Shown here one piece after another: positions 1 to 64,000 of a DNA stretch of 64,000 bases. How positions within the stretch are numbered: the stretch's first letter is position 1; the number at the start of each line of letters is the position of its first letter. The notes under the pieces are model-generated. The model saw nothing but the letters and a program-made list of their open reading frames with translations. It had not been told where the DNA came from and searched no databases. The translations under genes were made by a program, and so were the position numbers. The DNA is from Candidatus Poribacteria bacterium (GTDB lineage Bacteria; Poribacteria; WGA-4E; WGA-3G): contig OZ240248.1 in assembly GCA_965198235.1 (NCBI GenBank), positions 1,856,001 to 1,920,000 of the forward strand. The letters run 5' to 3'.

Positions 1-61
1 TTCACCAGACACCATCGTGGAACGATGAGCGTTTGGCCATAGTTAGAAAGAAGTAAAAAAA

Positions 62-1447
62 ATGAAAAACACATCCATCGCTTTGATACTTATCGGTAGT
101 CTGCTCTTGGTTTCCGCTAACAGTTATGGAGCGGTTACTTCTGTCGGAGAGATTAACGTCGTAGGCGAAACAGAGGGCATTGTTCCTGCTACTTCGACTG
201 TGCCGCTCATCGTGACGCTTGTAATTGACCGGTCATTGGCAGAGCCGGGCGAAGAAATTAAAACTATTGAGATCATGATGCCGTTCGGATTTCTAACCCA
301 ATCATCCTATTTCAAAGGCATCTCGCGTGACGGAAACCAGATTGTAGCAAGGGCGGTAGTCTCTGGCGGAAGTGTTTTGCGCGTTGAACTCGCAGACGCT
401 ATCGTTGATTTTCAGAATTCGCTCTATGAAATTGTCTTTGAGTGTCAGACACCCAATACGCTTATCTTGGAGGCAGTTTTCAGAGTACGGCTACGTAATC
501 TGCAAGACGGTCCAATCGGTGAATTTATCCGACCGGGGCAGGCAGACGGAAAACTCAACAACGACAATTTTACCTTACAGGTAATTCCGAATGTACCACC
601 TGACCCTGTTATAGGTTTTACCGCTGAACCCGATGGAACCGGAGAAAACGATGTGACGCTACGTTGGCAGAAATCATCAGACCCGGATGTCAGCGGCTAT
701 CTCATCTACAGGGACAAGGAAGATCCTATTAAGGTCGAAAACCGTTCTTCAACGACGTATCGCGATGTAAATGTTCTCCCAGGAAACCATGTCTATCAGA
801 TCACCGCTTACAAGACGCTTTTCTTGCAATCGGAACGTTCGCCAATACAAACGGTGGACGTATCACCGGACACGGCTCCACCAGAGCCCCCGATAATGCT
901 CAGTGTTATTAACTCAAGTGATGGCGTTGAAGTTTTGTGGAAACCGAGCGTCAGTCGTGACGTGATAGCATATCAGGTCTTATTTGGATCGGGGGCCAGT
1001 GAACCTGAGCCTCTCTCCAACGGTGAGATCCGTGAGATAAAAACGGAATATAGATTTATTGATGGTCGTTCTTTGGATACAGGCAGTTTTACTTACGCTG
1101 TCATCGCCATTGACGAGGCAAATAACGAATCCATCCCTGTAGAAAAAAGGCTTCGTATTTTTGACAAACCCTATCCGAACCCTTTTACACCGCTTTCTCC
1201 AGACGAGGATTTCAATCGGGTTGTCTTCCCCGCGCGCGCACTTGAAGAAATATCGGGTGAATTCACGGTGCTCATCTTTGACATTGACGGAATGCTCGTC
1301 AGGACTTTGACCGCACTACCGGGTGAAACGGAGCTGATTTGGGATGGACACGACGAATCCGGTGAAATTGTGGAAAGCGGCGTTTACGTCTATCAACTTC
1401 AAGTGGGAGAGAGTTTTAAGACAGGGACTTTAATTGTTGCGAAGTAG
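62..1447 (+). CDS. Secreted protein with fibronectin type III domains and C-terminal FlgD-Ig-like domain
   Basis: Signal peptide; two FN3-like segments (VTLRWQKSSDPDVSGYLIYR, VEVLWKPSVSRDVIAYQV); C-terminal YPNPFTP...IFDIDGMLVRTL...WDGHDESG...SGVYVYQL. Confidence 0.75.
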   Translation: MKNTSIALILIGSLLLVSANSYGAVTSVGEINVVGETEGIVPATSTVPLIVTLVIDRSLAEPGEEIKTIEIMMPFGFLTQSSYFKGISRDGNQIVARAVVSGGSVLRVELADAIVDFQNSLYEIVFECQTPNTLILEAVFRVRLRNLQDGPIGEFIRPGQADGKLNNDNFTLQVIPNVPPDPVIGFTAEPDGTGENDVTLRWQKSSDPDVSGYLIYRDKEDPIKVENRSSTTYRDVNVLPGNHVYQITAYKTLFLQSERSPIQTVDVSPDTAPPEPPIMLSVINSSDGVEVLWKPSVSRDVIAYQVLFGSGASEPEPLSNGEIREIKTEYRFIDGRSLDTGSFTYAVIAIDEANNESIPVEKRLRIFDKPYPNPFTPLSPDEDFNRVVFPARALEEISGEFTVLIFDIDGMLVRTLTALPGETELIWDGHDESGEIVESGVYVYQLQVGESFKTGTLIVAK

Positions 1448-1562
1448 GGGATGTACATAACATTAAAACGCATCCTCGCAACAGTATGGCGTTTTAATTT
1501 TTTCTCGGTAGGGTTCCTATTGCTTTCAACGTCCCAGTCCCTTGGGTGCTTGGGAAAATGTA

Positions 1563-1597
1563 TTGACTTAATTTCCAATTCAAGGTTATAGTATAAT
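1563..1597 (+). promoter_or_regulatory. Probable sigma70 promoter
   Basis: TTGACT at 1563 followed by overlapping TATAGT/TATAAT about 18-23 nt downstream, upstream of the 1731 gene. Confidence 0.45.
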
Positions 1598-1730
1598 TTT
1601 ATTAGCAAGTCGCTGGGCTTGCTAAACTGCACTACGCTTTATAACGGCAAGTTTTTGGAGATCTGCAAGCTGCACCCAAAAGAATCTGCTGTTAGCACAC
1701 ATTTTTATGAATAAAGGAGATGCAATAACA

Positions 1731-2750
1731 ATGAACAGGCTTGAGTCACGCCTACTAAGAGGAGTAATACTACTCGCGGTCCTCGGCATTTTGGGAGCCG
1801 TTCTACCGGCGTTAGGAAATTGGAGCATTTTACAAGAACGCGATCCAGAAGTTCGGGATTACATGTCAATCGCTTTTACAAGCAAGAGTACCGGTTGGGT
1901 AGTCGGTGCCGCATCCTTTGAAGACTTTGAAAATCCAGGTTTCATCGGATATACCATGGATGGTGGTAAAACGTGGCAAAAATCGGAAATCAAAATTTCT
2001 GCCGATTTGGCAGAAGTGTACTTCCTTGATGATAAACATGGTTGGGCTGTCGGCGCGGACGGTACAATAGTCGGGACGGGTAATGGTAGAGACTGGGAAA
2101 TGCAAACCAGTAAGGTTGGCAACGGACTTAAAGGCATTTATTTTGCTAATAAAGACGTAGGGTACGCAGTAGGAGAAAGTGACACCATTCTCTCTACGAA
2201 AAACGGTGGACGTTCATGGAAGGTGCTCCAAGGCGGACAACTCGGTGCTATTGGCGATGACGATGCAAATATGTACAATGCAATTCAGTTTCTTGACGAA
2301 GAGACTGGATGGATTGCCGGAGTCCGCGTTAGCCCCAGTACACAAGGTCAGCATGCCTTGATCCAGAAAACGATGGATGGTGGACAGACTTGGGTCACAC
2401 AAGGGACCAACAAAGAGGATATCCTTGAAGACATCTTTTTCCTTGATGCATCCATGGGATGGGCGGTCGGTGAAAATGGTGTAATCCTTCACACCACTGA
2501 CGGCGGCGAAACGTGGAAAGAGCAAGTTAGTGGCACAGAAGAAACACTACGAAGTGTCGGGTTTGCAGATGAGAAAAACGGATGGGCTGCCGGTGGAGAC
2601 TTTGGCGTCGGTGCCATCCTACGCACCAGCGATGGCGGCAAAACTTGGGAACTTGAAGATTCCAGAGAAAAATTAGTTAAAGTTTTTGTGCTTGATGGAC
2701 AGAATGTATGGTTAGCAAGTTCTACTGGTGCTATAATGCAGGCAGAATAA
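1731..2750 (+). CDS. YCF48-like / BNR (Asp-box) beta-propeller secreted protein
   Basis: Repeated GWAVG..G.I..T.DGG.TW motifs; signal peptide; AAGGAG upstream of ATG 1731. Confidence 0.8.
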   Translation: MNRLESRLLRGVILLAVLGILGAVLPALGNWSILQERDPEVRDYMSIAFTSKSTGWVVGAASFEDFENPGFIGYTMDGGKTWQKSEIKISADLAEVYFLDDKHGWAVGADGTIVGTGNGRDWEMQTSKVGNGLKGIYFANKDVGYAVGESDTILSTKNGGRSWKVLQGGQLGAIGDDDANMYNAIQFLDEETGWIAGVRVSPSTQGQHALIQKTMDGGQTWVTQGTNKEDILEDIFFLDASMGWAVGENGVILHTTDGGETWKEQVSGTEETLRSVGFADEKNGWAAGGDFGVGAILRTSDGGKTWELEDSREKLVKVFVLDGQNVWLASSTGAIMQAE

Positions 2751-2940
2751 ATAGCCATCAGCAGTCGGCTTTCAGCCTGCTTCGCAGTGAGAACCAGAGC
2801 TCCTTGTGGCAGGTGAAAACGTTCGCAATACCCACAACGATCTACTGGCAACCTTAACCATCAACTCGGGTTTCCTTAACACTTTTATCAATGTGCGAGT
2901 TGATGGTTAAAGCCGATAGCCAATACGCGGAGGTATAATT

Positions 2941-4113
2941 TTGGAAGTATCCACATTCGCGACGCGGATGAGTCGATTAGGCACAGAATCCGCATTTGAA
3001 GTCTTAGCCAAAGCCAAACAACTGGAAGCGCAAGGCAAAGACATCATCCACTTAGAGATAGGGCAGCCGGATTTTCCAACGCCGATTAATATTATTGAGG
3101 CAGCGTACAAAGCGATGAAAGACGGGCATACCGGTTACTGTCCATCTGCTGGTGTACCGGAGTTTCGCGAGGTTATTGCGCAACATATAACCGAGACGCG
3201 GGGCGTTACCATACACCCTGACGAAGTCACGGTAACACCGGGAGCGAAACCTATTATTTTCTTCACTATTTTGGCTTTAATCGATGATGGTGATGAGGTA
3301 ATTTATCCCGAACCCGGTTTCCCCGTCTACGAATCTGTTATCGACTTCATCGGCGGAAATGCCGTACCGCTACTCCTTCGCGAGGAGGTAGACTTCCGAT
3401 TCCGGCTTGACGATCTTGAGGCTGCAATCTCTGACCGGACGAAACTACTGATTCTCAACTCACCTCAGAACCCTACAGGGGGCACGCTAACCGCTGAAGA
3501 CCTTGAGGCAATCGCGGAGCTCGCACAGAAACACAATTTTTATGTGTTGACAGACGAAGTCTATTCACGCATTCTCTATGAAGGTAAACACCACAGCGTC
3601 CTCAGTCTGCCCGGCATGAAGGAACGAACAATTCTGATCGAAGGGCATTCTAAAACTTATGCAATGACAGGATGGCGGTTGGGTTACGGTATTGCCCCCC
3701 AAGCAATCGCTGATAAAATCACACAATTAACTATTAACTCCAACTCCTGTACTGCCACCTTCACACAGCTCGCAGGGATAGAGGCACTGACAGGACAGCA
3801 AACCTCTGTTACCCAGATGGTTTCAGAATTTCAGAAACGACGCGACGCAATTGTAGATGGACTGAATGCAATTGAAGGAGTCAGCTGCATCAAACCGCTC
3901 GGTGCCTTCTATGTGTTTCCCAATGTTACACAGCTGCCGCTTTCGTGTGAAGCACTCGCTGATTATCTCATGGAGGAAGCAGATATTGCCCTATTGCCTG
4001 GTACCTCTTTCGGCAAATATGGTGATGGTTACCTTCGTCTTTCGTATGCCAATTCGTTAGATAATATCCAAGAGGCATTAGACAGAATGGCAACTGCAAT
4101 CTCGAAGTTGTAG
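2941..4113 (+). CDS. PLP-dependent aminotransferase class I/II (aspartate aminotransferase-like)
   Basis: NSPQNPTG, DEVY, SKTYAMTGWRLG (PLP lysine); GGAGG RBS before TTG. Confidence 0.9.
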   Translation: MEVSTFATRMSRLGTESAFEVLAKAKQLEAQGKDIIHLEIGQPDFPTPINIIEAAYKAMKDGHTGYCPSAGVPEFREVIAQHITETRGVTIHPDEVTVTPGAKPIIFFTILALIDDGDEVIYPEPGFPVYESVIDFIGGNAVPLLLREEVDFRFRLDDLEAAISDRTKLLILNSPQNPTGGTLTAEDLEAIAELAQKHNFYVLTDEVYSRILYEGKHHSVLSLPGMKERTILIEGHSKTYAMTGWRLGYGIAPQAIADKITQLTINSNSCTATFTQLAGIEALTGQQTSVTQMVSEFQKRRDAIVDGLNAIEGVSCIKPLGAFYVFPNVTQLPLSCEALADYLMEEADIALLPGTSFGKYGDGYLRLSYANSLDNIQEALDRMATAISKL

Positions 4114-4119
4114 CACTTT

Positions 4120-4246
4120 GTATCAGCTATCAGCCTTCAGCAATCGGCTATCAGCAAAGAGGTTCTCTTTCTCAGACTCTCCCACGCGCTTCAAAAGCTT
4201 TGTATCAGTAGGCGTGGGCGAGTCTGTGCTGACCGCTGACTGCTAT
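4120..4246. repeat. 7-mer-based palindromic repeat (family F3: cagctatcagc...gctgactgct)
   Basis: Tandem heptamers on both arms; related copies at ~2750, 23540-23695, 31880-32005, 43921-44016 (in recG) and 59560-59600. Confidence 0.7.
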
Positions 4247-4266
4247 TCCTGACAGGAATCTCTTGT

Positions 4267-5223
4267 ATGCCTCCTACTTTTAACCGAAAAGCTACCGCGC
4301 GGATCCCAGCAAGCACAACGAATCTGGGACCCGGATTCGACGTGTTAGGGCTCGCTCTTCAGCTCTATAGTACGGTTACGTTAGAACCTTCTGAAACCGA
4401 CACTGAAGTTATTGTGAGCGGCGTAGATGCCGATAAAATACCAAGTACGCCGGCGCATGTCGCGTTTCAAGCGGTAGAACTTGTTTTCCACCGAAGCGAA
4501 GCGAAACGCCCGAAAGGCTTCAGATTGCAGATAGAAAATGGGATACCTGCAATTCGTGGTCTGGGTGGCAGTGGAACAGCCATTCTTGGTGGGTTGCTCA
4601 CTGCAAACGCGCTCTGCGATACTCCATTTTCTGACGCAGAACTCCTCAACTTTGCGACAGAACTGGAAGGGCATCCGGATAACGTCGCCGCCTCATTGTA
4701 TGGTGGACTCGTCGTTTCAGCACAGGAGGATGCTCAGGTTCATACCGTTCGATTAGAATGTCCGTCCCTCCTTTCGATTGTATTGGCAATTCCCGATTTC
4801 CCACTGTCAACAGAACAAGCACGAGGGGTATTACCAACATCAGTGGGTTTTGCAGATGCAATCTACAATACAAGCCGGAGCACACTGCTAATCGCCAGCA
4901 TTGCCACGGGGCAATTTGAAATGTTGCGTGTTGCGATGAAGGATAGGCTGCATCAACCTTACCGGACTTCGCTGATTCCAGGATTTGATGATGTGGCAGA
5001 AGCCGCTACCACCGCTGGGGCACTTAGCGTCGCATTGAGTGGAGCAGGACCAACTGTCGCAGCCTATTGTCTGGAGCACACAGAACAGGTTGCTGAGAAG
5101 ATGCAAGCTGCCTTCAAAAAGCATCAGATCGCTTCTGATATTAAAATTTTGAAGCCGGATGCTCGCGGGGCAATCGTTAGAAAGGTGAATTTTGACGCGA
5201 CTGAGGAGATGTACGATTTTTAA
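4267..5223 (+). CDS. thrB: Homoserine kinase
   Basis: PASTTNLGPGFDVLGLAL, GLGGSG, EGHPDN, DRLHQPYR, LSGAGPT. Confidence 0.95.
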   Translation: MPPTFNRKATARIPASTTNLGPGFDVLGLALQLYSTVTLEPSETDTEVIVSGVDADKIPSTPAHVAFQAVELVFHRSEAKRPKGFRLQIENGIPAIRGLGGSGTAILGGLLTANALCDTPFSDAELLNFATELEGHPDNVAASLYGGLVVSAQEDAQVHTVRLECPSLLSIVLAIPDFPLSTEQARGVLPTSVGFADAIYNTSRSTLLIASIATGQFEMLRVAMKDRLHQPYRTSLIPGFDDVAEAATTAGALSVALSGAGPTVAAYCLEHTEQVAEKMQAAFKKHQIASDIKILKPDARGAIVRKVNFDATEEMYDF

Positions 5224-5387
5224 GACTTTTTATCCGCTCATAATTCAGAGTCGGTTAGACTTAGCCGAAAACCGGGGTCCCCGCCCGTTACTGGGGAAGG
5301 GGTTTTTGATAGGGTATTTCTTCGGATTTCTTCGGATTTCTTCGATGAAACATAGTGGAACGATGTCCAGGTTTTAATAGTTAAAAA
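5183..5387. repeat. Composite repeat (family F1) carrying an A/C-rich modular insert on the minus strand
   Basis: Matches 48468-48510 and 48549-48610; inserted ggggtttttgatagggtatttc(ttcggatttc)2. Confidence 0.7.
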
Positions 5388-5388
5388 C

Positions 5389-8256
5389 ATGTCAAATTTT
5401 CATGCGGAAAACATTGCATCAATACTGAATAAGTTCGATTCCAATATGGATCAGGGGCTGAGTGCCGAAGCCTTTCAGAGGGCGAAAGCACGGCACGGTA
5501 AGAACGAGATGTCCCCAGAGGAAGACGCGTTTCCTTTTAAAGCGTTTCTGAGATCGTTGCTCACGTGGCGTGTGATTGTTTTGGTAGTCGCGACAGTCAT
5601 CCTTGGTGCTTCCTTAGCCAACGGTACAAGCAACGTTACGCTCTATGCAGTAAGCGTTGTCGGAGCAGTTCTGGTTATTCATGCCGTGTCCGCATACATG
5701 ATGGAACACCGCATTCGCAGCCGTGATACCAGCCATAATAGACTCATGGTGCATAGTATCAAGGTTATTCGACAAGGGAAATTAGATGAGTGCGCGCCAG
5801 AGGACATCGTGCCTGGGGACCTACTCCCTTTCAGCGCAGGCGACTATGTGCCTGCTGATGCCAGGATCATTGAATCAGAAGGTCTTATGATTGACGAGTC
5901 TGTGCTCTTTGGCACCGAGGAACCTGTGCAAAAGGTAGGGATAGATATTCAAGATAGTACTTTACCGCCTCAAAAACAGAGAAACATGGCGTTCGGCGGG
6001 ACATATATTGTAGCGGGGCATGGACTTGCAATCGTTGTGCAGACCGGGAGGCAATTGGAAATATGGAAACAACGTCCGGATGCACGTCCAACCCTCGTCG
6101 CGAATACCCTCGCTGAAAGTGAGACAAGAGGTTTATATACGACTATAAAAGTTGTAGGTTTGGTTGTGGGAGGTGTGGTTGTTGCAATCGCGTGGTGGTT
6201 TGAATATCAGAATCATGCTACCGATTGGCAATCTCTAATCCATTTAGGGATGCTATTTGCTGTCGCATCTGCCCCGCAAGATGTGATTCAACTGCTCCGT
6301 TTATTCTTTTCTAAACACGCCCAAAGATTGTTGGAAAAAGGGGTTGTGCTACGAAATTCACGGAGTCTTGAAAAGCTGAGTCGCATTACCACTTTTTTTG
6401 CTAATGAAGACGGACTCTCCACCACACGCTCACTAACAATTTCAAGTCTTTTCGTCGATGAACAACTGGTTGATGGCAAAACATGGAGTGCGTGGTTAAA
6501 TTCTCTCAAAGAGTTGACCCCTGCAGAGCGTCAAAAAGCTATTGAAACAATGTCCCCTGGCGGAAAAATCCCACAGGGTGCCCCGCATTTAGTGTTCACA
6601 GCGGGACTTGGTGCCTCTGATGGGCAGGATACAGACAGTGCCGACCTCTTTAACACACGGACAACTTCAGAAGCCATGTCTTCCGAGATGGGACTGTCCC
6701 CACAGATCGCCCTCCAAGAGGATGTGAAAAAACTCGGCTACCAACTGAAAAGTGTGAAGACTCGACTTCCGTTGGTGAACACGTATCCCTTCACGCGTAA
6801 CTACCGCTATCAAATGCAAGTATTCGAGTCAGCACCAGAAGATTATCTGAATATCATCTTTGGAGATGCCCGAACAGTGCTTGACACCTGCGGTTATGTA
6901 CTCATTAATGGCGAAGCTACACCCTTATCAGACGACAGATACGAAATGTATCATGAAATCATAGACTATCTGATGAGCACTAAAGCACAGGTCTATGGCG
7001 TAGCCTTTCATTCCTCTGATGTTATTCTGAAACCGCAGGAAATGGAGTACAATCCCATCTTTTTAGGGTTTATCAGTTTTTCTGCCAGCAATGATGAACG
7101 AACCAAGGCGATCCTGAAGTCCAGCCTTGATACTGGACTTAAAATTATCCTCATTACTGAAAGCGAGGAGCAAGAAACAGTCGATCTTGCGAAGGATCTT
7201 GGGCTTATCCACAACCGGAAAGCGGTGGTATCAAGGGAGGAACTTGAAAGTGTCTCGCGTGAACAACTCGATAGTGAAACAGCAAAGTGGATTGCTTATT
7301 CGCAACCAACGTGGCATCAGCGTCGAAATATCGTCCTTAGTTTAAAACGTCAAGGACATGCAATAGGATTTCTGGGTCAAAGTAGGGAAGACCTCCGAGC
7401 AATGACCGTTGCGGATATTACACTTGCGAATAGAGTCGATGCATCACATGTTGTGCAAGCCGCAGCCGATGGACTCATTAACAACGGAGGTTTTCAAGCT
7501 GTAAGAGATGTGCTGCTTCATGCTCGCGAGGCGTACCATAACGCCGCCGGTTTTCTACGGTGGAACTTCTCTTGTACACTCTCCCTACTCCTCACGTTGA
7601 CTTTCGGGACGGTACTACACTATCTCTATAAGATGCCTATGCCATTGACGTTAACACAGATAATTTGGACCCAATTTCTTCTGACCCTATTACCCTCATT
7701 AGTTATAGGCACGGAACGGATATTTGCTGATGAGAAGCATCACCGTCCAACGCTGTTTTCGGGATCGCGCTTCCTTTCAAAAACGACAAGCGTAGACATC
7801 GTTTGCCGTGCTGTGACTATTAGTCTGATGACAATCATTCCTTTCTTCTTTATCCTGTGGCGTTCGCCTGCGTTGTCTGACGCATTCGGTGTTTCAACGT
7901 TAATGAGAGATGTCCTTTCCATTGGAGATATGGGGGATCCAAATACTCTGGATATTGCGATCGCGCGAACGGCAGCGTGTACCACGCTTATTTTCACACA
8001 GATGGCTACATGCTGGCAAGCTTTACGTTATCCATGGGAACCACTGGTTCAGAGGGTGCTCGCGAACTTCTCTCTCATCATTATTTCACTTGTCATTATA
8101 GCACTCCATTTAACGACGCTCTATGTCGAACCTGTGACGCAATTTTTAGGAATGGCGCGCCTCGAATGGGAATGGCAATGGGTGCTCCTGTTTAGCCTAA
8201 CATTACTTCTATTGCCGCTGAATTTGGCAATAGGTTCGCGATCGGACGATAATTAA
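5389..8256 (+). CDS. Type II P-type ATPase-like membrane protein, catalytically degenerate
   Basis: VPGD..GD.VPADARI and overall P-type layout with about 10 TM helices; DKTGT, TGES and GDGVND are replaced. Confidence 0.8.
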   Translation: MSNFHAENIASILNKFDSNMDQGLSAEAFQRAKARHGKNEMSPEEDAFPFKAFLRSLLTWRVIVLVVATVILGASLANGTSNVTLYAVSVVGAVLVIHAVSAYMMEHRIRSRDTSHNRLMVHSIKVIRQGKLDECAPEDIVPGDLLPFSAGDYVPADARIIESEGLMIDESVLFGTEEPVQKVGIDIQDSTLPPQKQRNMAFGGTYIVAGHGLAIVVQTGRQLEIWKQRPDARPTLVANTLAESETRGLYTTIKVVGLVVGGVVVAIAWWFEYQNHATDWQSLIHLGMLFAVASAPQDVIQLLRLFFSKHAQRLLEKGVVLRNSRSLEKLSRITTFFANEDGLSTTRSLTISSLFVDEQLVDGKTWSAWLNSLKELTPAERQKAIETMSPGGKIPQGAPHLVFTAGLGASDGQDTDSADLFNTRTTSEAMSSEMGLSPQIALQEDVKKLGYQLKSVKTRLPLVNTYPFTRNYRYQMQVFESAPEDYLNIIFGDARTVLDTCGYVLINGEATPLSDDRYEMYHEIIDYLMSTKAQVYGVAFHSSDVILKPQEMEYNPIFLGFISFSASNDERTKAILKSSLDTGLKIILITESEEQETVDLAKDLGLIHNRKAVVSREELESVSREQLDSETAKWIAYSQPTWHQRRNIVLSLKRQGHAIGFLGQSREDLRAMTVADITLANRVDASHVVQAAADGLINNGGFQAVRDVLLHAREAYHNAAGFLRWNFSCTLSLLLTLTFGTVLHYLYKMPMPLTLTQIIWTQFLLTLLPSLVIGTERIFADEKHHRPTLFSGSRFLSKTTSVDIVCRAVTISLMTIIPFFFILWRSPALSDAFGVSTLMRDVLSIGDMGDPNTLDIAIARTAACTTLIFTQMATCWQALRYPWEPLVQRVLANFSLIIISLVIIALHLTTLYVEPVTQFLGMARLEWEWQWVLLFSLTLLLLPLNLAIGSRSDDN

Positions 8257-8260
8257 CCTG

Positions 8261-10240
8261 CTATACCCAAAACCCGTAAGTGGGAATACCCGCGATAATT
8301 CCTAAGATTGTCCAGAGACTCCCGACTGTAAACTCCCCCAAGATTAGCCCTAAGAAGAAAGGTGCTATCTTGCGATGCCGAATGACACCGCCGTACTGAA
8401 GAATAAGCCACTTGATTAACCAACTCATGAAAAGGCAACTCCACGTAACATTCATACCCCAACTCGTAGAGATAGCGAACCCTGCGGGATGAAATGGCCA
8501 CCAAACGAACCGCATCCGAAAGAACATCAGCACTGTTGTCAGCAGGAACCCAATGCCCATAAATCCACTTTCAGGGATAAGCGTCTCTTCTGGACCTTGC
8601 AACCATCCCGCAAGGCGACGATACGGCTCTATCCCAAAAGCACTCAAGGAGGGCCAGTACGCACGTATTTCCATGCCTAATCGATAACCCCGGTCGATTA
8701 ATGCCCAAAATCCTGCTAATGATCCTAAAATAGTCGCCAGCGTTAAGGCGAAAATGATACGATTCATCGTCATGTTGGTCCGTTCCATGATTTTGAAGCC
8801 TTCGAGCTGGTGTGGCATCGGGTGACTTCGATGTGCACGATTGATGAACCAAAACATCGAAAACATAACGAGGTTGTCTCTCCCCAACTGTCTTGTTCCG
8901 ACAGTGCGCCTCAAAATTTCATCAGGACCTGAGTAGTGCAAGTCATGCACAGGTGTGCCTAATTCGGCGCGCATCCGGGTTATAGCGATGGAGATCATGT
9001 AATAAATAACGAAAAATGCAAACATCACCCAAAGTTCAGCGCCCCCATAGTAGCAAAAAAGCACAAGGAATGCCATCACCCCGATGAGTCCAAGCGTCGC
9101 GCCACGATAGGACATCGGTTCTTGCGTGCTGCCCCCCGAAGCCGTGTTTACGGTATTTTCCTGTTGGGTGTTCAGGCCGAGAGCTGTTTTTGCCACGTGC
9201 AAAAGGTGTCTGCGACTTGCCCAAATAGCTAAAGCGCACAAAGCAAGGTAACCGCCTGATGCCTGCTCATTCATGTAGGGAAAACGGGGTAGACTACGCA
9301 GTCCAAGGGCAGCACCGAGAACCCGCATAAACCGCCAATACCAGAAGAAAAACCAGCATGAAAACGAAAGGTCAAGCGGAATAAAGAAACCGAGCCCGAT
9401 TGCAAACGGGTAGAGTGAAAACGGGATTCTCCCCATAGCGTTCCACGGGCTCTCCGTAAAGATTTGGAAACTTCGCACACGTGTCCGTAGTTCAGGTAAA
9501 ATCGGATACAGAAAGTTAACACCGTTCCACAGAGCAAGCGCACCAGCAATCCCAAAACCGAGCCACATCAATTTATTCTGAAAGAGGCGATTCTGTGGCG
9601 TTTCTGTCAATTGGAGTGGGAGTTGAATGATGGGGTAACTTAATTTCTCATGTTCGATCCATTGTTTACGAACAATTATATTGATGCAAAGCATGCCGAA
9701 AATCAACACAGTAATAAAGGCAGTCCACCAGAGTACAGGGGTTGCCCAACCGAGCAATGTTTCAACTGTGTAGAGGGGTAGCTCACCCTCATAATAGCCG
9801 AGTAAAAGGGACGGGTCGCTAACGGTGAGCCACTTTGGTAGGAACGGAACAAACAGCTGTTGCCACTCATTTTCTGGAGTAGCAAAGCGAGAGGCATGCC
9901 CTAACATTGGCACCAAGATCTCGAGCATATCGTGACCCGTAATTCCCGAAGCGATGGAAAGCATTAGGTAAACAATGACTAACTCGCTTTGTGCCAGTGC
10001 TAAGTTCGGGACAAAACGACGCAACAGGTAGTTTACACCGATAACCATGAACAGACTGAAAATCACATTGAAAAAGAGGGATATTGTTACAGGGTGACCT
10101 GAATACCGAATAACCTCCATCTCAATAACCCAGTAGCAGTTAATCGGTATTAGAATAACAGCAATAAGAATAGATTTGAGCGTGACACCGTGGGCAGGGA
10201 TTTGTGATGATGTTGGCAAAGAGGAAGTTTCAACTTCCAT
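8261..10240 (-). CDS. DUF6785/DUF6784-type polytopic membrane protein (putative peptide transporter)
   Basis: LxQxELxxVY, RKQWIEHEKLSYPIIQLP, IPLDLSFSCWFF, RMRAELG, WWPFHPAG, PFFLGLILGE; start taken at MEVETSS. Confidence 0.7.
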   Translation of the reverse strand: MEVETSSLPTSSQIPAHGVTLKSILIAVILIPINCYWVIEMEVIRYSGHPVTISLFFNVIFSLFMVIGVNYLLRRFVPNLALAQSELVIVYLMLSIASGITGHDMLEILVPMLGHASRFATPENEWQQLFVPFLPKWLTVSDPSLLLGYYEGELPLYTVETLLGWATPVLWWTAFITVLIFGMLCINIIVRKQWIEHEKLSYPIIQLPLQLTETPQNRLFQNKLMWLGFGIAGALALWNGVNFLYPILPELRTRVRSFQIFTESPWNAMGRIPFSLYPFAIGLGFFIPLDLSFSCWFFFWYWRFMRVLGAALGLRSLPRFPYMNEQASGGYLALCALAIWASRRHLLHVAKTALGLNTQQENTVNTASGGSTQEPMSYRGATLGLIGVMAFLVLFCYYGGAELWVMFAFFVIYYMISIAITRMRAELGTPVHDLHYSGPDEILRRTVGTRQLGRDNLVMFSMFWFINRAHRSHPMPHQLEGFKIMERTNMTMNRIIFALTLATILGSLAGFWALIDRGYRLGMEIRAYWPSLSAFGIEPYRRLAGWLQGPEETLIPESGFMGIGFLLTTVLMFFRMRFVWWPFHPAGFAISTSWGMNVTWSCLFMSWLIKWLILQYGGVIRHRKIAPFFLGLILGEFTVGSLWTILGIIAGIPTYGFWV

Positions 10241-10434
10241 TTTTCTAACTATGGGCCTCCGTTCTGCCCTCCACTGCGTTTCGGGCAGGTTTCTGGTCAT
10301 GTCGCGGTCGCTTTGAAAATTTGTACGAGGTTTAACGAGAAAATTTAGCACTGGTTTGCTTTGTCGCTGAAGTTTTAGAATCATCATAGCGACCGCCACA
10401 AACGCCCGACCGCCATCTGTGAATATCTCCAGAT

Positions 10435-10464
10435 AAATTTATCACAAATTTTACAACATGTCAA
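10435..10464 (-). promoter_or_regulatory. sigma70 promoter for the DUF6785 gene
   Basis: Reverse strand TTGACA-17-TAAATT. Confidence 0.5.
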
Positions 10465-10634
10465 TTTAAAATCTCTTGTACTTCTTAATCTGCCGATTGA
10501 TTTGAAGTCGCTGAGCACCAAGTTGCTTCGGCATAAAATAGACTTTTCTTAATAACTTTTCCGTGTTATGATTACTGCAATATGAGCTTGCAGATTGTGC
10601 CTAAATTGCATCTGTAACAACTCAGGATACACAT

Positions 10635-10869
10635 GTCAGTAACCCAACCTTAAAAGGTTGGGCTTGTGCGAAGCGTAGCCAAACGTCCACTCCACAGGAC
10701 TAAACTACTGACTACAGGTCGCCTAAACCCGTGGCGATATTAATAACGGGTTTACTGTAGATCTCGTTTGCAGGCGCGAGAAAAAATAATGCCTGCACTT
10801 TTCAAAACCAAAAGGAGGCGGTTTTTCCTCCCACTCCTAAAGGGTTGGGTTTCCAAACCGCAAAACTTG
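10635..10869 (+). mobile_element. Non-autonomous IS200/IS605-family element with omegaRNA/HEARO-like 5' end
   Basis: Starts GTCAGTAACCCAACCTTAAAAGGTTGGGCTTG with complementary TACTGAC downstream; ends TTCCTCCCACTCCTAAAGGGTTGGGTTTCC...CTTG followed by ATGA; no nuclease ORF. Confidence 0.65.
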
Positions 10870-11673
10870 ATGAAGCCATTCCACTATATTAAAAATCGAG
10901 TTGAAAGATTTTTTTACAATGCTTATCAGCGGCGCTTGGAATCCGAAGCCAATGCGTGGAACATCCCACGCCATATCGGTGTAATTTTAGATGGAAATCG
11001 TCGCTATGCTAAAGCCAGTGGACTTGACGATATCATTGAAGGGCACCATGAGGGCGCGGACAAGCTCGAAGAGGTACTCCATTGGTGCGACGAACTCGGC
11101 GTTGAAATTTTTTCAATCTGGATTTTCTCGCTTGATAATTTCAAACGTGCAGCACATGAAGTTGAAGGAATTCTTGGGCTTATTGAGGGAAAAATGCGGG
11201 AACTTGTCACAATTAAGGGACTCCATAGGAACCGGATCAAAGTGCGTGCGATGGGGCAGATAGAACTGTTACCACCCAGTCTGCAAGAAGCGATTCGGGA
11301 GGCGGAAGAAGCGACGCAACATTACGACAAGTTTATCTTAAATGTCGCTGTTGCTTATGGTGGGCGAGAAGAAATTATTGAAGCATTTCGGGGGCACCTG
11401 AAAGCCGAAAGTGAAAGCGGTAAACCTGCCCATCAAATTGCAGACGAACTCACAGTGGACAAGATTACACCCTACCTTTACACTTCAAACCTCCCCGATC
11501 CTGAGTTAATCATTCGCACCAGCGGTGAGGTCCGGTTATCAGGGTTTTTGCTCTGGCAGAGCGTTTACTCAGAATTCTATTTCTGCGATACGTACTGGCC
11601 CTCATTTCGGAAGATCGACTTTCTCCGTGCTTTGCGTGCTTATAGCCAACGAAAACGACGATTTGGACAATAA
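10870..11673 (+). CDS. uppS: cis-isoprenyl diphosphate synthase (UppS family)
   Basis: PRHIGVILDGNRR, FSLDNFKR, YGGREEI, DPELIIRTSGEVRLSGFLLWQ. Confidence 0.9.
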   Translation: MKPFHYIKNRVERFFYNAYQRRLESEANAWNIPRHIGVILDGNRRYAKASGLDDIIEGHHEGADKLEEVLHWCDELGVEIFSIWIFSLDNFKRAAHEVEGILGLIEGKMRELVTIKGLHRNRIKVRAMGQIELLPPSLQEAIREAEEATQHYDKFILNVAVAYGGREEIIEAFRGHLKAESESGKPAHQIADELTVDKITPYLYTSNLPDPELIIRTSGEVRLSGFLLWQSVYSEFYFCDTYWPSFRKIDFLRALRAYSQRKRRFGQ

Positions 11674-11782
11674 AAGATAGACAGTAAAAATTCGACATAG
11701 CACTGCTAATCACTAACGGTTAAAATTTATTCCATCTGTGTATTCCAATTCCGTTGACAGATAGGTGAGAAGGAGCAAGCAC

Positions 11783-12550
11783 ATGAGATTTGGGGTTTGT
11801 ACAGGTTTAGAGAATGTCAATCGACTCGCAGAAGTTGGATATGACTACATTGAATTAGGCGTGCGTCCGGGGTTGATGCCTGAAGCGGATGAGGCTGAAT
11901 TCCAGAAAATTCGTGAACAGGTAGCGGAAGCACCGTTAAAGGCGGAGTCGTACTCCGGATTCATCCCCGGTGACCTGCGTGTGGTAGGCGATACAGTGGA
12001 TTTCCCACGCCTGTCACGCTATGTAGAGACCGCGTGTCGCAGAGGTAGTGAAATTGGCGGTGAAGTTATCGTCTACGGCAGCAGCGGTTCCCGGAGTATA
12101 GAAGAAGGCTATTCGCGCGAACGTGCATTGGCACAAATTGCTGAATTCCTCGATATGGCGGCAGATCATGCCGAAGCGCACAACATGACGATTGTCATCG
12201 AACCAATTTGCTGGCGAGAGGGCAATATCCTTCGGACCGTCGCAGATGGACTCGCTATGGCAAAACGCGTGAATCGTCCGGGTATCAAGGCGTTGGCAGA
12301 TCTCTATCACATCTATCAGGAAGAAGAACCGATGCAAAACATCATCGACGCTGCTGAGTGGCTCGCGCATGTCCACATAGCGGAACCGATCAAGCGTTCC
12401 TATCCCGGAAACGACGATTTCGATTTCACAGATTTCTTCACGGCACTACAAAAAGCGGGCTATGACGGTCGAGTCTCGTGTGAGTGCAAATTTGACAATT
12501 TTGATGAGGATGTTGAGGTAGCTTTGGAAACCATGAAAGCTTATATCTAA
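11783..12550 (+). CDS. Sugar phosphate isomerase/epimerase (xylose isomerase-like TIM barrel)
   Basis: GYDYIEL, IVIEP, DLYH, HVHIAE, GYDGRVSCE. Confidence 0.85.
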   Translation: MRFGVCTGLENVNRLAEVGYDYIELGVRPGLMPEADEAEFQKIREQVAEAPLKAESYSGFIPGDLRVVGDTVDFPRLSRYVETACRRGSEIGGEVIVYGSSGSRSIEEGYSRERALAQIAEFLDMAADHAEAHNMTIVIEPICWREGNILRTVADGLAMAKRVNRPGIKALADLYHIYQEEEPMQNIIDAAEWLAHVHIAEPIKRSYPGNDDFDFTDFFTALQKAGYDGRVSCECKFDNFDEDVEVALETMKAYI

Positions 12551-12593
12551 CAGATTTTTGATATAGCGTCAACCGCTTCCACGCTTTTAGGAG

Positions 12594-13547
12594 GTGGAAC
12601 TTATTCTTACACGCGAACAAGGTAGAGTCATCCGGGCGCGGACAGGATCTTATGATGTCCAACACGATGATATTATCCTGCGATGCATACTTCGTGGCAC
12701 ACTCAAACGGAGACACCGCTCTGAAACCGGACGCAGACTGTATGCCGACCCAGTTGCTGTCGGTGATTGGGTCATCTTCACGCAACTTGATATGGAAGAG
12801 GGAGTGATAGAGGATATTCTGCCTCGCCGGACAAAGTTCTCGCGGCAATACGCTGGAAAACACGAGGATATTGAACAGGTTATCGTTGCTAATGCACATC
12901 AGGTCGTAGCCGTTGTCGCTACGCTTATGCCGTCCCTTAATTTTCGGACGTTGGATAGGTTTCTTATCTTGGCGGAGGCAGGGGACATGGAAGCGGTGGT
13001 ATGTCTTAACAAGATGGACTTAGTGGATGAAACCCAACGAACAGAGCTCACAGCAATCTTTGATGTTTATGAGAAGTTGGGTTACCGGGTCCTCTATACC
13101 AGCATCAATGTGCCTGGGAGCCTGGACGCACTCCGAAATGCGCTGAGGGATAAATTTAGTGTTATTGTTGGCGCGTCTGGTGTCGGAAAATCCAGCCTGC
13201 TAAACGCACTCCAACCCAGCTTGGACTTGCGAATCGGTGAAGTCGGTATCAGAACTCAGAAGGGACGACATACAACAACACTTGTCGAGCTCTTTCCCTT
13301 AGACATCGGCGGCGAAGTCGCGGACACGCCCGGTATACGGGAAGTTGGGTTGTGGGGTGTGGATACGGAGAATTTAGAACACTATTTCCCGGAAATGGAA
13401 CCTTACCTCGGCACATGCAAATACAATGATTGTGCCCATGTCACAGAACCTGATTGTGCTATTCAGGATGCCGTTGAAGCAGGGGAAATACATTCAGAAC
13501 GGTATCGAAGCTACGTCGTGTTACGGACAGAAGGGACAGAGAAGTAG
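12594..13547 (+). CDS. rsgA: Ribosome small subunit-dependent GTPase A
   Basis: NKMD, GASGVGKSS, GRHTTT, DTPG, C-terminal CKYNDCAH..EPDC zinc finger. Confidence 0.95.
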   Translation: MELILTREQGRVIRARTGSYDVQHDDIILRCILRGTLKRRHRSETGRRLYADPVAVGDWVIFTQLDMEEGVIEDILPRRTKFSRQYAGKHEDIEQVIVANAHQVVAVVATLMPSLNFRTLDRFLILAEAGDMEAVVCLNKMDLVDETQRTELTAIFDVYEKLGYRVLYTSINVPGSLDALRNALRDKFSVIVGASGVGKSSLLNALQPSLDLRIGEVGIRTQKGRHTTTLVELFPLDIGGEVADTPGIREVGLWGVDTENLEHYFPEMEPYLGTCKYNDCAHVTEPDCAIQDAVEAGEIHSERYRSYVVLRTEGTEK

Positions 13548-13634
13548 TCAGTAAAGAGGGCATTAGTTAAAAATCACGCAGCTTGGAACGAAGTGGAAAG
13601 CGGATCTACGGAAAGGAACGTCAAAGTTCCAAAC

Positions 13635-14348
13635 TTACCTGACCGAACCGCAAGGAAAATTAGAAAATGGGAAATGTTCACGCGCATAAGCCAACCGTTC
13701 TGGAACACCAATATCGATCCAGTCCGCGTCCGTTCGTAACGCATAGAGATTGGAAACATATGGAAAAACATCTCGTTCCATAGAGAAGTTTTCTCGGTCA
13801 CTTGGAAACGCATCAGCAATGCTTTGATCGAAAATATATATCGCACCGTTGACATATCCAGCGCGATAGATAGGTTGTTTCTCACAAAATGCCTGAATTT
13901 TTCCCTCACCGTCCGATATAATTTCGCCGTACGGACGGATGTCCGGGACATGCACACTTAACAGCACACCTGCCATTCTGTGGTCAAATCGAATTAACAT
14001 TTCCCGCAGTGAAAAGTTCGCGAGCAAGATATCGCCATTTAGGACAAAAAAGGGTGATGTATCGATCTGCTGCATCGCGTTCTGAATCGCGCCGCCAGTG
14101 CCGAGTCTCTTTTCCTCTTTGGCATAACGGATGCACATCCCGGCGTAAGCGTCTCCTACGCGTTCATAAAGCACATCGTGAAGGTGTCCCGACGCGAGGA
14201 CGACCGCGGTGACACCTACATCTCTCAACAATTGGATTTGCCATTCTAATACTGTTTTCCCAGCGATCTCCAGCAGAATCTTCGGAAGCGTTTTCGCTGC
14301 CTCACCGAGTCGCGTGGCAAGACCGCCGCACAGAATAATCGCTTGCAT
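13635..14348 (-). CDS. NDP-sugar pyrophosphorylase / nucleotidyltransferase
   Basis: AIILCGGLATRL, PKIL, LGTGGAI, VLNGD, WIDIGVP. Confidence 0.85.
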   Translation of the reverse strand: MQAIILCGGLATRLGEAAKTLPKILLEIAGKTVLEWQIQLLRDVGVTAVVLASGHLHDVLYERVGDAYAGMCIRYAKEEKRLGTGGAIQNAMQQIDTSPFFVLNGDILLANFSLREMLIRFDHRMAGVLLSVHVPDIRPYGEIISDGEGKIQAFCEKQPIYRAGYVNGAIYIFDQSIADAFPSDRENFSMERDVFPYVSNLYALRTDADWIDIGVPERLAYAREHFPFSNFPCGSVR

Positions 14349-14368
14349 CGTTACAACCCCTACTTTCT

Positions 14369-14417
14369 CGCTGGCGAGGTTTCCTGGGGGAAATCCGCAG
14401 AAATACCCCTCGCCTAC
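14369..14417. repeat. GTAG-type REP hairpin (family F4, ggcgaggtt..aacctcgcc) with modular insert in the loop
   Basis: Compare uninterrupted copies at 33987-34011 and 36013-36038. Confidence 0.7.
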
Positions 14418-14453
14418 TGTCGCAGCACCCCACACCACGGACATAGATCCATG

Positions 14454-15335
14454 CTATTCCGACCTATGTCCTGCGAAGCCGCGTGGGTTTTCAAAAGCAT
14501 CTATCCACATATCACACCATTCTTGGTGTTCGGACAGGACAGTTTCGGGATTTTTATGGCTTTGCACAATGAAGTCAGGATGTGCCGTTCGTCCTGTGTG
14601 ATGCCCTGTGGTCTGATAGCGTAAATCCAGCGACCAACGACACCGATCGGACGTGTTTGGCTCCGAACGATGTGGTGTAAAACGGCTTAATAAGATGAGG
14701 TCGCCGCGGTAACATTCCAGCATGAGGGGTTCAACATCCGGCATTAACTCCGGTTTGATCATGGTCCCGCCCTCTTTCTGGTGGCTTAGATAACCTTTAT
14801 CTTCGGTAATACCGGGTAATGCCTGGAGGCATCCCATCTCTATTGTGCTATCGCCTAACGGAAGCCAACATGTGACGATGATGGATCCCTCTGCCTCCGG
14901 CATCATGACACCAGCATCCTGATGCCACGGCACACCACCTGCCCAACTTGCATTCCCATCTATAACGGGCGGTTTTGCACGTAAGTGCTGAATCGGATTG
15001 CAAGTAATTTCGGGACCAACAATTCCTTCAATCACATCTAAAAGGTTGTCGTTTTTCAGGAATTCGAAGATGGCTTTGCCGCGGTAGTGCATGATATCCA
15101 AACCGCTCACCATCTCACCGGACTGTGCCAGCAACTTGCCGAACCGCTTATTGAAGGGTTCGTCTTCATGCAAGTCTTCGATTTTATCTTCCTGCTTTAA
15201 GGCAAGGGCGCGTTCCGAAATCCAATCTGAAATCTCATCAATCACTGGCTGTAGGTCTTCATCAGTCAAGGCATTTTTGACTATCAGTACGCCTTGTGTC
15301 CAGAAGGTTTCGCACTGCTCTGGCGTGAGTCTCAT
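14454..15335 (-). CDS. Phytanoyl-CoA dioxygenase (PhyH) family protein
   Basis: PWHQD, TCWLPL, GCLQALPG, PHRS, R.SLDLRY. Confidence 0.85.
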   Translation of the reverse strand: MRLTPEQCETFWTQGVLIVKNALTDEDLQPVIDEISDWISERALALKQEDKIEDLHEDEPFNKRFGKLLAQSGEMVSGLDIMHYRGKAIFEFLKNDNLLDVIEGIVGPEITCNPIQHLRAKPPVIDGNASWAGGVPWHQDAGVMMPEAEGSIIVTCWLPLGDSTIEMGCLQALPGITEDKGYLSHQKEGGTMIKPELMPDVEPLMLECYRGDLILLSRFTPHRSEPNTSDRCRWSLDLRYQTTGHHTGRTAHPDFIVQSHKNPETVLSEHQEWCDMWIDAFENPRGFAGHRSE

Positions 15336-15393
15336 AAGGAAATCTCTCCCTCTTAACGGATGCGGTTCTGCGTCTGAAAGTTATAAAGAAAAC

Positions 15394-15640
15394 GTAAGCC
15401 CAAACAACGTGCCGGGCTGGCTCTACGTCGAGGTTTTTAAACTATGGCCTCCCGGGTACCTCTCCTGGTACGAGCCTATAGAGACTTGTCGGACAATGTT
15501 ACGCGGTGGTTTCTGATTAAGTCCAAAACACCTTTCGTAGCTATAATTGACCGAAAACCCGCTCGTAATGGAATGGAGAGCGGTCCAGGTGCCCATAAAT
15601 TAAAAAACTTCACCGAACCGCAAGGAATAATTAAAAATAT
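15394..15640. repeat. Family F2 element interrupted by family F9 (agcctatagaggcttg) repeat
   Basis: gtaagcccaaacaacg...accgaaccgcaaggaataattaaaaa matches 28796-28883 and 31345-31433; F9 copies at 23648, 33078 and 62552. Confidence 0.6.
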
Positions 15641-15698
15641 AAAAAGTTTTGTAAATATGATAGCATAATGGGAAAAATTCAACAAGGAGCATTACGGC

Positions 15699-16703
15699 AT
15701 GAAAGGTAAACGGATTGTGATGCCAGCGAAACGTTCAGCAACGCTGGAGGATTTCGAGCTTGATGAAACACTCACGCCGAACCAAATTCTGTTAAAAACG
15801 CACTATAGTTTGATTAGTCCCGGCACCGAAGGCGCAGGGTATACTGGACTCGAAAGCGGGACACGATTCCCACACGGCTCTGGCTATACGGCGATCGGTG
15901 AAGTTCTCAGGGTCGGTGAAAACGTGACCAAATGTGTCGCGGGAGATCTCGCTTTCTGCTATAGTCCACACGCTTCTATCGCCAAAACTGAGGCAGTCCT
16001 TTTAGCGTTTAAACCACCTTTAGAAATAGATGAGAAACTGGTCCCGTTCGTCCGAATGGCAACCGTCGCGATGACATCTCTACGGGTATCTTCTGCCGAA
16101 TTTGGGGATACCGTCGCCATTATCGGCTTAGGGTTGGTCGGCAATTCTGCATCGCAACTTTTCAGTTTGGCTGGGATGAAAGTCATCAGCATCGAGCGAG
16201 TACCGCGTCGGCTTGAAATCGCCCAGCAGTGCGGCATCCAGCACCTTATTAATCCGGACGAAGAAGATGTGCTGGAACGTGTTATAGCGTTAACAAACGG
16301 CGAAAAAGCGGCAGTCACTGTCGAAGCAATTGGAAACCCGCGACTCGTCGAAACGGCGTACCAATTGACCGGCACCAAGGGAGAGGTTATCTTACTGGGT
16401 TCACCGCGAGGCGAGTACATCACCAACGCAACGGAGATTCTGAACTATAGCCACAGTATTGGCTTAGGCGCGATTACGCTCAGAAGTGCGCATGAGTGGG
16501 TCTACCCGACGATGCACACTGGTGAGTCGAAACATTCACTTGAGCGTAATTCTCGCTTAGTCTACTCGCTCATCTGTGAGGGCAAGTTCAAGGTGGAAGA
16601 ATTGCTGACGCATGTAATTGACCCGGAAGCAGCACAATCTGCCTACGATGGATTGACGGATCGCAAGGACGAATACTTGGGCGTGATCATGGACTGGACG
16701 TAG
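15699..16703 (+). CDS. Zinc-binding alcohol dehydrogenase family (MDR) protein
   Basis: SLISPGTE, GY..IGEV..VG, GLGLVG Rossmann motif; AAGGAG RBS. Confidence 0.85.
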   Translation: MKGKRIVMPAKRSATLEDFELDETLTPNQILLKTHYSLISPGTEGAGYTGLESGTRFPHGSGYTAIGEVLRVGENVTKCVAGDLAFCYSPHASIAKTEAVLLAFKPPLEIDEKLVPFVRMATVAMTSLRVSSAEFGDTVAIIGLGLVGNSASQLFSLAGMKVISIERVPRRLEIAQQCGIQHLINPDEEDVLERVIALTNGEKAAVTVEAIGNPRLVETAYQLTGTKGEVILLGSPRGEYITNATEILNYSHSIGLGAITLRSAHEWVYPTMHTGESKHSLERNSRLVYSLICEGKFKVEELLTHVIDPEAAQSAYDGLTDRKDEYLGVIMDWT

Positions 16704-16828
16704 TATTTTGACAGGACTCACGTCAAATTACCTTTAGGCGGGCTTCATCCTTATGCGTGTTAGATAGCATGTCTACGAAGGTCCCTGTGGGGAATTGGAT
16801 AACATAAGCCCTGTCCGTTTAACAGAAA

Positions 16829-18187
16829 TCAGTCTTGCCATCGATTCTGGAATTCTGTCACCATTGCTTCAGGGGCACCGTGCTGCGCTAAGAAGTCCAA
16901 AAACGCTTGGTAGAGCCGACGCGCCTCTGACGTATCTGACTCAAACCGATTCTGTATCTGATCCGGATCAGAGGGTAAATGGAATAATTGCTTCGGTGCG
17001 CCTTGGTTCTCTAAAAGCAGGGACCAGGTGCCATCAGTGATGTTTCCATGCGGGCTTCCACCGTCAGGACTCCAGCCGCCGACCCATGCCCCGTGCGTAA
17101 CGGCATACTCGCGCCCTGTGTCGGTATCTCCCATGATAACCGGGAGAATACTGTTTCCTTCCACCTGTCCACCGCGCTCTGCACCAAATACATCAATAAC
17201 AGTAGGTGGAATATCGATAATACTGGCGAGTGCATCTGTGTGACGTGGTGTCGCCTCTGGGTGATAAACCAGTAGTGGGATATGGACAATTTCTTCATAC
17301 ATGCTAAAATTCTTCGCAAGCAGTCCGTGTTCACCCAATAGGAAGCCGTGGTCTGCCATGAAAATCACCATCGTGTTTTCCATTAGACCCATATAGTCGA
17401 TTTTCCGTAAGAATTGTCCGATCCAATTGTCAACCAGTGATGCTTCTGCGCGGTAGAGGGCGTTGAGGCGTTCCGTCTCGCGTGCGTTCATCGGATTGGG
17501 ACCGTAAGGTGGATAGATCGGTTCCGGTCCGTCGTAATCGCTTGAATCGAAACGTTTTAGATACCATTCAGGGGCATCCCACGGTTCGTGTGGGTCGAAG
17601 GTGTCCACCATTAAATAGAAGTTTTCGTGTTGATGATTTCGCTCCAACCAGTCGCAAGCCGTCTGCACAGTCTGGGCAACGAAAGTATCTGCCTCTGTCT
17701 GCCGAAACGCAATGTTTCTCAGGTGGTTGCCGAGCCCAGGGGGCAACTTGTTCGGATGTGTTCGTGTATACTCGCGATGCCGCAATACGTCCTGCGATTC
17801 ATAATCATAGGGATGCGTCTCCAAGCAATCGCCTTCCTGTCCTCGGATCCATTTCCATCCGGTGAACCCGCGATTGTAAAAGAAACCGTTGTTGATGTGG
17901 TGTGGCGTGTCGGCAATCATCATACTAACGATGCCAGCGTTCGTTAAATCAGTCGCGATGACAGGTACATCTCGCTTCAAGGGTTCCCATCCCCGCCGAC
18001 AGATGCCGACCTGACCTGTCACCAAATCCCCTCGGATTGGGACAGTCGGATAACTGCACACATACGCTTTGTCAAAAACGACACATTTTTCCGCGAAGGC
18101 ATTCAAGGATGGTGTGTACCCTTTTCCGCCATAGATAGCGAGGTTATCGCGTCGAAATGTGTCTGAAATAATATGGATAATGTTCAT
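16829..18187 (-). CDS. Sulfatase-family hydrolase with Thr at the nucleophile position
   Basis: NIIHIISDTFRRD, PTVPIRG, DTFDPHEPWD, ADHGFLLGEHG, HIPLLV. Confidence 0.85.
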   Translation of the reverse strand: MNIIHIISDTFRRDNLAIYGGKGYTPSLNAFAEKCVVFDKAYVCSYPTVPIRGDLVTGQVGICRRGWEPLKRDVPVIATDLTNAGIVSMMIADTPHHINNGFFYNRGFTGWKWIRGQEGDCLETHPYDYESQDVLRHREYTRTHPNKLPPGLGNHLRNIAFRQTEADTFVAQTVQTACDWLERNHQHENFYLMVDTFDPHEPWDAPEWYLKRFDSSDYDGPEPIYPPYGPNPMNARETERLNALYRAEASLVDNWIGQFLRKIDYMGLMENTMVIFMADHGFLLGEHGLLAKNFSMYEEIVHIPLLVYHPEATPRHTDALASIIDIPPTVIDVFGAERGGQVEGNSILPVIMGDTDTGREYAVTHGAWVGGWSPDGGSPHGNITDGTWSLLLENQGAPKQLFHLPSDPDQIQNRFESDTSEARRLYQAFLDFLAQHGAPEAMVTEFQNRWQD

Positions 18188-18273
18188 GTCAATTAATTTC
18201 TCCATTGGTAAGACGATATGAGGGAACTGAGGCAACGGACCTGCTCAGCGATATAATTCATGTTTATTTTCTC

Positions 18274-18367
18274 AGGACTTACGGAGTTAGAGCGGACAGC
18301 GCGATTATTTTTAACCCCCTAAATCCCCCTTATCAGGGGGACGGACGAAACCAACTGCGTAAGTCCT
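18274..18367. mobile_element. MITE-like element (family F5, TIR AGGACTTACG)
   Basis: aggacttacg...cgtaagtcct; second copy 46256-46378; internal cccccttatcaggggg hairpin also seen at 33174. Confidence 0.7.
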
Positions 18368-18372
18368 ATTTA

Positions 18373-19767
18373 TTATACACCGTCTTCAGTTTCGGATGTA
18401 GGCTTTTCACGATTAGCCATTTGCACGACAGCTGGCAGTAATCCGTAGATACCCCAAAAAGGGATCCCAATGGCATCACCATTCAGCAGATTGTTCACTG
18501 TGAAATGCACCATCAATGAAATTTCTGCTGCCATCAATCCAATGACGATAGCACGGTAAAAACCATCCTCTAACGTTTTGAGTGCGAGAAAACCGTAGCG
18601 TAGAAATGCAAGGTTCAGCCATATCCATATACCTAATCCAACAATTCCCAATTCCGCCATAACTTGGAGGTATTCGCTGTGTGCACCGAGTTGGTACTGT
18701 GCCGTATAACTGCCAACGAGTGCTACATCTTCCTCGTACAACATCGCAAACGCACCATAACCCTTACCCAAGATAGGACTTTCAGAGAACATCGCGACCG
18801 CTTGTCCCCAGCGTAGAAGGCGCGCTCGGTTTGAAGCGTAACTGAGGTCCACCGCGGATGTAATACGTTCAACGAGAATGTTGTAGATACCGGGCAAATT
18901 CAGACAGATCAGTAAGATAAGGCATGTGGCACCGATAAACAGAATCTTTTTATGCGTAACGCCTTTCCCCAGTTGCAGCAGCATGAAACTGATCGCAACG
19001 ATGACCGATAGCCAGACCCCACGCGAAAAGCACATTAGGAGACCCACACCGAAGCAAATGAACCATGCTGTCCAGAGCACGCGGTCATACCCACTATTGT
19101 CAAAGAGGAGACGACTCAGGCAGATAAGGAAAAAGAGCGCAGTAAATGCCCCGTAAACGGAATAATTCGTGAACGGCGCGCTCCGATACGCACTCGTCCA
19201 CTGCCATGCATCTATGTGATAAATGAGAACAATAACTGTCCAAATGACAGCAACCGCAGCGGATGGAAAACTGGCAATAAAAAGCCGTTTCAGTGCAGTC
19301 CTGTTTTGGATAACAGCGTGCACTACCACGCTAAAGAGCATGTAAACTGTCGCCCGGAGTGCTCCTTTAAGTGTGCCAAAAAGATCTGGTGTATTGATTG
19401 CAGAAAGGAATGTAGCAAAAATATAAAAGCAGAGTGGGGTGAAAAAAGGGAAGGTGTTTTCCTGTTTATTCTTCCGGAGTGCCCGATCAAGTATTTTTTG
19501 TCCACAGTAAACCGCAACGAGCATGCCTAATAATGGCTCTGTCGGTGTTTGAATCTCAAAGCGACCTGGGAGAATGTAGCGAAATGAAAACGGCAGAGCG
19601 ATTAACAGTAGATAGACCGCAAGTTCCATGCCGAAAAGGACGAAAGCACCGGTGGCAGCCAGTAAGCTGAGAAGCGGGAGGGGCGTATCCGAGTAACCAC
19701 CGATAATACAGCCGAATACGAGACAGACAACAAATGGGAGAATACGCTTACTATGCTTTAAGGACAT
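18373..19767 (-). CDS. O-antigen ligase family membrane protein
   Basis: FSRGVWL, R...W..A..MF...PILGKGYG, AHSEYLQVMAELGIVG. Confidence 0.85.
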   Translation of the reverse strand: MSLKHSKRILPFVVCLVFGCIIGGYSDTPLPLLSLLAATGAFVLFGMELAVYLLLIALPFSFRYILPGRFEIQTPTEPLLGMLVAVYCGQKILDRALRKNKQENTFPFFTPLCFYIFATFLSAINTPDLFGTLKGALRATVYMLFSVVVHAVIQNRTALKRLFIASFPSAAVAVIWTVIVLIYHIDAWQWTSAYRSAPFTNYSVYGAFTALFFLICLSRLLFDNSGYDRVLWTAWFICFGVGLLMCFSRGVWLSVIVAISFMLLQLGKGVTHKKILFIGATCLILLICLNLPGIYNILVERITSAVDLSYASNRARLLRWGQAVAMFSESPILGKGYGAFAMLYEEDVALVGSYTAQYQLGAHSEYLQVMAELGIVGLGIWIWLNLAFLRYGFLALKTLEDGFYRAIVIGLMAAEISLMVHFTVNNLLNGDAIGIPFWGIYGLLPAVVQMANREKPTSETEDGV

Positions 19768-19816
19768 CCGTGAAGGGTTAACAGTTTTCAGGGAAAAAAG
19801 GTTTCTTAACTAACCA

Positions 19817-20500
19817 CTAAAATCGCATTTTGACACCTAACCCGATTGCAGTGCCATCTAAAATCAGATCGAGTGGTACAGTGCCTGTTGTTTCTACTGT
19901 TTTAAGTATCCGTTTCACCTCAAAGTTGAGTGAAAAATTATGATCCCACTGCAGCAGTTCTGCCCCGATGAGGACATACCCGGTTGGACCTGAGGTGCTA
20001 TTATCAAAGCTGATACCCTGTTGTTCAATGAGATCGATTGCGCTACCACTAAAGCTTGTTCCCAAATAACCGATACCACCCCCCAAGTAAATTGGAAGGT
20101 ATTCGGCGAGAAGCACCGGGCGATAAATAAACTGATACGAAATCGGGATGAGGGTGGTAGAGAGGTTCGCTGAGGTAGGCGGTGGAATGTCAAGTTCCAT
20201 TTGCCAATAGCCGAACTCCAAACGTGAATCTAACTCGGGGCTATGTTCAAATACAACCGAAAACGTTGGTAACAACGCGCCCGGAATCTGTGATACTCCG
20301 ACGCTCTGGAGAATATCAGCCAGGCTACCCAACTCCGGCTTGTATGAGAATAGGGACAACTGAAACGACGGGAACTGCAGGTGTTCTGCTAAAAATTCTC
20401 GGATGGGGGACGGTCGCAGGGATTGCACACCGGTGGTATCTGCAAGTGTTAGGCAGGGAATCAACAACAGAAGCAAGCAACAGGCAAATACCAAACGCAT
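19817..20500 (-). CDS. Putative outer-membrane beta-barrel protein
   Basis: Signal peptide, YLGGGIGY strand, C-terminal amphipathic strand ending in Phe (IGLGVKMRF). Confidence 0.6.
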   Translation of the reverse strand: MRLVFACCLLLLLIPCLTLADTTGVQSLRPSPIREFLAEHLQFPSFQLSLFSYKPELGSLADILQSVGVSQIPGALLPTFSVVFEHSPELDSRLEFGYWQMELDIPPPTSANLSTTLIPISYQFIYRPVLLAEYLPIYLGGGIGYLGTSFSGSAIDLIEQQGISFDNSTSGPTGYVLIGAELLQWDHNFSLNFEVKRILKTVETTGTVPLDLILDGTAIGLGVKMRF

Positions 20501-20551
20501 AAGTGGTAAAGTCCTTATCCAATGCGCATATAGGGCAGTAACATGACAACA

Positions 20552-20577
20552 GTAGGCGGGTACGAAAACCCGCCTAT
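20552..20577. terminator. GTAG-led hairpin (REP-like or terminator)
   Basis: gtaggcgggtacgaaaacccgcctat downstream of the OmpA gene; similar single hairpins at 41556-41580 and 58272-58296. Confidence 0.5.
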
Positions 20578-20657
20578 ATGTTGATACAAAAGTACTTGGG
20601 CTGCATTCATTAGGTCAGAGGAACTCAAACGGCTTCCACCCAATGAATAGTTTGGAA

Positions 20658-21542
20658 TTAATGTGGGTGGCTATGGCCATGTGCAGGAACCAAAATAACT
20701 TCGACCCGACGATTCATAGCTCTGCCTGCGGCAGTGGTCTGTGGGGCAACAGGATCGGTGTGTGCTTTACCAACAGCCTCAATTCTGCCGGCATCAATTC
20801 CTTTTGATTGCAGGTACTTCGAGGCAGAGTTCGCGCGTGCCTGTGAGAGGTCCCAATTGCTTCTATAACTTCCGCGCAGTACTGGCATGCCATCAGCGTG
20901 TCCAACAACTTTGATCTTTGCATCTGAAGCTTCCATGAGTTGTTCAACGGTACCATCAAGCATCTGCTTTGCGTCGCTGGATAAACCGGTTTTACCACTG
21001 CTGAAATTGACGGTAACCAGCAGGGTCGGTGCTGCGGCAACTTCTTCTGCCACCATGGCTAACCCTTCTTCTATGGCCATGACTTTAGACTCAAGCTGCT
21101 TTATCGCTGCGTCTTGGGTTTTCTCGGCATCTTCATGAGCCATGAGTTGTTTTTGCAGTTTGGCATCTTCGCCTTTGGTAAAGTCCATTGCTTTTTGCCC
21201 TTGCATATCAATAGACTTCGTTAGGTCGGCGCGGAGTTGCGCAGCCTGCTCTTTGGCATTTTGTGTGGCAGCAGCAATGGTATCGGCATCCCCTTGCTGG
21301 GACGCGGCAATCGCCTCATCCTTCGCTCTGGAGATCCCTTCCGTTAAATCTTTGCCCTGCTGATCGACCTTGCTATCCAGCATTGTAATCTTGTTTGACA
21401 TGTCTGCTTCAGCTTGCTCCATCTTTGAGACATGTTCATTCTTCCACATTTCAAACTCTTCCTGATCCAACTTGCCGCAACTACTCACAACAAGTGCAAT
21501 ACCCAGAAGAGCGATAATTGTGAAAGCGGTTCTACTTATCAT
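20658..21542 (-). CDS. OmpA/MotB-domain lipoprotein with coiled-coil stalk
   Basis: Lipobox VSSC; F.SG...L, VVGHAD, NWDLSQARA, NRRVEV. Confidence 0.85.
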   Translation of the reverse strand: MISRTAFTIIALLGIALVVSSCGKLDQEEFEMWKNEHVSKMEQAEADMSNKITMLDSKVDQQGKDLTEGISRAKDEAIAASQQGDADTIAAATQNAKEQAAQLRADLTKSIDMQGQKAMDFTKGEDAKLQKQLMAHEDAEKTQDAAIKQLESKVMAIEEGLAMVAEEVAAAPTLLVTVNFSSGKTGLSSDAKQMLDGTVEQLMEASDAKIKVVGHADGMPVLRGSYRSNWDLSQARANSASKYLQSKGIDAGRIEAVGKAHTDPVAPQTTAAGRAMNRRVEVILVPAHGHSHPH

Positions 21543-21950
21543 GGATTCCTGCTCCTTTTACTACAGATAATGGCAGATAACTGATTATGTCTGTAGAGGT
21601 AGTTCCTGTTTCAACGTCCAGTGCCTCCGCCAGCATCGTAGTGCTGATTGTATGAGGTTTTACACGGACTCCGCAGGCGTTTTACATCTCGACCAAGCCG
21701 ACCGCGATGGTTATTGGGACGGACGAGGCGAGTGGCAGAGGGTATCTACCGATATAAATTTACGCCGCGTCCAAATATTTATCCGAATGTTTTAAATGGT
21801 TTCACACTAACACCGTCCACCGTCTCACGGGTGGGGACAGCACCTACACAAGCGTGCGGGGTGAGACTGCTGTCCAAGTGCTGATACAAAACGAACTTGC
21901 AATATGGGAGACCTGCAAGCAGTTTATTCTCACAGGTGCTTTTGATATAA

Positions 21951-21980
21951 ATTATACAACTTTTTCCTAAAAAAAGTCAA
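21951..21980 (-). promoter_or_regulatory. sigma70 promoter about 400 nt upstream of the OmpA gene
   Basis: Reverse strand TTGACT-18-TATAAT. Confidence 0.55.
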
Positions 21981-22151
21981 GAGTTTTTTTCACAAATGCT
22001 AAAGCAACTGAAATAAGGTTTTAAAACATTCTTGATTTTTGATACGAGATACGTTAAAATTCAGTACCTACATGTGTTGGAAACCTACGTCAATAGGTAT
22101 ACTCAGTAAACTGGGTCTATCTACTATAGGCTGAGGAAGGGTGCTGATAGA

Positions 22152-23516
22152 ATGGGACAGATAAGTATTATCTTAATTGCTGGACTACTCTTTCTTTTTT
22201 CCTTTGAGCCCCCGCAAGCAAGCATGAACATCAGTGATGTGCAGATAGTCTTCTGGACAATTGTCTTGACAGGGTTCCCTATTCTTATCACATGTTTCGT
22301 GACGTCCTATGTGGCGAGAGCCTTTCCCGCGCACGAAGAGGAGAACCTGCCAACACTCTATCGCCTGCGCCGCTTCATGATTGTTTTTGAGTGCCTCAGT
22401 TTAGCGGCGTACCTCTGCAATCTGTATCTGTTGAATCTGCCGATGCTGATTGACAAACACTTCGCATTCTTTCCGATGGCAAATTTACGCCAGACCCTCG
22501 CGTTGCTTCCCCTACTGATCGGACTCATCTGTATCCGACTTGCGTTTTATCGGGTGAATAGGCTTCAACAAGGGCACTACAGAGAGATTCTGAGTCTGCA
22601 ATTCAAGTTTTTGCTTTTCCCGTTGTTGCCGATGTTCTTTTACTTGGTGATAATGGACGCTATTCACTGGCTCCCATATTCGGCAAAAGTATTCATCATG
22701 GAGCATCCATACATTCTCATTGGGCTGATTCTACCGATAATTGTTTCCGTGTATATCTTTGCCCCATTATTGATGCAGTTTCTATGGAAAACAGAACGAC
22801 TCGCGACGGATTCGGTGCTGAAGGAGAAATTAGACCGTTTGACGAAGCAGAGCGGTATAAAATACCGGGAGATTATGGTGTGGAAAACCGGTTCGCTGTT
22901 AATAGCCAACGCAGCTGTCGCGGGGACCTTTCCGTGGAATCGCCGCATTTTTCTCACAGACGCGCTTCTCGAATACTTCACGGATGAAGAAATTGAAACT
23001 GTCGTTGCTCATGAACTTGGACATATCCGCTATAGGCACATTCCGACATATATGCTTTTTTCACTCTTCTATCTCTTGAATTATCCCTTTTTCTATATCC
23101 TTGTTGAAGAACCGCTGGTAGCATACCTTGGAGAATCACAACCTCTTTTGTCAGTGGTATCGACATTATGTTCGCTGACCTTTCTAATCATTTATTTCAT
23201 ATTTATTTTCCGGTATTTATCAAGGCGTTGTGAACATCAAGCCGACCTATATGCGGTTAGACTTACAGAGAAACCGGAAGCATTCAAAGGAGCCTTGGCG
23301 AAACTCGCAGTCTTGAATTCAGTACCGAGGTCGATTCAGCGTTTCTTTGAAATGTTCAACACACACCCGTCCATCCATCGACGAATTGAATTCATCAACC
23401 AGTGGATGGAGCAAAATTCCGCAGTTCAACGTTACAAAAATTATCTGACCGAAGTCAAAGTTTTAATCGCCTTACTACCGATATTTGGCATTCTCGTTGT
23501 GCTGCTGCTCCGTTAG
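22152..23516 (+). CDS. M48 family (Ste24/HtpX-like) membrane metallopeptidase
   Basis: ANAAVAG, HELGH, EHQAD, THPSIHRRI. Confidence 0.9.
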   Translation: MGQISIILIAGLLFLFSFEPPQASMNISDVQIVFWTIVLTGFPILITCFVTSYVARAFPAHEEENLPTLYRLRRFMIVFECLSLAAYLCNLYLLNLPMLIDKHFAFFPMANLRQTLALLPLLIGLICIRLAFYRVNRLQQGHYREILSLQFKFLLFPLLPMFFYLVIMDAIHWLPYSAKVFIMEHPYILIGLILPIIVSVYIFAPLLMQFLWKTERLATDSVLKEKLDRLTKQSGIKYREIMVWKTGSLLIANAAVAGTFPWNRRIFLTDALLEYFTDEEIETVVAHELGHIRYRHIPTYMLFSLFYLLNYPFFYILVEEPLVAYLGESQPLLSVVSTLCSLTFLIIYFIFIFRYLSRRCEHQADLYAVRLTEKPEAFKGALAKLAVLNSVPRSIQRFFEMFNTHPSIHRRIEFINQWMEQNSAVQRYKNYLTEVKVLIALLPIFGILVVLLLR

Positions 23517-23690
23517 GATGGGCAACAGATGCCTCAAGTGGCTATCGGCAGTCGGCTATCGGTTGTCAGTCACAAGAGGTGTTAGGACTATCAAGGGAAA
23601 TCCGCAGAAATCCGCAGGGAAATCCGCAAAAACACCCTCTTTTAGGCGCAAGCCTCTATGGGCTTGCGGGACAATGCTGACCGCCGATGG

Positions 23691-23996
23691 CTATTCTTCG
23701 GAACGCTGGGGTTCCGTCTCCTCTTCAATCGCAAATTGTAACCTCTCTGCTATTCGGTACAAGGGCAATTCATACTTTTCCTGAAGACGACGTTTTTCAT
23801 CAGCGATGTGGAAAGCGACCAGCAACGGAACCCTTTGTTCGTCAAAGCCTTTTCTGAGATAGGATTCGACTAAACTTTTGACGTATTCAACCAGTTCGTT
23901 GATGGCTTCTGGCGTTAACTCTTCTGTCGGTTTTATGGTATAAGGTGTGCCGAGTATAACGAAGCGAATCGGCATAAAATCCTGTTCTTGTTGCAT
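23691..23996 (-). CDS. zapA: Cell division protein ZapA
   Basis: ILGTPYTIK, LVEYV, LLVAFHIADE coiled-coil pattern. Confidence 0.65.
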   Translation of the reverse strand: MQQEQDFMPIRFVILGTPYTIKPTEELTPEAINELVEYVKSLVESYLRKGFDEQRVPLLVAFHIADEKRRLQEKYELPLYRIAERLQFAIEEETEPQRSEE

Positions 23997-24117
23997 TATG
24001 TCGTTATTGACCCCTTTCGTATGTCTTGGTGAACCATATAGGATTGTGAGATGACTACTCTATAACGCTTATGAGTGTCTACACACCTGCCGCTCCGCTG
24101 GGGCTTGGGGTTCACGC

Positions 24118-24218
24118 ATACTCTTAAGAATCGCACAGATCCCCAGTCGTGTTGAAATTAATCAGAAACCATCGTGAAACGAAGTGGAACGATGCCCAGG
24201 TGCCCATAGTTAGAAAAG
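24118..24218. repeat. Family F1 repeat (core accatcgtgaaacgaagtggaacgatg, tail gcccatagttagaaaa)
   Basis: Related copies at ~11-48, 5345-5387, 13583, 25118, 28901, 30695-30750, 48361-48470, 48580 and 62601-62696; supplies the aroE stop codon. Confidence 0.75.
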
Positions 24219-25097
24219 TGCTTGACGCATTGTCTCAGTACACGGTGTAACACCCGTCCATTTCTCAAAAGCGATAGCCCCCTGATGGACTAACATCCCG
24301 ATGCCGCCAAGGGTTTGACATCCGCGCTCGGTAGCGGCTTGCATCAAAGGTGTTACCGGGGGAGTATACACAATGTCATAAACAATAGTATTCGGTTGAA
24401 GCCAGGCGGCAGCAATGAGCAAGGGTTGTGTTACATCCATGCTCGTCGTCGCGGTGTTGACAAGGAGTTTGCTCTCGCGAACAGCCAGAGGCAATCGTTC
24501 ATCCGTGAGCCCCATTCCTTGCATGGAAATACCTGTCTTCCGGTCCATCTCTTTTGCTAAAGAGACGGCTTTTTCCACTGTACGATTGGCGATTGTAATC
24601 GATGTTACGCCTCTCAGTGCTAACGCAACGACGACAGCCCTCGCAGCTCCGCCTGCTCCTAAAACGACGACATTCTCGCCTACCGGCACAGACATGTTTC
24701 CGTTCTCTTCTAAGGCTTTTAAGACACCAGGGGCATCTGTATTATCGCCATATATGTTCCCTTCAACAAACGTCAGCGTGTTTACAGCACCAATGAGTTC
24801 CGCTTCCCGAGAGATTGATGTCAGATACGGGATGACTGCCTGTTTGTGTGGAAGCGTCACATTAATACCGACGACATTAATCGCTTTAAACCCAGCAATC
24901 GCATCTGCCAAATCATCGGGACGGACATGAAACGGGACATATACATAATCCAGACCTGCTTTGGCAAAAGCAGCATTGTGCATTTGTGGTGAACGGCTGT
25001 GTTCAACGGGGTCACCAATAACGCCGACAATGCGGGTGTGTCCGGTCAGTTTTTTTAATTTTCCTTGCGGTTCGATGAGGTGAGTCTGGAGTTTCAT
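24210..25097 (-). CDS. aroE: Shikimate dehydrogenase
   Basis: GDPVEHSRSPQMHN, NVTLPHK, GAVNT, NTD, LGAGGAARA, ML.HQG..AFE.WTG. Confidence 0.95.
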   Translation of the reverse strand: MKLQTHLIEPQGKLKKLTGHTRIVGVIGDPVEHSRSPQMHNAAFAKAGLDYVYVPFHVRPDDLADAIAGFKAINVVGINVTLPHKQAVIPYLTSISREAELIGAVNTLTFVEGNIYGDNTDAPGVLKALEENGNMSVPVGENVVVLGAGGAARAVVVALALRGVTSITIANRTVEKAVSLAKEMDRKTGISMQGMGLTDERLPLAVRESKLLVNTATTSMDVTQPLLIAAAWLQPNTIVYDIVYTPPVTPLMQAATERGCQTLGGIGMLVHQGAIAFEKWTGVTPCTETMRQALF

Positions 25098-25169
25098 GTC
25101 CCTTTCCGTAGAATCGCCTTCCACTTCGTTTCAGGCTACGTGCTCGTTTTCCATACGCGAAGGAAGCGG

Positions 25170-28100
25170 TTATTCTTCAAGTAAGCCTTCAACTGTCCGC
25201 TTCGCCGTTTCCATTTTCGGATAGCGAATTTCTCGATAGCCACGGACTTCCTCCACACATTCTAACGCTTGGAGATGCTTTTCGTACGTCTCAGCGTCAG
25301 TCGGTGAGAAGGTGTCAATCACGCGAGTAATATACCACTCTCGGAACGCTTTTTCCTTGGCGTGCCACTCTGGAAACCAACGTCTTAGAAACTTCATCCG
25401 TTTCATCAGATGCAGTTGCCAATTTCGTGTGTCAATGTCCTCTTCAAAGTCAAGCCCCATCACGGTAAAGTGGGGACGATTGAGATGGACATATTTAATC
25501 CTATCACCGTTTGCTGCGTCAACCTTATACAATTCCTGATCCCGCTGCAATTTTTCTTCGCTCGTTAGCAGATGTGCGACGTAAATCTCGTCTTTGATTA
25601 GCATCACCTTGTGGAGATAGCGAATCGCAGCTTTTGTCGCGCGATACTGGTACACTTCTGAGTCGTGTGCATAGACGTGTTTAATCTTTTCAACGTATAC
25701 CCGAGCGTAGTTGATATCCTCGAACTGAACCAAATCATAGATATAGAGTGCAAGTGTTCGGTGGATGCTGTCTGAATCAAGATTAAGCGTCTCTATGGTA
25801 CTTTCAACAAGTGTTACGTATTCTCGCGCTAAACGTTTCCCATTGCGTTTTTTTGCCAAGATTTGTTGTTTTGCGGAGAACATTTCGGTGTAAGTTGCCA
25901 GGGGCTTTTCTGAACGTGTATCCGCAAGAGATTTGGTGTCTTCTAATGCAAGGCGACGTCCGACAGTAAACGCTTTCATATTGGTATCCAAATCGGCGTG
26001 CGGCACCATCTGCTTAAGTGCCAATTGGAGAGGTTCCAATTCGAGAGGTATCAATTGCCGTTGAAAAGCAGTACCAAGAAGCATCATGTTCGCGTACAAC
26101 TTGTTGCCGAACAATTGCTCAGAGACTGCAAATAGATCAACCCCAAAATACGTGTCGGCGTTAGTATATGTCTGAAGTTCTTCTTCAAGGGTCTCAGGAT
26201 CGAAATTGTCTTTGCCGATGAGAGTGGTTATCGTTTCAGTTTTCGCTGTATTCACCACAGCAGTGGTTCGATTCGATGATGCGATGCGGAAGTGTGATTG
26301 TGCAGTAATCCCGCGGACCGCCTCTAAAATATCAAGTCCTAATAGGAGATCCGCTTTACCATAAGGAATCATTGGGGAAGCATGAACGTCCGGTTGCGTA
26401 TACGCGATATGTGTATAGACACCACCATTGCGAATTGCCAATCCTTTCCTATCGCAAAACGTCACGTTGTAGCCCTGAAGATAGCCTGCAACGACGAGGA
26501 CTTTCGAGATCGTCCCAATCCCCATGCCACCAACACCTGCGGCGTACATGTTCCAACACCGCTCGAACGTCGGTAGGGGTGGCGGTGGTAAGGGTTCATC
26601 ACTCAGGAGTGCACGATTGCCGAATTCTGTTATTTGCTTTTGAGGAGGACGTTTGCGTGTAACGATAACCTCTTCAAACGCAGGACATGCGTATTTAATC
26701 CGGGCGCAGGCACCATCGGAGACGCAATTTGACTGATCGATGGCGATTTTCTCGCCATAATCGGTATCAACTATTTTTAGACCGGGACATCCCGTTGCAG
26801 TGGTGCATTCTCGACAAAACTCACATACCTCAGGGGTTATATTGATATGCTTTTCGTATTTAAGAAAGCCATCTTTAGCGACTGTTTGCTGTTGTTCACG
26901 TCGGATCCGACGATGATAGGTAATCGCACACTCTTTATCGGCGATGATAATTTTGATGCCGGGTTTGAGAATCGTTTTCTCCAGATATTTTTTGTAGTTC
27001 ACCCTGTCTTCCGGGTTGGTGCGCACGATTTCTATTTCGGAATTACCGGCGAGTCCTTGTGCCACTTGCTCAATATCTTGTGCGAACGTCGGATTCCCGA
27101 GAAGGTCAAGTTCGTTAGCAGGAGTCGGTTGATGTCCGGTCATCGCTGTTGTTTGGTTGTCTAAAATAATGTAGGCGATGTCTTGGTTGTTTTTGATTGA
27201 ATCCGAAATCGCTGCCATCCCGCCGTGGAAAAAGGTTGAATCCCCCATGAAAACGACCTGCTTGTTTTTGATAAACGGGTCGATACCAGCCCCTGCACCG
27301 CCACCTAACGCCATCGCAGAAAGATTGTGCATTAGACGTGGAAATGGTTCATATTTGAGCATTGAATAGCAACCGATATCTCCATGAAAGACGAGATCGA
27401 CTGGTCCTAAATCATGATGCTTCTTCATATAGTCCGCATCCATGAATTGATTCGTAATTTCAAGGAAGACGCTCGAAGAATCACGATGAGGACAGCCCGG
27501 ACAAAAGGTTGGGGTCCGTTGCGGAATGTCGATTTGCTGTTCGGATACCTGTTTTTGGAGTGTTTCTTCACGTGAGAAATGTTCCAAATCGATTTTTGGA
27601 TTGTGGTGGGCTGCTGCGCTTACAGCAGATGTGTCTCCTGTGCCGAGGAGATGTTTGAGAAGTGGGATGAGTTTTTGAATAAGGATGGAGGCATCTAAGC
27701 CAGAAGTTACCGGGATTCCTGCCATGCCGTCTGGAAATTGTTTTCCCCACACATTTACGTATCGATCAATGTCTCCATTCTGATACCCATGGGTGATGAA
27801 TGCTTTTATTTCGTTCTCTAAAAGGGGACGTTTTTCCTCAACGACGTAGATTTCGTCAACCTGTGCAGCAAATTCTCTGATGATGTCCTTGTCGATAGGG
27901 TGCGTCATACCAAGTTTGAGAATCGGGATCTCACCGTCCAGTTGCAATTCCCCGAGTGCGTGGAGAAGGCAGCTATAAGCTAAACCAGCACTGACAAATC
28001 CAAGACGGTGCTTCTTCCGACTTGAAGTTTCTCCCATGAACTGGATTGTGTTGAGTCCAAGGTTCCGTGCTGTCTCAAGTGCGGTGGGGATCCGTTCTCT

Positions 28101-28793
28101 CAATGCCTCCACTTCGATCTGGGCAGTATGTGGAGGTAAAACAACCCGTTTATCGGCATCGATGAGTTGGGTATCCAAGTTGATTTGCTTTAAGTCGCTA
28201 ATTTCGGGATAAATATTAGGATAGAGTTCAACATCGCCACCTCCGCTTGCCTGATTTTCGGTAGTTAAGTAGCAGACATAGAGGTTCGATGCTGCGGAGA
28301 TCTGGAAGGCACAGTGAATCCAGTCCTTAAGTTCCTGAAATGTCCCAGGTTCAATAAGTGGTGTTTGGACATGCCGTGCCAAAAATCGGGAATCAGCAGG
28401 CACCTGCGTGCTGTGCGACCATGTGTCGTCACCAACAACCACGACGGCACCACCGGTTGTTCCTGCAAGGTTACTAATCGCCAGTGCATCAGAGGCGACA
28501 TGAAAGCCGACGCTTTTCATAAATGTAATCGCGCGGACATCAGCCATCTGCGAACCGTTGAGTCGCGCGATACTCAATGCCTCGTTGTTGGCTATCTGCG
28601 CGACGATGCCGTTGGTTTTCAATAACTCGGCATTGCGTTCGAGAATGTCAAATACTTCGGCGATTGGGGAGCCGGGATAACCTGTGAGAAGGCTAACACC
28701 GCTCTCTAAGGCACCCTTAACTAATAACTCGCATCCAGTATAGACATGTGTTCCGTTGGCTTGTGTAAACCTTTCGTCCATTTCTTTGCCCAT
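25170..28793 (-). CDS. Fused indolepyruvate ferredoxin oxidoreductase family protein
   Basis: GYPGSP, PTFCPGCPHR, GDIGC, GDSTFFH, TAMTGHQ, ferredoxin Cys cluster, AGVGGMG gamma domain, KDEIYVA. Confidence 0.9.
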   Translation of the reverse strand: MGKEMDERFTQANGTHVYTGCELLVKGALESGVSLLTGYPGSPIAEVFDILERNAELLKTNGIVAQIANNEALSIARLNGSQMADVRAITFMKSVGFHVASDALAISNLAGTTGGAVVVVGDDTWSHSTQVPADSRFLARHVQTPLIEPGTFQELKDWIHCAFQISAASNLYVCYLTTENQASGGGDVELYPNIYPEISDLKQINLDTQLIDADKRVVLPPHTAQIEVEALRERIPTALETARNLGLNTIQFMGETSSRKKHRLGFVSAGLAYSCLLHALGELQLDGEIPILKLGMTHPIDKDIIREFAAQVDEIYVVEEKRPLLENEIKAFITHGYQNGDIDRYVNVWGKQFPDGMAGIPVTSGLDASILIQKLIPLLKHLLGTGDTSAVSAAAHHNPKIDLEHFSREETLQKQVSEQQIDIPQRTPTFCPGCPHRDSSSVFLEITNQFMDADYMKKHHDLGPVDLVFHGDIGCYSMLKYEPFPRLMHNLSAMALGGGAGAGIDPFIKNKQVVFMGDSTFFHGGMAAISDSIKNNQDIAYIILDNQTTAMTGHQPTPANELDLLGNPTFAQDIEQVAQGLAGNSEIEIVRTNPEDRVNYKKYLEKTILKPGIKIIIADKECAITYHRRIRREQQQTVAKDGFLKYEKHINITPEVCEFCRECTTATGCPGLKIVDTDYGEKIAIDQSNCVSDGACARIKYACPAFEEVIVTRKRPPQKQITEFGNRALLSDEPLPPPPLPTFERCWNMYAAGVGGMGIGTISKVLVVAGYLQGYNVTFCDRKGLAIRNGGVYTHIAYTQPDVHASPMIPYGKADLLLGLDILEAVRGITAQSHFRIASSNRTTAVVNTAKTETITTLIGKDNFDPETLEEELQTYTNADTYFGVDLFAVSEQLFGNKLYANMMLLGTAFQRQLIPLELEPLQLALKQMVPHADLDTNMKAFTVGRRLALEDTKSLADTRSEKPLATYTEMFSAKQQILAKKRNGKRLAREYVTLVESTIETLNLDSDSIHRTLALYIYDLVQFEDINYARVYVEKIKHVYAHDSEVYQYRATKAAIRYLHKVMLIKDEIYVAHLLTSEEKLQRDQELYKVDAANGDRIKYVHLNRPHFTVMGLDFEEDIDTRNWQLHLMKRMKFLRRWFPEWHAKEKAFREWYITRVIDTFSPTDAETYEKHLQALECVEEVRGYREIRYPKMETAKRTVEGLLEE

Positions 28794-28795
28794 CC

Positions 28796-28883
28796 TTTTT
28801 TAATGTTCCTTGCGGTTCGGTCAGGCAGGATGTGTCAAGAACCTTCCACCCCGTATATCCAGCGCGCCCGTTGGTTGCGCTTA
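28796..28883 (-). repeat. Family F2 element (about 88 bp)
   Basis: Reverse strand taagcgcaaccaacggg...ctgaccgaaccgcaaggaacattaaaaaa; same element lies inside nadK. Confidence 0.75.
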
Positions 28884-28945
28884 CCGTTGAAACCCATCAA
28901 GAACCATCGTGAAACGAAGTGGAACGATGCGCGGGGGCCAATCAT

Positions 28946-30694
28946 TTAAAAGTCGGACAGCAGTTCTCGTGCATGTGCAAGTCCTATTTCGGTTTCTTCA
29001 CCACCGTGCATTCGGGCGATTTCACTAACTTGTTCTTCTGCAGTCAACGGTTTCGCCGTAATCAGTGTACGCTCACCAATCACCTTCTTTTCAACCCGAA
29101 AATGTCTATCTGCAAAACGGGCAATCTGCGGCAAGTGTGTAATGCAAATAACCTGTGAAAATACTGAGAGTTCCTTTAACTTTTTGCCAACTACGTCTGC
29201 AACCTTGCCTCCAATACCGCTGTCGATTTCGTCAAAGAGCAGTGTAGGAATCTCATCAACTTGAATAAGCACTGTCTTTAACGCGAGCATAATGCGCGAG
29301 ATTTCACCACCTGATGCGATTCTGGTGATCGGACGCGCTTCGGATCCTACATTCGGCGCAATTAAGAACTCTACAGCGTCCATCCCGTCAGCGCGGAATG
29401 CATAGCGTTTCCCGTCTATCTGAAACGGACCCCGGTCATCCGGTATATGTCGAACGGATGCATGAAATTCCGCTTTGTCCATACCGAGTGTCCGCAACTC
29501 CTTCTCGATCCGTTCTGAAAGATGCTTAGCAACATGCTGCCGTTTCGCGGAGAGCGCAGTGCATAGGTGCTGTGCTTCTTGAATCGTTTTATGGATCTCC
29601 GTCTGCAGCAAATCCTGTTTCTCTGTGCCGAGTTGTAACGTCTCTAATTTTTCCTCTGCATCGGCGTGATAAACCAATATCTCTGGAATAGAGTTCCCGT
29701 AACGCCGTTTGAGTTTTGCTATCAATGCTAACCGATCGGTCACTTCGTCCAACCGCATTGCGTTCGATTCGACCGTTTCCGCATAGTGGCGGACCTGTGA
29801 AGCGATGTCCTCCAATTCGTAAAGCGATGATTCCAATCGATCTCCCAATTCCGAGAGGCTATCATCGATTTCGGACAATTTTATCAGTTCCTTCGCGGCA
29901 TCTCTCAAGCGTTCAAGAGGACTGCCGTAACTTCCCATTCCAGAGCCGTCATTATCCAGTTGTCGATACACATGATTCGCGGACTTACGCAACGTCTCTG
30001 CGTTCTTAAGGATACGCGCTTCATCCGCCAATGTTTCGTCCTCGCCTTCCTCCAGATGTGCCGAAGTCAGTTCTTTAATTTCAAATTCGAGGAGTTCCTT
30101 CTCCCGTTCTGATGCTTTCAAGGTCTCCGCGAGGGATGCTGTTTCTTGTTGCAGGGCTCGTAATTGCGCGTATATCTTGCCAATGTGTTGTTGTGCCTCA
30201 CTGTTGCCGCCGAAATCGTCTAAGAGCTTAAGATGCGTTTGTGTTCTAAATAACGATTGATGTTCGTGTTGACCGTGGATATCTACAAGTAATGTCCCGA
30301 GTGCTTGCAGTTGCTTCAAATTCACCAAGCGCCCGTTAACTTGGCAGCGACTCCTACCGTTCGACGTGATTCTTCTGGAGAGAATCACCGCGTCCGACGG
30401 ATCCAATACATCGCTAAAAGAATTTTTCAACATCGAATCGGCAGTTTCGTCCGAGTTTGTGTGCCAGATCGGATGCTCATCGTCAGGTGCAACGCTCGCC
30501 TCCACCTCTGCAAAATCGGCATCTTCACGGACAATATCAGCGGAGGTTCTCTCGCCCAATACCAATCCGATTGACCTGAGGATAACTGACTTGCCAGCAC
30601 CTGTTTCACCAGTGAAGATATTCAGACCTGGTGCCAGTTCCAAATCAAGTTCATCTATGAGGGCAATGTTGTGGATAGAAAGTGTGTCTATCAT
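28946..30694 (-). CDS. recN: DNA repair protein RecN
   Basis: TGETGAGKS, IHGQHEHQ, ASGGEISR, FDEIDSG, ITHLPQIA. Confidence 0.95.
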   Translation of the reverse strand: MIDTLSIHNIALIDELDLELAPGLNIFTGETGAGKSVILRSIGLVLGERTSADIVREDADFAEVEASVAPDDEHPIWHTNSDETADSMLKNSFSDVLDPSDAVILSRRITSNGRSRCQVNGRLVNLKQLQALGTLLVDIHGQHEHQSLFRTQTHLKLLDDFGGNSEAQQHIGKIYAQLRALQQETASLAETLKASEREKELLEFEIKELTSAHLEEGEDETLADEARILKNAETLRKSANHVYRQLDNDGSGMGSYGSPLERLRDAAKELIKLSEIDDSLSELGDRLESSLYELEDIASQVRHYAETVESNAMRLDEVTDRLALIAKLKRRYGNSIPEILVYHADAEEKLETLQLGTEKQDLLQTEIHKTIQEAQHLCTALSAKRQHVAKHLSERIEKELRTLGMDKAEFHASVRHIPDDRGPFQIDGKRYAFRADGMDAVEFLIAPNVGSEARPITRIASGGEISRIMLALKTVLIQVDEIPTLLFDEIDSGIGGKVADVVGKKLKELSVFSQVICITHLPQIARFADRHFRVEKKVIGERTLITAKPLTAEEQVSEIARMHGGEETEIGLAHARELLSDF

Positions 30695-30878
30695 TTTTTA
30701 AACTATTAAATCTGATCATCGTTCCACTTCGTTCCACGATGGTTTTCGGTTAATGTCGACCGCCTCTGGGTTATGAAAGGTTTCTTAATGATTCAAGATA
30801 TGCATTCTCACTGCGAAGCAACCGGACGCAGCAGCCCAGGAGCAATCGTTTAAAAAAGCCATTCTTGATTTGAGTGCG

Positions 30879-40130: not shown

Positions 40131-40507
40131 GTTGGGTTGAACGGGAACCTCCTAAAAATCGCACATAGAAAATGATTTTCGGGGGGCATCAAGAAACCTA
40201 AAATTACCGAAATACGAGTGAAACCCAACACATTCTCACGCCTACAGTGCCTGGATTGTTGGGTTTCGTTATATCTATCTACACCAATGGAACATCGAAA
40301 CGCGATATCCTCTGTATAAACGAGATGGACCTTTGTCTTTCATTGCTCAACCTGGGGGAAAAAGAAATACGCAGAAATACCCTATCAATACGCAGGGAAA
40401 TCCACAGAAATACCCTATCAAAAACCCCTATCAAAAACCCCAAGCAAAAACACCCCTATCAAAAACCCCTACGTCTACTTGAATTTTTATTATCGAACTC
40501 ACGTTAA
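40126..40507. mobile_element. Long REPIN/MITE-like element (GTAGGTTGGGTTGA...TCAACCCAACCTAC) with modular insert
   Basis: Colinear with 60312-60605 over about 270 bp; internal gaaacccaac/gttgggtttc inverted pair. Confidence 0.75.
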
Positions 40508-40579
40508 CAATAAATCCCTATCTTTTTCCAAATGTGATATATTAAAGAAAACTCTCATTTCACTAAGGTAAAATCGCTT

Positions 40580-41503
40580 ATGAACTTTCCGACGCTGTCA
40601 GAGTCAAAACGTGTAGAGATGCTCCAACCTCCGACAGGGCAGGTGCGTATGGTACTTGACACTGACACCTATAACGAAATTGACGACCAGTTTGCAGTTG
40701 TCCACGCACTCCTTTCACCTGGGAACCTCAACGTTGAGGCACTTTATGCCGCCCCCTTCCACAATAATCGCTCAGAGAGTGCTGAAGACGGCATGGAGAA
40801 AAGTTACGATGAAATTCTAAGGTTATTGGACTTCCTCAATGTCCCCGCCGACGGTTTCGCCTATCGCGGCTCCAGAGCATTTCTTTCTGATAGAGAGACC
40901 CCTGTACCGAGCGATGCCGCTACCGATATGATTGAACGCGCGATGACAGCAACTCCTGAAGACCCGCTTTACGTGGTTGCTGTCGGAGCGATAACGAACG
41001 TCGCTTCTGCTATCCTCATGGAGCCTGAAATTATCAAGCGTATCGTCGTCATCTGGCTTGGGGGGAATCCGTTGTACTGGCCCCACACCCGAGAGTTCAA
41101 CCTTATGCAAGATCTGCGGAGCGCGCAAGTGGTTTTGGATTGCGGTGTGCCATTCGTTTGGTTACCAGCACGTGGGGTCGTCTCACATCTACACACGACG
41201 GTTGCTGAGATGGAACGCTATGTGCAGGGTAGAGGCAAGGTCGGAGATTACCTCGTAAAAATCTTTAAAGACTACTCAAGCGACCACTTCGCTTGGTCGA
41301 AGGTGATATGGGATGTATCTGCAACAGCATACCTTGTCAACCCGGCGTGGGTACCGACAGAGATTGTCCACAGTCCTATCTTAACGGAAGCAGTGACATG
41401 GAGTTTTGATAACAGTCGCCACCTTATGCGCGTCGCGACGAGTGTTGATCGGGATGCGATTTTCCGGGATCTGTTTGAAAAATTACAACAACATACTCTC
41501 TAA
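40580..41503 (+). CDS. Nucleoside hydrolase (IU-NH family)
   Basis: LDTDTYNEIDDQFA, GAITNVA, WLGG, EFNL..D, IWD. Confidence 0.85.
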   Translation: MNFPTLSESKRVEMLQPPTGQVRMVLDTDTYNEIDDQFAVVHALLSPGNLNVEALYAAPFHNNRSESAEDGMEKSYDEILRLLDFLNVPADGFAYRGSRAFLSDRETPVPSDAATDMIERAMTATPEDPLYVVAVGAITNVASAILMEPEIIKRIVVIWLGGNPLYWPHTREFNLMQDLRSAQVVLDCGVPFVWLPARGVVSHLHTTVAEMERYVQGRGKVGDYLVKIFKDYSSDHFAWSKVIWDVSATAYLVNPAWVPTEIVHSPILTEAVTWSFDNSRHLMRVATSVDRDAIFRDLFEKLQQHTL

Positions 41504-41596
41504 TCGGTAGGCTTTTTGAAATCACATACGTGAAAGAGATTTTCAGGAACGCTTCGGTGCGGTTAGAAAACCGCACCTACCTTGGTTGGGGTGTCC

Positions 41597-42430
41597 TCAG
41601 GGAAGCGCAATGTTCCACTCGTCTTGGCAAATAACTTCAAGTTGATCGTGCGGTTTGAAGTAATCGGTTGGATGGTGGTTTTCACCCATGTCGCCGAATA
41701 ATCTCCGGCGGCGAGGGGTCATCCGGGCGAGAACGTCCGCGGGAAGCTTGTCGTAATCATAAGGACGGGACCACATCTGCCCATAACGGAAGGTCACGCT
41801 TTTGCGGATGCGTTCGGTTCGATTCGGACCGACACCGTGCCACATCGCCCACGGAAAGATGACCGCGTCACCAGCTTCCGCAAGGACCTGAATCGCGCCT
41901 TCGGGATACGTGCCTTTTGTAAATCCGTTCTCAGGAAAAGAGACCTTGTGACTGCCCGGTACACACATAAAGTTCCCTTGATTAGGTTCGGTCAGATCCG
42001 TTAAGAAAAATTGGATTTTGAATTGCAGCGGCAAACTATCTGGATGCGGATGAATACGTTGAAGTGAGGGACCAGCATCCGTATGAAACGCCATCAGAGC
42101 CTCTGCATCCGGGTGTCGGACATAGATTTGCGTTCCCATGATTTGGAGATACGGACCCATCATTGAAAGGATAGTTCCGAAGATGCGTGGATGATCGGTG
42201 AGTGGATCAAGGGCATCTGTTTGTTCAATGGCGCGGATAATCGTATAGGCTCCCTTTCCAAACCGTGTGCCTTGTAGACTCGGTGTCTCTTGGACATACG
42301 TTTCAATCACCGAATCCACAGACATCAAAAGTGTCTCAATCTCAGCTGGGGATAGTACGTTTTTGATGAGCAGAAACCCCTCTGTTTGCCACTCTTTTTG
42401 TTGGACCTCTGTCAAGTATGGAGATACCAT
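41597..42430 (-). CDS. Phytanoyl-CoA dioxygenase (PhyH) family protein
   Basis: FHTD, FFLTD, VPGSH, GDAVIF...WHG, RKS. Confidence 0.85.
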   Translation of the reverse strand: MVSPYLTEVQQKEWQTEGFLLIKNVLSPAEIETLLMSVDSVIETYVQETPSLQGTRFGKGAYTIIRAIEQTDALDPLTDHPRIFGTILSMMGPYLQIMGTQIYVRHPDAEALMAFHTDAGPSLQRIHPHPDSLPLQFKIQFFLTDLTEPNQGNFMCVPGSHKVSFPENGFTKGTYPEGAIQVLAEAGDAVIFPWAMWHGVGPNRTERIRKSVTFRYGQMWSRPYDYDKLPADVLARMTPRRRRLFGDMGENHHPTDYFKPHDQLEVICQDEWNIALP

Positions 42431-42490
42431 GTTGTTGCTCCTTTTATGGGGAATACGAGTCAATTGTTGCGAATTGATAAATTTAAAAAG

Positions 42491-42519
42491 ATTATAGACA
42501 ATTTGCAAGGCTGTGTCAA
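42491..42519 (-). promoter_or_regulatory. Consensus sigma70 promoter
   Basis: Reverse strand TTGACA-17-TATAAT. Confidence 0.75.
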
Positions 42520-42573
42520 CCCCGTTTTGCCAAGAAAGCTCAACGTTTTCGCTGAATTTACGTCTAATCTATT

Positions 42574-43390
42574 AACCCAAGTTGCTGCTAATAAATTTTG
42601 GACGTTCCAATAGGGTTCTTCAGGCACTCCCCACCCCGTAGGGGTGCTATGTCTATAGGAAACGGCGTATTCCAGCAACCGCACCCCGTAGGGGTGCCAT
42701 GTCTATAAATAGGTGACAACTTACGTTAGACATAGCGAATTCTAAGGGGAACACAAGAACTTATGGCGAACACCTATACTCAACTCTATGTACATATCGT
42801 GTTTTCTGTAAAAGGTAGACACGCACTTATTCCCGAATGTCACAAAGCAGAACTTCATAAATATATCACTGGCATCATCACTAATAAGAAACAGAAATTG
42901 ATTCAAATCAATTCGATGCCAGATCACATCCATATCTTGGTTAGTATGACTCCGGATACTGCCCTGTCTGGTTTGGTGAAAGATATTAAAGTAAATTCGA
43001 CGCGCTTTATCAATCAGAAACGCTGGACTGCGGGGCAATTTGCGTGGCAAGAGGGGTTTGGTGCGTTCAGTTATTCCTATTCTCAGATACCTGAGGTCGC
43101 TGCATATATTGAAAATCAGGAGACACATCATTCACGACGGTCATTTCGTGAGGAATATCTTGCGTTCTTGGAGCGTTTTGGGGTTGTGTATGATGTAAAG
43201 TACGTTTTTGATTCAGTTGCAGATCTCCCACCTGAAGAATGATTTATGGGCACAGCGTGGGTAAGCCACCTTTTTATTCACATAGCACCCCTACGGGGTG
43301 CGGGCCCCTGAGAAACGGTTTTTCTATAGACATAGCACCCCTACGGGGTGGAGAAAGTACCTAAAGAACCTTATTGAAGTGCCCAAAAAT
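42574..43390. mobile_element. IS200-type / REP-associated transposase locus with flanking hairpin repeats
   Basis: CACCCCGTAGGGGTG(C/G)..TGTCTATA twice on the left (42632, 42682) and twice inverted on the right (43281, 43325), plus about 40 bp of further imperfect inverted repeat. Confidence 0.8.
42763..43242 (+). CDS. tnpA: IS200/IS605-family Y1 HUH transposase
   Basis: YVHIVFSVK.R, DHIHIL (HUH), FAWQEGFGAFS, YIENQ..HH. Confidence 0.9.
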   Translation: MANTYTQLYVHIVFSVKGRHALIPECHKAELHKYITGIITNKKQKLIQINSMPDHIHILVSMTPDTALSGLVKDIKVNSTRFINQKRWTAGQFAWQEGFGAFSYSYSQIPEVAAYIENQETHHSRRSFREEYLAFLERFGVVYDVKYVFDSVADLPPEE

Positions 43391-43399
43391 AGAAAAAAT

Positions 43400-46249
43400 A
43401 TGAACAATTTTACAAAAATCCTTACCACTATCCGTCGTCCCTTTCAACAAGAACTCCGAAAGGGGTGCCGCGACGATGTTGTCGTCAATGGATTGGGGAA
43501 CTATGTCCAGTTGTGGGTAAAGAATGGAGAGACCTTCACATTGGAGGCAGCTGAAAAAGAGGTACTCAACGATTTGTCAAACCTTTTTGAAAATTATGCC
43601 GACGCATCGTCCACCGAACGCCAACGCATACTTGGGGATGCGACAAAACGAATTGACACGGCACTCGGGCACGGACAACGAAACGTCTCGGATAGAGTCG
43701 GGACAGGTGTCGAACCGTCGCAAACACGCCAGCAGCCAAAGTCGCAACGTACAAATTCCAAAAAGAGTGCCCAAACGGATATGTTGTCTCTCTTTGCGGA
43801 AGTAGAAAGTAGCCCGAAAAGCGCGCCTCCAGCGCAGGAACAGGCAGTGGAACGTCCAGCTTCTACGGTGCCAACGGAGCATTTATCCCTTCTCCAAGAC
43901 ACAGACACTTCGTCACAGCGAAATAGCCATCAGTCATCGGTTTCCATCGGAAACCATCAGCAAGAAGTAGCCGTCAGCAGGCCCGCTGACCGCCGACTGC
44001 TGACGGCTGACCGCCAATCAGAATCTGTCCCAATCTCAGATACCCCTGTTTCAACAGACATCGATTTGCTTGACTTTCTATCCCAACCGCTTCAGTATCT
44101 CAAAGGGATTGGTCCGCGTCGCGCCGAAATGCTTTCGACAGAACTCAATATCCAAACGGTTGGCGAATTACTGGCATATTACCCGCGCGATTACATTGAC
44201 CGCTCCAAAATGGTAGAGATTTATAGGGTGGGTAGAACAGAAGATGACGAACCGGAAACAATACAAGGCAAGGTCGTCAATCATACCTCGTCTCCGACAG
44301 CGAAAGGGAAACGCATCGGTAAGATCTCAATTTACGACGGGACTGGTATCGCATTGCTCGTTAATTTCGGCAGGCGTATCGGCATTATGAAAGCACTACT
44401 CCCCGTTGACACCGAGGTTGTCGTCAGCGGTAAATTCTCTCGCCGCTACAATGAAATCCAAGCCACGGACTATGAATTTGAACTGTTTGAAGAAGAAAAC
44501 TTAATCCACACAAATCGAATCGTTCCGAAATATCCGCTCACGGCGAAACTCACGGCGAAGATGCTGCGTGCTTGGATGCGGACCGCATTAGATGAACATG
44601 GACAGCAGATACCTGAGATCTTGCCACTCACACTTCGCCAACGGCAACGCTTGGTTGACAGACAATCCGCCATTAACGAGATCCATTTTCCGACATCGGA
44701 GGCACATCGGGAGGCGGCGCAAAAACGGCTCGCTTTTGAGGAGTTTTTTCTGCTCAGTGTCGGGATGGAGATGAAAAAGGAACGTCGTATCTCGGAGGAC
44801 GGTATCGCGTTTCGAGTTGGAATGGAAGGGAAACCTGAAACGTCTCCGTCCCTGTTACAGGATTTTCTTGCTTCGCTTCCTTATGAACTCACAGGGGCGC
44901 AAAAACGAGTTTTCGCTGAAATCCAAAACGATATGCAGCAGAAAACCGTCATGAATAGACTCATTCAAGGGGATGTCGGTTCGGGAAAGACGGTTGTTGC
45001 AGCGATGGCGTTGCTCTGTGCTATCGAAAACGGGTATCAAGGCGCGCTGATGGTTCCTACTGAAATCCTCGCCGAACAACACTATTATAATCTCTCAGAG
45101 ATGCTCAAGGATTTGCGCAGGGATGCTGAACAAGCCGGTAACGAGAACATAAACGTTGTGCTTCTTAAAAGTGACCTGCCAAAACCAGAACGCGAAGAGG
45201 CACTGGCGGCAATCGCCGATGGCACCGCAGACCTCATCGTTGGAACACAGGCGTTGATACAGGAAGGGGTCGATTTTCACAGACTCGGGCTCGTTATCAT
45301 CGACGAACAGCATCGGTTCGGTGTGATGCAACGCGCAACGCTCCGTAACAAGGCACAATCAGCAAATGGAACGCAAAAGCAAGATGCCGCAACCCCTCCA
45401 ACACCGGACGTACTCGTCATGACCGCGACCCCGATTCCAAGAACACTGGCATTGACGCTCTATGGGGATCTGAACGTCTCTGTTATCGATGAGATGCCCC
45501 CCGGTAGACAGACGATTAAGACCTATTGGATAAAAGAGAAAGAACGAGAGAAATTATACAGCACTGTTCGGAAGGAAATTCAACGCGGCAGACAGGCATA
45601 CATCGTCTACCCACTCGTTGAGGAGTCCGAAAAACTGGAAGAACTCAAAGCCGCCACAGAAATGGCATCGCATCTTCAAAGTGAGATATTCCCCGATCTG
45701 CGTCTCGGGCTTCTGCATGGGCAAATGAAATCCATTGAGAAACAGGAAGTGATGACGAACTTCAAGGATCGACACATAGATATCCTTGTCTCAACAACGG
45801 TGATTGAGGTAGGCATTGATGTTCCAAACGCGACGTTGATGATCATTGAGAATGCAGAACGGTTTGGGTTGTCGCAATTACATCAATTGCGTGGACGTGT
45901 CGGACGTGGTGAGCATCAATCGACGTGTTACCTTGTCGGTTCACCCAGGGGTGACGACTCTTTTCAGCGCATTCAAGCGATGATTCGGACAAACAACGGC
46001 TTTCGGATTGCAGAAACGGACTTGAACATCCGCGGTCCGGGGGAGTTCTTCGGTACACGCCAATCGGGCATCCCAAATTTCAAGATTGCGAATATCATCC
46101 ACGATGCTACACTTTTGGAAGCGGCGAAAAAAGAGGCGGAGTTGCTAATCAAAGCCGATCCAGTACTGAACGCACCTGCGCATCAATTGCTGAAGCGGAT
46201 GTTACAGAAACACTGGCGAGACAATTTGGAGATTGCATCCGTAGGTTAG
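43400..46249 (+). CDS. recG: ATP-dependent DNA helicase RecG with long N-terminal extension
   Basis: LKGIGP, RLAFEE, QGDVGSGKT, DEQHRFG, MTATPIPR, QLHQLRGRVGRG, RGPGEFFGTRQSG. Confidence 0.95.
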   Translation: MNNFTKILTTIRRPFQQELRKGCRDDVVVNGLGNYVQLWVKNGETFTLEAAEKEVLNDLSNLFENYADASSTERQRILGDATKRIDTALGHGQRNVSDRVGTGVEPSQTRQQPKSQRTNSKKSAQTDMLSLFAEVESSPKSAPPAQEQAVERPASTVPTEHLSLLQDTDTSSQRNSHQSSVSIGNHQQEVAVSRPADRRLLTADRQSESVPISDTPVSTDIDLLDFLSQPLQYLKGIGPRRAEMLSTELNIQTVGELLAYYPRDYIDRSKMVEIYRVGRTEDDEPETIQGKVVNHTSSPTAKGKRIGKISIYDGTGIALLVNFGRRIGIMKALLPVDTEVVVSGKFSRRYNEIQATDYEFELFEEENLIHTNRIVPKYPLTAKLTAKMLRAWMRTALDEHGQQIPEILPLTLRQRQRLVDRQSAINEIHFPTSEAHREAAQKRLAFEEFFLLSVGMEMKKERRISEDGIAFRVGMEGKPETSPSLLQDFLASLPYELTGAQKRVFAEIQNDMQQKTVMNRLIQGDVGSGKTVVAAMALLCAIENGYQGALMVPTEILAEQHYYNLSEMLKDLRRDAEQAGNENINVVLLKSDLPKPEREEALAAIADGTADLIVGTQALIQEGVDFHRLGLVIIDEQHRFGVMQRATLRNKAQSANGTQKQDAATPPTPDVLVMTATPIPRTLALTLYGDLNVSVIDEMPPGRQTIKTYWIKEKEREKLYSTVRKEIQRGRQAYIVYPLVEESEKLEELKAATEMASHLQSEIFPDLRLGLLHGQMKSIEKQEVMTNFKDRHIDILVSTTVIEVGIDVPNATLMIIENAERFGLSQLHQLRGRVGRGEHQSTCYLVGSPRGDDSFQRIQAMIRTNNGFRIAETDLNIRGPGEFFGTRQSGIPNFKIANIIHDATLLEAAKKEAELLIKADPVLNAPAHQLLKRMLQKHWRDNLEIASVG

Positions 46250-46255
46250 TTATAT

Positions 46256-46378
46256 AGGACTTACGCATGATGCTCATTTGTAGCATAGGAAACTGTTAGC
46301 CTGTGTCAAAAGAGGGTGTGCGTTTTTTGGGCATCCCCCTATAGAAGAACGTGCTACGGCAAAAATTGCGTAAGTCCT
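46256..46378. mobile_element. MITE-like element (family F5)
   Basis: aggacttacgca...tgcgtaagtcct terminal inverted repeats. Confidence 0.75.
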
Positions 46379-46400
46379 GTTATAGTTAAAGGAGAAATCA

Positions 46401-47096
46401 ATGCCACACGACATAACAGATATGACTCACGCACAGTTCAGTACTTGGCTTATGCCGATTGTAGAGTGTTCGCTTTTTGAATCCCGCGAACGACTGATGA
46501 CACTGCTTGCCGAGAACGCTGATCGAAATGCATTGGAAGCCGAGTTCCGTGAGTTTTATGAAGGCTATTGTGGTCTGGCATTTGAGTTAGAGGAACATGA
46601 GGAATCACTGCTTTCAATACTGCTGGCGTACGACACATTTGCATCGCTGCAGCAACGGGTTGCTGTCGTAGAAGCGGCGCGAAAGACATCTTCTTTAGGA
46701 CGGCAGGCGCGACGGATGAGCGACAAGCCTTTACTTACCGATCCCCAACCAGAAATAAAGGTGTCAGCGTTACCCGATGATGCATTCCGTGCACTGATGG
46801 AGACACTTGCGAATTGGGAACTTTTTGCAGCGCGTGAGCGAATTGTGAAACTACAGAAGGCAGTGCCATCGGTTGAAGGGACAGAGCCGTTGAAATTGGC
46901 ATTCTTTGAATTTTTTGTGTGCTACCTGAAGTTAGAGCAGTTTCTTGAAGATTACGACTATGATCCAGATGAGGGATTAGAATTGCGTCCGGAGGTGGCT
47001 GAGAGGTTAGAACAGAGTGTTGCAGCGTATGAATCGGGGGAAGTCAAACCGACTCCAATAGAAGAAGTCGCGAAAAAACTGGGACTAAAGTGGTAA
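46401..47096 (+). CDS. Hypothetical protein: duplicated helical domain plus antitoxin-like C-terminus
   Basis: Internal repeat LF..RER; tail DPDEGLELRPEVAERL...EEVAKKLGLKW; TAATG coupling to a relE-like gene. Confidence 0.6.
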   Translation: MPHDITDMTHAQFSTWLMPIVECSLFESRERLMTLLAENADRNALEAEFREFYEGYCGLAFELEEHEESLLSILLAYDTFASLQQRVAVVEAARKTSSLGRQARRMSDKPLLTDPQPEIKVSALPDDAFRALMETLANWELFAARERIVKLQKAVPSVEGTEPLKLAFFEFFVCYLKLEQFLEDYDYDPDEGLELRPEVAERLEQSVAAYESGEVKPTPIEEVAKKLGLKW

Positions 47097-47336
47097 TGTA
47101 CCGTTTGGAAATTATGCCAAAAGCGGAAGCAGGCTTTGCGCGTTTAGATGCCACGATTGAACAGCGAATTCTTGATAAGCTGAGATCACTCTGCGAAAAT
47201 TGCGACACACATCGCCACGAGGCTCTCCGAGGAGCACATAGAGGAAAGTTCTGCTTACCGAGTTATCTATACCTTCAATCGACAAACACGAGTGATTGTT
47301 GTTCACGAAATTGGACATCGGAGCAGCGTCTATTAG
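47096..47336 (+). pseudogene. RelE/ParE toxin, frameshifted
   Basis: MYRLEIMPKA...LRGAHRGKFCL, then YRVIYTFNRQTRVIVVHEIGHRSSVY* in another frame; the R.GD linker is missing. Confidence 0.8.
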
Positions 47337-47391
47337 CATAGACGTGAAATATACACTTTATCCAGAACAATGACAGAACAAATGCAGCCAT

Positions 47392-48360
47392 CTACGTAAA
47401 CGTAGTTATCAGACGGTATAACTGTGGGACAGTCACCGAGAAATCGCCGGAGATGTGGTAGCCTTCACCTCCGTCTTTCACTGTACGGATGAGAATTGTT
47501 TTCTTGGGGCGATGGTAGTAGTGAGCATCGGTAGGTGCGCCCTCGTCTTGAAAATCGGGAAAATCGATTAAGTCAAAGTTTGCAGTCGTGAAGTGTCGAA
47601 TCTCCTCACCGCGCTGGGTTGCGATGTTGCGAGCCATTGAAAGGCTTTTGAGGTAGACTTCAGGTCCCATAACAGCGGAGCCTAAATTCAGAAAAACGCC
47701 GCCTTCTAACTGAGAGACACTGTGCGCAAAACGGAGAAAATCCTCACCTGTTGTCCATCCCATCGCGGCGTAATCGGCAGCAGGATGTTGGTCGATGATA
47801 TCGTATCCGATACCTTTGTGAACAGTAAACGGTACGTCTAACCGATACGCTGCGGCAAACATGCTCACATCGCGATGTGGAAAGGGGATGTCCATTTCGC
47901 TTTCTTGGATTAATCTTCCTACGGCTTCTCCAAAACCGATCTTGTCTCGGTAACCCCGAATAATCGCTTCGTTCAGGTAGCGTCCGGTTTCCTCCCAATT
48001 GCCAAACTTCCCGTCCCAAATGTAGTCCTCTACATCTTCGAGCGTTGCCCCGATGTGGGCAAGTTCAAAATCGTGGATAGCACACGCGCCATTCGTAGCG
48101 ACATGCGTGATGATGCCGCGTTCCATCAAGTCGATGATGAAACGGGAATTGCCGCGCCGCATGACGTGCGCGCCCATCATCCAGATCACCTGTTTCCCAC
48201 CATGATGTGCCTCAACAATACGATCTGCAACGGCAGAGAGGTGCGGGTTTTCATAGCGCGGTGTCTCCACGTCTAACGGGTAGACATCCGCTACCGCCAT
48301 CTTGTGCTGACGTTCAGGAAGCGGAAGAATTGTGAGTAGGTCTCGATTCAATTTGTCCAT
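47392..48360 (-). CDS. Conserved hypothetical protein (GSU2086-like; possible deoxyhypusine-synthase-like fold)
   Basis: MMGAHV, ATNGACAIHDFELA, FG.WEETG, TVH..IG.DI, GSAVMGPEVYLK. Confidence 0.55.
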   Translation of the reverse strand: MDKLNRDLLTILPLPERQHKMAVADVYPLDVETPRYENPHLSAVADRIVEAHHGGKQVIWMMGAHVMRRGNSRFIIDLMERGIITHVATNGACAIHDFELAHIGATLEDVEDYIWDGKFGNWEETGRYLNEAIIRGYRDKIGFGEAVGRLIQESEMDIPFPHRDVSMFAAAYRLDVPFTVHKGIGYDIIDQHPAADYAAMGWTTGEDFLRFAHSVSQLEGGVFLNLGSAVMGPEVYLKSLSMARNIATQRGEEIRHFTTANFDLIDFPDFQDEGAPTDAHYYHRPKKTILIRTVKDGGEGYHISGDFSVTVPQLYRLITTFT

Positions 48361-48887
48361 TTTTTTAACTATGTGCTTCTGATCATCGTTCCAAATGTAA
48401 AGCATTCTCGCTGCGAAGCAAAATTATGCCATTTAAGGAAACCTAATTTCGTTCCACGATGGTTTTTGGTGAATTCCGATGCGACTGAAGATATGTACGA
48501 TTCTTAAGAGGGTAGGAGAACCTAAGACTGATCCCTACTACCCATTGTAATCCAGAGACGGTTAGACTTAGCCGAAAACCACCGTGGAACGATGCCCAGA
48601 TTTAATAGTTTATAGTAAAGCCCGAAAATATGTGCACATAGAGGATTTAGGGACCTCCCGCCTCGCTGGCGAGGTTTCCTTGGGGAAATCCGCAGAAATA
48701 CCCTATCAATACGCAGAAATACCCAAGCAAAAACACCCCTATCAAAAACACCTCGCCAACTCTAATGTGTATAGGTAATTATAGGCTTTACTATAATAAC
48801 CCAAGTTGCTACTAAAAAGTTTAGGGCATTTCAAGAAGAGGTTTAGACAATTTCCCCACCCCGTAGGGGTGCTATGTCTGTAGAAAA
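48361..48887. repeat. Nested composite of F1, F6, F4, modular insert and a solo tnpA-end repeat
   Basis: Each part matches copies elsewhere in the window. Confidence 0.75.
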
Positions 48888-48890
48888 CTG

Positions 48891-51800
48891 CTACTCGGCA
48901 AACTTAGCAGAGACAATTTTCGAGATACCCGCCTGTTCCATCGTCACGCCATACATGGCATCAGCGATTTCCATCGTGCGACGGTTGTGCGTGATAATGA
49001 CGAACTGCGTGTTCTCGGCGTAGGCACGGATAAGATTGGTGAAGCGGAGGACATTTGCTTCGTCGAGTGTGGCATCAACTTCATCGAGCACACAGAAAGG
49101 ACTCGGCTTGATTTTGAAGACAGCGAACAGGAGTCCAATCGCCACCAACGAACGTTCTCCACCGGAAAGTTGCGTGATACTCTGTGGACGTTTGCCGGGG
49201 GGACGAGCGATAATATCAATGCCCGAATCAAGCACGTCGGACGTATCCGCCAATAGCAATTCGGTTTCGCCGCCACCGAAGAGTTGTGTGAAAACCTCTT
49301 GGAAGTTCGTCTGCACCTGTTCAAACGTCTTAAGAAACACGTCTTTCGATGTCTGGTTAATTTTCTCTATCGCCTGATAAGTGGCTTGCATTGACTGTTC
49401 GACATCAGTGCGCTGGGCAGTCAGGAAGTCGTGGCGTTTCTTATGTTCCTCGTAAGCCTCAATCGCTTTGAGATTCACTGCGCCCATTCCAGAAAGTTCT
49501 GCCTTCAACTTTTCAATGCCATCCAACAGGTCAATCTCGTCCATAGTTTGTTCGTTATCCATTAACGGCGGCAACGCATCGATCGAGACTTGGTATTTAT
49601 CGTGAATGCGGGTTGAAACCGATTTTATGCGCATCTCAAGTTGTGTTGTGGCGACTTCGAGTTTATGGCGCGCGCGGTTCTGTTTCTCAAAGTATCTACG
49701 GGTTGCGCGCATCTCCTTTTGGAGGACCTCTACTTCCTGAAGGAGCGTCTCACGTTCTTCAGTCAGTTCATCAACGCGTGATTCAGCTTCGGCGCGGTCC
49801 CCCTCTAAACGGAGGAACTCGCGTTGCGCTGCGGCTACCTGCTCCACGAGGTCACTTTTTCTCTGTTCATCTGTGTCAATAATTGCTTGTTGTTCAGCGA
49901 TATCCTTTGCTGTTCGCTGTTGTGTCTCCTTGAGCGTTTGGAGTTCGGACGCGAAACCCTCCAGTTTCTGGCGCTGTCCTGCCAAGAAGACTTCCATATC
50001 CTGACAACTGCTCACGACCTCAGCATGTTTCCGGTTTTCGCTCTCAATCTGCTCGGACATCCGTTCGATCCATCGCTGGGTACGGGTACTCTTTTGCGTC
50101 AACGTCTGAATTTCAGTTTCAAGTGCCTGTTGTTCTTCGCGCGATGCCGCTACTGCGCTATCCAATTCACGGTTTTCGACCTCAACTTTAGTGAGTTGTT
50201 GTTCGAGCCGGGTAACTTGAAGGTTTGCCTGCTCTAAGTCTTTCGTCAACGACGCTTTTTCAACCCGCTTATCCTGCCACTGTACGGTGAGCGTCTGCCG
50301 CGTTTTTTGTAAGTTCGCTATTGCTGCAGCGTACGCCTTGCGCTTCTGATTCTTCTGATTGGAGCTCTGTGTCAGCTTCCCGATCTCGTCCTCAAGCGTC
50401 TCAAGTTCACGCGAACGACTGAGGAGTCCGCTTTTTTTCTGGTCTGTTTGACCGCCAGTGATCGCACCAGATGTATTAATGACTTCACCGTCTAATGTGA
50501 CGAAGCGTGCACTTGGACGAAACCGACGGGCCAGTGCGATTGCCGAATCCAAATCTTCAATAACGAGCGTGTTGCCCAAGAGATGTCGCATTGCAATCTC
50601 GTATTTGAGGTCGTAATCGATGAGTTCCTCAGCGATTCCGATAACACCGGGCTGGTCCAGCAGTTCCTCATCATCAAATCTACGTCCACGTAAAATATCC
50701 AGTGGGAGGAACGTTACCCTACCTGCGCGATGCTGTTTGAGAAAAGCGATTCCCTTTTGGGCATCCTCAGCGGTTTCAGTAATGACATTCTGGATAGCAC
50801 TACCGAGAGCCACCTCTATTGCAACCTCATACTCGGTATCCGTTGTGAGGAGTTCGGCAACAACGCCGCACACGCCCTGAAACTGATCGGAATAGTGGGT
50901 TTTCGCCCGCATTATTGCCCGAACACCCGTATAGTATCCTTCATAAGCGGATTGCAATTCCTGTAGTGATTTAAGCCGTGAGACGTTGGTGCCCAAGGTA
51001 TTCTGTAGACCTTGGATTTCGGATTCAAGCTTACGGAGTGTGTCTTGATTCTCGTCGAGGTCTGTCTCTACCTCGTTTTTCTCGGCTTCGATTTGAACGA
51101 GTGCTGCTTTTAGTTGTGTTTCGGCATATTGGGCTTCATCGCGAGTATCAGTGGCGGTGCTGAGTTCAGCCGCTAATGCCGTCTTATTTTCTTTGAGACG
51201 GTTGAGATTCCCTTCGGTATTTGTCAACGTATGCTCGATCGCTAAGTGTTCGCGTTCGCGTTCTGTCAACTCCGTTGTGATCTCTTGCAAGGCAGTTTGT
51301 GTTTCCTGCACAGACTCTTTGGCTCTGCTGATCCGTCCAGCGAGTTCTGTTAAAAGTTGCTGACGCGCTGCCAATCGGCTCTCTTCTATCTTGCAGGATG
51401 CTTCAAGTTTTTGATACTCTTGGTTCCGTTCTCGATGCTGCGTGAGTAGGGCTGTTTGCTGTGCTTTTAGGGATTCAAGCGTTTGGAGTGCCCGCTCCCG
51501 TTGCCGTTGAATGTTGAGTTGACGTTCCTTGTGAAGGACTATCTGACGTTCAATTTGCTCAATTTGTGATTCAATCTCGCGAAGTGCGATCTGTCCTTCA
51601 CGTATAACTTCATCCAACTCAGATCGACGGTTTGTGGAGTTCTCGATGCGTTCTTCAGAAGCTTTAAGGGTTTCAGAAGCACCCGCGACAGTGGTTAAAA
51701 CCTCATCCAAGTCGGCTTGGGCTTGGTCATAATCTATCCGGAGTTTATCATATTCCTTGTGCGCGAGTTCTAACTCAAGCTGCTTCAACTGCGCTTGTTG

Positions 51801-52475
51801 TGTATTATAGTGCCGTGCCTGTTCTGCCTGTTCCTTGAGCGACTCGGTTTCGCGCTGTAACTCCTGAATCACGTCGTTGATACGGGCGAGGTTTTGTTCG
51901 GTCTGTTCAAGTTTACGGAGTGCTGTTTTCTTACGATGTTTATACTTGGTAATGCCGGCGACCTCATCGAAGAGGAACCGACGTTCTTCGGGGCGGACAT
52001 TCAAGATCAAATCAATCTTGCTCTGCTCCATAACGGAGTAAGCATCTACGCCGATACCTGTGTCCATAAAGAGTTCGCTGATGTCTCGGAGACGACACGG
52101 GTTCTGATTAATCAGATAGCGGCTTTCACCATTGCGGGCAAGGTGACGAGACACCTCAACTTCTGGAGATGCGAAGGCAAGTTTAGGAGCATCTTGTGTC
52201 GGGGTATCAGGATTTCCATTTGAAAAGCGCAGTGCGACCTCTGTTTTCTGTGCGGGTGCAAAATTAGCACCACCGTTGAAAAGTAGGTCGCGCATAGAAC
52301 TACACCGAAGCGAGCGGGCACTCTGTTCCCCAAGCACCCACCGAATCGCATCGGAGACGTTGCTTTTCCCGCAGCCATTGGGTCCGACAATAGTCGTGAT
52401 GCCGGGTTCAAGTATAAGCTCAATTTCTTCGGCGAAACTCTTAAATCCACGAATTTTGATGCTATTTAAGTGCAA
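48891..52475 (-). CDS. smc: Chromosome segregation protein SMC
   Basis: GFKSF, GPNGCGKSN, hinge GRVTFLPL, LSGGE, LDEVDA, ITHN. Confidence 0.97.
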   Translation of the reverse strand: MHLNSIKIRGFKSFAEEIELILEPGITTIVGPNGCGKSNVSDAIRWVLGEQSARSLRCSSMRDLLFNGGANFAPAQKTEVALRFSNGNPDTPTQDAPKLAFASPEVEVSRHLARNGESRYLINQNPCRLRDISELFMDTGIGVDAYSVMEQSKIDLILNVRPEERRFLFDEVAGITKYKHRKKTALRKLEQTEQNLARINDVIQELQRETESLKEQAEQARHYNTQQAQLKQLELELAHKEYDKLRIDYDQAQADLDEVLTTVAGASETLKASEERIENSTNRRSELDEVIREGQIALREIESQIEQIERQIVLHKERQLNIQRQRERALQTLESLKAQQTALLTQHRERNQEYQKLEASCKIEESRLAARQQLLTELAGRISRAKESVQETQTALQEITTELTEREREHLAIEHTLTNTEGNLNRLKENKTALAAELSTATDTRDEAQYAETQLKAALVQIEAEKNEVETDLDENQDTLRKLESEIQGLQNTLGTNVSRLKSLQELQSAYEGYYTGVRAIMRAKTHYSDQFQGVCGVVAELLTTDTEYEVAIEVALGSAIQNVITETAEDAQKGIAFLKQHRAGRVTFLPLDILRGRRFDDEELLDQPGVIGIAEELIDYDLKYEIAMRHLLGNTLVIEDLDSAIALARRFRPSARFVTLDGEVINTSGAITGGQTDQKKSGLLSRSRELETLEDEIGKLTQSSNQKNQKRKAYAAAIANLQKTRQTLTVQWQDKRVEKASLTKDLEQANLQVTRLEQQLTKVEVENRELDSAVAASREEQQALETEIQTLTQKSTRTQRWIERMSEQIESENRKHAEVVSSCQDMEVFLAGQRQKLEGFASELQTLKETQQRTAKDIAEQQAIIDTDEQRKSDLVEQVAAAQREFLRLEGDRAEAESRVDELTEERETLLQEVEVLQKEMRATRRYFEKQNRARHKLEVATTQLEMRIKSVSTRIHDKYQVSIDALPPLMDNEQTMDEIDLLDGIEKLKAELSGMGAVNLKAIEAYEEHKKRHDFLTAQRTDVEQSMQATYQAIEKINQTSKDVFLKTFEQVQTNFQEVFTQLFGGGETELLLADTSDVLDSGIDIIARPPGKRPQSITQLSGGERSLVAIGLLFAVFKIKPSPFCVLDEVDATLDEANVLRFTNLIRAYAENTQFVIITHNRRTMEIADAMYGVTMEQAGISKIVSAKFAE

Positions 52476-52641
52476 AGGTTCAACCCTCCCACTACAAGTT
52501 TAGATGATTATCGAAGTGATAAGCAGTTTTAAGGTGCAACTTTTAAACGTTCGCCTTGCAATGCGAATGCGCGTCTGCAACCTTATGATAGCGTGAACGT
52601 TCATATAATACGTAAAATAAACGGGAAAAGTTTCACGATTC

Positions 52642-53394
52642 TTAAGTGTCCAAAGTTCTTGCCAGTGTCAAAACATCGACCTCGGCAGGATCGGCAGTCC
52701 ATAGGACGTTAACGACTTCACGAATCGTAGCACCGGTCGTGAAAACGTCGTCAATGACCAAAAGCTGCTTTCCACGAATAACATCTGGGTTTCGGACTTC
52801 AAAAGCACCGACGATGTTCTGTTGGCGGGCTTCTCTGTCCAAACTGCTTTGTGCGATTGTGTGTCGCTTCCGAACCAGAGTATTCGTGAGAATTGGTACA
52901 CCTTCCGCTTTTGCTATTCCATTGGCGAGTAGCGTCGCCTGATTAAAACCGCGTTCCTGCATCCGTTTCTTATGAATCGGAATTGGGAGAACAAAGTCGT
53001 ATTCCGCAATGCTACAGTCCAGGGGTATATGTGCATTTACCAGTTGAGTCAGGTGTCGCGCAAACACCTTTTTCTTTTCAAATTTAAAGAAATGTATTGC
53101 TTGTTGGAGTGTGGTTTGATAAAATGCTACGGATCTCAGTTTTCCATAGCGCGGTGGGGTGATAGCACACGCATCGCAGAGTCCATTGATGCTCGGCGTA
53201 CCACATATATCGCACCAAGGCGGTTCGAGGAATTGGATATCCTGCCAGCAGTTATTACAGATATAGGGTATAGACGTAGCCCCAAGAAATTCCTTGCAAA
53301 CCCGACATTCTGCGGGATAGAGGAAGGTTATTGCGGTTTCGGACATATCCCGCAATACAATGGGTAGGCGTAAGCCGATTGACTTTGATCCCAT
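52642..53394 (-). CDS. comF: ComF family amidophosphoribosyltransferase-like protein
   Basis: N-terminal CxxC zinc ribbons, RGFNQA, LVIDDVFTTGAT. Confidence 0.9.
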   Translation of the reverse strand: MGSKSIGLRLPIVLRDMSETAITFLYPAECRVCKEFLGATSIPYICNNCWQDIQFLEPPWCDICGTPSINGLCDACAITPPRYGKLRSVAFYQTTLQQAIHFFKFEKKKVFARHLTQLVNAHIPLDCSIAEYDFVLPIPIHKKRMQERGFNQATLLANGIAKAEGVPILTNTLVRKRHTIAQSSLDREARQQNIVGAFEVRNPDVIRGKQLLVIDDVFTTGATIREVVNVLWTADPAEVDVLTLARTLDT

Positions 53395-53423
53395 GAAACG
53401 CTACCTTGGAAAGATTCTATTTA

Positions 53424-53468
53424 TCTGAATCACGGATTATCGCGGATTTCGCAGATTCCACGGATTTT
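53424..53468 (-). repeat. 9-mer tandem repeat (family F8, aatccgcga...gattcaga)
   Basis: Opposite-orientation copies at 55197-55242, 55261-55300 and 55402-55440. Confidence 0.7.
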
Positions 53469-53940
53469 AGATATTCTGTTTCTTTTGCGTCTTTCGTAAA
53501 GATGCGATGTGTTTTACCGATGTTGATGCCTTAAAATGTTACACCAGTGTAACATTGCAGGGGCAGCGGTCAGTATCTCTAACCTCAGGTGCCGTCTGGA
53601 TTCCGGGACATTTTCAGGACTGATGTTCTGCCGCGAAAAAAATAATTTGGCGGAGGTGTAACATTTTCTTTGTTTTTGTTGCATCTGAATACTAATTCAA
53701 GTTTACATTATATATGATAACATATTCAATTTAGAAATGCAAATTTATTTTTGACGATTGTGGGCATTTTTATACGGGTGCTGTCCATCTGGAAGCAATA
53801 TGAGAGGGAAAACGGAACCCGATGCACCTAACTGAAAACCGAGTATCTCTGATTCAGGTATTATATTTTATGCTTTTGACAAAAAAGAATAAACGATGTA
53901 TTGTAGTGCATACGCTTATTTAGACCACAATTTCGCAAAG

Positions 53941-54792
53941 TTAAGATAAGGTTTGTCGTTGAAATTCCATAGGTGTCAAATACCCTAACGCCGAATGTGG
54001 GCGTTTCAGATTATAGACGTGTGTGATAAAATGCCCGATGCGATCTCTGGCCTCGGTGATGTTTTGATAGTCATTGATGTGAACTTCTTCCTCTTTGAGG
54101 GTGCGTATGAGTCTTTCAGCATATTCGTTCTCCCAAGGCCGTCCGCGCTGTGCGACGGAAATCTCGATGCGATGTTCTTGGAGTGTTGCGATATAAGCCT
54201 TTGAAAGATACTGCACGCCTTGATCGGAATGATGAATCTCAGGGACGCTGTGGCAGAATGCCTCTTCGAGCGGTTTGAGCGTCAGAGATTGGAAACCCAA
54301 GTGCTGACTGATCTGCCAAGCTTTGATCATTCGGGTGAAAACATCCATGAGTAGGCAGACATAGATGAAACGTCCATTGAGACGAACATAGGTAATATCG
54401 CCCACCCAGACCTGATCCTGACGAGAGACCTCAACGTTTTCGAGGCGGTTGCTCCAAGGCTTTTCACCCTGAAGCGATTTTGTTGTTTGACACGCACGCT
54501 TGACAGTGACCAAGAGATTACTATTTTTCATCAATCGAGCGACGCGTCGCGTCCCAACGGTGTATCCCATACGCAGTAGCAACTGCGTGATACGCCTATA
54601 CCCGTATCTCGGATACCGTCCGGCAAGTTTCTCTATTTCCGATCGTAGCAGATCTTCGGACGGATCCTCTTGGGGGTGATAATAGAAACTGCTGCGGTTG
54701 AAACCCAGCGTTTCACAAATCTCTCGCACGGAATACTCCGTGTGCAATGCCGAAATGAGGCTTCGCTTTTCGGATAAGGTCATTTCAACCAA
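53941..54792 (-). CDS. IS3 transposase OrfB (DDE integrase core)
   Basis: YGYRRI, WVGDITY, HHSDQGVQY, ENEYAER..RTLKEE, YN.KRPHSALGY. Confidence 0.9.
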   Translation of the reverse strand: MVEMTLSEKRSLISALHTEYSVREICETLGFNRSSFYYHPQEDPSEDLLRSEIEKLAGRYPRYGYRRITQLLLRMGYTVGTRRVARLMKNSNLLVTVKRACQTTKSLQGEKPWSNRLENVEVSRQDQVWVGDITYVRLNGRFIYVCLLMDVFTRMIKAWQISQHLGFQSLTLKPLEEAFCHSVPEIHHSDQGVQYLSKAYIATLQEHRIEISVAQRGRPWENEYAERLIRTLKEEEVHINDYQNITEARDRIGHFITHVYNLKRPHSALGYLTPMEFQRQTLS

Positions 54793-55071
54793 TCCAAGGC
54801 TTTTTTTTGGATGTCTAACGCCACCGTTAATCTCCCAACAAGCTGCTCAAGGTGAGCGATACGCTTCTCGGAAACCTCACTCGACTGCTTATCAGTAGAG
54901 TCAAACAGCGTAGACGCATTTTCAACGAGCTGTTGCTTCCACTGTGAGAGTTGATTTTCGTTGAGATTAGGTTCTCCGCCGACACACTTCTGCTTGGGAA
55001 GTCGCACCGCTGAGGACTTCGAGAACAAGTTCAGCTTTAAACTCAGGGGTGATTTTTCTTCGTTTCGCCAT
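54780..55071 (-). pseudogene. IS3 OrfA, frameshifted
   Basis: MAKRRKITPEFKAELVLEVL..EVCRR stops near 54965; NLNENQLSQWK continues in another frame; A8G slippery site before orfB. Confidence 0.75.
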
Positions 55072-55676
55072 CGGATAACTCCTTTCTAATGAGATTGTAT
55101 TGTAGCACAATCTTCCTTTAGGGTGTGGTCTAAAAAACCGATGGCAGTACAGTTCTTATCCCGATGGCCCCGTAGGCTTGACGGGAGGAGTCTCCAAAAA
55201 TCCGCGAAATCCGTGTCATCCGCGATAATCCGCGATTCAGACGAATCAGCCACCGCTCTTATCCTGAAAATCCTTTAATCCTGTAAATCCTGATTCAGAC
55301 AACTCTTACTGTGAGGCAAACCAACGAACCACAACCTAACAAGTTTATGCTACAAAACACCCCTTTATCTATATCCCGGTGCCGACAACGGACACCCCTT
55401 AAAAAATCCGTGAAATCCGCGACAATCCGCGATTCAGATAATTGAGATCCGGTCTGAAAAACACTGATACAATAAGTTAAATGTAATTTCACAATTGTTT
55501 TTTCACGGAGAACAGGCATGTTGTGTTCTGGGGAGCCACGGCCCGCCTATGCCGGTAAAAATCTCCGTGAAACCTCCGTGAAAACCGGAATATTCCTGCG
55601 TTTTTTCGGAGTACCGTTTTGCACAAAAATGCCGATAACTGAAAACTGAGCACTTCTTCAAAGGAGAACGAGAAAT

Positions 55677-56456
55677 ATGATAGAAAAACCGATAGTGTTT
55701 TACAACCAAGGACAACAATTGAACGGAATACTGCATTCACCAATAGGTTACGAGGCACCCTGTCCGGCAGTTGCCTTTTTTCACGGATTCACTGGAACGA
55801 AAGTTGAGCCGCACAGAATATTCGTTAAGACTGCACGGGAACTCGCTTCTATTGGGTTCTATGTGCTTCGCTTCGATTTTCGGGGTTGCGGGGACAGTGC
55901 GGGCGATTTCTCAGAGATGACGATCGGTGGTGAGATTTCCGATGCCATCAAGTCAATTGACGTTCTCACCGCTATGCAAGGGGTGGACCCTGAACGCATC
56001 GGTATTTTGGGATTGAGCATGGGTGGCTGTGTTGCGGCGTGTGTCTCTGGGCAAGATACACGTGTGAAATCGACGGTGATGTGGGCACCGCTCTCGGACG
56101 ATCCACCGGATCGGAAACAGGAAATTTTGGAGAGAGCCAAAAACACACCGACACCAGAGGAAATCGCACTCGCAAACCCAAACATTGTTGGGAAAGCGTT
56201 CTATGAAGAACTCCCTAACCTATCTCCTTCTGTCTCAATTCAGCAGTCTACAGGCGCGCTCCTCGTAATCCACGGCAGCGGCGATGATGTCGTGCCGGTC
56301 TCTCACGGCAGACGCTACTACGAATTGATGCGCGGGCGCGACACTTTGACGGAGCTTGAAATCGTTGATAAAGCTGATCATACTTTCAATACTGTCGCAT
56401 CGGAGCAGGCGGTAATCGCCAAATCGGTCGCATGGTTTCAACGGACATTGACATAA
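55677..56456 (+). CDS. Alpha/beta hydrolase
   Basis: HGFTG, RFDFRGCG, GLSMGG, IHGSGD, ADH. Confidence 0.9.
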   Translation: MIEKPIVFYNQGQQLNGILHSPIGYEAPCPAVAFFHGFTGTKVEPHRIFVKTARELASIGFYVLRFDFRGCGDSAGDFSEMTIGGEISDAIKSIDVLTAMQGVDPERIGILGLSMGGCVAACVSGQDTRVKSTVMWAPLSDDPPDRKQEILERAKNTPTPEEIALANPNIVGKAFYEELPNLSPSVSIQQSTGALLVIHGSGDDVVPVSHGRRYYELMRGRDTLTELEIVDKADHTFNTVASEQAVIAKSVAWFQRTLT

Positions 56457-56495
56457 CAGTGTTGACGTGCGAAATCGGTTACATAAAAAAATAAT

Positions 56496-56525
56496 TTGTC
56501 AAAAGCCACAAATGTGTGGTAAAAT
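56496..56525 (+). promoter_or_regulatory. Promoter with palindromic operator for the TA operon
   Basis: TTGTCA-18-TAAAAT enclosing CCACA-N4-TGTGG. Confidence 0.5.
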
Positions 56526-56600
56526 GATTTATTCTTAATAGCTCCGAAATCTGATAACACAACCTTCCGTGACAAAGACATAAATAGTTAAGATTTAACC

Positions 56601-56948
56601 ATGCGTGAGGCATATCCGCGAGAAATACGACGCTACCGGGCTCCAAACGGCAGCGAACCTTTCACTGAATGGGTTGAATCCATGCAAGATCAACGGACAC
56701 AAGACAGAATTCTTGCACGAATTGAATCCATTGAAAGCGGAGGCAATTTTGGCGATTGTGAACCTATTCGCGGTAGCGGTGGTGTCTTTGAACTGCGTTT
56801 CCACTTCGGTCCAGGCTATCGTATCTATTTTGGTGAGGTAGATAACACGATTGTTCTTCTACTTTGTGGGGGTGCCAAATCGTCACAGGCACAGGATATT
56901 GCCCGTGCAAAAAACTATTGGCGAGAATATAAGGAGACACAACGATGA
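56601..56948 (+). CDS. Addiction-module killer protein (RelE/ParE superfamily)
   Basis: PFTEW, GNFGD, GVFELR.HFGPGYRIYF, LLLCGG.KSSQ..DI..A. Confidence 0.9.
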   Translation: MREAYPREIRRYRAPNGSEPFTEWVESMQDQRTQDRILARIESIESGGNFGDCEPIRGSGGVFELRFHFGPGYRIYFGEVDNTIVLLLCGGAKSSQAQDIARAKNYWREYKETQR

Positions 56949-57298
56949 GAAATTCGGGAACATGGCGAGAATACATGGTTCAACGCCTCGCTTCCGATCC
57001 GGAACGGATAAAGGGCTATCTCCAAGCGATTATGGAAGAATACCAAACTTTTGGAGACCTGCGAGTAGTCCTGCTGGCACTCCGAACCGTTGCCGAGGCG
57101 GAGGGGGGTATATCAGTACTTGCCCAGAGAATTAACGCTGAGCCGAAGGTGCTCTCGGAAGAACTATCAAGCGACAAGGCTTTAACGATTGACACGCTTA
57201 GAACCATTCTTAACGCATTTGGATGCAGACTTTCAATTGAGCCTCTGGAGGCGGAAAATCTCCACCATCCTACACTTATTCTCCAAACCCAAGACTGA
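56945..57298 (+). CDS. Addiction-module antidote (HTH) protein
   Basis: YL...., LALR.VAEA.GG...LA, L..IL.A.G.RL; ATGA overlap with the toxin. Confidence 0.85.
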   Translation: MRNSGTWREYMVQRLASDPERIKGYLQAIMEEYQTFGDLRVVLLALRTVAEAEGGISVLAQRINAEPKVLSEELSSDKALTIDTLRTILNAFGCRLSIEPLEAENLHHPTLILQTQD

Positions 57299-58220
57299 TA
57301 CGGATTGCCTCTAACGCAACCGCTGCGTCCTCTAAGCATGGCGGTTGATCGGCAGCATCTCGGATCTCAGAAAGCCACAACTCCTGAAGCGTCGGCTGCG
57401 GTGAATCCGGTATAGAAAGCGGTGTCACGCCGGAGGGTGTTGTGCAGTGCCACTCGCCACCTGCGTCGCTTATCGTGCCTTCGGTGAGGACGTATCGCTC
57501 GTGTTCTTCGGGGGCGTTAATGGCGATGCCACCTGCCCATGTCCACTGTCCGATACCGCCGCGTTTGAATTCAACAATGAGTGTGTTGATAAACCGGTCG
57601 TATTGTCCGTTTTCCCTTAATCCTTCATAGACAGCATTCCTTTTAACAGACGACGCACCACCGAAGAAATCCACAATCGGATAGATATGGTAGATGAAAA
57701 AGTGCGCGGGTGTTCCTGACACCGATAGATTGAAGAGGATTTCAGGACGCGCACCGCGACCGGGTGTGAGGCGTACGAAAGAAGTGAGCAACAGATCGCC
57801 GAGTTCGCCTATCTTTTGCTTGAGTGCTTTGTGGGTGTTGGAGACTGCCTCTGGATGCGACACCCGAAGGACACGATGCCGTGCTTTGGCAAGTTGCAAT
57901 GATGCCTCCCCTTCACTGACATCGCTGGCGAGAGGGTATTCTACGAAGACATGTTTATCCGCTTGCAACGCCGCGAGCGTCATCTCACCGTGACTGTCGT
58001 TGTGGGTGCAGATGACGACGCCATCTATATCTTCGCGTTCAACCAGACGCTTCCATTCAGGCATAAAGACTGCCTCATGTTCTTTGGCGAGTTGGGTTCC
58101 TGTCTGTTCATTTCTGGAGGCAATCGCCACGACTTCGGTGGCTTCCATTGAGGCAAATCGTGTGAGGTGGTGCCGTGCCATCCCACCTGAACCGATAATT
58201 CCGATTTTAATTTTAGTCAT
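57276..58220 (-). CDS. Gfo/Idh/MocA oxidoreductase
   Basis: IGIIGSGGMA, DIDGVVICT, KHVFVEYPLA. Confidence 0.85.
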   Translation of the reverse strand: MTKIKIGIIGSGGMARHHLTRFASMEATEVVAIASRNEQTGTQLAKEHEAVFMPEWKRLVEREDIDGVVICTHNDSHGEMTLAALQADKHVFVEYPLASDVSEGEASLQLAKARHRVLRVSHPEAVSNTHKALKQKIGELGDLLLTSFVRLTPGRGARPEILFNLSVSGTPAHFFIYHIYPIVDFFGGASSVKRNAVYEGLRENGQYDRFINTLIVEFKRGGIGQWTWAGGIAINAPEEHERYVLTEGTISDAGGEWHCTTPSGVTPLSIPDSPQPTLQELWLSEIRDAADQPPCLEDAAVALEAIRISLGFGE

Positions 58221-58321
58221 ATTTTCTTTTATTTGGTGTGAGATTTGAAACCTCGTTGGTTTTAATTGAAAAGGCGCGCTTGCCAAACGCGCCTACAAGT
58301 TATTACCGTTCCTAAACGTGC

Positions 58322-59536
58322 CTATGCCCAGCCTTGGCTTTCGCCACCGACACGCGCAGCACTAATCTTCTCATAATAGCCACTCTTCCGATAGGCTGTC
58401 AGCGGATGTGGATCGCGTCCCATCTCCAAGCGGACCTGTTCTAATAGGGGGTTTACATCCGTTTCATAGGCGCGTTGGAGGATGGATTCTGCTTCAACCA
58501 AATCGGCGGCATCTTGTGCAGCTGCGAGTGCTTCTCGGTCAACGAGCAGTGCCTTCGTGTATGCCTTCTGCAGATTGCACACGGATTGGATGCTCGCTTC
58601 CACCTTCGGTTTCAGATTATGGCTCTGATCGATCATGTAAGCGATGTCGGTTTCCGTATCAGGGTCGAGTTCTGCGGCGACCAGTTCGGTATAAATCAGG
58701 AAGAGTTCCTGTGGATTGATAGAACCGACTGTCAGATCGTCGTCTGCGTATTTCCGGCAGTTGAAATGGAACCCGCCGAGTTTTCCCTCATCAATCAGAT
58801 AGGCGACGATGAATTCAATGTTCGTGCTTTGTGGGTGATGTCCTAAGTCAATGAGGACTTGCGCTTTCTCACCGAGTTTCGTTGCCATCAAATAGGCGGT
58901 TCCCCAATCCGGGAGGTCGGTATGATAGAATGCGGGTTCAAAGAACTTATACTCGATAAGCATACGGGTGGCATCTGGAAGTGCATCGTAGACCTCGGCT
59001 AATGCCTCCGCCATCCACTGTTTGCGTTTCCTGAAGTTTGACTGTCCCGGAAAGTTAGTCCCGTCTGCGAACCACAAACTGAGCAGATCGGAGCCTGTTT
59101 TCTCCATGATGTCAACACACTCAAGCATGTGATCTACTGCAAGTCGGCGAATATCGGCATCCGGATTGCAGACGCTTCCGAGTTTATACGCCTGATCCTG
59201 GAAGACGTTCGGATTGATTGCGCCTATACCGATACCGACATCCGCGGCGTACTGTTTCAATGCCCCCCAATCGTCCGTTTTGTCCCACGGAATGTGGAGC
59301 GCAACGGTGGGAGCGATACCGGTGAAACGATGAACAGTGGCTGCGTCTTCCAGACGTTCGGCGGCATTTCGCGCTGCACCGGGTTGTTCAAAGACCCCGA
59401 ACCGAGTACCGGAATTACCGTAACCCCATGACGGCGTTTCGATGTGCTGTTCCTTGAGATGGGCTTTGACAGCCTCTACCTGAATCCCCTGTTTCTCCAA
59501 CGTCTCAGCGAGGAGATCATATGCGAGATTGCTCAT
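58322..59536 (-). CDS. rhaI: L-rhamnose isomerase (RhaI type)
   Basis: [51 protein letters not shown]. Confidence 0.9.
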
Positions 59537-59635
59537 TCTGCTTTTTCCTTTCTTGAAGAATAGTTGTCAGTTATCAGTTATCGGTTTTCAGTTAAGAGCA
59601 TTTCTTGTAACAATCAATTTAACCCCAATTGATAA

Positions 59636-60130
59636 CTATATTGTCAATTCCTGAAAAATTTGTACAAGTTTTTCCTGCGTCGCGTTCGGATCTTCAATGA
59701 TGATGCGTGCACCGCCGATAACGTCCATGAATCCCAATTCACGCGGATATCGAGGGACAACGTGCAGGTGAAAATGCGGGATGCTCGCACCGGAGGCATC
59801 CCCCATGTTATAACCAACGTTGTAGCCGCGTGGCTGATAAGCGCATGTCAATGCCTCAAAACAGAGACATTGGAGTTCGTGAAGGTCTTGAACCTCTTCC
59901 TGATCCAGCTCCCGTACGTCAAGCACATGCCGATTCGGAAAAATTAAGAGGTGTCCCGGACTGTAAGGATAAAGATTAAGCGAGATGGTAAAGCGTTCGG
60001 TTCGATGTACCTCAAGTCGTTGGACTTTATCATTTTTCTCGACAATAGCACACAGGATACACGGTACATCTGGACGATTTTTTCCTTTGGCATAAGGCAT
60101 TTTATTCGGTACGAAGAGGTTGTGTCGCAT
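59636..60130 (-). CDS. HIT family hydrolase
   Basis: CILC, LNLYPYSPGH, GYNVGYN, HFHLHVVPR. Confidence 0.9.
   Translation of the reverse strand: MRHNLFVPNKMPYAKGKNRPDVPCILCAIVEKNDKVQRLEVHRTERFTISLNLYPYSPGHLLIFPNRHVLDVRELDQEEVQDLHELQCLCFEALTCAYQPRGYNVGYNMGDASGASIPHFHLHVVPRYPRELGFMDVIGGARIIIEDPNATQEKLVQIFQELTI

Positions 60131-64000: not shown

Follow-up and report, generated by a model that had tools for sequence, protein, structure and literature searches.

The locus considered here raises the question of what use a bacterium could have for a full-length P-type ATPase in which every catalytic motif has been replaced. P-type ATPases are defined by an aspartyl-phosphate cycle, and the aspartate of the DKTGT motif is essential for the cycling of the phosphoenzyme. 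The window, by which we mean the whole 64,000-nucleotide stretch of Poribacteria DNA that was analysed, carries a gene, here called the pseudo-pump, that has the fold of such an enzyme and an asparagine in place of this aspartate. We therefore examined its fold and motifs, its distribution and selection across the phylum, and the roles that it might still perform.

Fold and signature motifs of the pseudo-pump

The gene is an open reading frame of 955 codons plus stop, beginning with ATG, and encodes a complete P2A-like P-type ATPase fold. Its features, all on the + strand, are as follows.

5389..8256, +: pseudo-P-type ATPase coding sequence, P2A-like and complete (ORF list, Pfam, NCBIfam, PDB matches, AF2, Foldseek)
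5734..6093, +: actuator (A) domain, aa 116-235, the most constrained cytoplasmic domain
5908..5919, +: FGTE replacing TGES in the dephosphorylation loop, aa 174-177 (alignments)
6274..6285, +: PQDV replacing PEGL in the M4 ion-site loop, aa 296-299, with Pro retained and Glu gone
6403..6417, +: NEDGL replacing DKTGT at the former phosphorylation site, aa 339-343 (alignments)
6445..7074, +: N domain homolog, aa 353-562 (AF2 secondary structure)
6859..6873, +: FGDAR replacing KGAPE, with the ATP-binding Lys gone, aa 491-495 (alignments)
7084..7095, +: ASND replacing DPPR, aa 566-569 (alignments)
7156..7164, +: TES replacing TGD, aa 590-592 (alignments)
7375..7392, +: GQSRED replacing GDGVND, aa 663-668, with the first Asp gone and the last retained
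7534..8253, +: M5-M10 membrane block, aa 716-955 (alignments, entropy)

Pfam recognises E1-E2_ATPase (PF00122), Cation_ATPase_N (PF00690), Cation_ATPase_C (PF00689) and, weakly, Cation_ATPase (PF13246) in the protein; neither a Hydrolase/HAD match nor a fused effector domain was returned by Pfam, and the protein stands alone. All 18 NCBIfam P-type models score it below their curated cut-offs, the highest being the PMR1-type model TIGR01522 (208 bits against a cut-off of 798.3), with TIGR01116 at 129.7 bits (cut-off 703.4) and the generic TIGR01494 at 62.2 (cut-off 62.3). The best PDB matches by phmmer are SPCA1 (8iww) and LMCA1 (6zhf), at ~1e-45. The AF2 model (pLDDT 84, pTM 0.76) has A, P and N domains and ten long helices where M1-M10 are expected, and Foldseek matches it with probability 1.00 to Na,K-ATPase, SERCA and SPCA1, with TM-scores of 0.73-0.77 to E1 states of SPCA1 and SERCA. 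By fold and homology (A, P and N domains and the M domain), then, the pseudo-pump belongs to the superfamily. The ESM Atlas look-alikes are canonical bacterial Ca2+-ATPase clusters only and gave no functional lead.

We located the motifs by a HMMER alignment to human SPCA1 (8iww) together with a multiple alignment including about 60 canonical representatives. The pairwise alignment sets ffaNEDGLst against icsDKTGTlt, lFGTEep against lTGEttp, saPQDVi against aiPEGLp, liTESee against miTGDsq and flGQSREDlra against mtGDGVNDava, and the larger alignment upholds all seven correspondences, including KGAPE to FGDAR and DPPR to ASND. The initial annotation had described an intact 955-residue frame with all transmembrane helices and with seven signature motifs replaced, and each part of that description is borne out: the frame lies at 5389..8256 (+), the ten helices are modelled at the M1-M10 positions, the AlphaFold comparison that it proposed with SERCA/LMCA1-type pumps gives TM-scores of up to 0.77 (SPCA1/SERCA), and all seven replacements were found where it had placed them. 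Within the replaced motifs only lone structural residues survive (G175, P296, G342, G492, T590, G663 and D668). Four replacements are hydrophobic (F174, L343, F491 and F661) and may pack together where the active site once lay. More broadly, conservation reaches at least 90 % in 113 columns among 63 canonical representatives; the loss extends to 70 of these columns, 39 of them in the P domain.

The replacements are shared by relatives. Among 121 close homologs, position 339 is Asn in 119, Thr in one and His in one, and Asp in none. Phe is found in all 121 at both F174 and F491 (the column of the KGAPE Lys), the canonical TGES Glu column being T, A, S or I; E591 replaces the Gly of TGD in all 121; and P296 is invariant, with position 297 being Q, H, Y, G, S, D or A and Glu in 0 of 121. 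In a wider clade of 30 members, position 339 varies among D, N, Q and E, and the tree implies no fewer than 7 changes; 14 members still have Asp there, the Asp-type lineage reading DE[IV]G. No member of this clade has the Lys of DKTGT (position 340), the Lys of KGAPE or the first Asp of GDGVND; D668 is kept in 28 of the 30 and in all 121 close homologs. Thus the residues that make a P-type ATPase an enzyme (the DKTGT Asp, the TGES Glu, the Mg2+/phosphate ligands of TGD and GDGVND, DPPR and the KGAPE Lys) are missing from the pseudo-pump. As for assignment to the P2A Ca2+-ATPases, the protein falls short of the curated NCBIfam equivalog cut-off and lacks the cation ligands, namely the M4 Glu and the M6 Asn...Asp.

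Distribution, selection and genomic context

Of the 151 genomes sampled from the phylum, 149 gave a match to the pseudo-pump; in families f1-f4 of the same order 138 of 139 other genomes carry it as a single open frame. Across the order the ortholog frames are open at 909-988 codons, down to ~27-35 % identity. A '1 TAG' flag on 16 rows of genus g9 and a '2 TGA' flag on two rows of family f6 were considered as broken or recoded genes and rejected: the extracted frames are uninterrupted (916-918 codons in seven g9-type loci and 915 in L051) and align to the query nearly end to end, and the simplest reading of the flags is that the alignment ran on through the natural stop codon at its end.

Relatives from other phyla, of which 54 were aligned, are canonical without exception; each of the 24 Poribacteria-type loci is degenerate and lacks DKTGT. 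Retention of DKTGT by close orthologs, which had been named beforehand as grounds for doubting the pseudo-enzyme, is thus found neither in these loci nor, as Asp, among the 121 homologs. The gene tree tracks taxonomy and places the degenerate proteins on one side of a branch with an SH-aLRT of 100, the groups here being set by motif state and long branches being able to attract each other. A single copy of PF00689, the C-terminal domain specific to P2/P3 pumps, was found in each of 61 genomes of the order, and it lies in the pseudo-pump; no other P2/P3-type pump was found in any of the 61. Other P-type ATPases number one to three per genome of the order, with P1B- or KdpB-sized frames, and the only one in the source genome is a CopA-type P1B pump 1.5 Mb away.

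Within its genus the pseudo-pump has a dN/dS of 0.15 over 138 pairs, far from 1, and every domain lies within 0.08-0.29; three other lineages give 0.08-0.15, 0.07-0.13 and 0.21-0.27. No internal stops occur in the frames examined. The value for thrB is 0.083, so at about twice that figure the constraint on the pseudo-pump is relaxed, and it diverges much faster than its neighbours (for example, 44 % identity against 85 % for the aminotransferase and 69 % for thrB). Homology, loss of catalytic residues and purifying selection across species, the features by which a pseudoenzyme is recognised, are all found here, and the earlier proposal of a maintained pseudo-enzyme rather than a decaying pseudogene is upheld by the dN/dS values, the open frames and the counts at position 339.

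The genes and spacer that surround the pseudo-pump are as follows.

2941..4113, +: class I/II aminotransferase (aspartate-aminotransferase-like), in the conserved block (synteny)
4267..5223, +: thrB (homoserine kinase), the immediate upstream neighbour (TIGR00191, 279 bits, cut-off 168)
5224..5388, +: 165-nt intergenic spacer separating thrB from the pseudo-pump and containing a terminator-like hairpin (5278-5297)
8261..10399, -: DUF6785/DUF6784 membrane protein, convergent, its stop 4 nt from that of the pseudo-pump

The block of a BNR gene, the aminotransferase, thrB and the pseudo-pump recurs in 16 of 20 diverse loci, with the gap between the last two varying from 7 to 239 nt; the DUF6785/DUF6784 gene adjoins it within family f1 only. 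Synteny over the diverse loci revealed no pump gene as a conserved neighbour. In a promoter and terminator scan the counts of terminator-like sites were not above those of shuffles, and we accordingly treat the hairpin as a hint; no Rfam match was found in positions 1-12000 of the window. Contigs from four RNA-library runs (one study, unstranded, with DNA carry-over possible) span most of the gene, hinting that it is transcribed.

Possible roles of the retained fold

We consider it highly probable that the pseudo-pump is a maintained, catalytically dead homolog of a pump. It would have descended vertically from the lineage's sole P2A-type (Ca2+/Mn2+-pump-like) ATPase, losing phosphoryl-transfer chemistry, nucleotide contacts and cation ligands, with purifying selection keeping a full-length membrane protein; the Asn at the phosphorylation site of the genus corresponds to the classical inactivating D->N substitution. 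Such a protein would work without ATP turnover or an aspartyl-phosphate cycle. Since selection has kept the pump fold intact throughout Poribacteria, we infer that it serves some non-pumping purpose, and a positive function is thus suggested on comparative sequence grounds.

Another way to view this function is through where the constraint lies. The strongest appears to fall on the A domain, on the stretch that surrounds the old phosphorylation site and on an M5-M6-M8 core that now seems to carry polar, uncharged family motifs. The A domain has a dN/dS of 0.09 and low entropy, and 18 of the 41 class-wide conserved columns that are common to canonical pumps fall within it. In the membrane, entropy is lowest in M6 and the membrane part of M5; M5 bears the family motif RW.LSC, and the canonical M6 Asn and Asp are replaced by Q762 and T766 (nt 7672-7686), Q762 being fixed in all 121 close homologs and the M6 Asp absent from all 30 clade members. 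The N domain has a dN/dS of 0.15, with conservation lowest at 421-450, and its loop at aa 412-435 (nt 6622-6693) is modelled at pLDDT <50 and is poorly conserved. M1-M2 are the most variable part, at 0.29. New conserved residues in the pseudo-family seem to be few. This pattern, in which old core elements are constrained and little new has been fixed, favours a structural or conformational role, and to this reading, as far as sequence comparison can carry it, we give a chance a little short of even: the pseudo-pump would be a membrane-anchored scaffold, or a module sensing a ligand or partner, that draws on the inherited coupling of headpiece to membrane.

The conserved polar core of M5, M6 and M8, however, would suit permeation or ligand binding no less than a scaffold. 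A bolder proposal, which we regard as tentative and rather less probable than the structural or conformational role, is that the P-type fold has been repurposed throughout the phylum as an ATP-independent transceptor or gated permeation module. In place of the cation pocket there would now be a site made of uncharged polar residues (M5 Ser-Cys, M6 Gln/His, M8 Cys-Thr...Gln), to which a new ligand or substrate would bind, and binding would be relayed to the silent headpiece through the conserved coupling of A domain and M5.

The main alternative to the structural or conformational role is a passive permeation device, in which something other than a hard cation would pass, independently of ATP, through a channel or uniporter formed by the M4-M6-M8 core, perhaps under gating by the headpiece. 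The invariance of P296, which makes the M4 helix break, would be expected of such a device, as would the placing of M6, membrane M5 and M8 among the least variable parts, with the polar uncharged motifs RW.LSC, W[VI][QH] and CT.LIF.Q at the old ion sites. The AF2 model also resembles the palytoxin-opened Na,K-ATPase 9vj0 (TM-score 0.72), but no more than it resembles ordinary E1 states. The acidic ligands, moreover, are all gone (M6 Asp in 0 of 30, M4 Glu variable), which weakens in particular the initial annotation's suggestion of a passive channel as far as the old cation site would form it; variability is highest in M1-M2, the helices that line the cytoplasmic entry of pumps; and a simple pore leaves the strong constraint on the A domain unexplained. 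We judge passive permeation improbable.

Pseudoenzymes often regulate active relatives, and the pseudo-pump could in principle serve some active pump as a regulatory or structural subunit; every genome of the order offers one to three other P-type ATPases of P1B or KdpB size as candidates. The same annotation had suggested such a partnership. Its check for an active paralog weakens the suggestion: with the pseudo-pump the sole P2/P3-type gene in 61 of 61 genomes, a partnership with an active paralog is unlikely, and the other pump of the source genome is CopA-type and 1.5 Mb distant, and no pump gene is a conserved neighbour. We give this reading little credence.

Even less is due to an ATP-driven transporter with non-canonical chemistry, of which ERMA/TMEM94 provides the reported example. 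According to the published account (PMC13322241), this eukaryotic ER protein has a P-type fold with a DKQGI loop and is without TGES and GDGVND, yet is an active Mg2+ transporter whose uptake depends on the loop Asp and whose membrane pocket keeps acidic residues. Motif loss alone is thus no proof of inactivity, and the Asp at position 339 in 14 of 30 clade members, the retention of D668 in 28 of 30 and the purifying selection on all cytoplasmic domains are also what a working transporter would be expected to show. Against this, the site of the genus is Asn in 119 of 121 homologs, and the same account (PMC13322241) describes D->N at the phosphorylation site as a means of inactivating SERCA, Na,K-ATPase and ERMA itself; none of the 30 clade members has the adjacent Lys, the KGAPE Lys or the first, Mg2+-binding Asp of GDGVND, the site has switched among D, N, Q and E on at least 7 occasions, and a HAD/Hydrolase match in Pfam is absent. 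Finally, a decaying pseudogene or chance open frame, which would account for the loss of all catalytic motifs and for evolution faster than that of the neighbours, is effectively refuted by frames open across the order, by a dN/dS of 0.07-0.27 in four lineages and by the confident AF2 fold.

Related proteins and significance

Families of functionally uncharacterized P-type ATPases (FUPA) have reportedly been set out by Chan et al. 2010. A description of the Poribacteria pseudo-pump was not found in the literature searched, and a term search of the Palmgren 2023 review (PMC10654040) turned up nothing pertinent about inactive or pseudo members. With the P2A pumps (LMCA1 of Listeria, SPCA1/PMR1 and SERCA) the pseudo-pump shares the domain set of N-terminal, A, P and N domains plus ten TM helices, as well as many structural Gly, Pro and A-domain core residues. 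Unlike them, it is without the phosphorylated Asp, the TGES Glu, the KGAPE Lys, TGD, the first GDGVND Asp, the M4 Glu and the M6 Asn/Asp, it lies far under every curated family cut-off, and it is its lineage's only P2-type gene.

Two eukaryotic cases are comparable. In a comparison at the superfamily level only, ERMA resembles the pseudo-pump in its P-type architecture, its non-canonical phosphorylation loop, its replaced GDGVND and its absent TGES, but ERMA keeps Asp-Lys in the loop where the pseudo-pump has Asn-Glu and no acidic membrane ligands. The second case is the flippase module of the alveolate P4-ATPase-guanylate cyclase chimeras (P4GC). In some lineages (Cryptosporidium, P4GC-beta, gregarines and Tetrahymena) changes affect its DKTGT Asp and its A-domain Glu; the module is still retained there, and the authors raise a possible loss of its ATPase activity (PMC13466520). 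As there, a P-type module has been retained despite altered motifs; the chimeras, however, are eukaryotic, of P4 type and fused to a cyclase effector that gives the module an obvious job, whereas the pseudo-pump is bacterial, P2A-derived and stand-alone.

The significance of a stand-alone, phylum-wide, selectively kept member without aspartyl-phosphate chemistry is that it would show the fold to be useful beyond pumping, and as a naturally 'dead' scaffold it would help to tell structural from catalytic roles. Were the transceptor or permeation reading true, the protein would be the first bacterial pseudo-pump to stand alone and have its own function. There is also a practical consequence, in that public records label these proteins Ca2+-transporting or cation-transporting ATPases. 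Prominent sponge symbionts are found among the Poribacteria, and metabolic reconstructions of the phylum probably list a Ca2+ efflux pump that these bacteria lack, since none of the 61 genomes of the order carries a P2/P3-type gene besides the pseudo-pump.

Fold and motifs of the pseudo-pump

The frame and its altered phosphorylation site lie where the initial annotation had put them, the former being found in the ORF list and the latter confirmed by motif position and alignment:

5389..8256, + strand: pseudo-pump, open reading frame of 955 codons with an ATG start
6403-6417, + strand: NEDGL in place of DKTGT, position of the motif string in the frame
6622-6693 (residues 412-435): acidic, Ser/Thr-rich N-domain loop

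The seven motif replacements it listed were likewise recovered, those of KGAPE and DPPR in the multiple alignment with canonical (motif-intact) representatives and the others in alignment to solved relatives.

Signature motifs, their replacements and first residue in the pseudo-pump
TGE(S/T): FGTE, 174
PEGL: PQDV, 296
DKTGT: NEDGL, 339
KGAPE: FGDAR, 491
DPPR: ASND, 566
TGD: TES, 590
GDGVND: GQSRED, 663

Pfam recognised E1-E2_ATPase (A domain/M), Cation_ATPase_N, Cation_ATPase_C and, weakly, Cation_ATPase (N domain), with no Pfam match to the HAD/Hydrolase family. All 18 matching NCBIfam P-type models scored under their curated cut-offs, including the top one, PMR1-type TIGR01522 (208 bits, cut-off 798), and the generic TIGR01494 (62.2, cut-off 62.3). 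The solved structures nearest in sequence are those of human SPCA1 and Listeria LMCA1 (E ~1e-45). An AlphaFold2 model from a 64-row alignment (pLDDT 84, pTM 0.76) places ten long helices where M1-M10 are expected, in agreement with the earlier view that the transmembrane helices are intact, and shows residues 412-435 as its sole internal disordered loop. The comparison with SERCA-type pumps suggested at the time gave full-length Foldseek matches to Na,K-ATPase, SERCA and SPCA1, with best TM-scores of 0.73-0.77 to E1-type states, which is a property of the model and no guide to the protein's physiological state. Within the genus, no stretch of the protein is less conserved than the 412-435 loop (pLDDT <50).

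Homologs are named 'Ca2+-transporting ATPase' or 'cation-transporting P-type ATPase' in public records. We file the pseudo-pump as a P-type-fold pseudoenzyme and not as a Ca2+-ATPase, because it shares the fold of its nearest active families, the P2A Ca2+/Mn2+ pumps, yet falls short on each of the catalytic and ion-site features tested.

Depth of the loss

A word-indexed search returned 335 proteins at E <= 1e-10, the best 120 of which share 63-91 % identity, are 921-982 aa long and, where their source organism is named, come from Candidatus Poribacteria. Retention of DKTGT in close orthologs, which would have spoken against a pseudo-enzyme, was not seen in the alignment of these 120 with the pseudo-pump (n=121): 119 sequences have Asn at the phosphorylation position, one has Thr, one has His and none has Asp. 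TGES Thr to Phe, KGAPE Lys to Phe, TGD Gly to Glu and M6 Asn to Gln are each found in 121/121, and the M6 Asp position is Thr, Ser or Ile. The replacement residues are near-fixed; therefore, the replacement motifs are themselves conserved.

Frames of 20 diverse loci were aligned with representatives drawn from the 20,901 matches of an exhaustive HMMER search (E <= 0.001). All seven motifs are degenerate in every member of the window's order (families f1-f4) and in those members of three more families of the class that are syntenic, and proteins with canonical LTGES, PEGL, DKTGT, KGAPE, DPPR, TGD and GDGVND appear only from ~25 % identity, from representative P0133 onward. In a maximum-likelihood tree of 64 rows, all 32 degenerate rows sit together to one side of a branch supported at SH-aLRT 100, subject to the caveat that the groups were set by motif state and that long branches may attract one another; the gene tree matches the taxonomic families. 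Synteny provides evidence of orthology independent of the tree: in 16 of the 20 loci thrB is the immediate upstream neighbour of the gene and shares its strand, and this arrangement extends to f5 and f7 copies at 22-25 % identity.

Old catalytic site by lineage (g, genera; f, families)
g1, g3, g4, g5: NExGL
g2: DE[KQ]GI
most of f2 and f3: DE[IV]G
g7 and g10: NEIG
f4: QQ
f7: EH
f5: DPxG

In a clade of 30 members on this tree, 14 have D at the old catalytic position, 9 have N, 5 have E and 2 have Q, a distribution that takes at least 7 changes. Because it toggles so frequently, the site does not behave like a catalytic nucleophile, even where Asp is present. The neighbouring Lys and the KGAPE Lys are missing from every member, as are the first GDGVND Asp and the M6 Asp (each 0/30), and the last GDGVND Asp is retained in 28/30.

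Among 113 reference columns, in which 63 canonical representatives show conservation of 90 % or more, the pseudo-clade keeps 43, with 18 in the A domain, and has lost 70 (P domain 39, M3-M4 9, M5-M10 8, A 6, N 6, M1-M2 2). Several residues of the catalytic pocket have turned hydrophobic (T to F174, K to F491, T to L343, M to F661). Only five residues are conserved class-wide but not in canonical pumps (D357, W725, L755, R807 and P943), and the corresponding number at the order level is 23, including F174, G660, F661, Q690, G701, D803, R807 and R880. Variability within the order, read in relative terms since absolute entropies are not comparable with those of the canonical set, which covers more phyla, is lowest in M6, the membrane part of M5, the A-domain core and M8, where polar uncharged motifs occur (RW.LSC in M5, W[VI][QH] in M6, CT.LIF.Q in M8), and highest in M1-M2.

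We scanned one genome per prokaryotic species with a single A-domain peptide pattern, which degenerate relatives lacking that peptide would escape, and retained 80 loci. All 24 at >= 31 % identity are degenerate, 22 of them with Poribacteria in the title and two being 'uncultured bacterium' MAGs; of the other 56, 54 have a frame long enough to align, and these have an intact DKTG core (54/54) and are spread over many bacterial and archaeal phyla. Five metagenomic proteins without an organism name (P0127, P0128, P0130, P0140, P0164) are further degenerate P2-like proteins; P0140 and P0164 cluster with f5, and P0130 stands apart on a long branch. Locus L052, from genome G002 of another class of the phylum, encodes a P2-type protein of a second, partly degenerate kind (frame ~5972-8850) with NKKG at the phosphorylation site, yet with KGSVE, DHPR and GDSAND retained. 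It is not beside thrB, branches by canonical pumps and may have been inactivated independently or more recently. Outside Poribacteria, too, motifs may have eroded in part, judging from L096 (an Acutalibacteraceae MAG) and P0137, P2 pumps that are canonical apart from the A-domain loop (LTSVE and LTSDT for LTGES) and P-domain motifs (DKTGVF with GDGVED, and DKTGML with GDGIRD).

Maintenance and possible roles

In a phylum-wide sample of 151 genomes, the window's own included, a match at E <= 1e-20 is present in 149, among them 131/131 of high quality; the two without are 79 % and 81 % complete. Within the order, 138/139 other genomes match (f1 98/99, f2 10/10, f3 26/26, f4 4/4), as single open frames of ~910-990 codons at identities from 93 % down to ~27-32 %. 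Stops were flagged on sixteen rows of genus g9 ('1 TAG') and two of f6 ('2 TGA'); the frames that we extracted from loci of this kind run without interruption and align over almost their whole length, and we infer that the alignment had overrun the natural terminator.

The dN/dS test proposed for orthologs gave 0.15 (Nei-Gojobori; 30 orthologs of the genus, 138 pairs with dS 0.3-0.6), compared with 0.083 for thrB of those genomes. In three further lineages, each with Asp at the site, the values were 0.08-0.15 (21 pairs), 0.07-0.13 and 0.21-0.27. The pseudo-pump is under purifying selection in all lineages tested, somewhat relaxed relative to its housekeeping neighbour.

Regional dN/dS of the pseudo-pump
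segment round the old phosphorylation site: 0.08
A domain: 0.09
M5-M10: 0.135
P domain remainder: 0.14
N domain: 0.15
M3-M4: 0.20
M1-M2: 0.29

We are fairly confident that the pseudo-pump descends from a P2A pump, is catalytically dead and has been maintained. The initial annotation's choice of a maintained pseudo-enzyme over a decaying pseudogene is upheld by the dN/dS values (0.15 in the genus, 0.07-0.27 elsewhere) and by open frames order-wide. As to its function, we tentatively favour an ATP-independent structural or sensing role, which the protein would fill without pumping. Passive permeation is an unlikely alternative.

That the protein is a subunit of another pump, or the regulatory partner of an active one as initially offered, is improbable. 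Besides the pseudo-pump, PF00122 matches in the window's genome only a CopA-type P1B pump (621 bits on TIGR01525), 1.5 Mb away; in a 61-genome sample of the order it gives 1-4 matches per genome (2-4 in 60/61). PF00689, the P2/P3-type C-terminal domain, matches exactly once in 61/61, always in the pseudo-pump. Therefore, the lineage's sole P2-type gene is the degenerate one, which argues against regulation of an active paralog.

Residual non-canonical pumping is more improbable still. Its precedent is ERMA/TMEM94, which has DKQGI and lacks TGES and GDGVND, and for which Asp-dependent Mg2+ transport is reported (PMC13322241), so that motif loss alone is no proof of inactivity. However, ERMA retains Asp-Lys and acidic membrane residues, whereas the pseudo-pump has Asn-Glu and no acidic ligands. 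In alveolate P4-ATPase-guanylate cyclases, a flippase module is kept although its Asp and Glu are altered in some lineages (PMC13466520); that module is fused to an effector, whereas the pseudo-pump is a stand-alone bacterial protein. These two systems are the closest published analogues. Full-text searches of openly available papers turned up no account of a bacterial family of inactive P-type ATPases or of this Poribacteria protein, and term-matched parts of a 2023 review held nothing relevant on inactive members. A pseudogene can be dismissed, given purifying selection in all lineages tested and single open frames across the order's families.

Gene neighbourhood and transcription

1707-2750, + strand: BNR/Ycf48-like (photosystem II assembly factor-like) protein, in the conserved block upstream of the pseudo-pump
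4133-4255: aminotransferase-thrB spacer
8261-10399, - strand: 712-aa multi-pass membrane protein, DUF6785 (546.8 bits) and DUF6784 (118.1 bits)

A class I/II aminotransferase and usually also the Ycf48-like BNR protein lie 5' of thrB. These neighbours are far better conserved than the pseudo-pump, with identities for aminotransferase, thrB and pseudo-pump of 85, 69 and 44 % at locus L033 and 68, 47 and 25 % at L048. The gap from thrB is 7-239 nt across loci; in the window it is 165 nt with a terminator-like hairpin, a kind of site no commoner than in shuffles, so that thrB and the pseudo-pump may or may not be coupled in an operon. Contigs from four RNA-library runs of one sponge-metagenome study cover most of the pseudo-pump at >= 95 % identity (23-29 of 30 bins over the 7.6 kb compared), one of them crossing the convergent gene junction. 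This is a hint of transcription, as the contigs carry no strand information and DNA carry-over is possible.

Contigs of three RNA runs skip 101 or 121 nt in the 4133-4255 spacer, and several loose contig ends are grouped at 4160-4233 and 5258-5302. Co-occurring strains appear to differ in the two intergenic spacers but to match in the coding parts. The BNR/Ycf48-like protein, from a presumably non-photosynthetic bacterium, scores 105 bits, far under the Ycf48 equivalog cut-off of 326. The DUF6785/DUF6784 gene, whose product has no NCBIfam match, converges on the pseudo-pump with 4 nt between stop codons, and is the downstream neighbour in all five f1 loci examined but not in other families.

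Follow-up and report, generated by a model that had tools for sequence, protein, structure and literature searches.

Small mosaic repeats fill the intergenic DNA of bacteria. The BOX elements of Streptococcus pneumoniae, arranged as boxA-(boxB)n-boxC, and the BIMEs of enterobacteria are intergenic mosaics with a fixed module order and a variable number of internal modules; these modules measure 30-60 nt and include palindromes. The small dispersed repeats (SDRs) of the Nostocaceae, which Elhai and colleagues reportedly described in 2008, are said to be dispersed sequences of 21-27 nt, mobile between relatives and found inside other repeats and inside each other. SDRs have a hairpin-like predicted structure. 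For elements of less than about 30 nt we know of no established mechanism of spread in bacterial intergenic DNA. The excerpt of PMC5861425 used here reports SDR5 inserted in HIP1 and no SDRs outside the Nostocaceae. According to the excerpt of PMC3733652 (Di Nocera 2013), classical REPs carry a GTAG tag and can be inserted into other palindromes. The RAYT/REP literature with which our data were compared consisted of excerpts of Messing 2012 (PMC3479197) and of Bertels and Rainey 2011 (PMC3116915), the latter of which also cites the SDRs of Nostocaceae.

The repeat analysed here was recognised in a window of 64,000 nt (G000:C1:1856001-1920000) on the 5.12-Mb chromosome of a sponge-symbiont Poribacteria genome, G000, whose assembly has a second contig of 44 kb and 48% G+C. 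A preliminary description of this window had listed five A/C-rich tracts written with one small vocabulary of short modules. Reading the sequence confirmed the five tracts, both in position and in vocabulary, and a genome-wide vocabulary scan showed the window to contain exactly these five, none having been overlooked. The motif GAAATMCSC occurs 15 times in the window, 12 of them within the five tracts, vs 2.29 expected; the highest count among 100 dinucleotide-preserving shuffles was 6. The tract flagged for study, at 40354..40467 on the plus strand, is A/C-rich and consists of a G-run followed by the units A-B-C-A-B-D-D-D-D (string ABCABDDDD; the tokenised part spans 40364-40466). In our reading, to which we assign a probability of about 0.55, this tract and its relatives represent a genus-specific, non-coding and non-palindromic mosaic micro-repeat, a passenger at repeat junctions that would have spread by copying between existing copies, without a reverse transcriptase. 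A search of the literature, judged by titles and the beginnings of abstracts, returned no published description of these Poribacteria repeats.

The tract is low in complexity and none of the listed short-read contigs covers it in full, as would suit an artefact of assembly or sequencing; such incomplete coverage is, however, expected for a repeat. Contigs from the runs of two studies, one of which may be the source sample, matched the unique flank together with the tract, showing 0 differences over positions 39984-40420, 40440-40534 and 40128-40434. Moreover, the vocabulary was found in 24 other genomes of the genus, and public MAG records containing the core sequence carry isolate and contig names in several differing naming schemes. 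The comparison with sequencing runs and independent assemblies that had been proposed for this locus thus spoke for a real sequence, and we give the artefact explanation practically no credence. Tract-like sequence was also present in contigs of the RNA libraries X6 and X7, none of them tied to the flagged locus, and transcription is not implied by their presence.

A scan of G000 for chains of units returned 327 chains, compared with 19 in the reversed, non-complemented genome. Merging reduced them to 314, and 50 short chains without a diagnostic unit were dropped, leaving 264 tracts that add up to 10,924 nt. The units were defined as A (GAAATCCGCA and variants, 10 nt), E (GAAATTGAG), B (GAAA[C/T]ACCC), C ([AAG/TAT]CAATACGCA) and D ([AAG/TAT]CAAAAAC(A)CCCC, 13-15 nt); GAAATCCGCA itself occurs 87 times on each strand of the genome. 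The preliminary description had the modules in different orders, a claim that did not survive the genome-wide count: 251 of the 264 tracts match a single ordered grammar, [A/E]* B (D* C [A/E]* B)* D*, in which only unit counts vary, and not one instance of A->D, A->C, B->A, B->B, D->A, D->B, C->D or C->C was counted in the 264 tracts. Runs of A comprise 1-5 units and runs of D 1-4 units, while unit C is absent from 218 tracts, present once in 37 and twice in 9. The commonest form, found in 140/264 tracts, is a bare B-D core of 19-25 nt (GAAACACCC + AAGCAAAAAC), and longer forms carry A units added 5' and D units added 3' of this core. Unit C reads as the 5' half of D fused to the 3' half of an A variant, so that long tracts can be seen as A(n)-B-D(m) blocks chained via one fixed junction.

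Other elements of the earlier picture fared better. The lack of a fixed length was borne out (median 24 nt, maximum 199 nt, with 93 tracts of at least 40 nt), and the strong strand bias held for base composition (48% A, 31% C, 15% G and 6% T) but not for orientation, with 114 plus-strand and 150 minus-strand tracts. A plain tandem repeat (VNTR) was considered and rejected, given four unit types in polar order at 264 loci; VNTR-like behaviour is confined to the A and D runs. A G-quadruplex on the G/T strand requires at least four G-runs, a number present only in the longest tracts.

The flagged tract is part of a composite insertion of about 420 nt (40095..40513, plus strand), which comprises a MITE-like repeat, the tract and a conserved 3' tail, and which is flanked by a small ORF with a weak Phd/YefM match on one side and a nucleoside hydrolase gene on the other. 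The insertion is missing at the orthologous site of the relative G014, which matches query positions 245-495 and 914-1888 only 4 nt apart; there, the stop of the antitoxin-like ORF directly abuts the conserved ...TTCCTATCTTTTT. The MITE-like repeat has 20 BLAST copies in G000, which are only about 50-75% identical. Its left inverted-repeat arm (40125..40142; ACGTAGGTTGGGTTGAAC, including GTAG) corresponds, as reverse complement, to the right-arm motif in its uninterrupted form, CTCAACCCAACCTACG. The right arm is split by the tract between GCTCAACC and CCTACGT: its 5' half, GCTCAACC, occupies 40345..40352, and its 3' half, CCCTACGT, begins right after the tract, at 40467..40474. In empty copies the right arm reads GCTCAACCCAACCTACG, and in filled copies GCTCAACCT[tract]CCTACG. 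The arm motif is uninterrupted 38 times in G000 and filled 9 times, in addition to the flagged copy, which was missed by the pattern. The filled copies are polyphyletic, with a mean host identity of 0.49 and an empty copy as nearest neighbour for 5/9; only three of them, 92% alike, form a recent group. Despite this divergence of the hosts, the cores they contain are near-identical, which implies that this motif was reached more than once, and at a recent date compared with the divergence of the hosts.

Two further window tracts occupy the loops of REP-type hairpins. The minimal A-B tract (14386..14408, plus strand) is bracketed by GGCGAGG at 14373-14379 and CCTCGCC at 14408-14414 and, together with its arms, folds as a closed loop (z -3.39; 0/200 shuffles fold as well). 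The ABCBDD tract (48681..48750, plus strand) sits in the loop of a GGCGAGG/CCTCGCC hairpin with arms at 48667-48682 and 48743-48758, which the fold closes (z -2.69), and its MITE-like host (48610..48796) has 14-nt terminal inverted repeats, TTATAGTAAAGCCC at 48610-48623 and AGGCTTTACTATAA at 48783-48796. The tract at 23589..23637 (plus strand) consists of three A units within a D-like unit (TATCAA / AAACACCC), inside a hairpin with arms AAGAGGTG (23574-23581) and CACCCTCTT (23633-23641). The fifth, of type AABD with the GAAATCCGAA variant, lies on the minus strand at 5299..5344, in a leader-type cassette upstream of a gene whose start codon is at about 5394. By itself the flagged tract is unstructured, with a fold of -1.9 kcal/mol and z +1.2, and 176/200 shuffles fold equally well or better. 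The tracts had been said to lack terminal inverted repeats; this is right for the tract proper and wrong for its surroundings, since three of the five lie between complementary arms, the MITE-like host of the flagged tract is split in one of its inverted-repeat arms, and the host of the tract at 48681 ends in terminal inverted repeats.

The same preference for other repeats was seen across G000, where the flanks of the tracts group into a few dozen recurrent families. The hairpin GGCGAGG-loop-CCTCGCC was found empty in 188 strand-reads (about 94 loci) and filled in 25, and GGTGCGG-loop-CCGCACC empty in 28 strand-reads and filled in 4. For GCGAGC-loop-(G)CTCGCT the figures were 41 empty and 12 filled, for GGGGTTAC-AAA-CCCCTCC 38 and 3, and for CTCAACC-CAA-CCTAC 45 and 5 (38 and 9 with a looser pattern). 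Some of the host hairpins carry GTAG tags, as in GGTAG-GTGCGG and GTAGGA-GCGAGC. At the 5' join a pyrimidine-rich half-loop is followed by T, TT or TA and then by the G-run, whereas the 3' join is CAAAAAC/A and then CC in 36/49 filled copies. Orientation within the host is fixed: in 25/25 filled GGCGAGG hairpins the tract is on the strand with the half-loop TTTCC, TTTCT, TTAC, ATAC or TGTC, and never in the complementary reading. The 5' joins differ by 1-3 nt from present-day empty sites, for instance TTTCCTAA vs TTTCCTT+GGGG, and filled-vs-empty comparisons revealed neither a target-site duplication nor terminal inverted repeats of the tract. Integron-like attC core sites (RYYYAAC/GTTRRRY) were also considered, and the joins did not fit them consistently.

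Perfect flanking stems of at least 6 bp surround 41/264 tracts, vs 3.4% of 2,000 random intergenic controls; as only 41 of the 264 have such a stem, the term hairpin loop fits a minority of sites. The pairing of flanks did not differ from that of permuted flanks (-6.5 observed, -6.3 kcal/mol in the control), a control confounded by the arms common to families. Other settings are the position immediately 5' of a hairpin, leader cassettes, and the B-D junction of another core, where the tract is inverted. Inverted doublets are scarce, with only 18 adjacent pairs within 300 nt among the 264 tracts, 8 of them inverted, which ruled out a REPIN-like doublet organisation.

In relation to genes no such regularity was found. 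With tracts masked before ORF calling, and where both neighbours were co-directional, the A/C strand was sense in 81 cases and antisense in 109, that is, without a bias of orientation; 48 tracts lay in divergent and 26 in convergent gaps, so that co-directional, divergent and convergent gaps accounted for 72/18/10% against a genome background of 72/16/12%. No obvious switch of orientation along the chromosome was seen in 0.5-Mb bins. A spanning-ORF test placed about 15/264 tracts deep within ORFs of at least 200 aa, in different reading frames. Naive ORF calling had put 98/314 candidate chains inside ORFs, most of which were artefacts of stop-free A/C sequence or false chains. The tracts are, in short, placed relative to other repeats and not to genes. 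A role in Rho utilisation or termination was ruled out by the lack of orientation bias.

The distribution of the module among genomes points in turn to a narrow taxonomic range. Allowing at most 1 mismatch, the core GAAACACCCAAGCAAAAAC was detected in 24/24 genomes of the same genus, with 9-195 copies each and 179 in G000, and in 0/16 genomes from seven other genera of the same order; a reversed control pattern gave 0 matches in all genomes scanned. In a public scan with one genome per species, exact core matches were found in at least 80 records, and among those listed 77 bore the title Candidatus or uncultured Poribacteria, two were named 'uncultured bacterium', and one was given as Pyrinomonadales. 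On these sequence matches, the module appears to be genus-specific within Poribacteria. A single copy of the core was also present on one IMG/VR contig.

Syntenic stretches of 80 kb from five single-contig relatives, with collinear genes 80-92% identical to those of G000 and alignments that break at intergenic gaps, allowed the fate of individual copies to be followed. None of the five window tracts was retained at the orthologous sites of G018, G014, G024 and G006, and the site of the tract at 5299 holds a different cassette in G006, G014 and G024. Gains were evident elsewhere: a 25-nt core occurs in a leader cassette of G024 where G006 and G014 have 3 nt, a 23-nt core in a MITE arm of G024 where G006 has the uninterrupted motif, and E-E-B-D-D stands beside a hairpin in G024, on its 5' side, that is bare in G006. 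Changes also involve whole units, such as a D unit or an GAAATTGAG unit; one site carries E+B-D-D in G006, B-D in G024 and nothing in G014, and another E+B-D in G024 and B-D in G006. An old, oppositely oriented core common to G006 and G024 differs at 3/24 positions, about as much as its flanks. Likewise, the hairpin at 23589 holds an old reversed, decaying B-D core in G006 and G024, and three A units within the TATCAA/AAAC unit in G000. Comparison of orthologous loci, one of the checks suggested beforehand, thus shows that copies are gained, changed by whole units, and decay or are lost at orthologous sites between sister species.

These data bear on the proposal that the module is a selected, functional cis-element, either an unstructured C/A-rich RNA platform (a rut-like or RNA-chaperone site) or an array of DNA sites for a nucleoid or regulatory protein, for which the arms would present an open loop. 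In its favour, the 19-mer recurs unchanged dozens of times in all species of the genus, though neighbouring genes differ by 11-18%; the module is less structured than its shuffles; and it occupies two fixed sites in a leader cassette whose end coincides with the start codons of 29 or more unrelated genes. A conserved function is, however, difficult to reconcile with the absence of an orientation bias to genes, with the lack of all five window tracts at the orthologous sites of four relatives, with presence/absence between sister species and an old common copy that decays like its flanks, or with copies in ORFs that are read in different frames. We consider this explanation clearly improbable. 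Most likely, the module behaves as selfish or neutral DNA, its sequence being held by constant homogenisation between copies.

That copies are made from other copies is suggested by tracts whose content disagrees with that of their surroundings. One 63-nt A-B-D-D-D variant, with a GAGG-type B, recurs at 5 loci whose flanks are unrelated. For one of these loci, T129, the orthologous site holds a partly diverged B-D core of 19-24 nt in G018, G006 and G024, and a different, longer sequence of 84 nt in G014; for T204 it holds such a core in G018, G014, G024 and G006, and a third locus of the variant has other forms in G018 and G014. The replacement of old cores of 22-24 nt by one and the same 63-nt variant implies copying from another copy. 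As the same 39 nt, including an A unit that is not part of the B-D core, were added at several loci, local slippage is not an explanation and a template elsewhere is needed. Similarly, the tract at 48682 has an exact 66-nt twin at G000:C1:2402295-2402362, which resides in a different host or hairpin family. Conversely, the family to which the host of the 48681 tract belongs (terminal inverted repeats TTATAGTAAAGCCC / GGGCTTTACTATAA) carries ABDD, ABCBDDD and AAABDDD, and its copies T009, T017 and T078 share the flanks found at 48681 but contain different tracts. The content of a tract is therefore uncoupled from the descent of its host, an uncoupling that, on this comparison of copies, is the mark expected of ectopic conversion or of a switch of template from one copy to another; either process would also account for a vocabulary identical in every species. 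Accordingly, the earlier view that neither slippage nor a fixed MITE explains the family was upheld in so far as identical multi-module tracts occur at unrelated flanks and cores were replaced by the 63-nt variant.

In the scheme that we favour, the module would be a passenger at a few types of junction: the loops of REP-type hairpins, some of them GTAG-tagged, a MITE-like inverted-repeat arm, the 5' edge of other hairpins, leader cassettes, the B-D junction of another core and, occasionally, ORFs. New or refreshed copies would arise with another copy as template, anchored by homology or microhomology, possibly through ectopic gene conversion or through template switching of replication at hairpins. 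The proposed 5' join would comprise a Y-rich stretch plus T and the G-run, and the 3' join CAAAAAC/ACC; in-place gain and loss of units would add variation, and no reverse transcriptase would be involved. Since hosts of the MITE-like family, at about 50-75% identity, are a poor substrate for ordinary RecA-type conversion, this model must lean on microhomology. Several observations weigh against it: 5' joins lying 1-3 nt off the empty sites could mean that in some families filled and empty forms are separate old lineages, uniform joins and a fixed orientation fit a site-specific enzyme equally well, and the exact conservation of the 19-mer across species could also reflect function. A bolder version, according to which the module is a real mobile element of less than 25 nt without hairpin, terminal repeats or an enzyme of its own, moved by a copy-to-copy templated 'conversion drive' at AAC/ACC-type hairpin-loop junctions, is put forward only tentatively.

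A site-specific enzyme with which the data could be compared is the Y1 HUH transposase of the RAYT or IS200-IS605 kind, which might cut REP-type hairpins in or near the loop and paste or copy the module there, making it a trans-mobilised micro-transposon. The Y1_Tnp genes of G000 number six; three of them are IS200-like, and the other three are RAYT-like and flanked by inverted REP hairpins. The window contains one of the RAYT-like genes (42763-43242), at a distance of 2.3 kb from the flagged tract. None of the five relatives aligns without a break across this RAYT-like stretch, and in G018, the one relative measured, the syntenic gap is of about 110 nt. Hosts that are in many cases REP-type hairpins, some with a GTAG tag, uniform joins, the fixed orientation in 25/25 hairpins and the repeated use of one motif in diverged host copies would all suit such an enzyme, and so would the presence of Y1_Tnp in 24/24 carriers of the genus. 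The same profile, however, was also matched in 12/16 sister-genus genomes without the module; Y1_Tnp is thus compatible with the data, not diagnostic. In addition, the module itself carries neither hairpin nor tag, inverted doublets are missing (of the 264 tracts, only 8 pairs are inverted and no more than 300 nt apart), differences of 1-3 nt occur at the 5' joins, and the overwriting of an old core by a longer variant at the same site is predicted by conversion and not by transposition. Mobilisation by a Y1 transposase seems to us rather unlikely.

The preliminary description had instead proposed a reverse transcriptase or telomerase-like polymerase, DRT-type synthesis included, that recopies a short template RNA and jumps at A/C microhomologies. 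The C/A-rich strand with its CCCC runs spaced by A-rich stretches does have a telomere-like look, A and D units form head-to-tail runs, and joins occur at short motifs common to both sides. It had also been stated that no reverse transcriptase is encoded in the window, which is correct and can be extended to all of G000 (two contigs, 96.3% complete), as a search with the RVT_1 profile (PF00078) gave 0 matches. Among the 24 genomes of the genus, RVT_1 was found in 14 and not found in 10, all carriers of the module; five of these ten are single-contig genomes (G006, G007, G014, G018 and G024) that hold 39-195 core copies. Searches of G000 for Prim-Pol and Ku likewise returned 0 matches, the latter leading us to discard NHEJ-type templated repair, and Rfam at the gathering threshold had 0 matches within the window. 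Free template jumping would not be expected to yield so strict a polarity or just one fixed C junction. Finally, a master template beside a polymerase, the search for which had been recommended, did not emerge from the eight longest tracts, which have no neighbouring gene or context in common. With RVT_1 and Prim-Pol at 0 in G000 and modules that are strictly ordered rather than freely recombined, we regard the reverse transcriptase mechanism as unsupported and very improbable. What can be retained of it is template copying at microhomologies, plausible at the level of DNA as copying between existing copies at short motifs, and not as reverse transcription.

The family offers clear material for the study of how tiny elements spread: it has a strict grammar, its junctions also exist in empty form, and it has been acquired repeatedly and independently. 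Its value is increased by whole-module changes between sister species and by old copies overwritten with a variant that is also present at other loci of G000; reverse transcriptase, Prim-Pol and Ku were searched for in this genome and not found. Should the conversion-drive reading be true, the module would belong to the same class as the cyanobacterial SDRs, and the at least 12 single-contig genomes of the genus would form a natural series for reconstructing donors, recipients and rates, making movement directly testable. In practical terms, the tracts break short-read assemblies of Poribacteria and open spurious reading frames, and a few form low-complexity inserts in long ORFs that look real.

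Compared with known systems, the tract differs from a MITE in lacking terminal inverted repeats and a target-site duplication, although two hosts do have inverted repeats. It shares with REP/REPIN-RAYT systems its setting, since many hosts are REP-type hairpins, some GTAG-tagged, and REP-flanked RAYT-like genes are present in the genome; unlike REPs and REPINs, the tract is non-palindromic (pairing is confined to the arms of the host), bears no GTAG/CGTC tag and forms no inverted doublets. A non-palindromic module inside REP loops is, moreover, the reverse of the REPs in palindromes that the excerpt of Di Nocera's study describes (PMC3733652). With BOX and BIME the module shares an ordered structure, A(n)-B-D(m) chained by C in 251/264 tracts, a variable copy number and a dispersed distribution, but its units are of 9-15 nt, non-palindromic and located inside the loops of other palindromes. 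As in SDRs, the core is short (19-25 nt) and occurs inside other repeats as well as at the B-D junction of a further core, and gains of it are seen between sister species. Units of less than about 30 nt with presence/absence at orthologous sites are represented here by the bare cores (140/264) and by the gains of G024 vs G006 and G014, and nesting in other repeats and in each other by the host families and the inverted tract at a B-D junction. It departs from SDRs in phylum and sequence, in being A/C-rich without self-pairing, and in growing by ordered sub-units. Judged by this likeness of description, the kinds of repeat that appear closest to the Poribacteria module are the mosaic REP, BIME and BOX repeats and, above all, the SDRs of the Nostocaceae.

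In the source genome, a conserved cassette of ~110 nt, ending in CCGCAAGG[A/T]A[A/T]AATTAAAAAATG, recurs genome-wide, and at least 29 unrelated ORFs have their start codon exactly at its end. Among them are ORFs with an EF-G-like N-terminus, for sulfatase-like proteins and for an ABC ATPase-like protein. Examples lie on the chromosome near positions 4609438 (plus strand), 1698296 (minus) and 4346438 (minus), and on the 44-kb second contig at position 16598 (plus). Within the cassette are a covarying hairpin (GCCTGC..GCAGGC or GCCCGT..GGAGGGC) and two sites, both optional, for the core, the 19-25-nt form of the A/C-rich tracts, in opposite orientation to each other. The same ~110-nt cassette was found in the relatives G006, G014 and G024 upstream of the ortholog of the gene that starts near window position 5394. 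The element resembles a portable leader or translation-start cassette.

About 15 of the tracts in the source genome lie deep within predicted ORFs of at least 200 aa. Five of these share one variant of 61-63 nt (chromosomal positions 4768744-4768806, 2775704-2775764, 1415071-1415133, 1098218-1098280 and 5054474-5054534), which consists of an older 24-nt core plus 39 nt, that is, 13 codons, and is read in different frames among the predicted ORFs, e.g. ..GNPQRKHPIKNPKQKPQAKTP.. and ..GKSAEETPYQKPQAKTPSKN...

Upstream of the tract at window 40354-40467, a small plus-strand ORF (39829-40092), kept in G014 and G006, showed a weak match to the Phd/YefM antitoxin (E 1.2e-4, below the Pfam cut-off). 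It is preceded on the same strand by a gene for a 620-aa TPR-repeat protein (37836-39698), which accounts for the 102-nt tandem repeat at 39174-39557. The window further encodes a RAYT-like Y1 transposase (42763-43242, plus strand; Pfam Y1_Tnp, E 7e-27) with inverted REP hairpins (..TAGACATAGCA-CCCCTACGGGGTG) on both sides. Alignments with all five relatives were interrupted across this stretch (42576-43388), and in G018, the only relative measured, the syntenic gap is ~110 nt.

Single exact core copies were found in IMGVR_UViG_2740892559_000001, filed as viral, near the contig end (77886-78504 of 78,675), and in a MAG titled Pyrinomonadales, another phylum. The former may be a provirus or a host fragment, and the latter copy may reflect a mis-binned contig.

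A second modular family in the window, with 9-10-nt units AAATCCGCG / AATCCGTG and the terminus ..AATCCGCGATTCAGA, is located at 53429-53467, 55199-55236 and 55404-55432. Its AATCCGCGAT has 60 copies in the genome versus 0 for the reversed control, and the family shares AAATCCGC with unit A, the 10-nt 5' module of the tracts. Tandem 7-nt repeats (TATCAGC, GGCTATC, CCGCTGA, AGTTATC) were also observed, in short arrays at window 4121-4155, 23540-23562, 43983-44014 and 59562-59594. Such arrays often adjoin tracts, being present in the flanks of many of them, and the genome holds 52 copies of their CTGACTGCTGAC versus 2 for the control. Cyanobacterial SDRs are found in heptameric STRR arrays, of which the 7-nt arrays described here are reminiscent.

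Follow-up and report, generated by a model that had tools for sequence, protein, structure and literature searches.

A modular, A/C-rich tract of 69 nt standing in the loop of a REP-like hairpin raises the question of how such a sequence came to lie there, and whether a dedicated enzyme is needed to place it. The tract belongs to a Candidatus Poribacteria genome (G000) of two contigs (5.12 Mb and 44 kb; 48% G+C; 96.3% complete); Poribacteria are sponge symbionts. The window analysed here is a stretch of 64,000 nt of this genome. The initial annotation had proposed that modular tracts enter unrelated REP hairpins at an equivalent, CCYAACC-like site, each of them following CCT, beginning with a G-run and replacing about two A residues, and that this results from a cut in hairpin DNA, possibly by the HUH transposase (TnpA) encoded at 42763, followed by de novo addition. 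The five sites quoted for this model (14373, 36013-36038, 40347, 48668 and 60557) all read as they had been written. The features concerned are listed in Table 1.

Table 1. Tracts, hairpins, repeats and the transposase gene considered in this analysis (positions of the window; the last five rows give positions on contig C1 of G000).
Feature	Position	Strand	Remarks
Tract, GAAGAAA-start type	5298..5345	-	
Second filled F4 hairpin, GGCGAGG-TTTCCT-[GGGGGAAATCCGCAGAAATACC]-CCTCGCC	14373..14414	+	22-nt tract
Tract mainly of alpha units (GGGAAATCCGCAG repeats)	23595..23637	+	flanks AAGAGG../..CCCTCTT
Empty F4 hairpin, stem GGCGAGGTT/AACCTCGCC	36014..36034	-	minus-strand loop TTTCCAA
116-nt tract in non-hairpin 'gctcaacc..cctacg' repeat family	40354..40469	+	filled 'tcaacct' site 40347
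REPtron: two CACCCCGTAGGGGTG hairpins upstream (42632, 42682) and two inverted downstream (43286, 43336) of RAYT	42632..43350	.	
Y1/HUH transposase gene, RAYT type ('42763 TnpA')	42763..43242	+	Y1_Tnp, Pfam 94 bits
Larger composite repeat around F4 hairpin and tract	48608..48804	+	
F4 REP-like hairpin, 5' arm (GGCGAGG) and kept loop residues (TTTCCT)	48668..48680	+	host of flagged tract
Modular A/C-rich tract, 69 nt: TGGGGAAATCCG / CAGAAATACCC / TATCAATACG / CAGAAATACCC / AAGCAAAAACACCCC / TATCAAAAAC	48681..48749	+	
F4 hairpin, 3' arm ACCTCGCC	48750..48757	+	
Empty paralogous site of gctcaacc family, tcaacccaacctacg	60557..60571	+	no fold
In-frame tract, 63-70 nt	C1:1098213-1098283		
In-frame tract, 63-70 nt	C1:4768743-4768807		
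In-frame tract, 63-70 nt	C1:2775701-2775764		
In-frame tract, 63-70 nt	C1:1415070-1415133		
In-frame tract, 63-70 nt	C1:5054470-5054534		

The flagged tract stands in place of the 'AA' of the empty loop TTTCCTAA, and the first bases (ACC) of the 3' arm that follows are those with which the last tract unit would canonically go on, which constitutes a microhomology at the 3' end. The composite repeat enclosing hairpin and tract has two more copies in the genome (C1:304878-305048 and 2786668-2786877), which are 82-83% alike and contain different tracts. The two filled F4 loci of the window are 98% alike across 42 nt. The empty F4 hairpin has a DNA fold of -10.3 kcal/mol (z -4.6); it is located within the plus-strand ORF 34283-37390, which encodes a Type ISP restriction-modification protein of 1035 aa, in the stretch separating the N6_Mtase (aa 285-545) and Type_ISP_C (aa 664-1008) domains, so that a REP-like palindrome is tolerated here in a coding linker. 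In the gctcaacc family, the flanks of the filled and the empty site (40154-40352 and 60365-60562) are 200-nt repeats with 75-79% likeness.

The spacer of the flagged tract (48406-48890; 485 nt, from a 337-aa ORF to smc) is built up of four or more different repeat modules, and its counterpart in congeners measures only about 3-270 nt. No usable orthologous empty site for the tracts at 14.4 kb and 48.6 kb was present in five congeners (about 89% coding identity), the spacers of which are wholly different. Some read-derived joints remake the empty loop, 48680 being joined to 48750 through a single A, but neither side exceeds 24 nt, and paralogues or other strains are a possible source of them. 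The contigs of RNA runs have a higher depth over 48.2-48.9 kb, which is confounded by copy number. The region 38515-39580 consists of 102-nt tandem repeats, 60-79% alike, and is probably a coding repeat array.

The wider set of tracts was collected by an iterated 10-mer scan seeded with the window's five tracts, with a cut-off of at least 20 nt, a procedure which divergent vocabularies would escape. In the window the tract words gave 6 and 5 matches, against 0.08 and 0.11 expected. In G000 the scan revealed 255 tracts amounting to 11,246 nt, with a median length of 26 and a maximum of 200 nt and a base composition of 47% A, 33% C, 13% G and 7% T; stop codons are absent from all forward frames in 250 of them. 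The tracts are polar and follow a common order; (i) the 5' side is opened by a G-run or GAAG; (ii) alpha units of about 10 nt come next (GAAATCCGCA type; GGGAAATCCG, CAGAAATCCG/TCCA/TACG), with A-runs phased at about 10 nt; (iii) a switch unit, CAGAAA[C/T]ACCC, ends the alpha series; (iv) beta units of 13-15 nt, [AAGC/TATC]AAAAAC(A)CCC, are placed after the switch unit, and any return to alpha units goes via ..CAATACG; (v) the 3' terminus is nearly always ..CAAAAAC(A). About half of the tracts are minimal cassettes of two units, (G/A)GGAAACACCC-AAGCAAAAAC(A)C, with a length of 22-25 nt. Nearly every long arrangement of units is unique. Among the 112 tracts of at least 30 nt, 102 have an anchorable start, which is formed by at least two G before AAA in 63, by GAAGAAA in 34 and otherwise in five; the G-run varies in length from 2 to 6. 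An opening G-run is therefore a property of the majority, but not of every tract as had been supposed. The tracts consist of head-to-tail units whose copy number differs between copies and alleles, as in a minisatellite (VNTR). The best reading of the tract at 48681-48749 is that of a member of a polar, A/C-rich, stop-codon-free family of modular minisatellite cassettes.

A tract-free paralogue exists for 141 of the 255 tracts. The junctions were defined on 62 clean filled/empty pairs forming 31 clusters; copies within one host family are non-independent events, and both gene calls and host clusters are crude. Across these 31 clusters, the passage from empty to filled replaces 2.6 nt on average (1-4 nt) with no target duplication. 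The host 3' flank, which is present in empty copies too, starts with (A)C[CT] in 93% of the clusters compared to 13% of random intergenic positions, and AAC[CT] is found at the empty site in 31% compared to 6%, a five-fold enrichment. These first host bases are the ones with which the last unit would continue (..CAAAAAC/ACC, /CCC or /AC, the slash marking the junction), giving a microhomology of 2-4 nt. The 5' end is composed of (T/TA/TTA) and a G-run, or of TGAAGAAA, mostly without homology to the host, and its neighbours vary (..cc/T, ..ac/TA, ..gca/T, ..att/, ..act/). For 45 of 241 tracts (19%, or 15% when weighted over 76 contexts) a CCT is found no more than 3 nt from the 5' purine run, against 4.6% of random intergenic sites, and for CT the figures are 50% against 16%. 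Unrelated hosts thus do share a site signature, but a looser one than the CCYAACC-like motif, and a preceding CCT, found at 15-19% of tracts only, is no general rule. Nor is the replacement of about two A a general rule, the mean being 2.6 nt and AAC[CT] marking the empty site in 31% of clusters.

The hosts of the tracts fall into at least 76 context clusters, as obtained by crude clustering. The hosts include the GGCGAGG, GGTGCGG and GGAGCGG hairpins, as well as CGCGAGCA..CTCGCTCC and GTAGGAG..CTCCGATTCC; RAYT-type REPs also serve, with the tract between the conserved tail and the hairpin foot. Further hosts are the non-hairpin gctcaacc family, a MITE bounded by terminal inverted repeats (TIR-MITE) and the Ff element, in which the tract is located in the 5' arm of a 16-bp stem. 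According to crude ORF calls, 209 of 253 tracts lie between genes, and tandem, convergent and divergent spacers carry them in background proportions; relative to genes, the orientation is the same for 63 and opposite for 84. Perfect flanking stems of at least 7 bp accompany 17% of the 255 tracts, compared to 6% for re-paired flanks and 2.6% for random positions. In predicted folds the tract forms the loop, and there are no hairpins inside it. The tcaacc family does not fold (z +0.17 and +0.87). Hairpins are enriched at the hosts, yet they are not required, as is evident from the non-folding tcaacc family, the stem-arm host and the tracts lying in frame in ORFs. The rule that tracts stand inside REP hairpins was accordingly not borne out, given the z scores of the tcaacc family and the share of 17% with flanking stems.

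Within the hairpin class of the flagged tract, 95 exact-stem GGCGAGG hairpins in G000 are empty and 27 are filled. The commonest empty loops are TTTCCTAA (13), TTACAAA (10), ATACAAT (10), TTTCAAA (8) and TTTCTAA (8), besides others. In all 27 filled hairpins it is the A-run side of the asymmetric loop that holds the tract, and the filled loops comprise five subtypes (TTTCC, TTTCT, ATAC, TTAC and TGTC), four of which match the 5' part of the listed empty loops. This placement, together with the loop subtypes, argues for repeated acquisition at an equivalent position. The Ff element has two symmetric arm sites, but every filled copy uses the same one (14 versus 0), as would be expected if a few acquisitions had been multiplied together with the host. 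On a tree of 26 Ff host elements, which has no starred branch, the filled state changes 8 times, compared to 8.8 times with shuffled labels.

Two further arrangements were observed. A tract is nested in inverted orientation inside a reverse-complement minimal tract at C1 minus 603006 and 2417689 and plus 2767826 and 2815159; all four cases belong to one host family and are bracketed by the inverted words GTTTTTGCTT / AAGCAAAAAC, which may have arisen by inversion or by strand switching. Another repeat (GGATTTGGTCTGGGAATAGACTAAATCC... plus CCTTGTATTACATT) lies inside tracts that are split after ..AAATACC, at C1:1052194 and 1557067 and, on the minus strand, at 3051175 and 1394037.

Several tracts are in frame in ORFs, all of them in the ORF orientation; among the proteins concerned are Maf, a HEAT/TPR protein and one of 2233 aa. 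Whichever of the three reading frames is used, the insert encoded is rich in Lys, Pro, Gln and Asn. Such loci can be compared between species, and a true orthologous empty site reads GCAACC. At C1:2775701 (L128) all six compared species have a tract, with 24-26 nt in four of them, 48 nt in one and 63 nt in G000. At C1:5054470 (L130) three species are empty (ACGCAACC, AGCAACCGA and TGCAGCC) and the others have 31, 55 and 64 nt. At C1:4768743 the states are GAAAC, GGAAGA and 27, 29 and 66 nt, and at the Maf locus relatives have an A/C-rich sequence of 10-20 nt, such as TTGAATACCC, compared to 70 nt in G000. This comparison indicates that the sites outlast speciation and that their length shifts by units. 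That cassettes change in length by whole units is thereby demonstrated.

The most informative arrangement is the variant ATCCGCAGAGGAAACRCCC (..ATCCGCAGAGGAAAC..), which is present at seven loci of G000, five in ORFs and two in F4-type hairpins. Only four copies exist in 60 congeners, and none was seen in alignable orthologous tracts. At least two of the seven loci have orthologues with shorter, different tracts. The alpha units (..TCCGCAG..) present in the long G000 versions are missing from the minimal orthologous tracts, so that in-place slippage cannot have made the long variant. Its occurrence at seven loci, including sites with older and shorter orthologous tracts, indicates that tracts have been copied between loci and older ones overwritten; this concerted evolution from locus to locus is thereby demonstrated. 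Across species, the canonical arrangement of about 70 nt sits in different hosts at all 18 loci fetched from 14 other genomes. Three copies of the TIR-MITE with identical flanks contain three different tracts, and two empty copies share those flanks; the change of tracts therefore outruns point substitution.

The distribution of the cassette was followed with the core module RAAAYRCCCWAKCAAAAAC, which has 235 copies in G000, the highest number among the 61 genomes of the genus searched. It was found in 59 of them, with 6-235 copies where present (median 65), and is absent from the other two; its reversed control gave no match in any genus genome. In other genera of the order, three of 73 genomes have the module, one copy apiece. 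The cassette family is genus-specific. Core modules are strongly imbalanced between forward and reverse strands in the closed congener G018 (44 and 118), unlike in G000 (106 and 129); the cumulative GC skew of G000 has no clean origin or terminus, and no regional pattern of tract strand was found.

As for candidate enzymes, G000 encodes six Y1_Tnp genes, three RAYTs and three IS200/IS605 TnpAs. The nearest solved relative of the 42763 protein is ISDra2 TnpA, and its homologues in Candidatus Poribacteria MAGs are 82-93% identical. The hairpins of its REPtron (CACCCC-GTA-GGGGTG) are of a class other than F4, and the repeats flanking each of the three RAYT genes (a variable stem plus CTATGTCTATAG) are neither F4 hairpins nor tracts but belong to a different class. 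A fifth copy of the CACCCCGTAGGGGTG hairpin lies at 48857-48871, beside the flagged tract. Since the longest recG ORF begins at 43298, within the downstream pair of the REPtron (43286-43350), the actual recG start probably lies further downstream. The genus-wide Y1 survey was confined to the RAYT clade. RAYT homologues (E <=1e-40) occur in 43 of the 61 genomes, and their number is unrelated to that of modules (Spearman rho -0.10; the 61 genomes are kin and so not independent). None of the tests made linked the 42763 RAYT to the tracts, and the cutting role proposed for it is not supported, since RAYT copy number is unrelated to tract load and the gene is flanked by its own, different REP class. 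Two near-identical IS200/IS605-type copies (C1:4381488 and 4792784) become alike from ..TTATCAAACC.. onwards, which resembles the tract unit TATCAAAAAC, probably by coincidence. Neither a reverse transcriptase domain (RVT_1, PF00078), for which the positive controls worked, nor the IS110 DEDD domain (PF01548) has any match in G000, at its completeness of 96.3%.

The explanation preferred here, which carries about half of our confidence, is microhomology-guided copying or gene conversion combined with unit slippage, acting on a genus-specific passenger cassette that resides in many unrelated repeats and a few ORFs. The copying would take place by replication- or repair-associated template switching (copy choice or short-homology gene conversion). 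Where a cassette is already resident, homology within the tract would be used, and at naive sites the microhomology of 2-4 nt that the C-rich end offers; slippage of units would come next, and a dedicated transposase or reverse transcriptase would not be needed. Hairpins and palindromes may favour the process through replication stalling and AAACC-type arm starts, without being required. What template switching explains less well is the 5' end, which is fairly uniform and mostly free of host microhomology, and the nearly invariable 3' terminus ..CAAAAAC(A), as ends so defined would equally suit an enzyme recognising the cassette. Moreover, comparison between strains captured neither an insertion nor a conversion event, the orthologous intergenic sites being too diverged and the read contigs short and ambiguous. 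Because the cassette ends are rather uniform, an HUH enzyme stays a minority possibility: an enzyme from among the three RAYTs and the three IS200/IS605 TnpAs would cut the loop borders in folded single-stranded DNA, leading to cut-and-paste or cassette exchange. The six genes are at hand, defined ends without target duplication are also those of IS200/IS605-type insertion, tracts occur in the RAYT's own REP class between conserved tail and hairpin foot, and CT is enriched near the 5' end (50% versus 16%). IS200/IS605 elements, however, have subterminal hairpins at both ends and insert 3' of a fixed 4-5-nt target without target duplication, whereas the cassette has no internal hairpins, variable 5' neighbours and no fixed tetranucleotide on the 5' side; the target bases are replaced rather than kept, and the hosts include non-hairpins, a stem arm and ORFs. 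The closed or near-closed genomes G036 (169 modules, one contig), G064 (135) and G042 (93) are rich in modules and have no RAYT homologue, whereas G048 has two RAYT homologues, 101 GGCGAGG hairpins and not a single module. With the lack of correlation given above, these genomes speak against the RAYT clade, the one surveyed across the genus, and an enzyme of this type is unlikely overall.

Equally unlikely, although compatible with the copying mechanism, is a selected functional module (for example an array of protein-binding sites or of bent DNA, or an A/C-rich RNA loop without structure) that would be retained in repeat loops for its usefulness and spread mainly by host repeats. The vocabulary conserved in 59 of 61 genomes, the 10-nt phasing of A-runs in alpha units and the coding site with a tract kept in six species speak for selection, but spacer type and gene orientation match the background, no Rfam family reaches the gathering score anywhere in the window, two congeners have no module, and tract length and order vary extremely even where the host copies are nearly identical. 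Growth in situ, by which each locus would have arisen through slippage from an AAACC or GAAAC seed and the shared vocabulary would be convergent, accounts for the frequent AAC[CT] or GAAAC at empty sites, for the stepwise length differences at orthologous loci and for variation that is mostly in tandem unit number. It fails to account for alpha units that occur neither in seeds nor in minimal orthologous tracts, for identical multi-unit arrangements at seven loci, including a variant almost confined to G000, and for one arrangement in different hosts across species; as an independent process it is already disfavoured and is considered quite improbable. Lowest of all stands the full model of the initial annotation, a hairpin cut followed by polymerase- or RT-made addition, which is very improbable and already largely refuted. 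The variable 5' G-run (2-6) and the polar structure would suit it, but the inserts are copies of a conserved, fixed vocabulary and of whole arrangements shared across loci and species, the genome lacks RVT_1, and G048 has hairpins and RAYTs in the absence of tracts.

A bolder form of the copying explanation, possible but rather doubtful, would regard the family as an enzyme-less mobile minisatellite. Purely microhomology-templated copying into (A)C[CT] sites and gene conversion among roughly 250 copies would then have colonised at least 76 contexts within one genus, and in-frame landings would write Lys/Pro/Gln/Asn-rich linkers into proteins such as Maf, the HEAT/TPR protein and the 2233-aa protein. 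If so, this would be a self-spreading sequence with its own repeat structure as sole 'machinery'. Should short arrays spread by copying alone, part of the bacterial 'mobile' repeat load would have no need of a transposase, the loops of REPs and MITEs would be nurseries for such sequences, and a route would exist for low-complexity linkers into proteins. In practice, the tracts are hypervariable markers that separate Poribacteria strains in sponge metagenomes, and a likely cause of assembly breaks.

Several known systems resemble the cassette in part. Rickettsia palindromic elements (RPEs) are palindromes of 100-150 bp inserted in frame in genes; IS1397 and ISKpn1 insert into REP loops, IS1397 being a complete IS that has its transposase. 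These systems and the tracts have in common that selfish repeats are tolerated in frame in ORFs and that hairpin loops serve as landing sites, but the tract is neither a 100-150-bp palindrome nor an IS with a transposase. Retrons, DGRs and telomerase-like systems, which make repeats by reverse transcription, and bridge-RNA-guided insertion into REPs of the IS110 type would each depend on a gene for which G000 gave no match, an RT and a DEDD transposase, respectively. The terminal inverted repeats and target-site duplication of a MITE are absent from the tract, which has only G-run and C-run ends and replaces host nucleotides, duplicating none. The SDR elements attributed to Elhai (2008) are reportedly 21-27 nt long, enzyme-less and dispersed in spacers of Nostocaceae, landing inside other repeats. 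As far as this description goes, the minimal cassette of 22-25 nt with its dozens of hosts would be similar; it differs in occurring in Poribacteria, in forming an array that can be extended by 10-15-nt units to as much as 200 nt and in having no hairpin of its own, and it adds gene conversion between loci and in-frame ORF copies. In the available portion of PMC5861425, insertion of SDR5 at HIP1 sites is given as a possibility, and SDRs were not found beyond the Nostocaceae.

The hosts, in turn, are of the REP/REPIN/BIME kind associated with RAYTs, as far as the available parts of the relevant papers describe it (Nunvar 2010, PMC2817692; Bertels & Rainey 2011, PMC3116915), with abundant palindromic hairpins, mosaic spacer clusters and a REPtron at 42632-43350. 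The tract, in contrast to the REPs and REPINs in those parts, is non-palindromic and is not cognate to the RAYT, and how abundant it is bears no relation to the presence of RAYTs. The F4 host is an imperfect palindrome (z -4.6), whereas the tract, with 47% A and 33% C, is not; neither F4 hairpins nor tracts are inverted around any of the three RAYTs, and repeat and RAYT do not co-occur, RAYTs being present in 43 and modules in 59 of the 61 genomes. The repeats treated in the available portion of PMC3909097 are protein repeats. No paper with any of four tract motifs, and no description of Poribacteria REP or tract repeats, emerged from the literature searched; supplements, which may contain repeat tables, were outside the search. 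The MITE minisatellite of Porphyromonas gingivalis is likewise a variable-number array within a small non-autonomous element, but, in the available part of its description (PMC4596501), one MITE family has its own array, whereas here one vocabulary is exchanged over at least 76 contexts. The cassette family thus differs from both SDRs and the MITE minisatellite in that a single extendable vocabulary occupies dozens of unrelated hosts, undergoes concerted evolution and has in-frame copies in genes.
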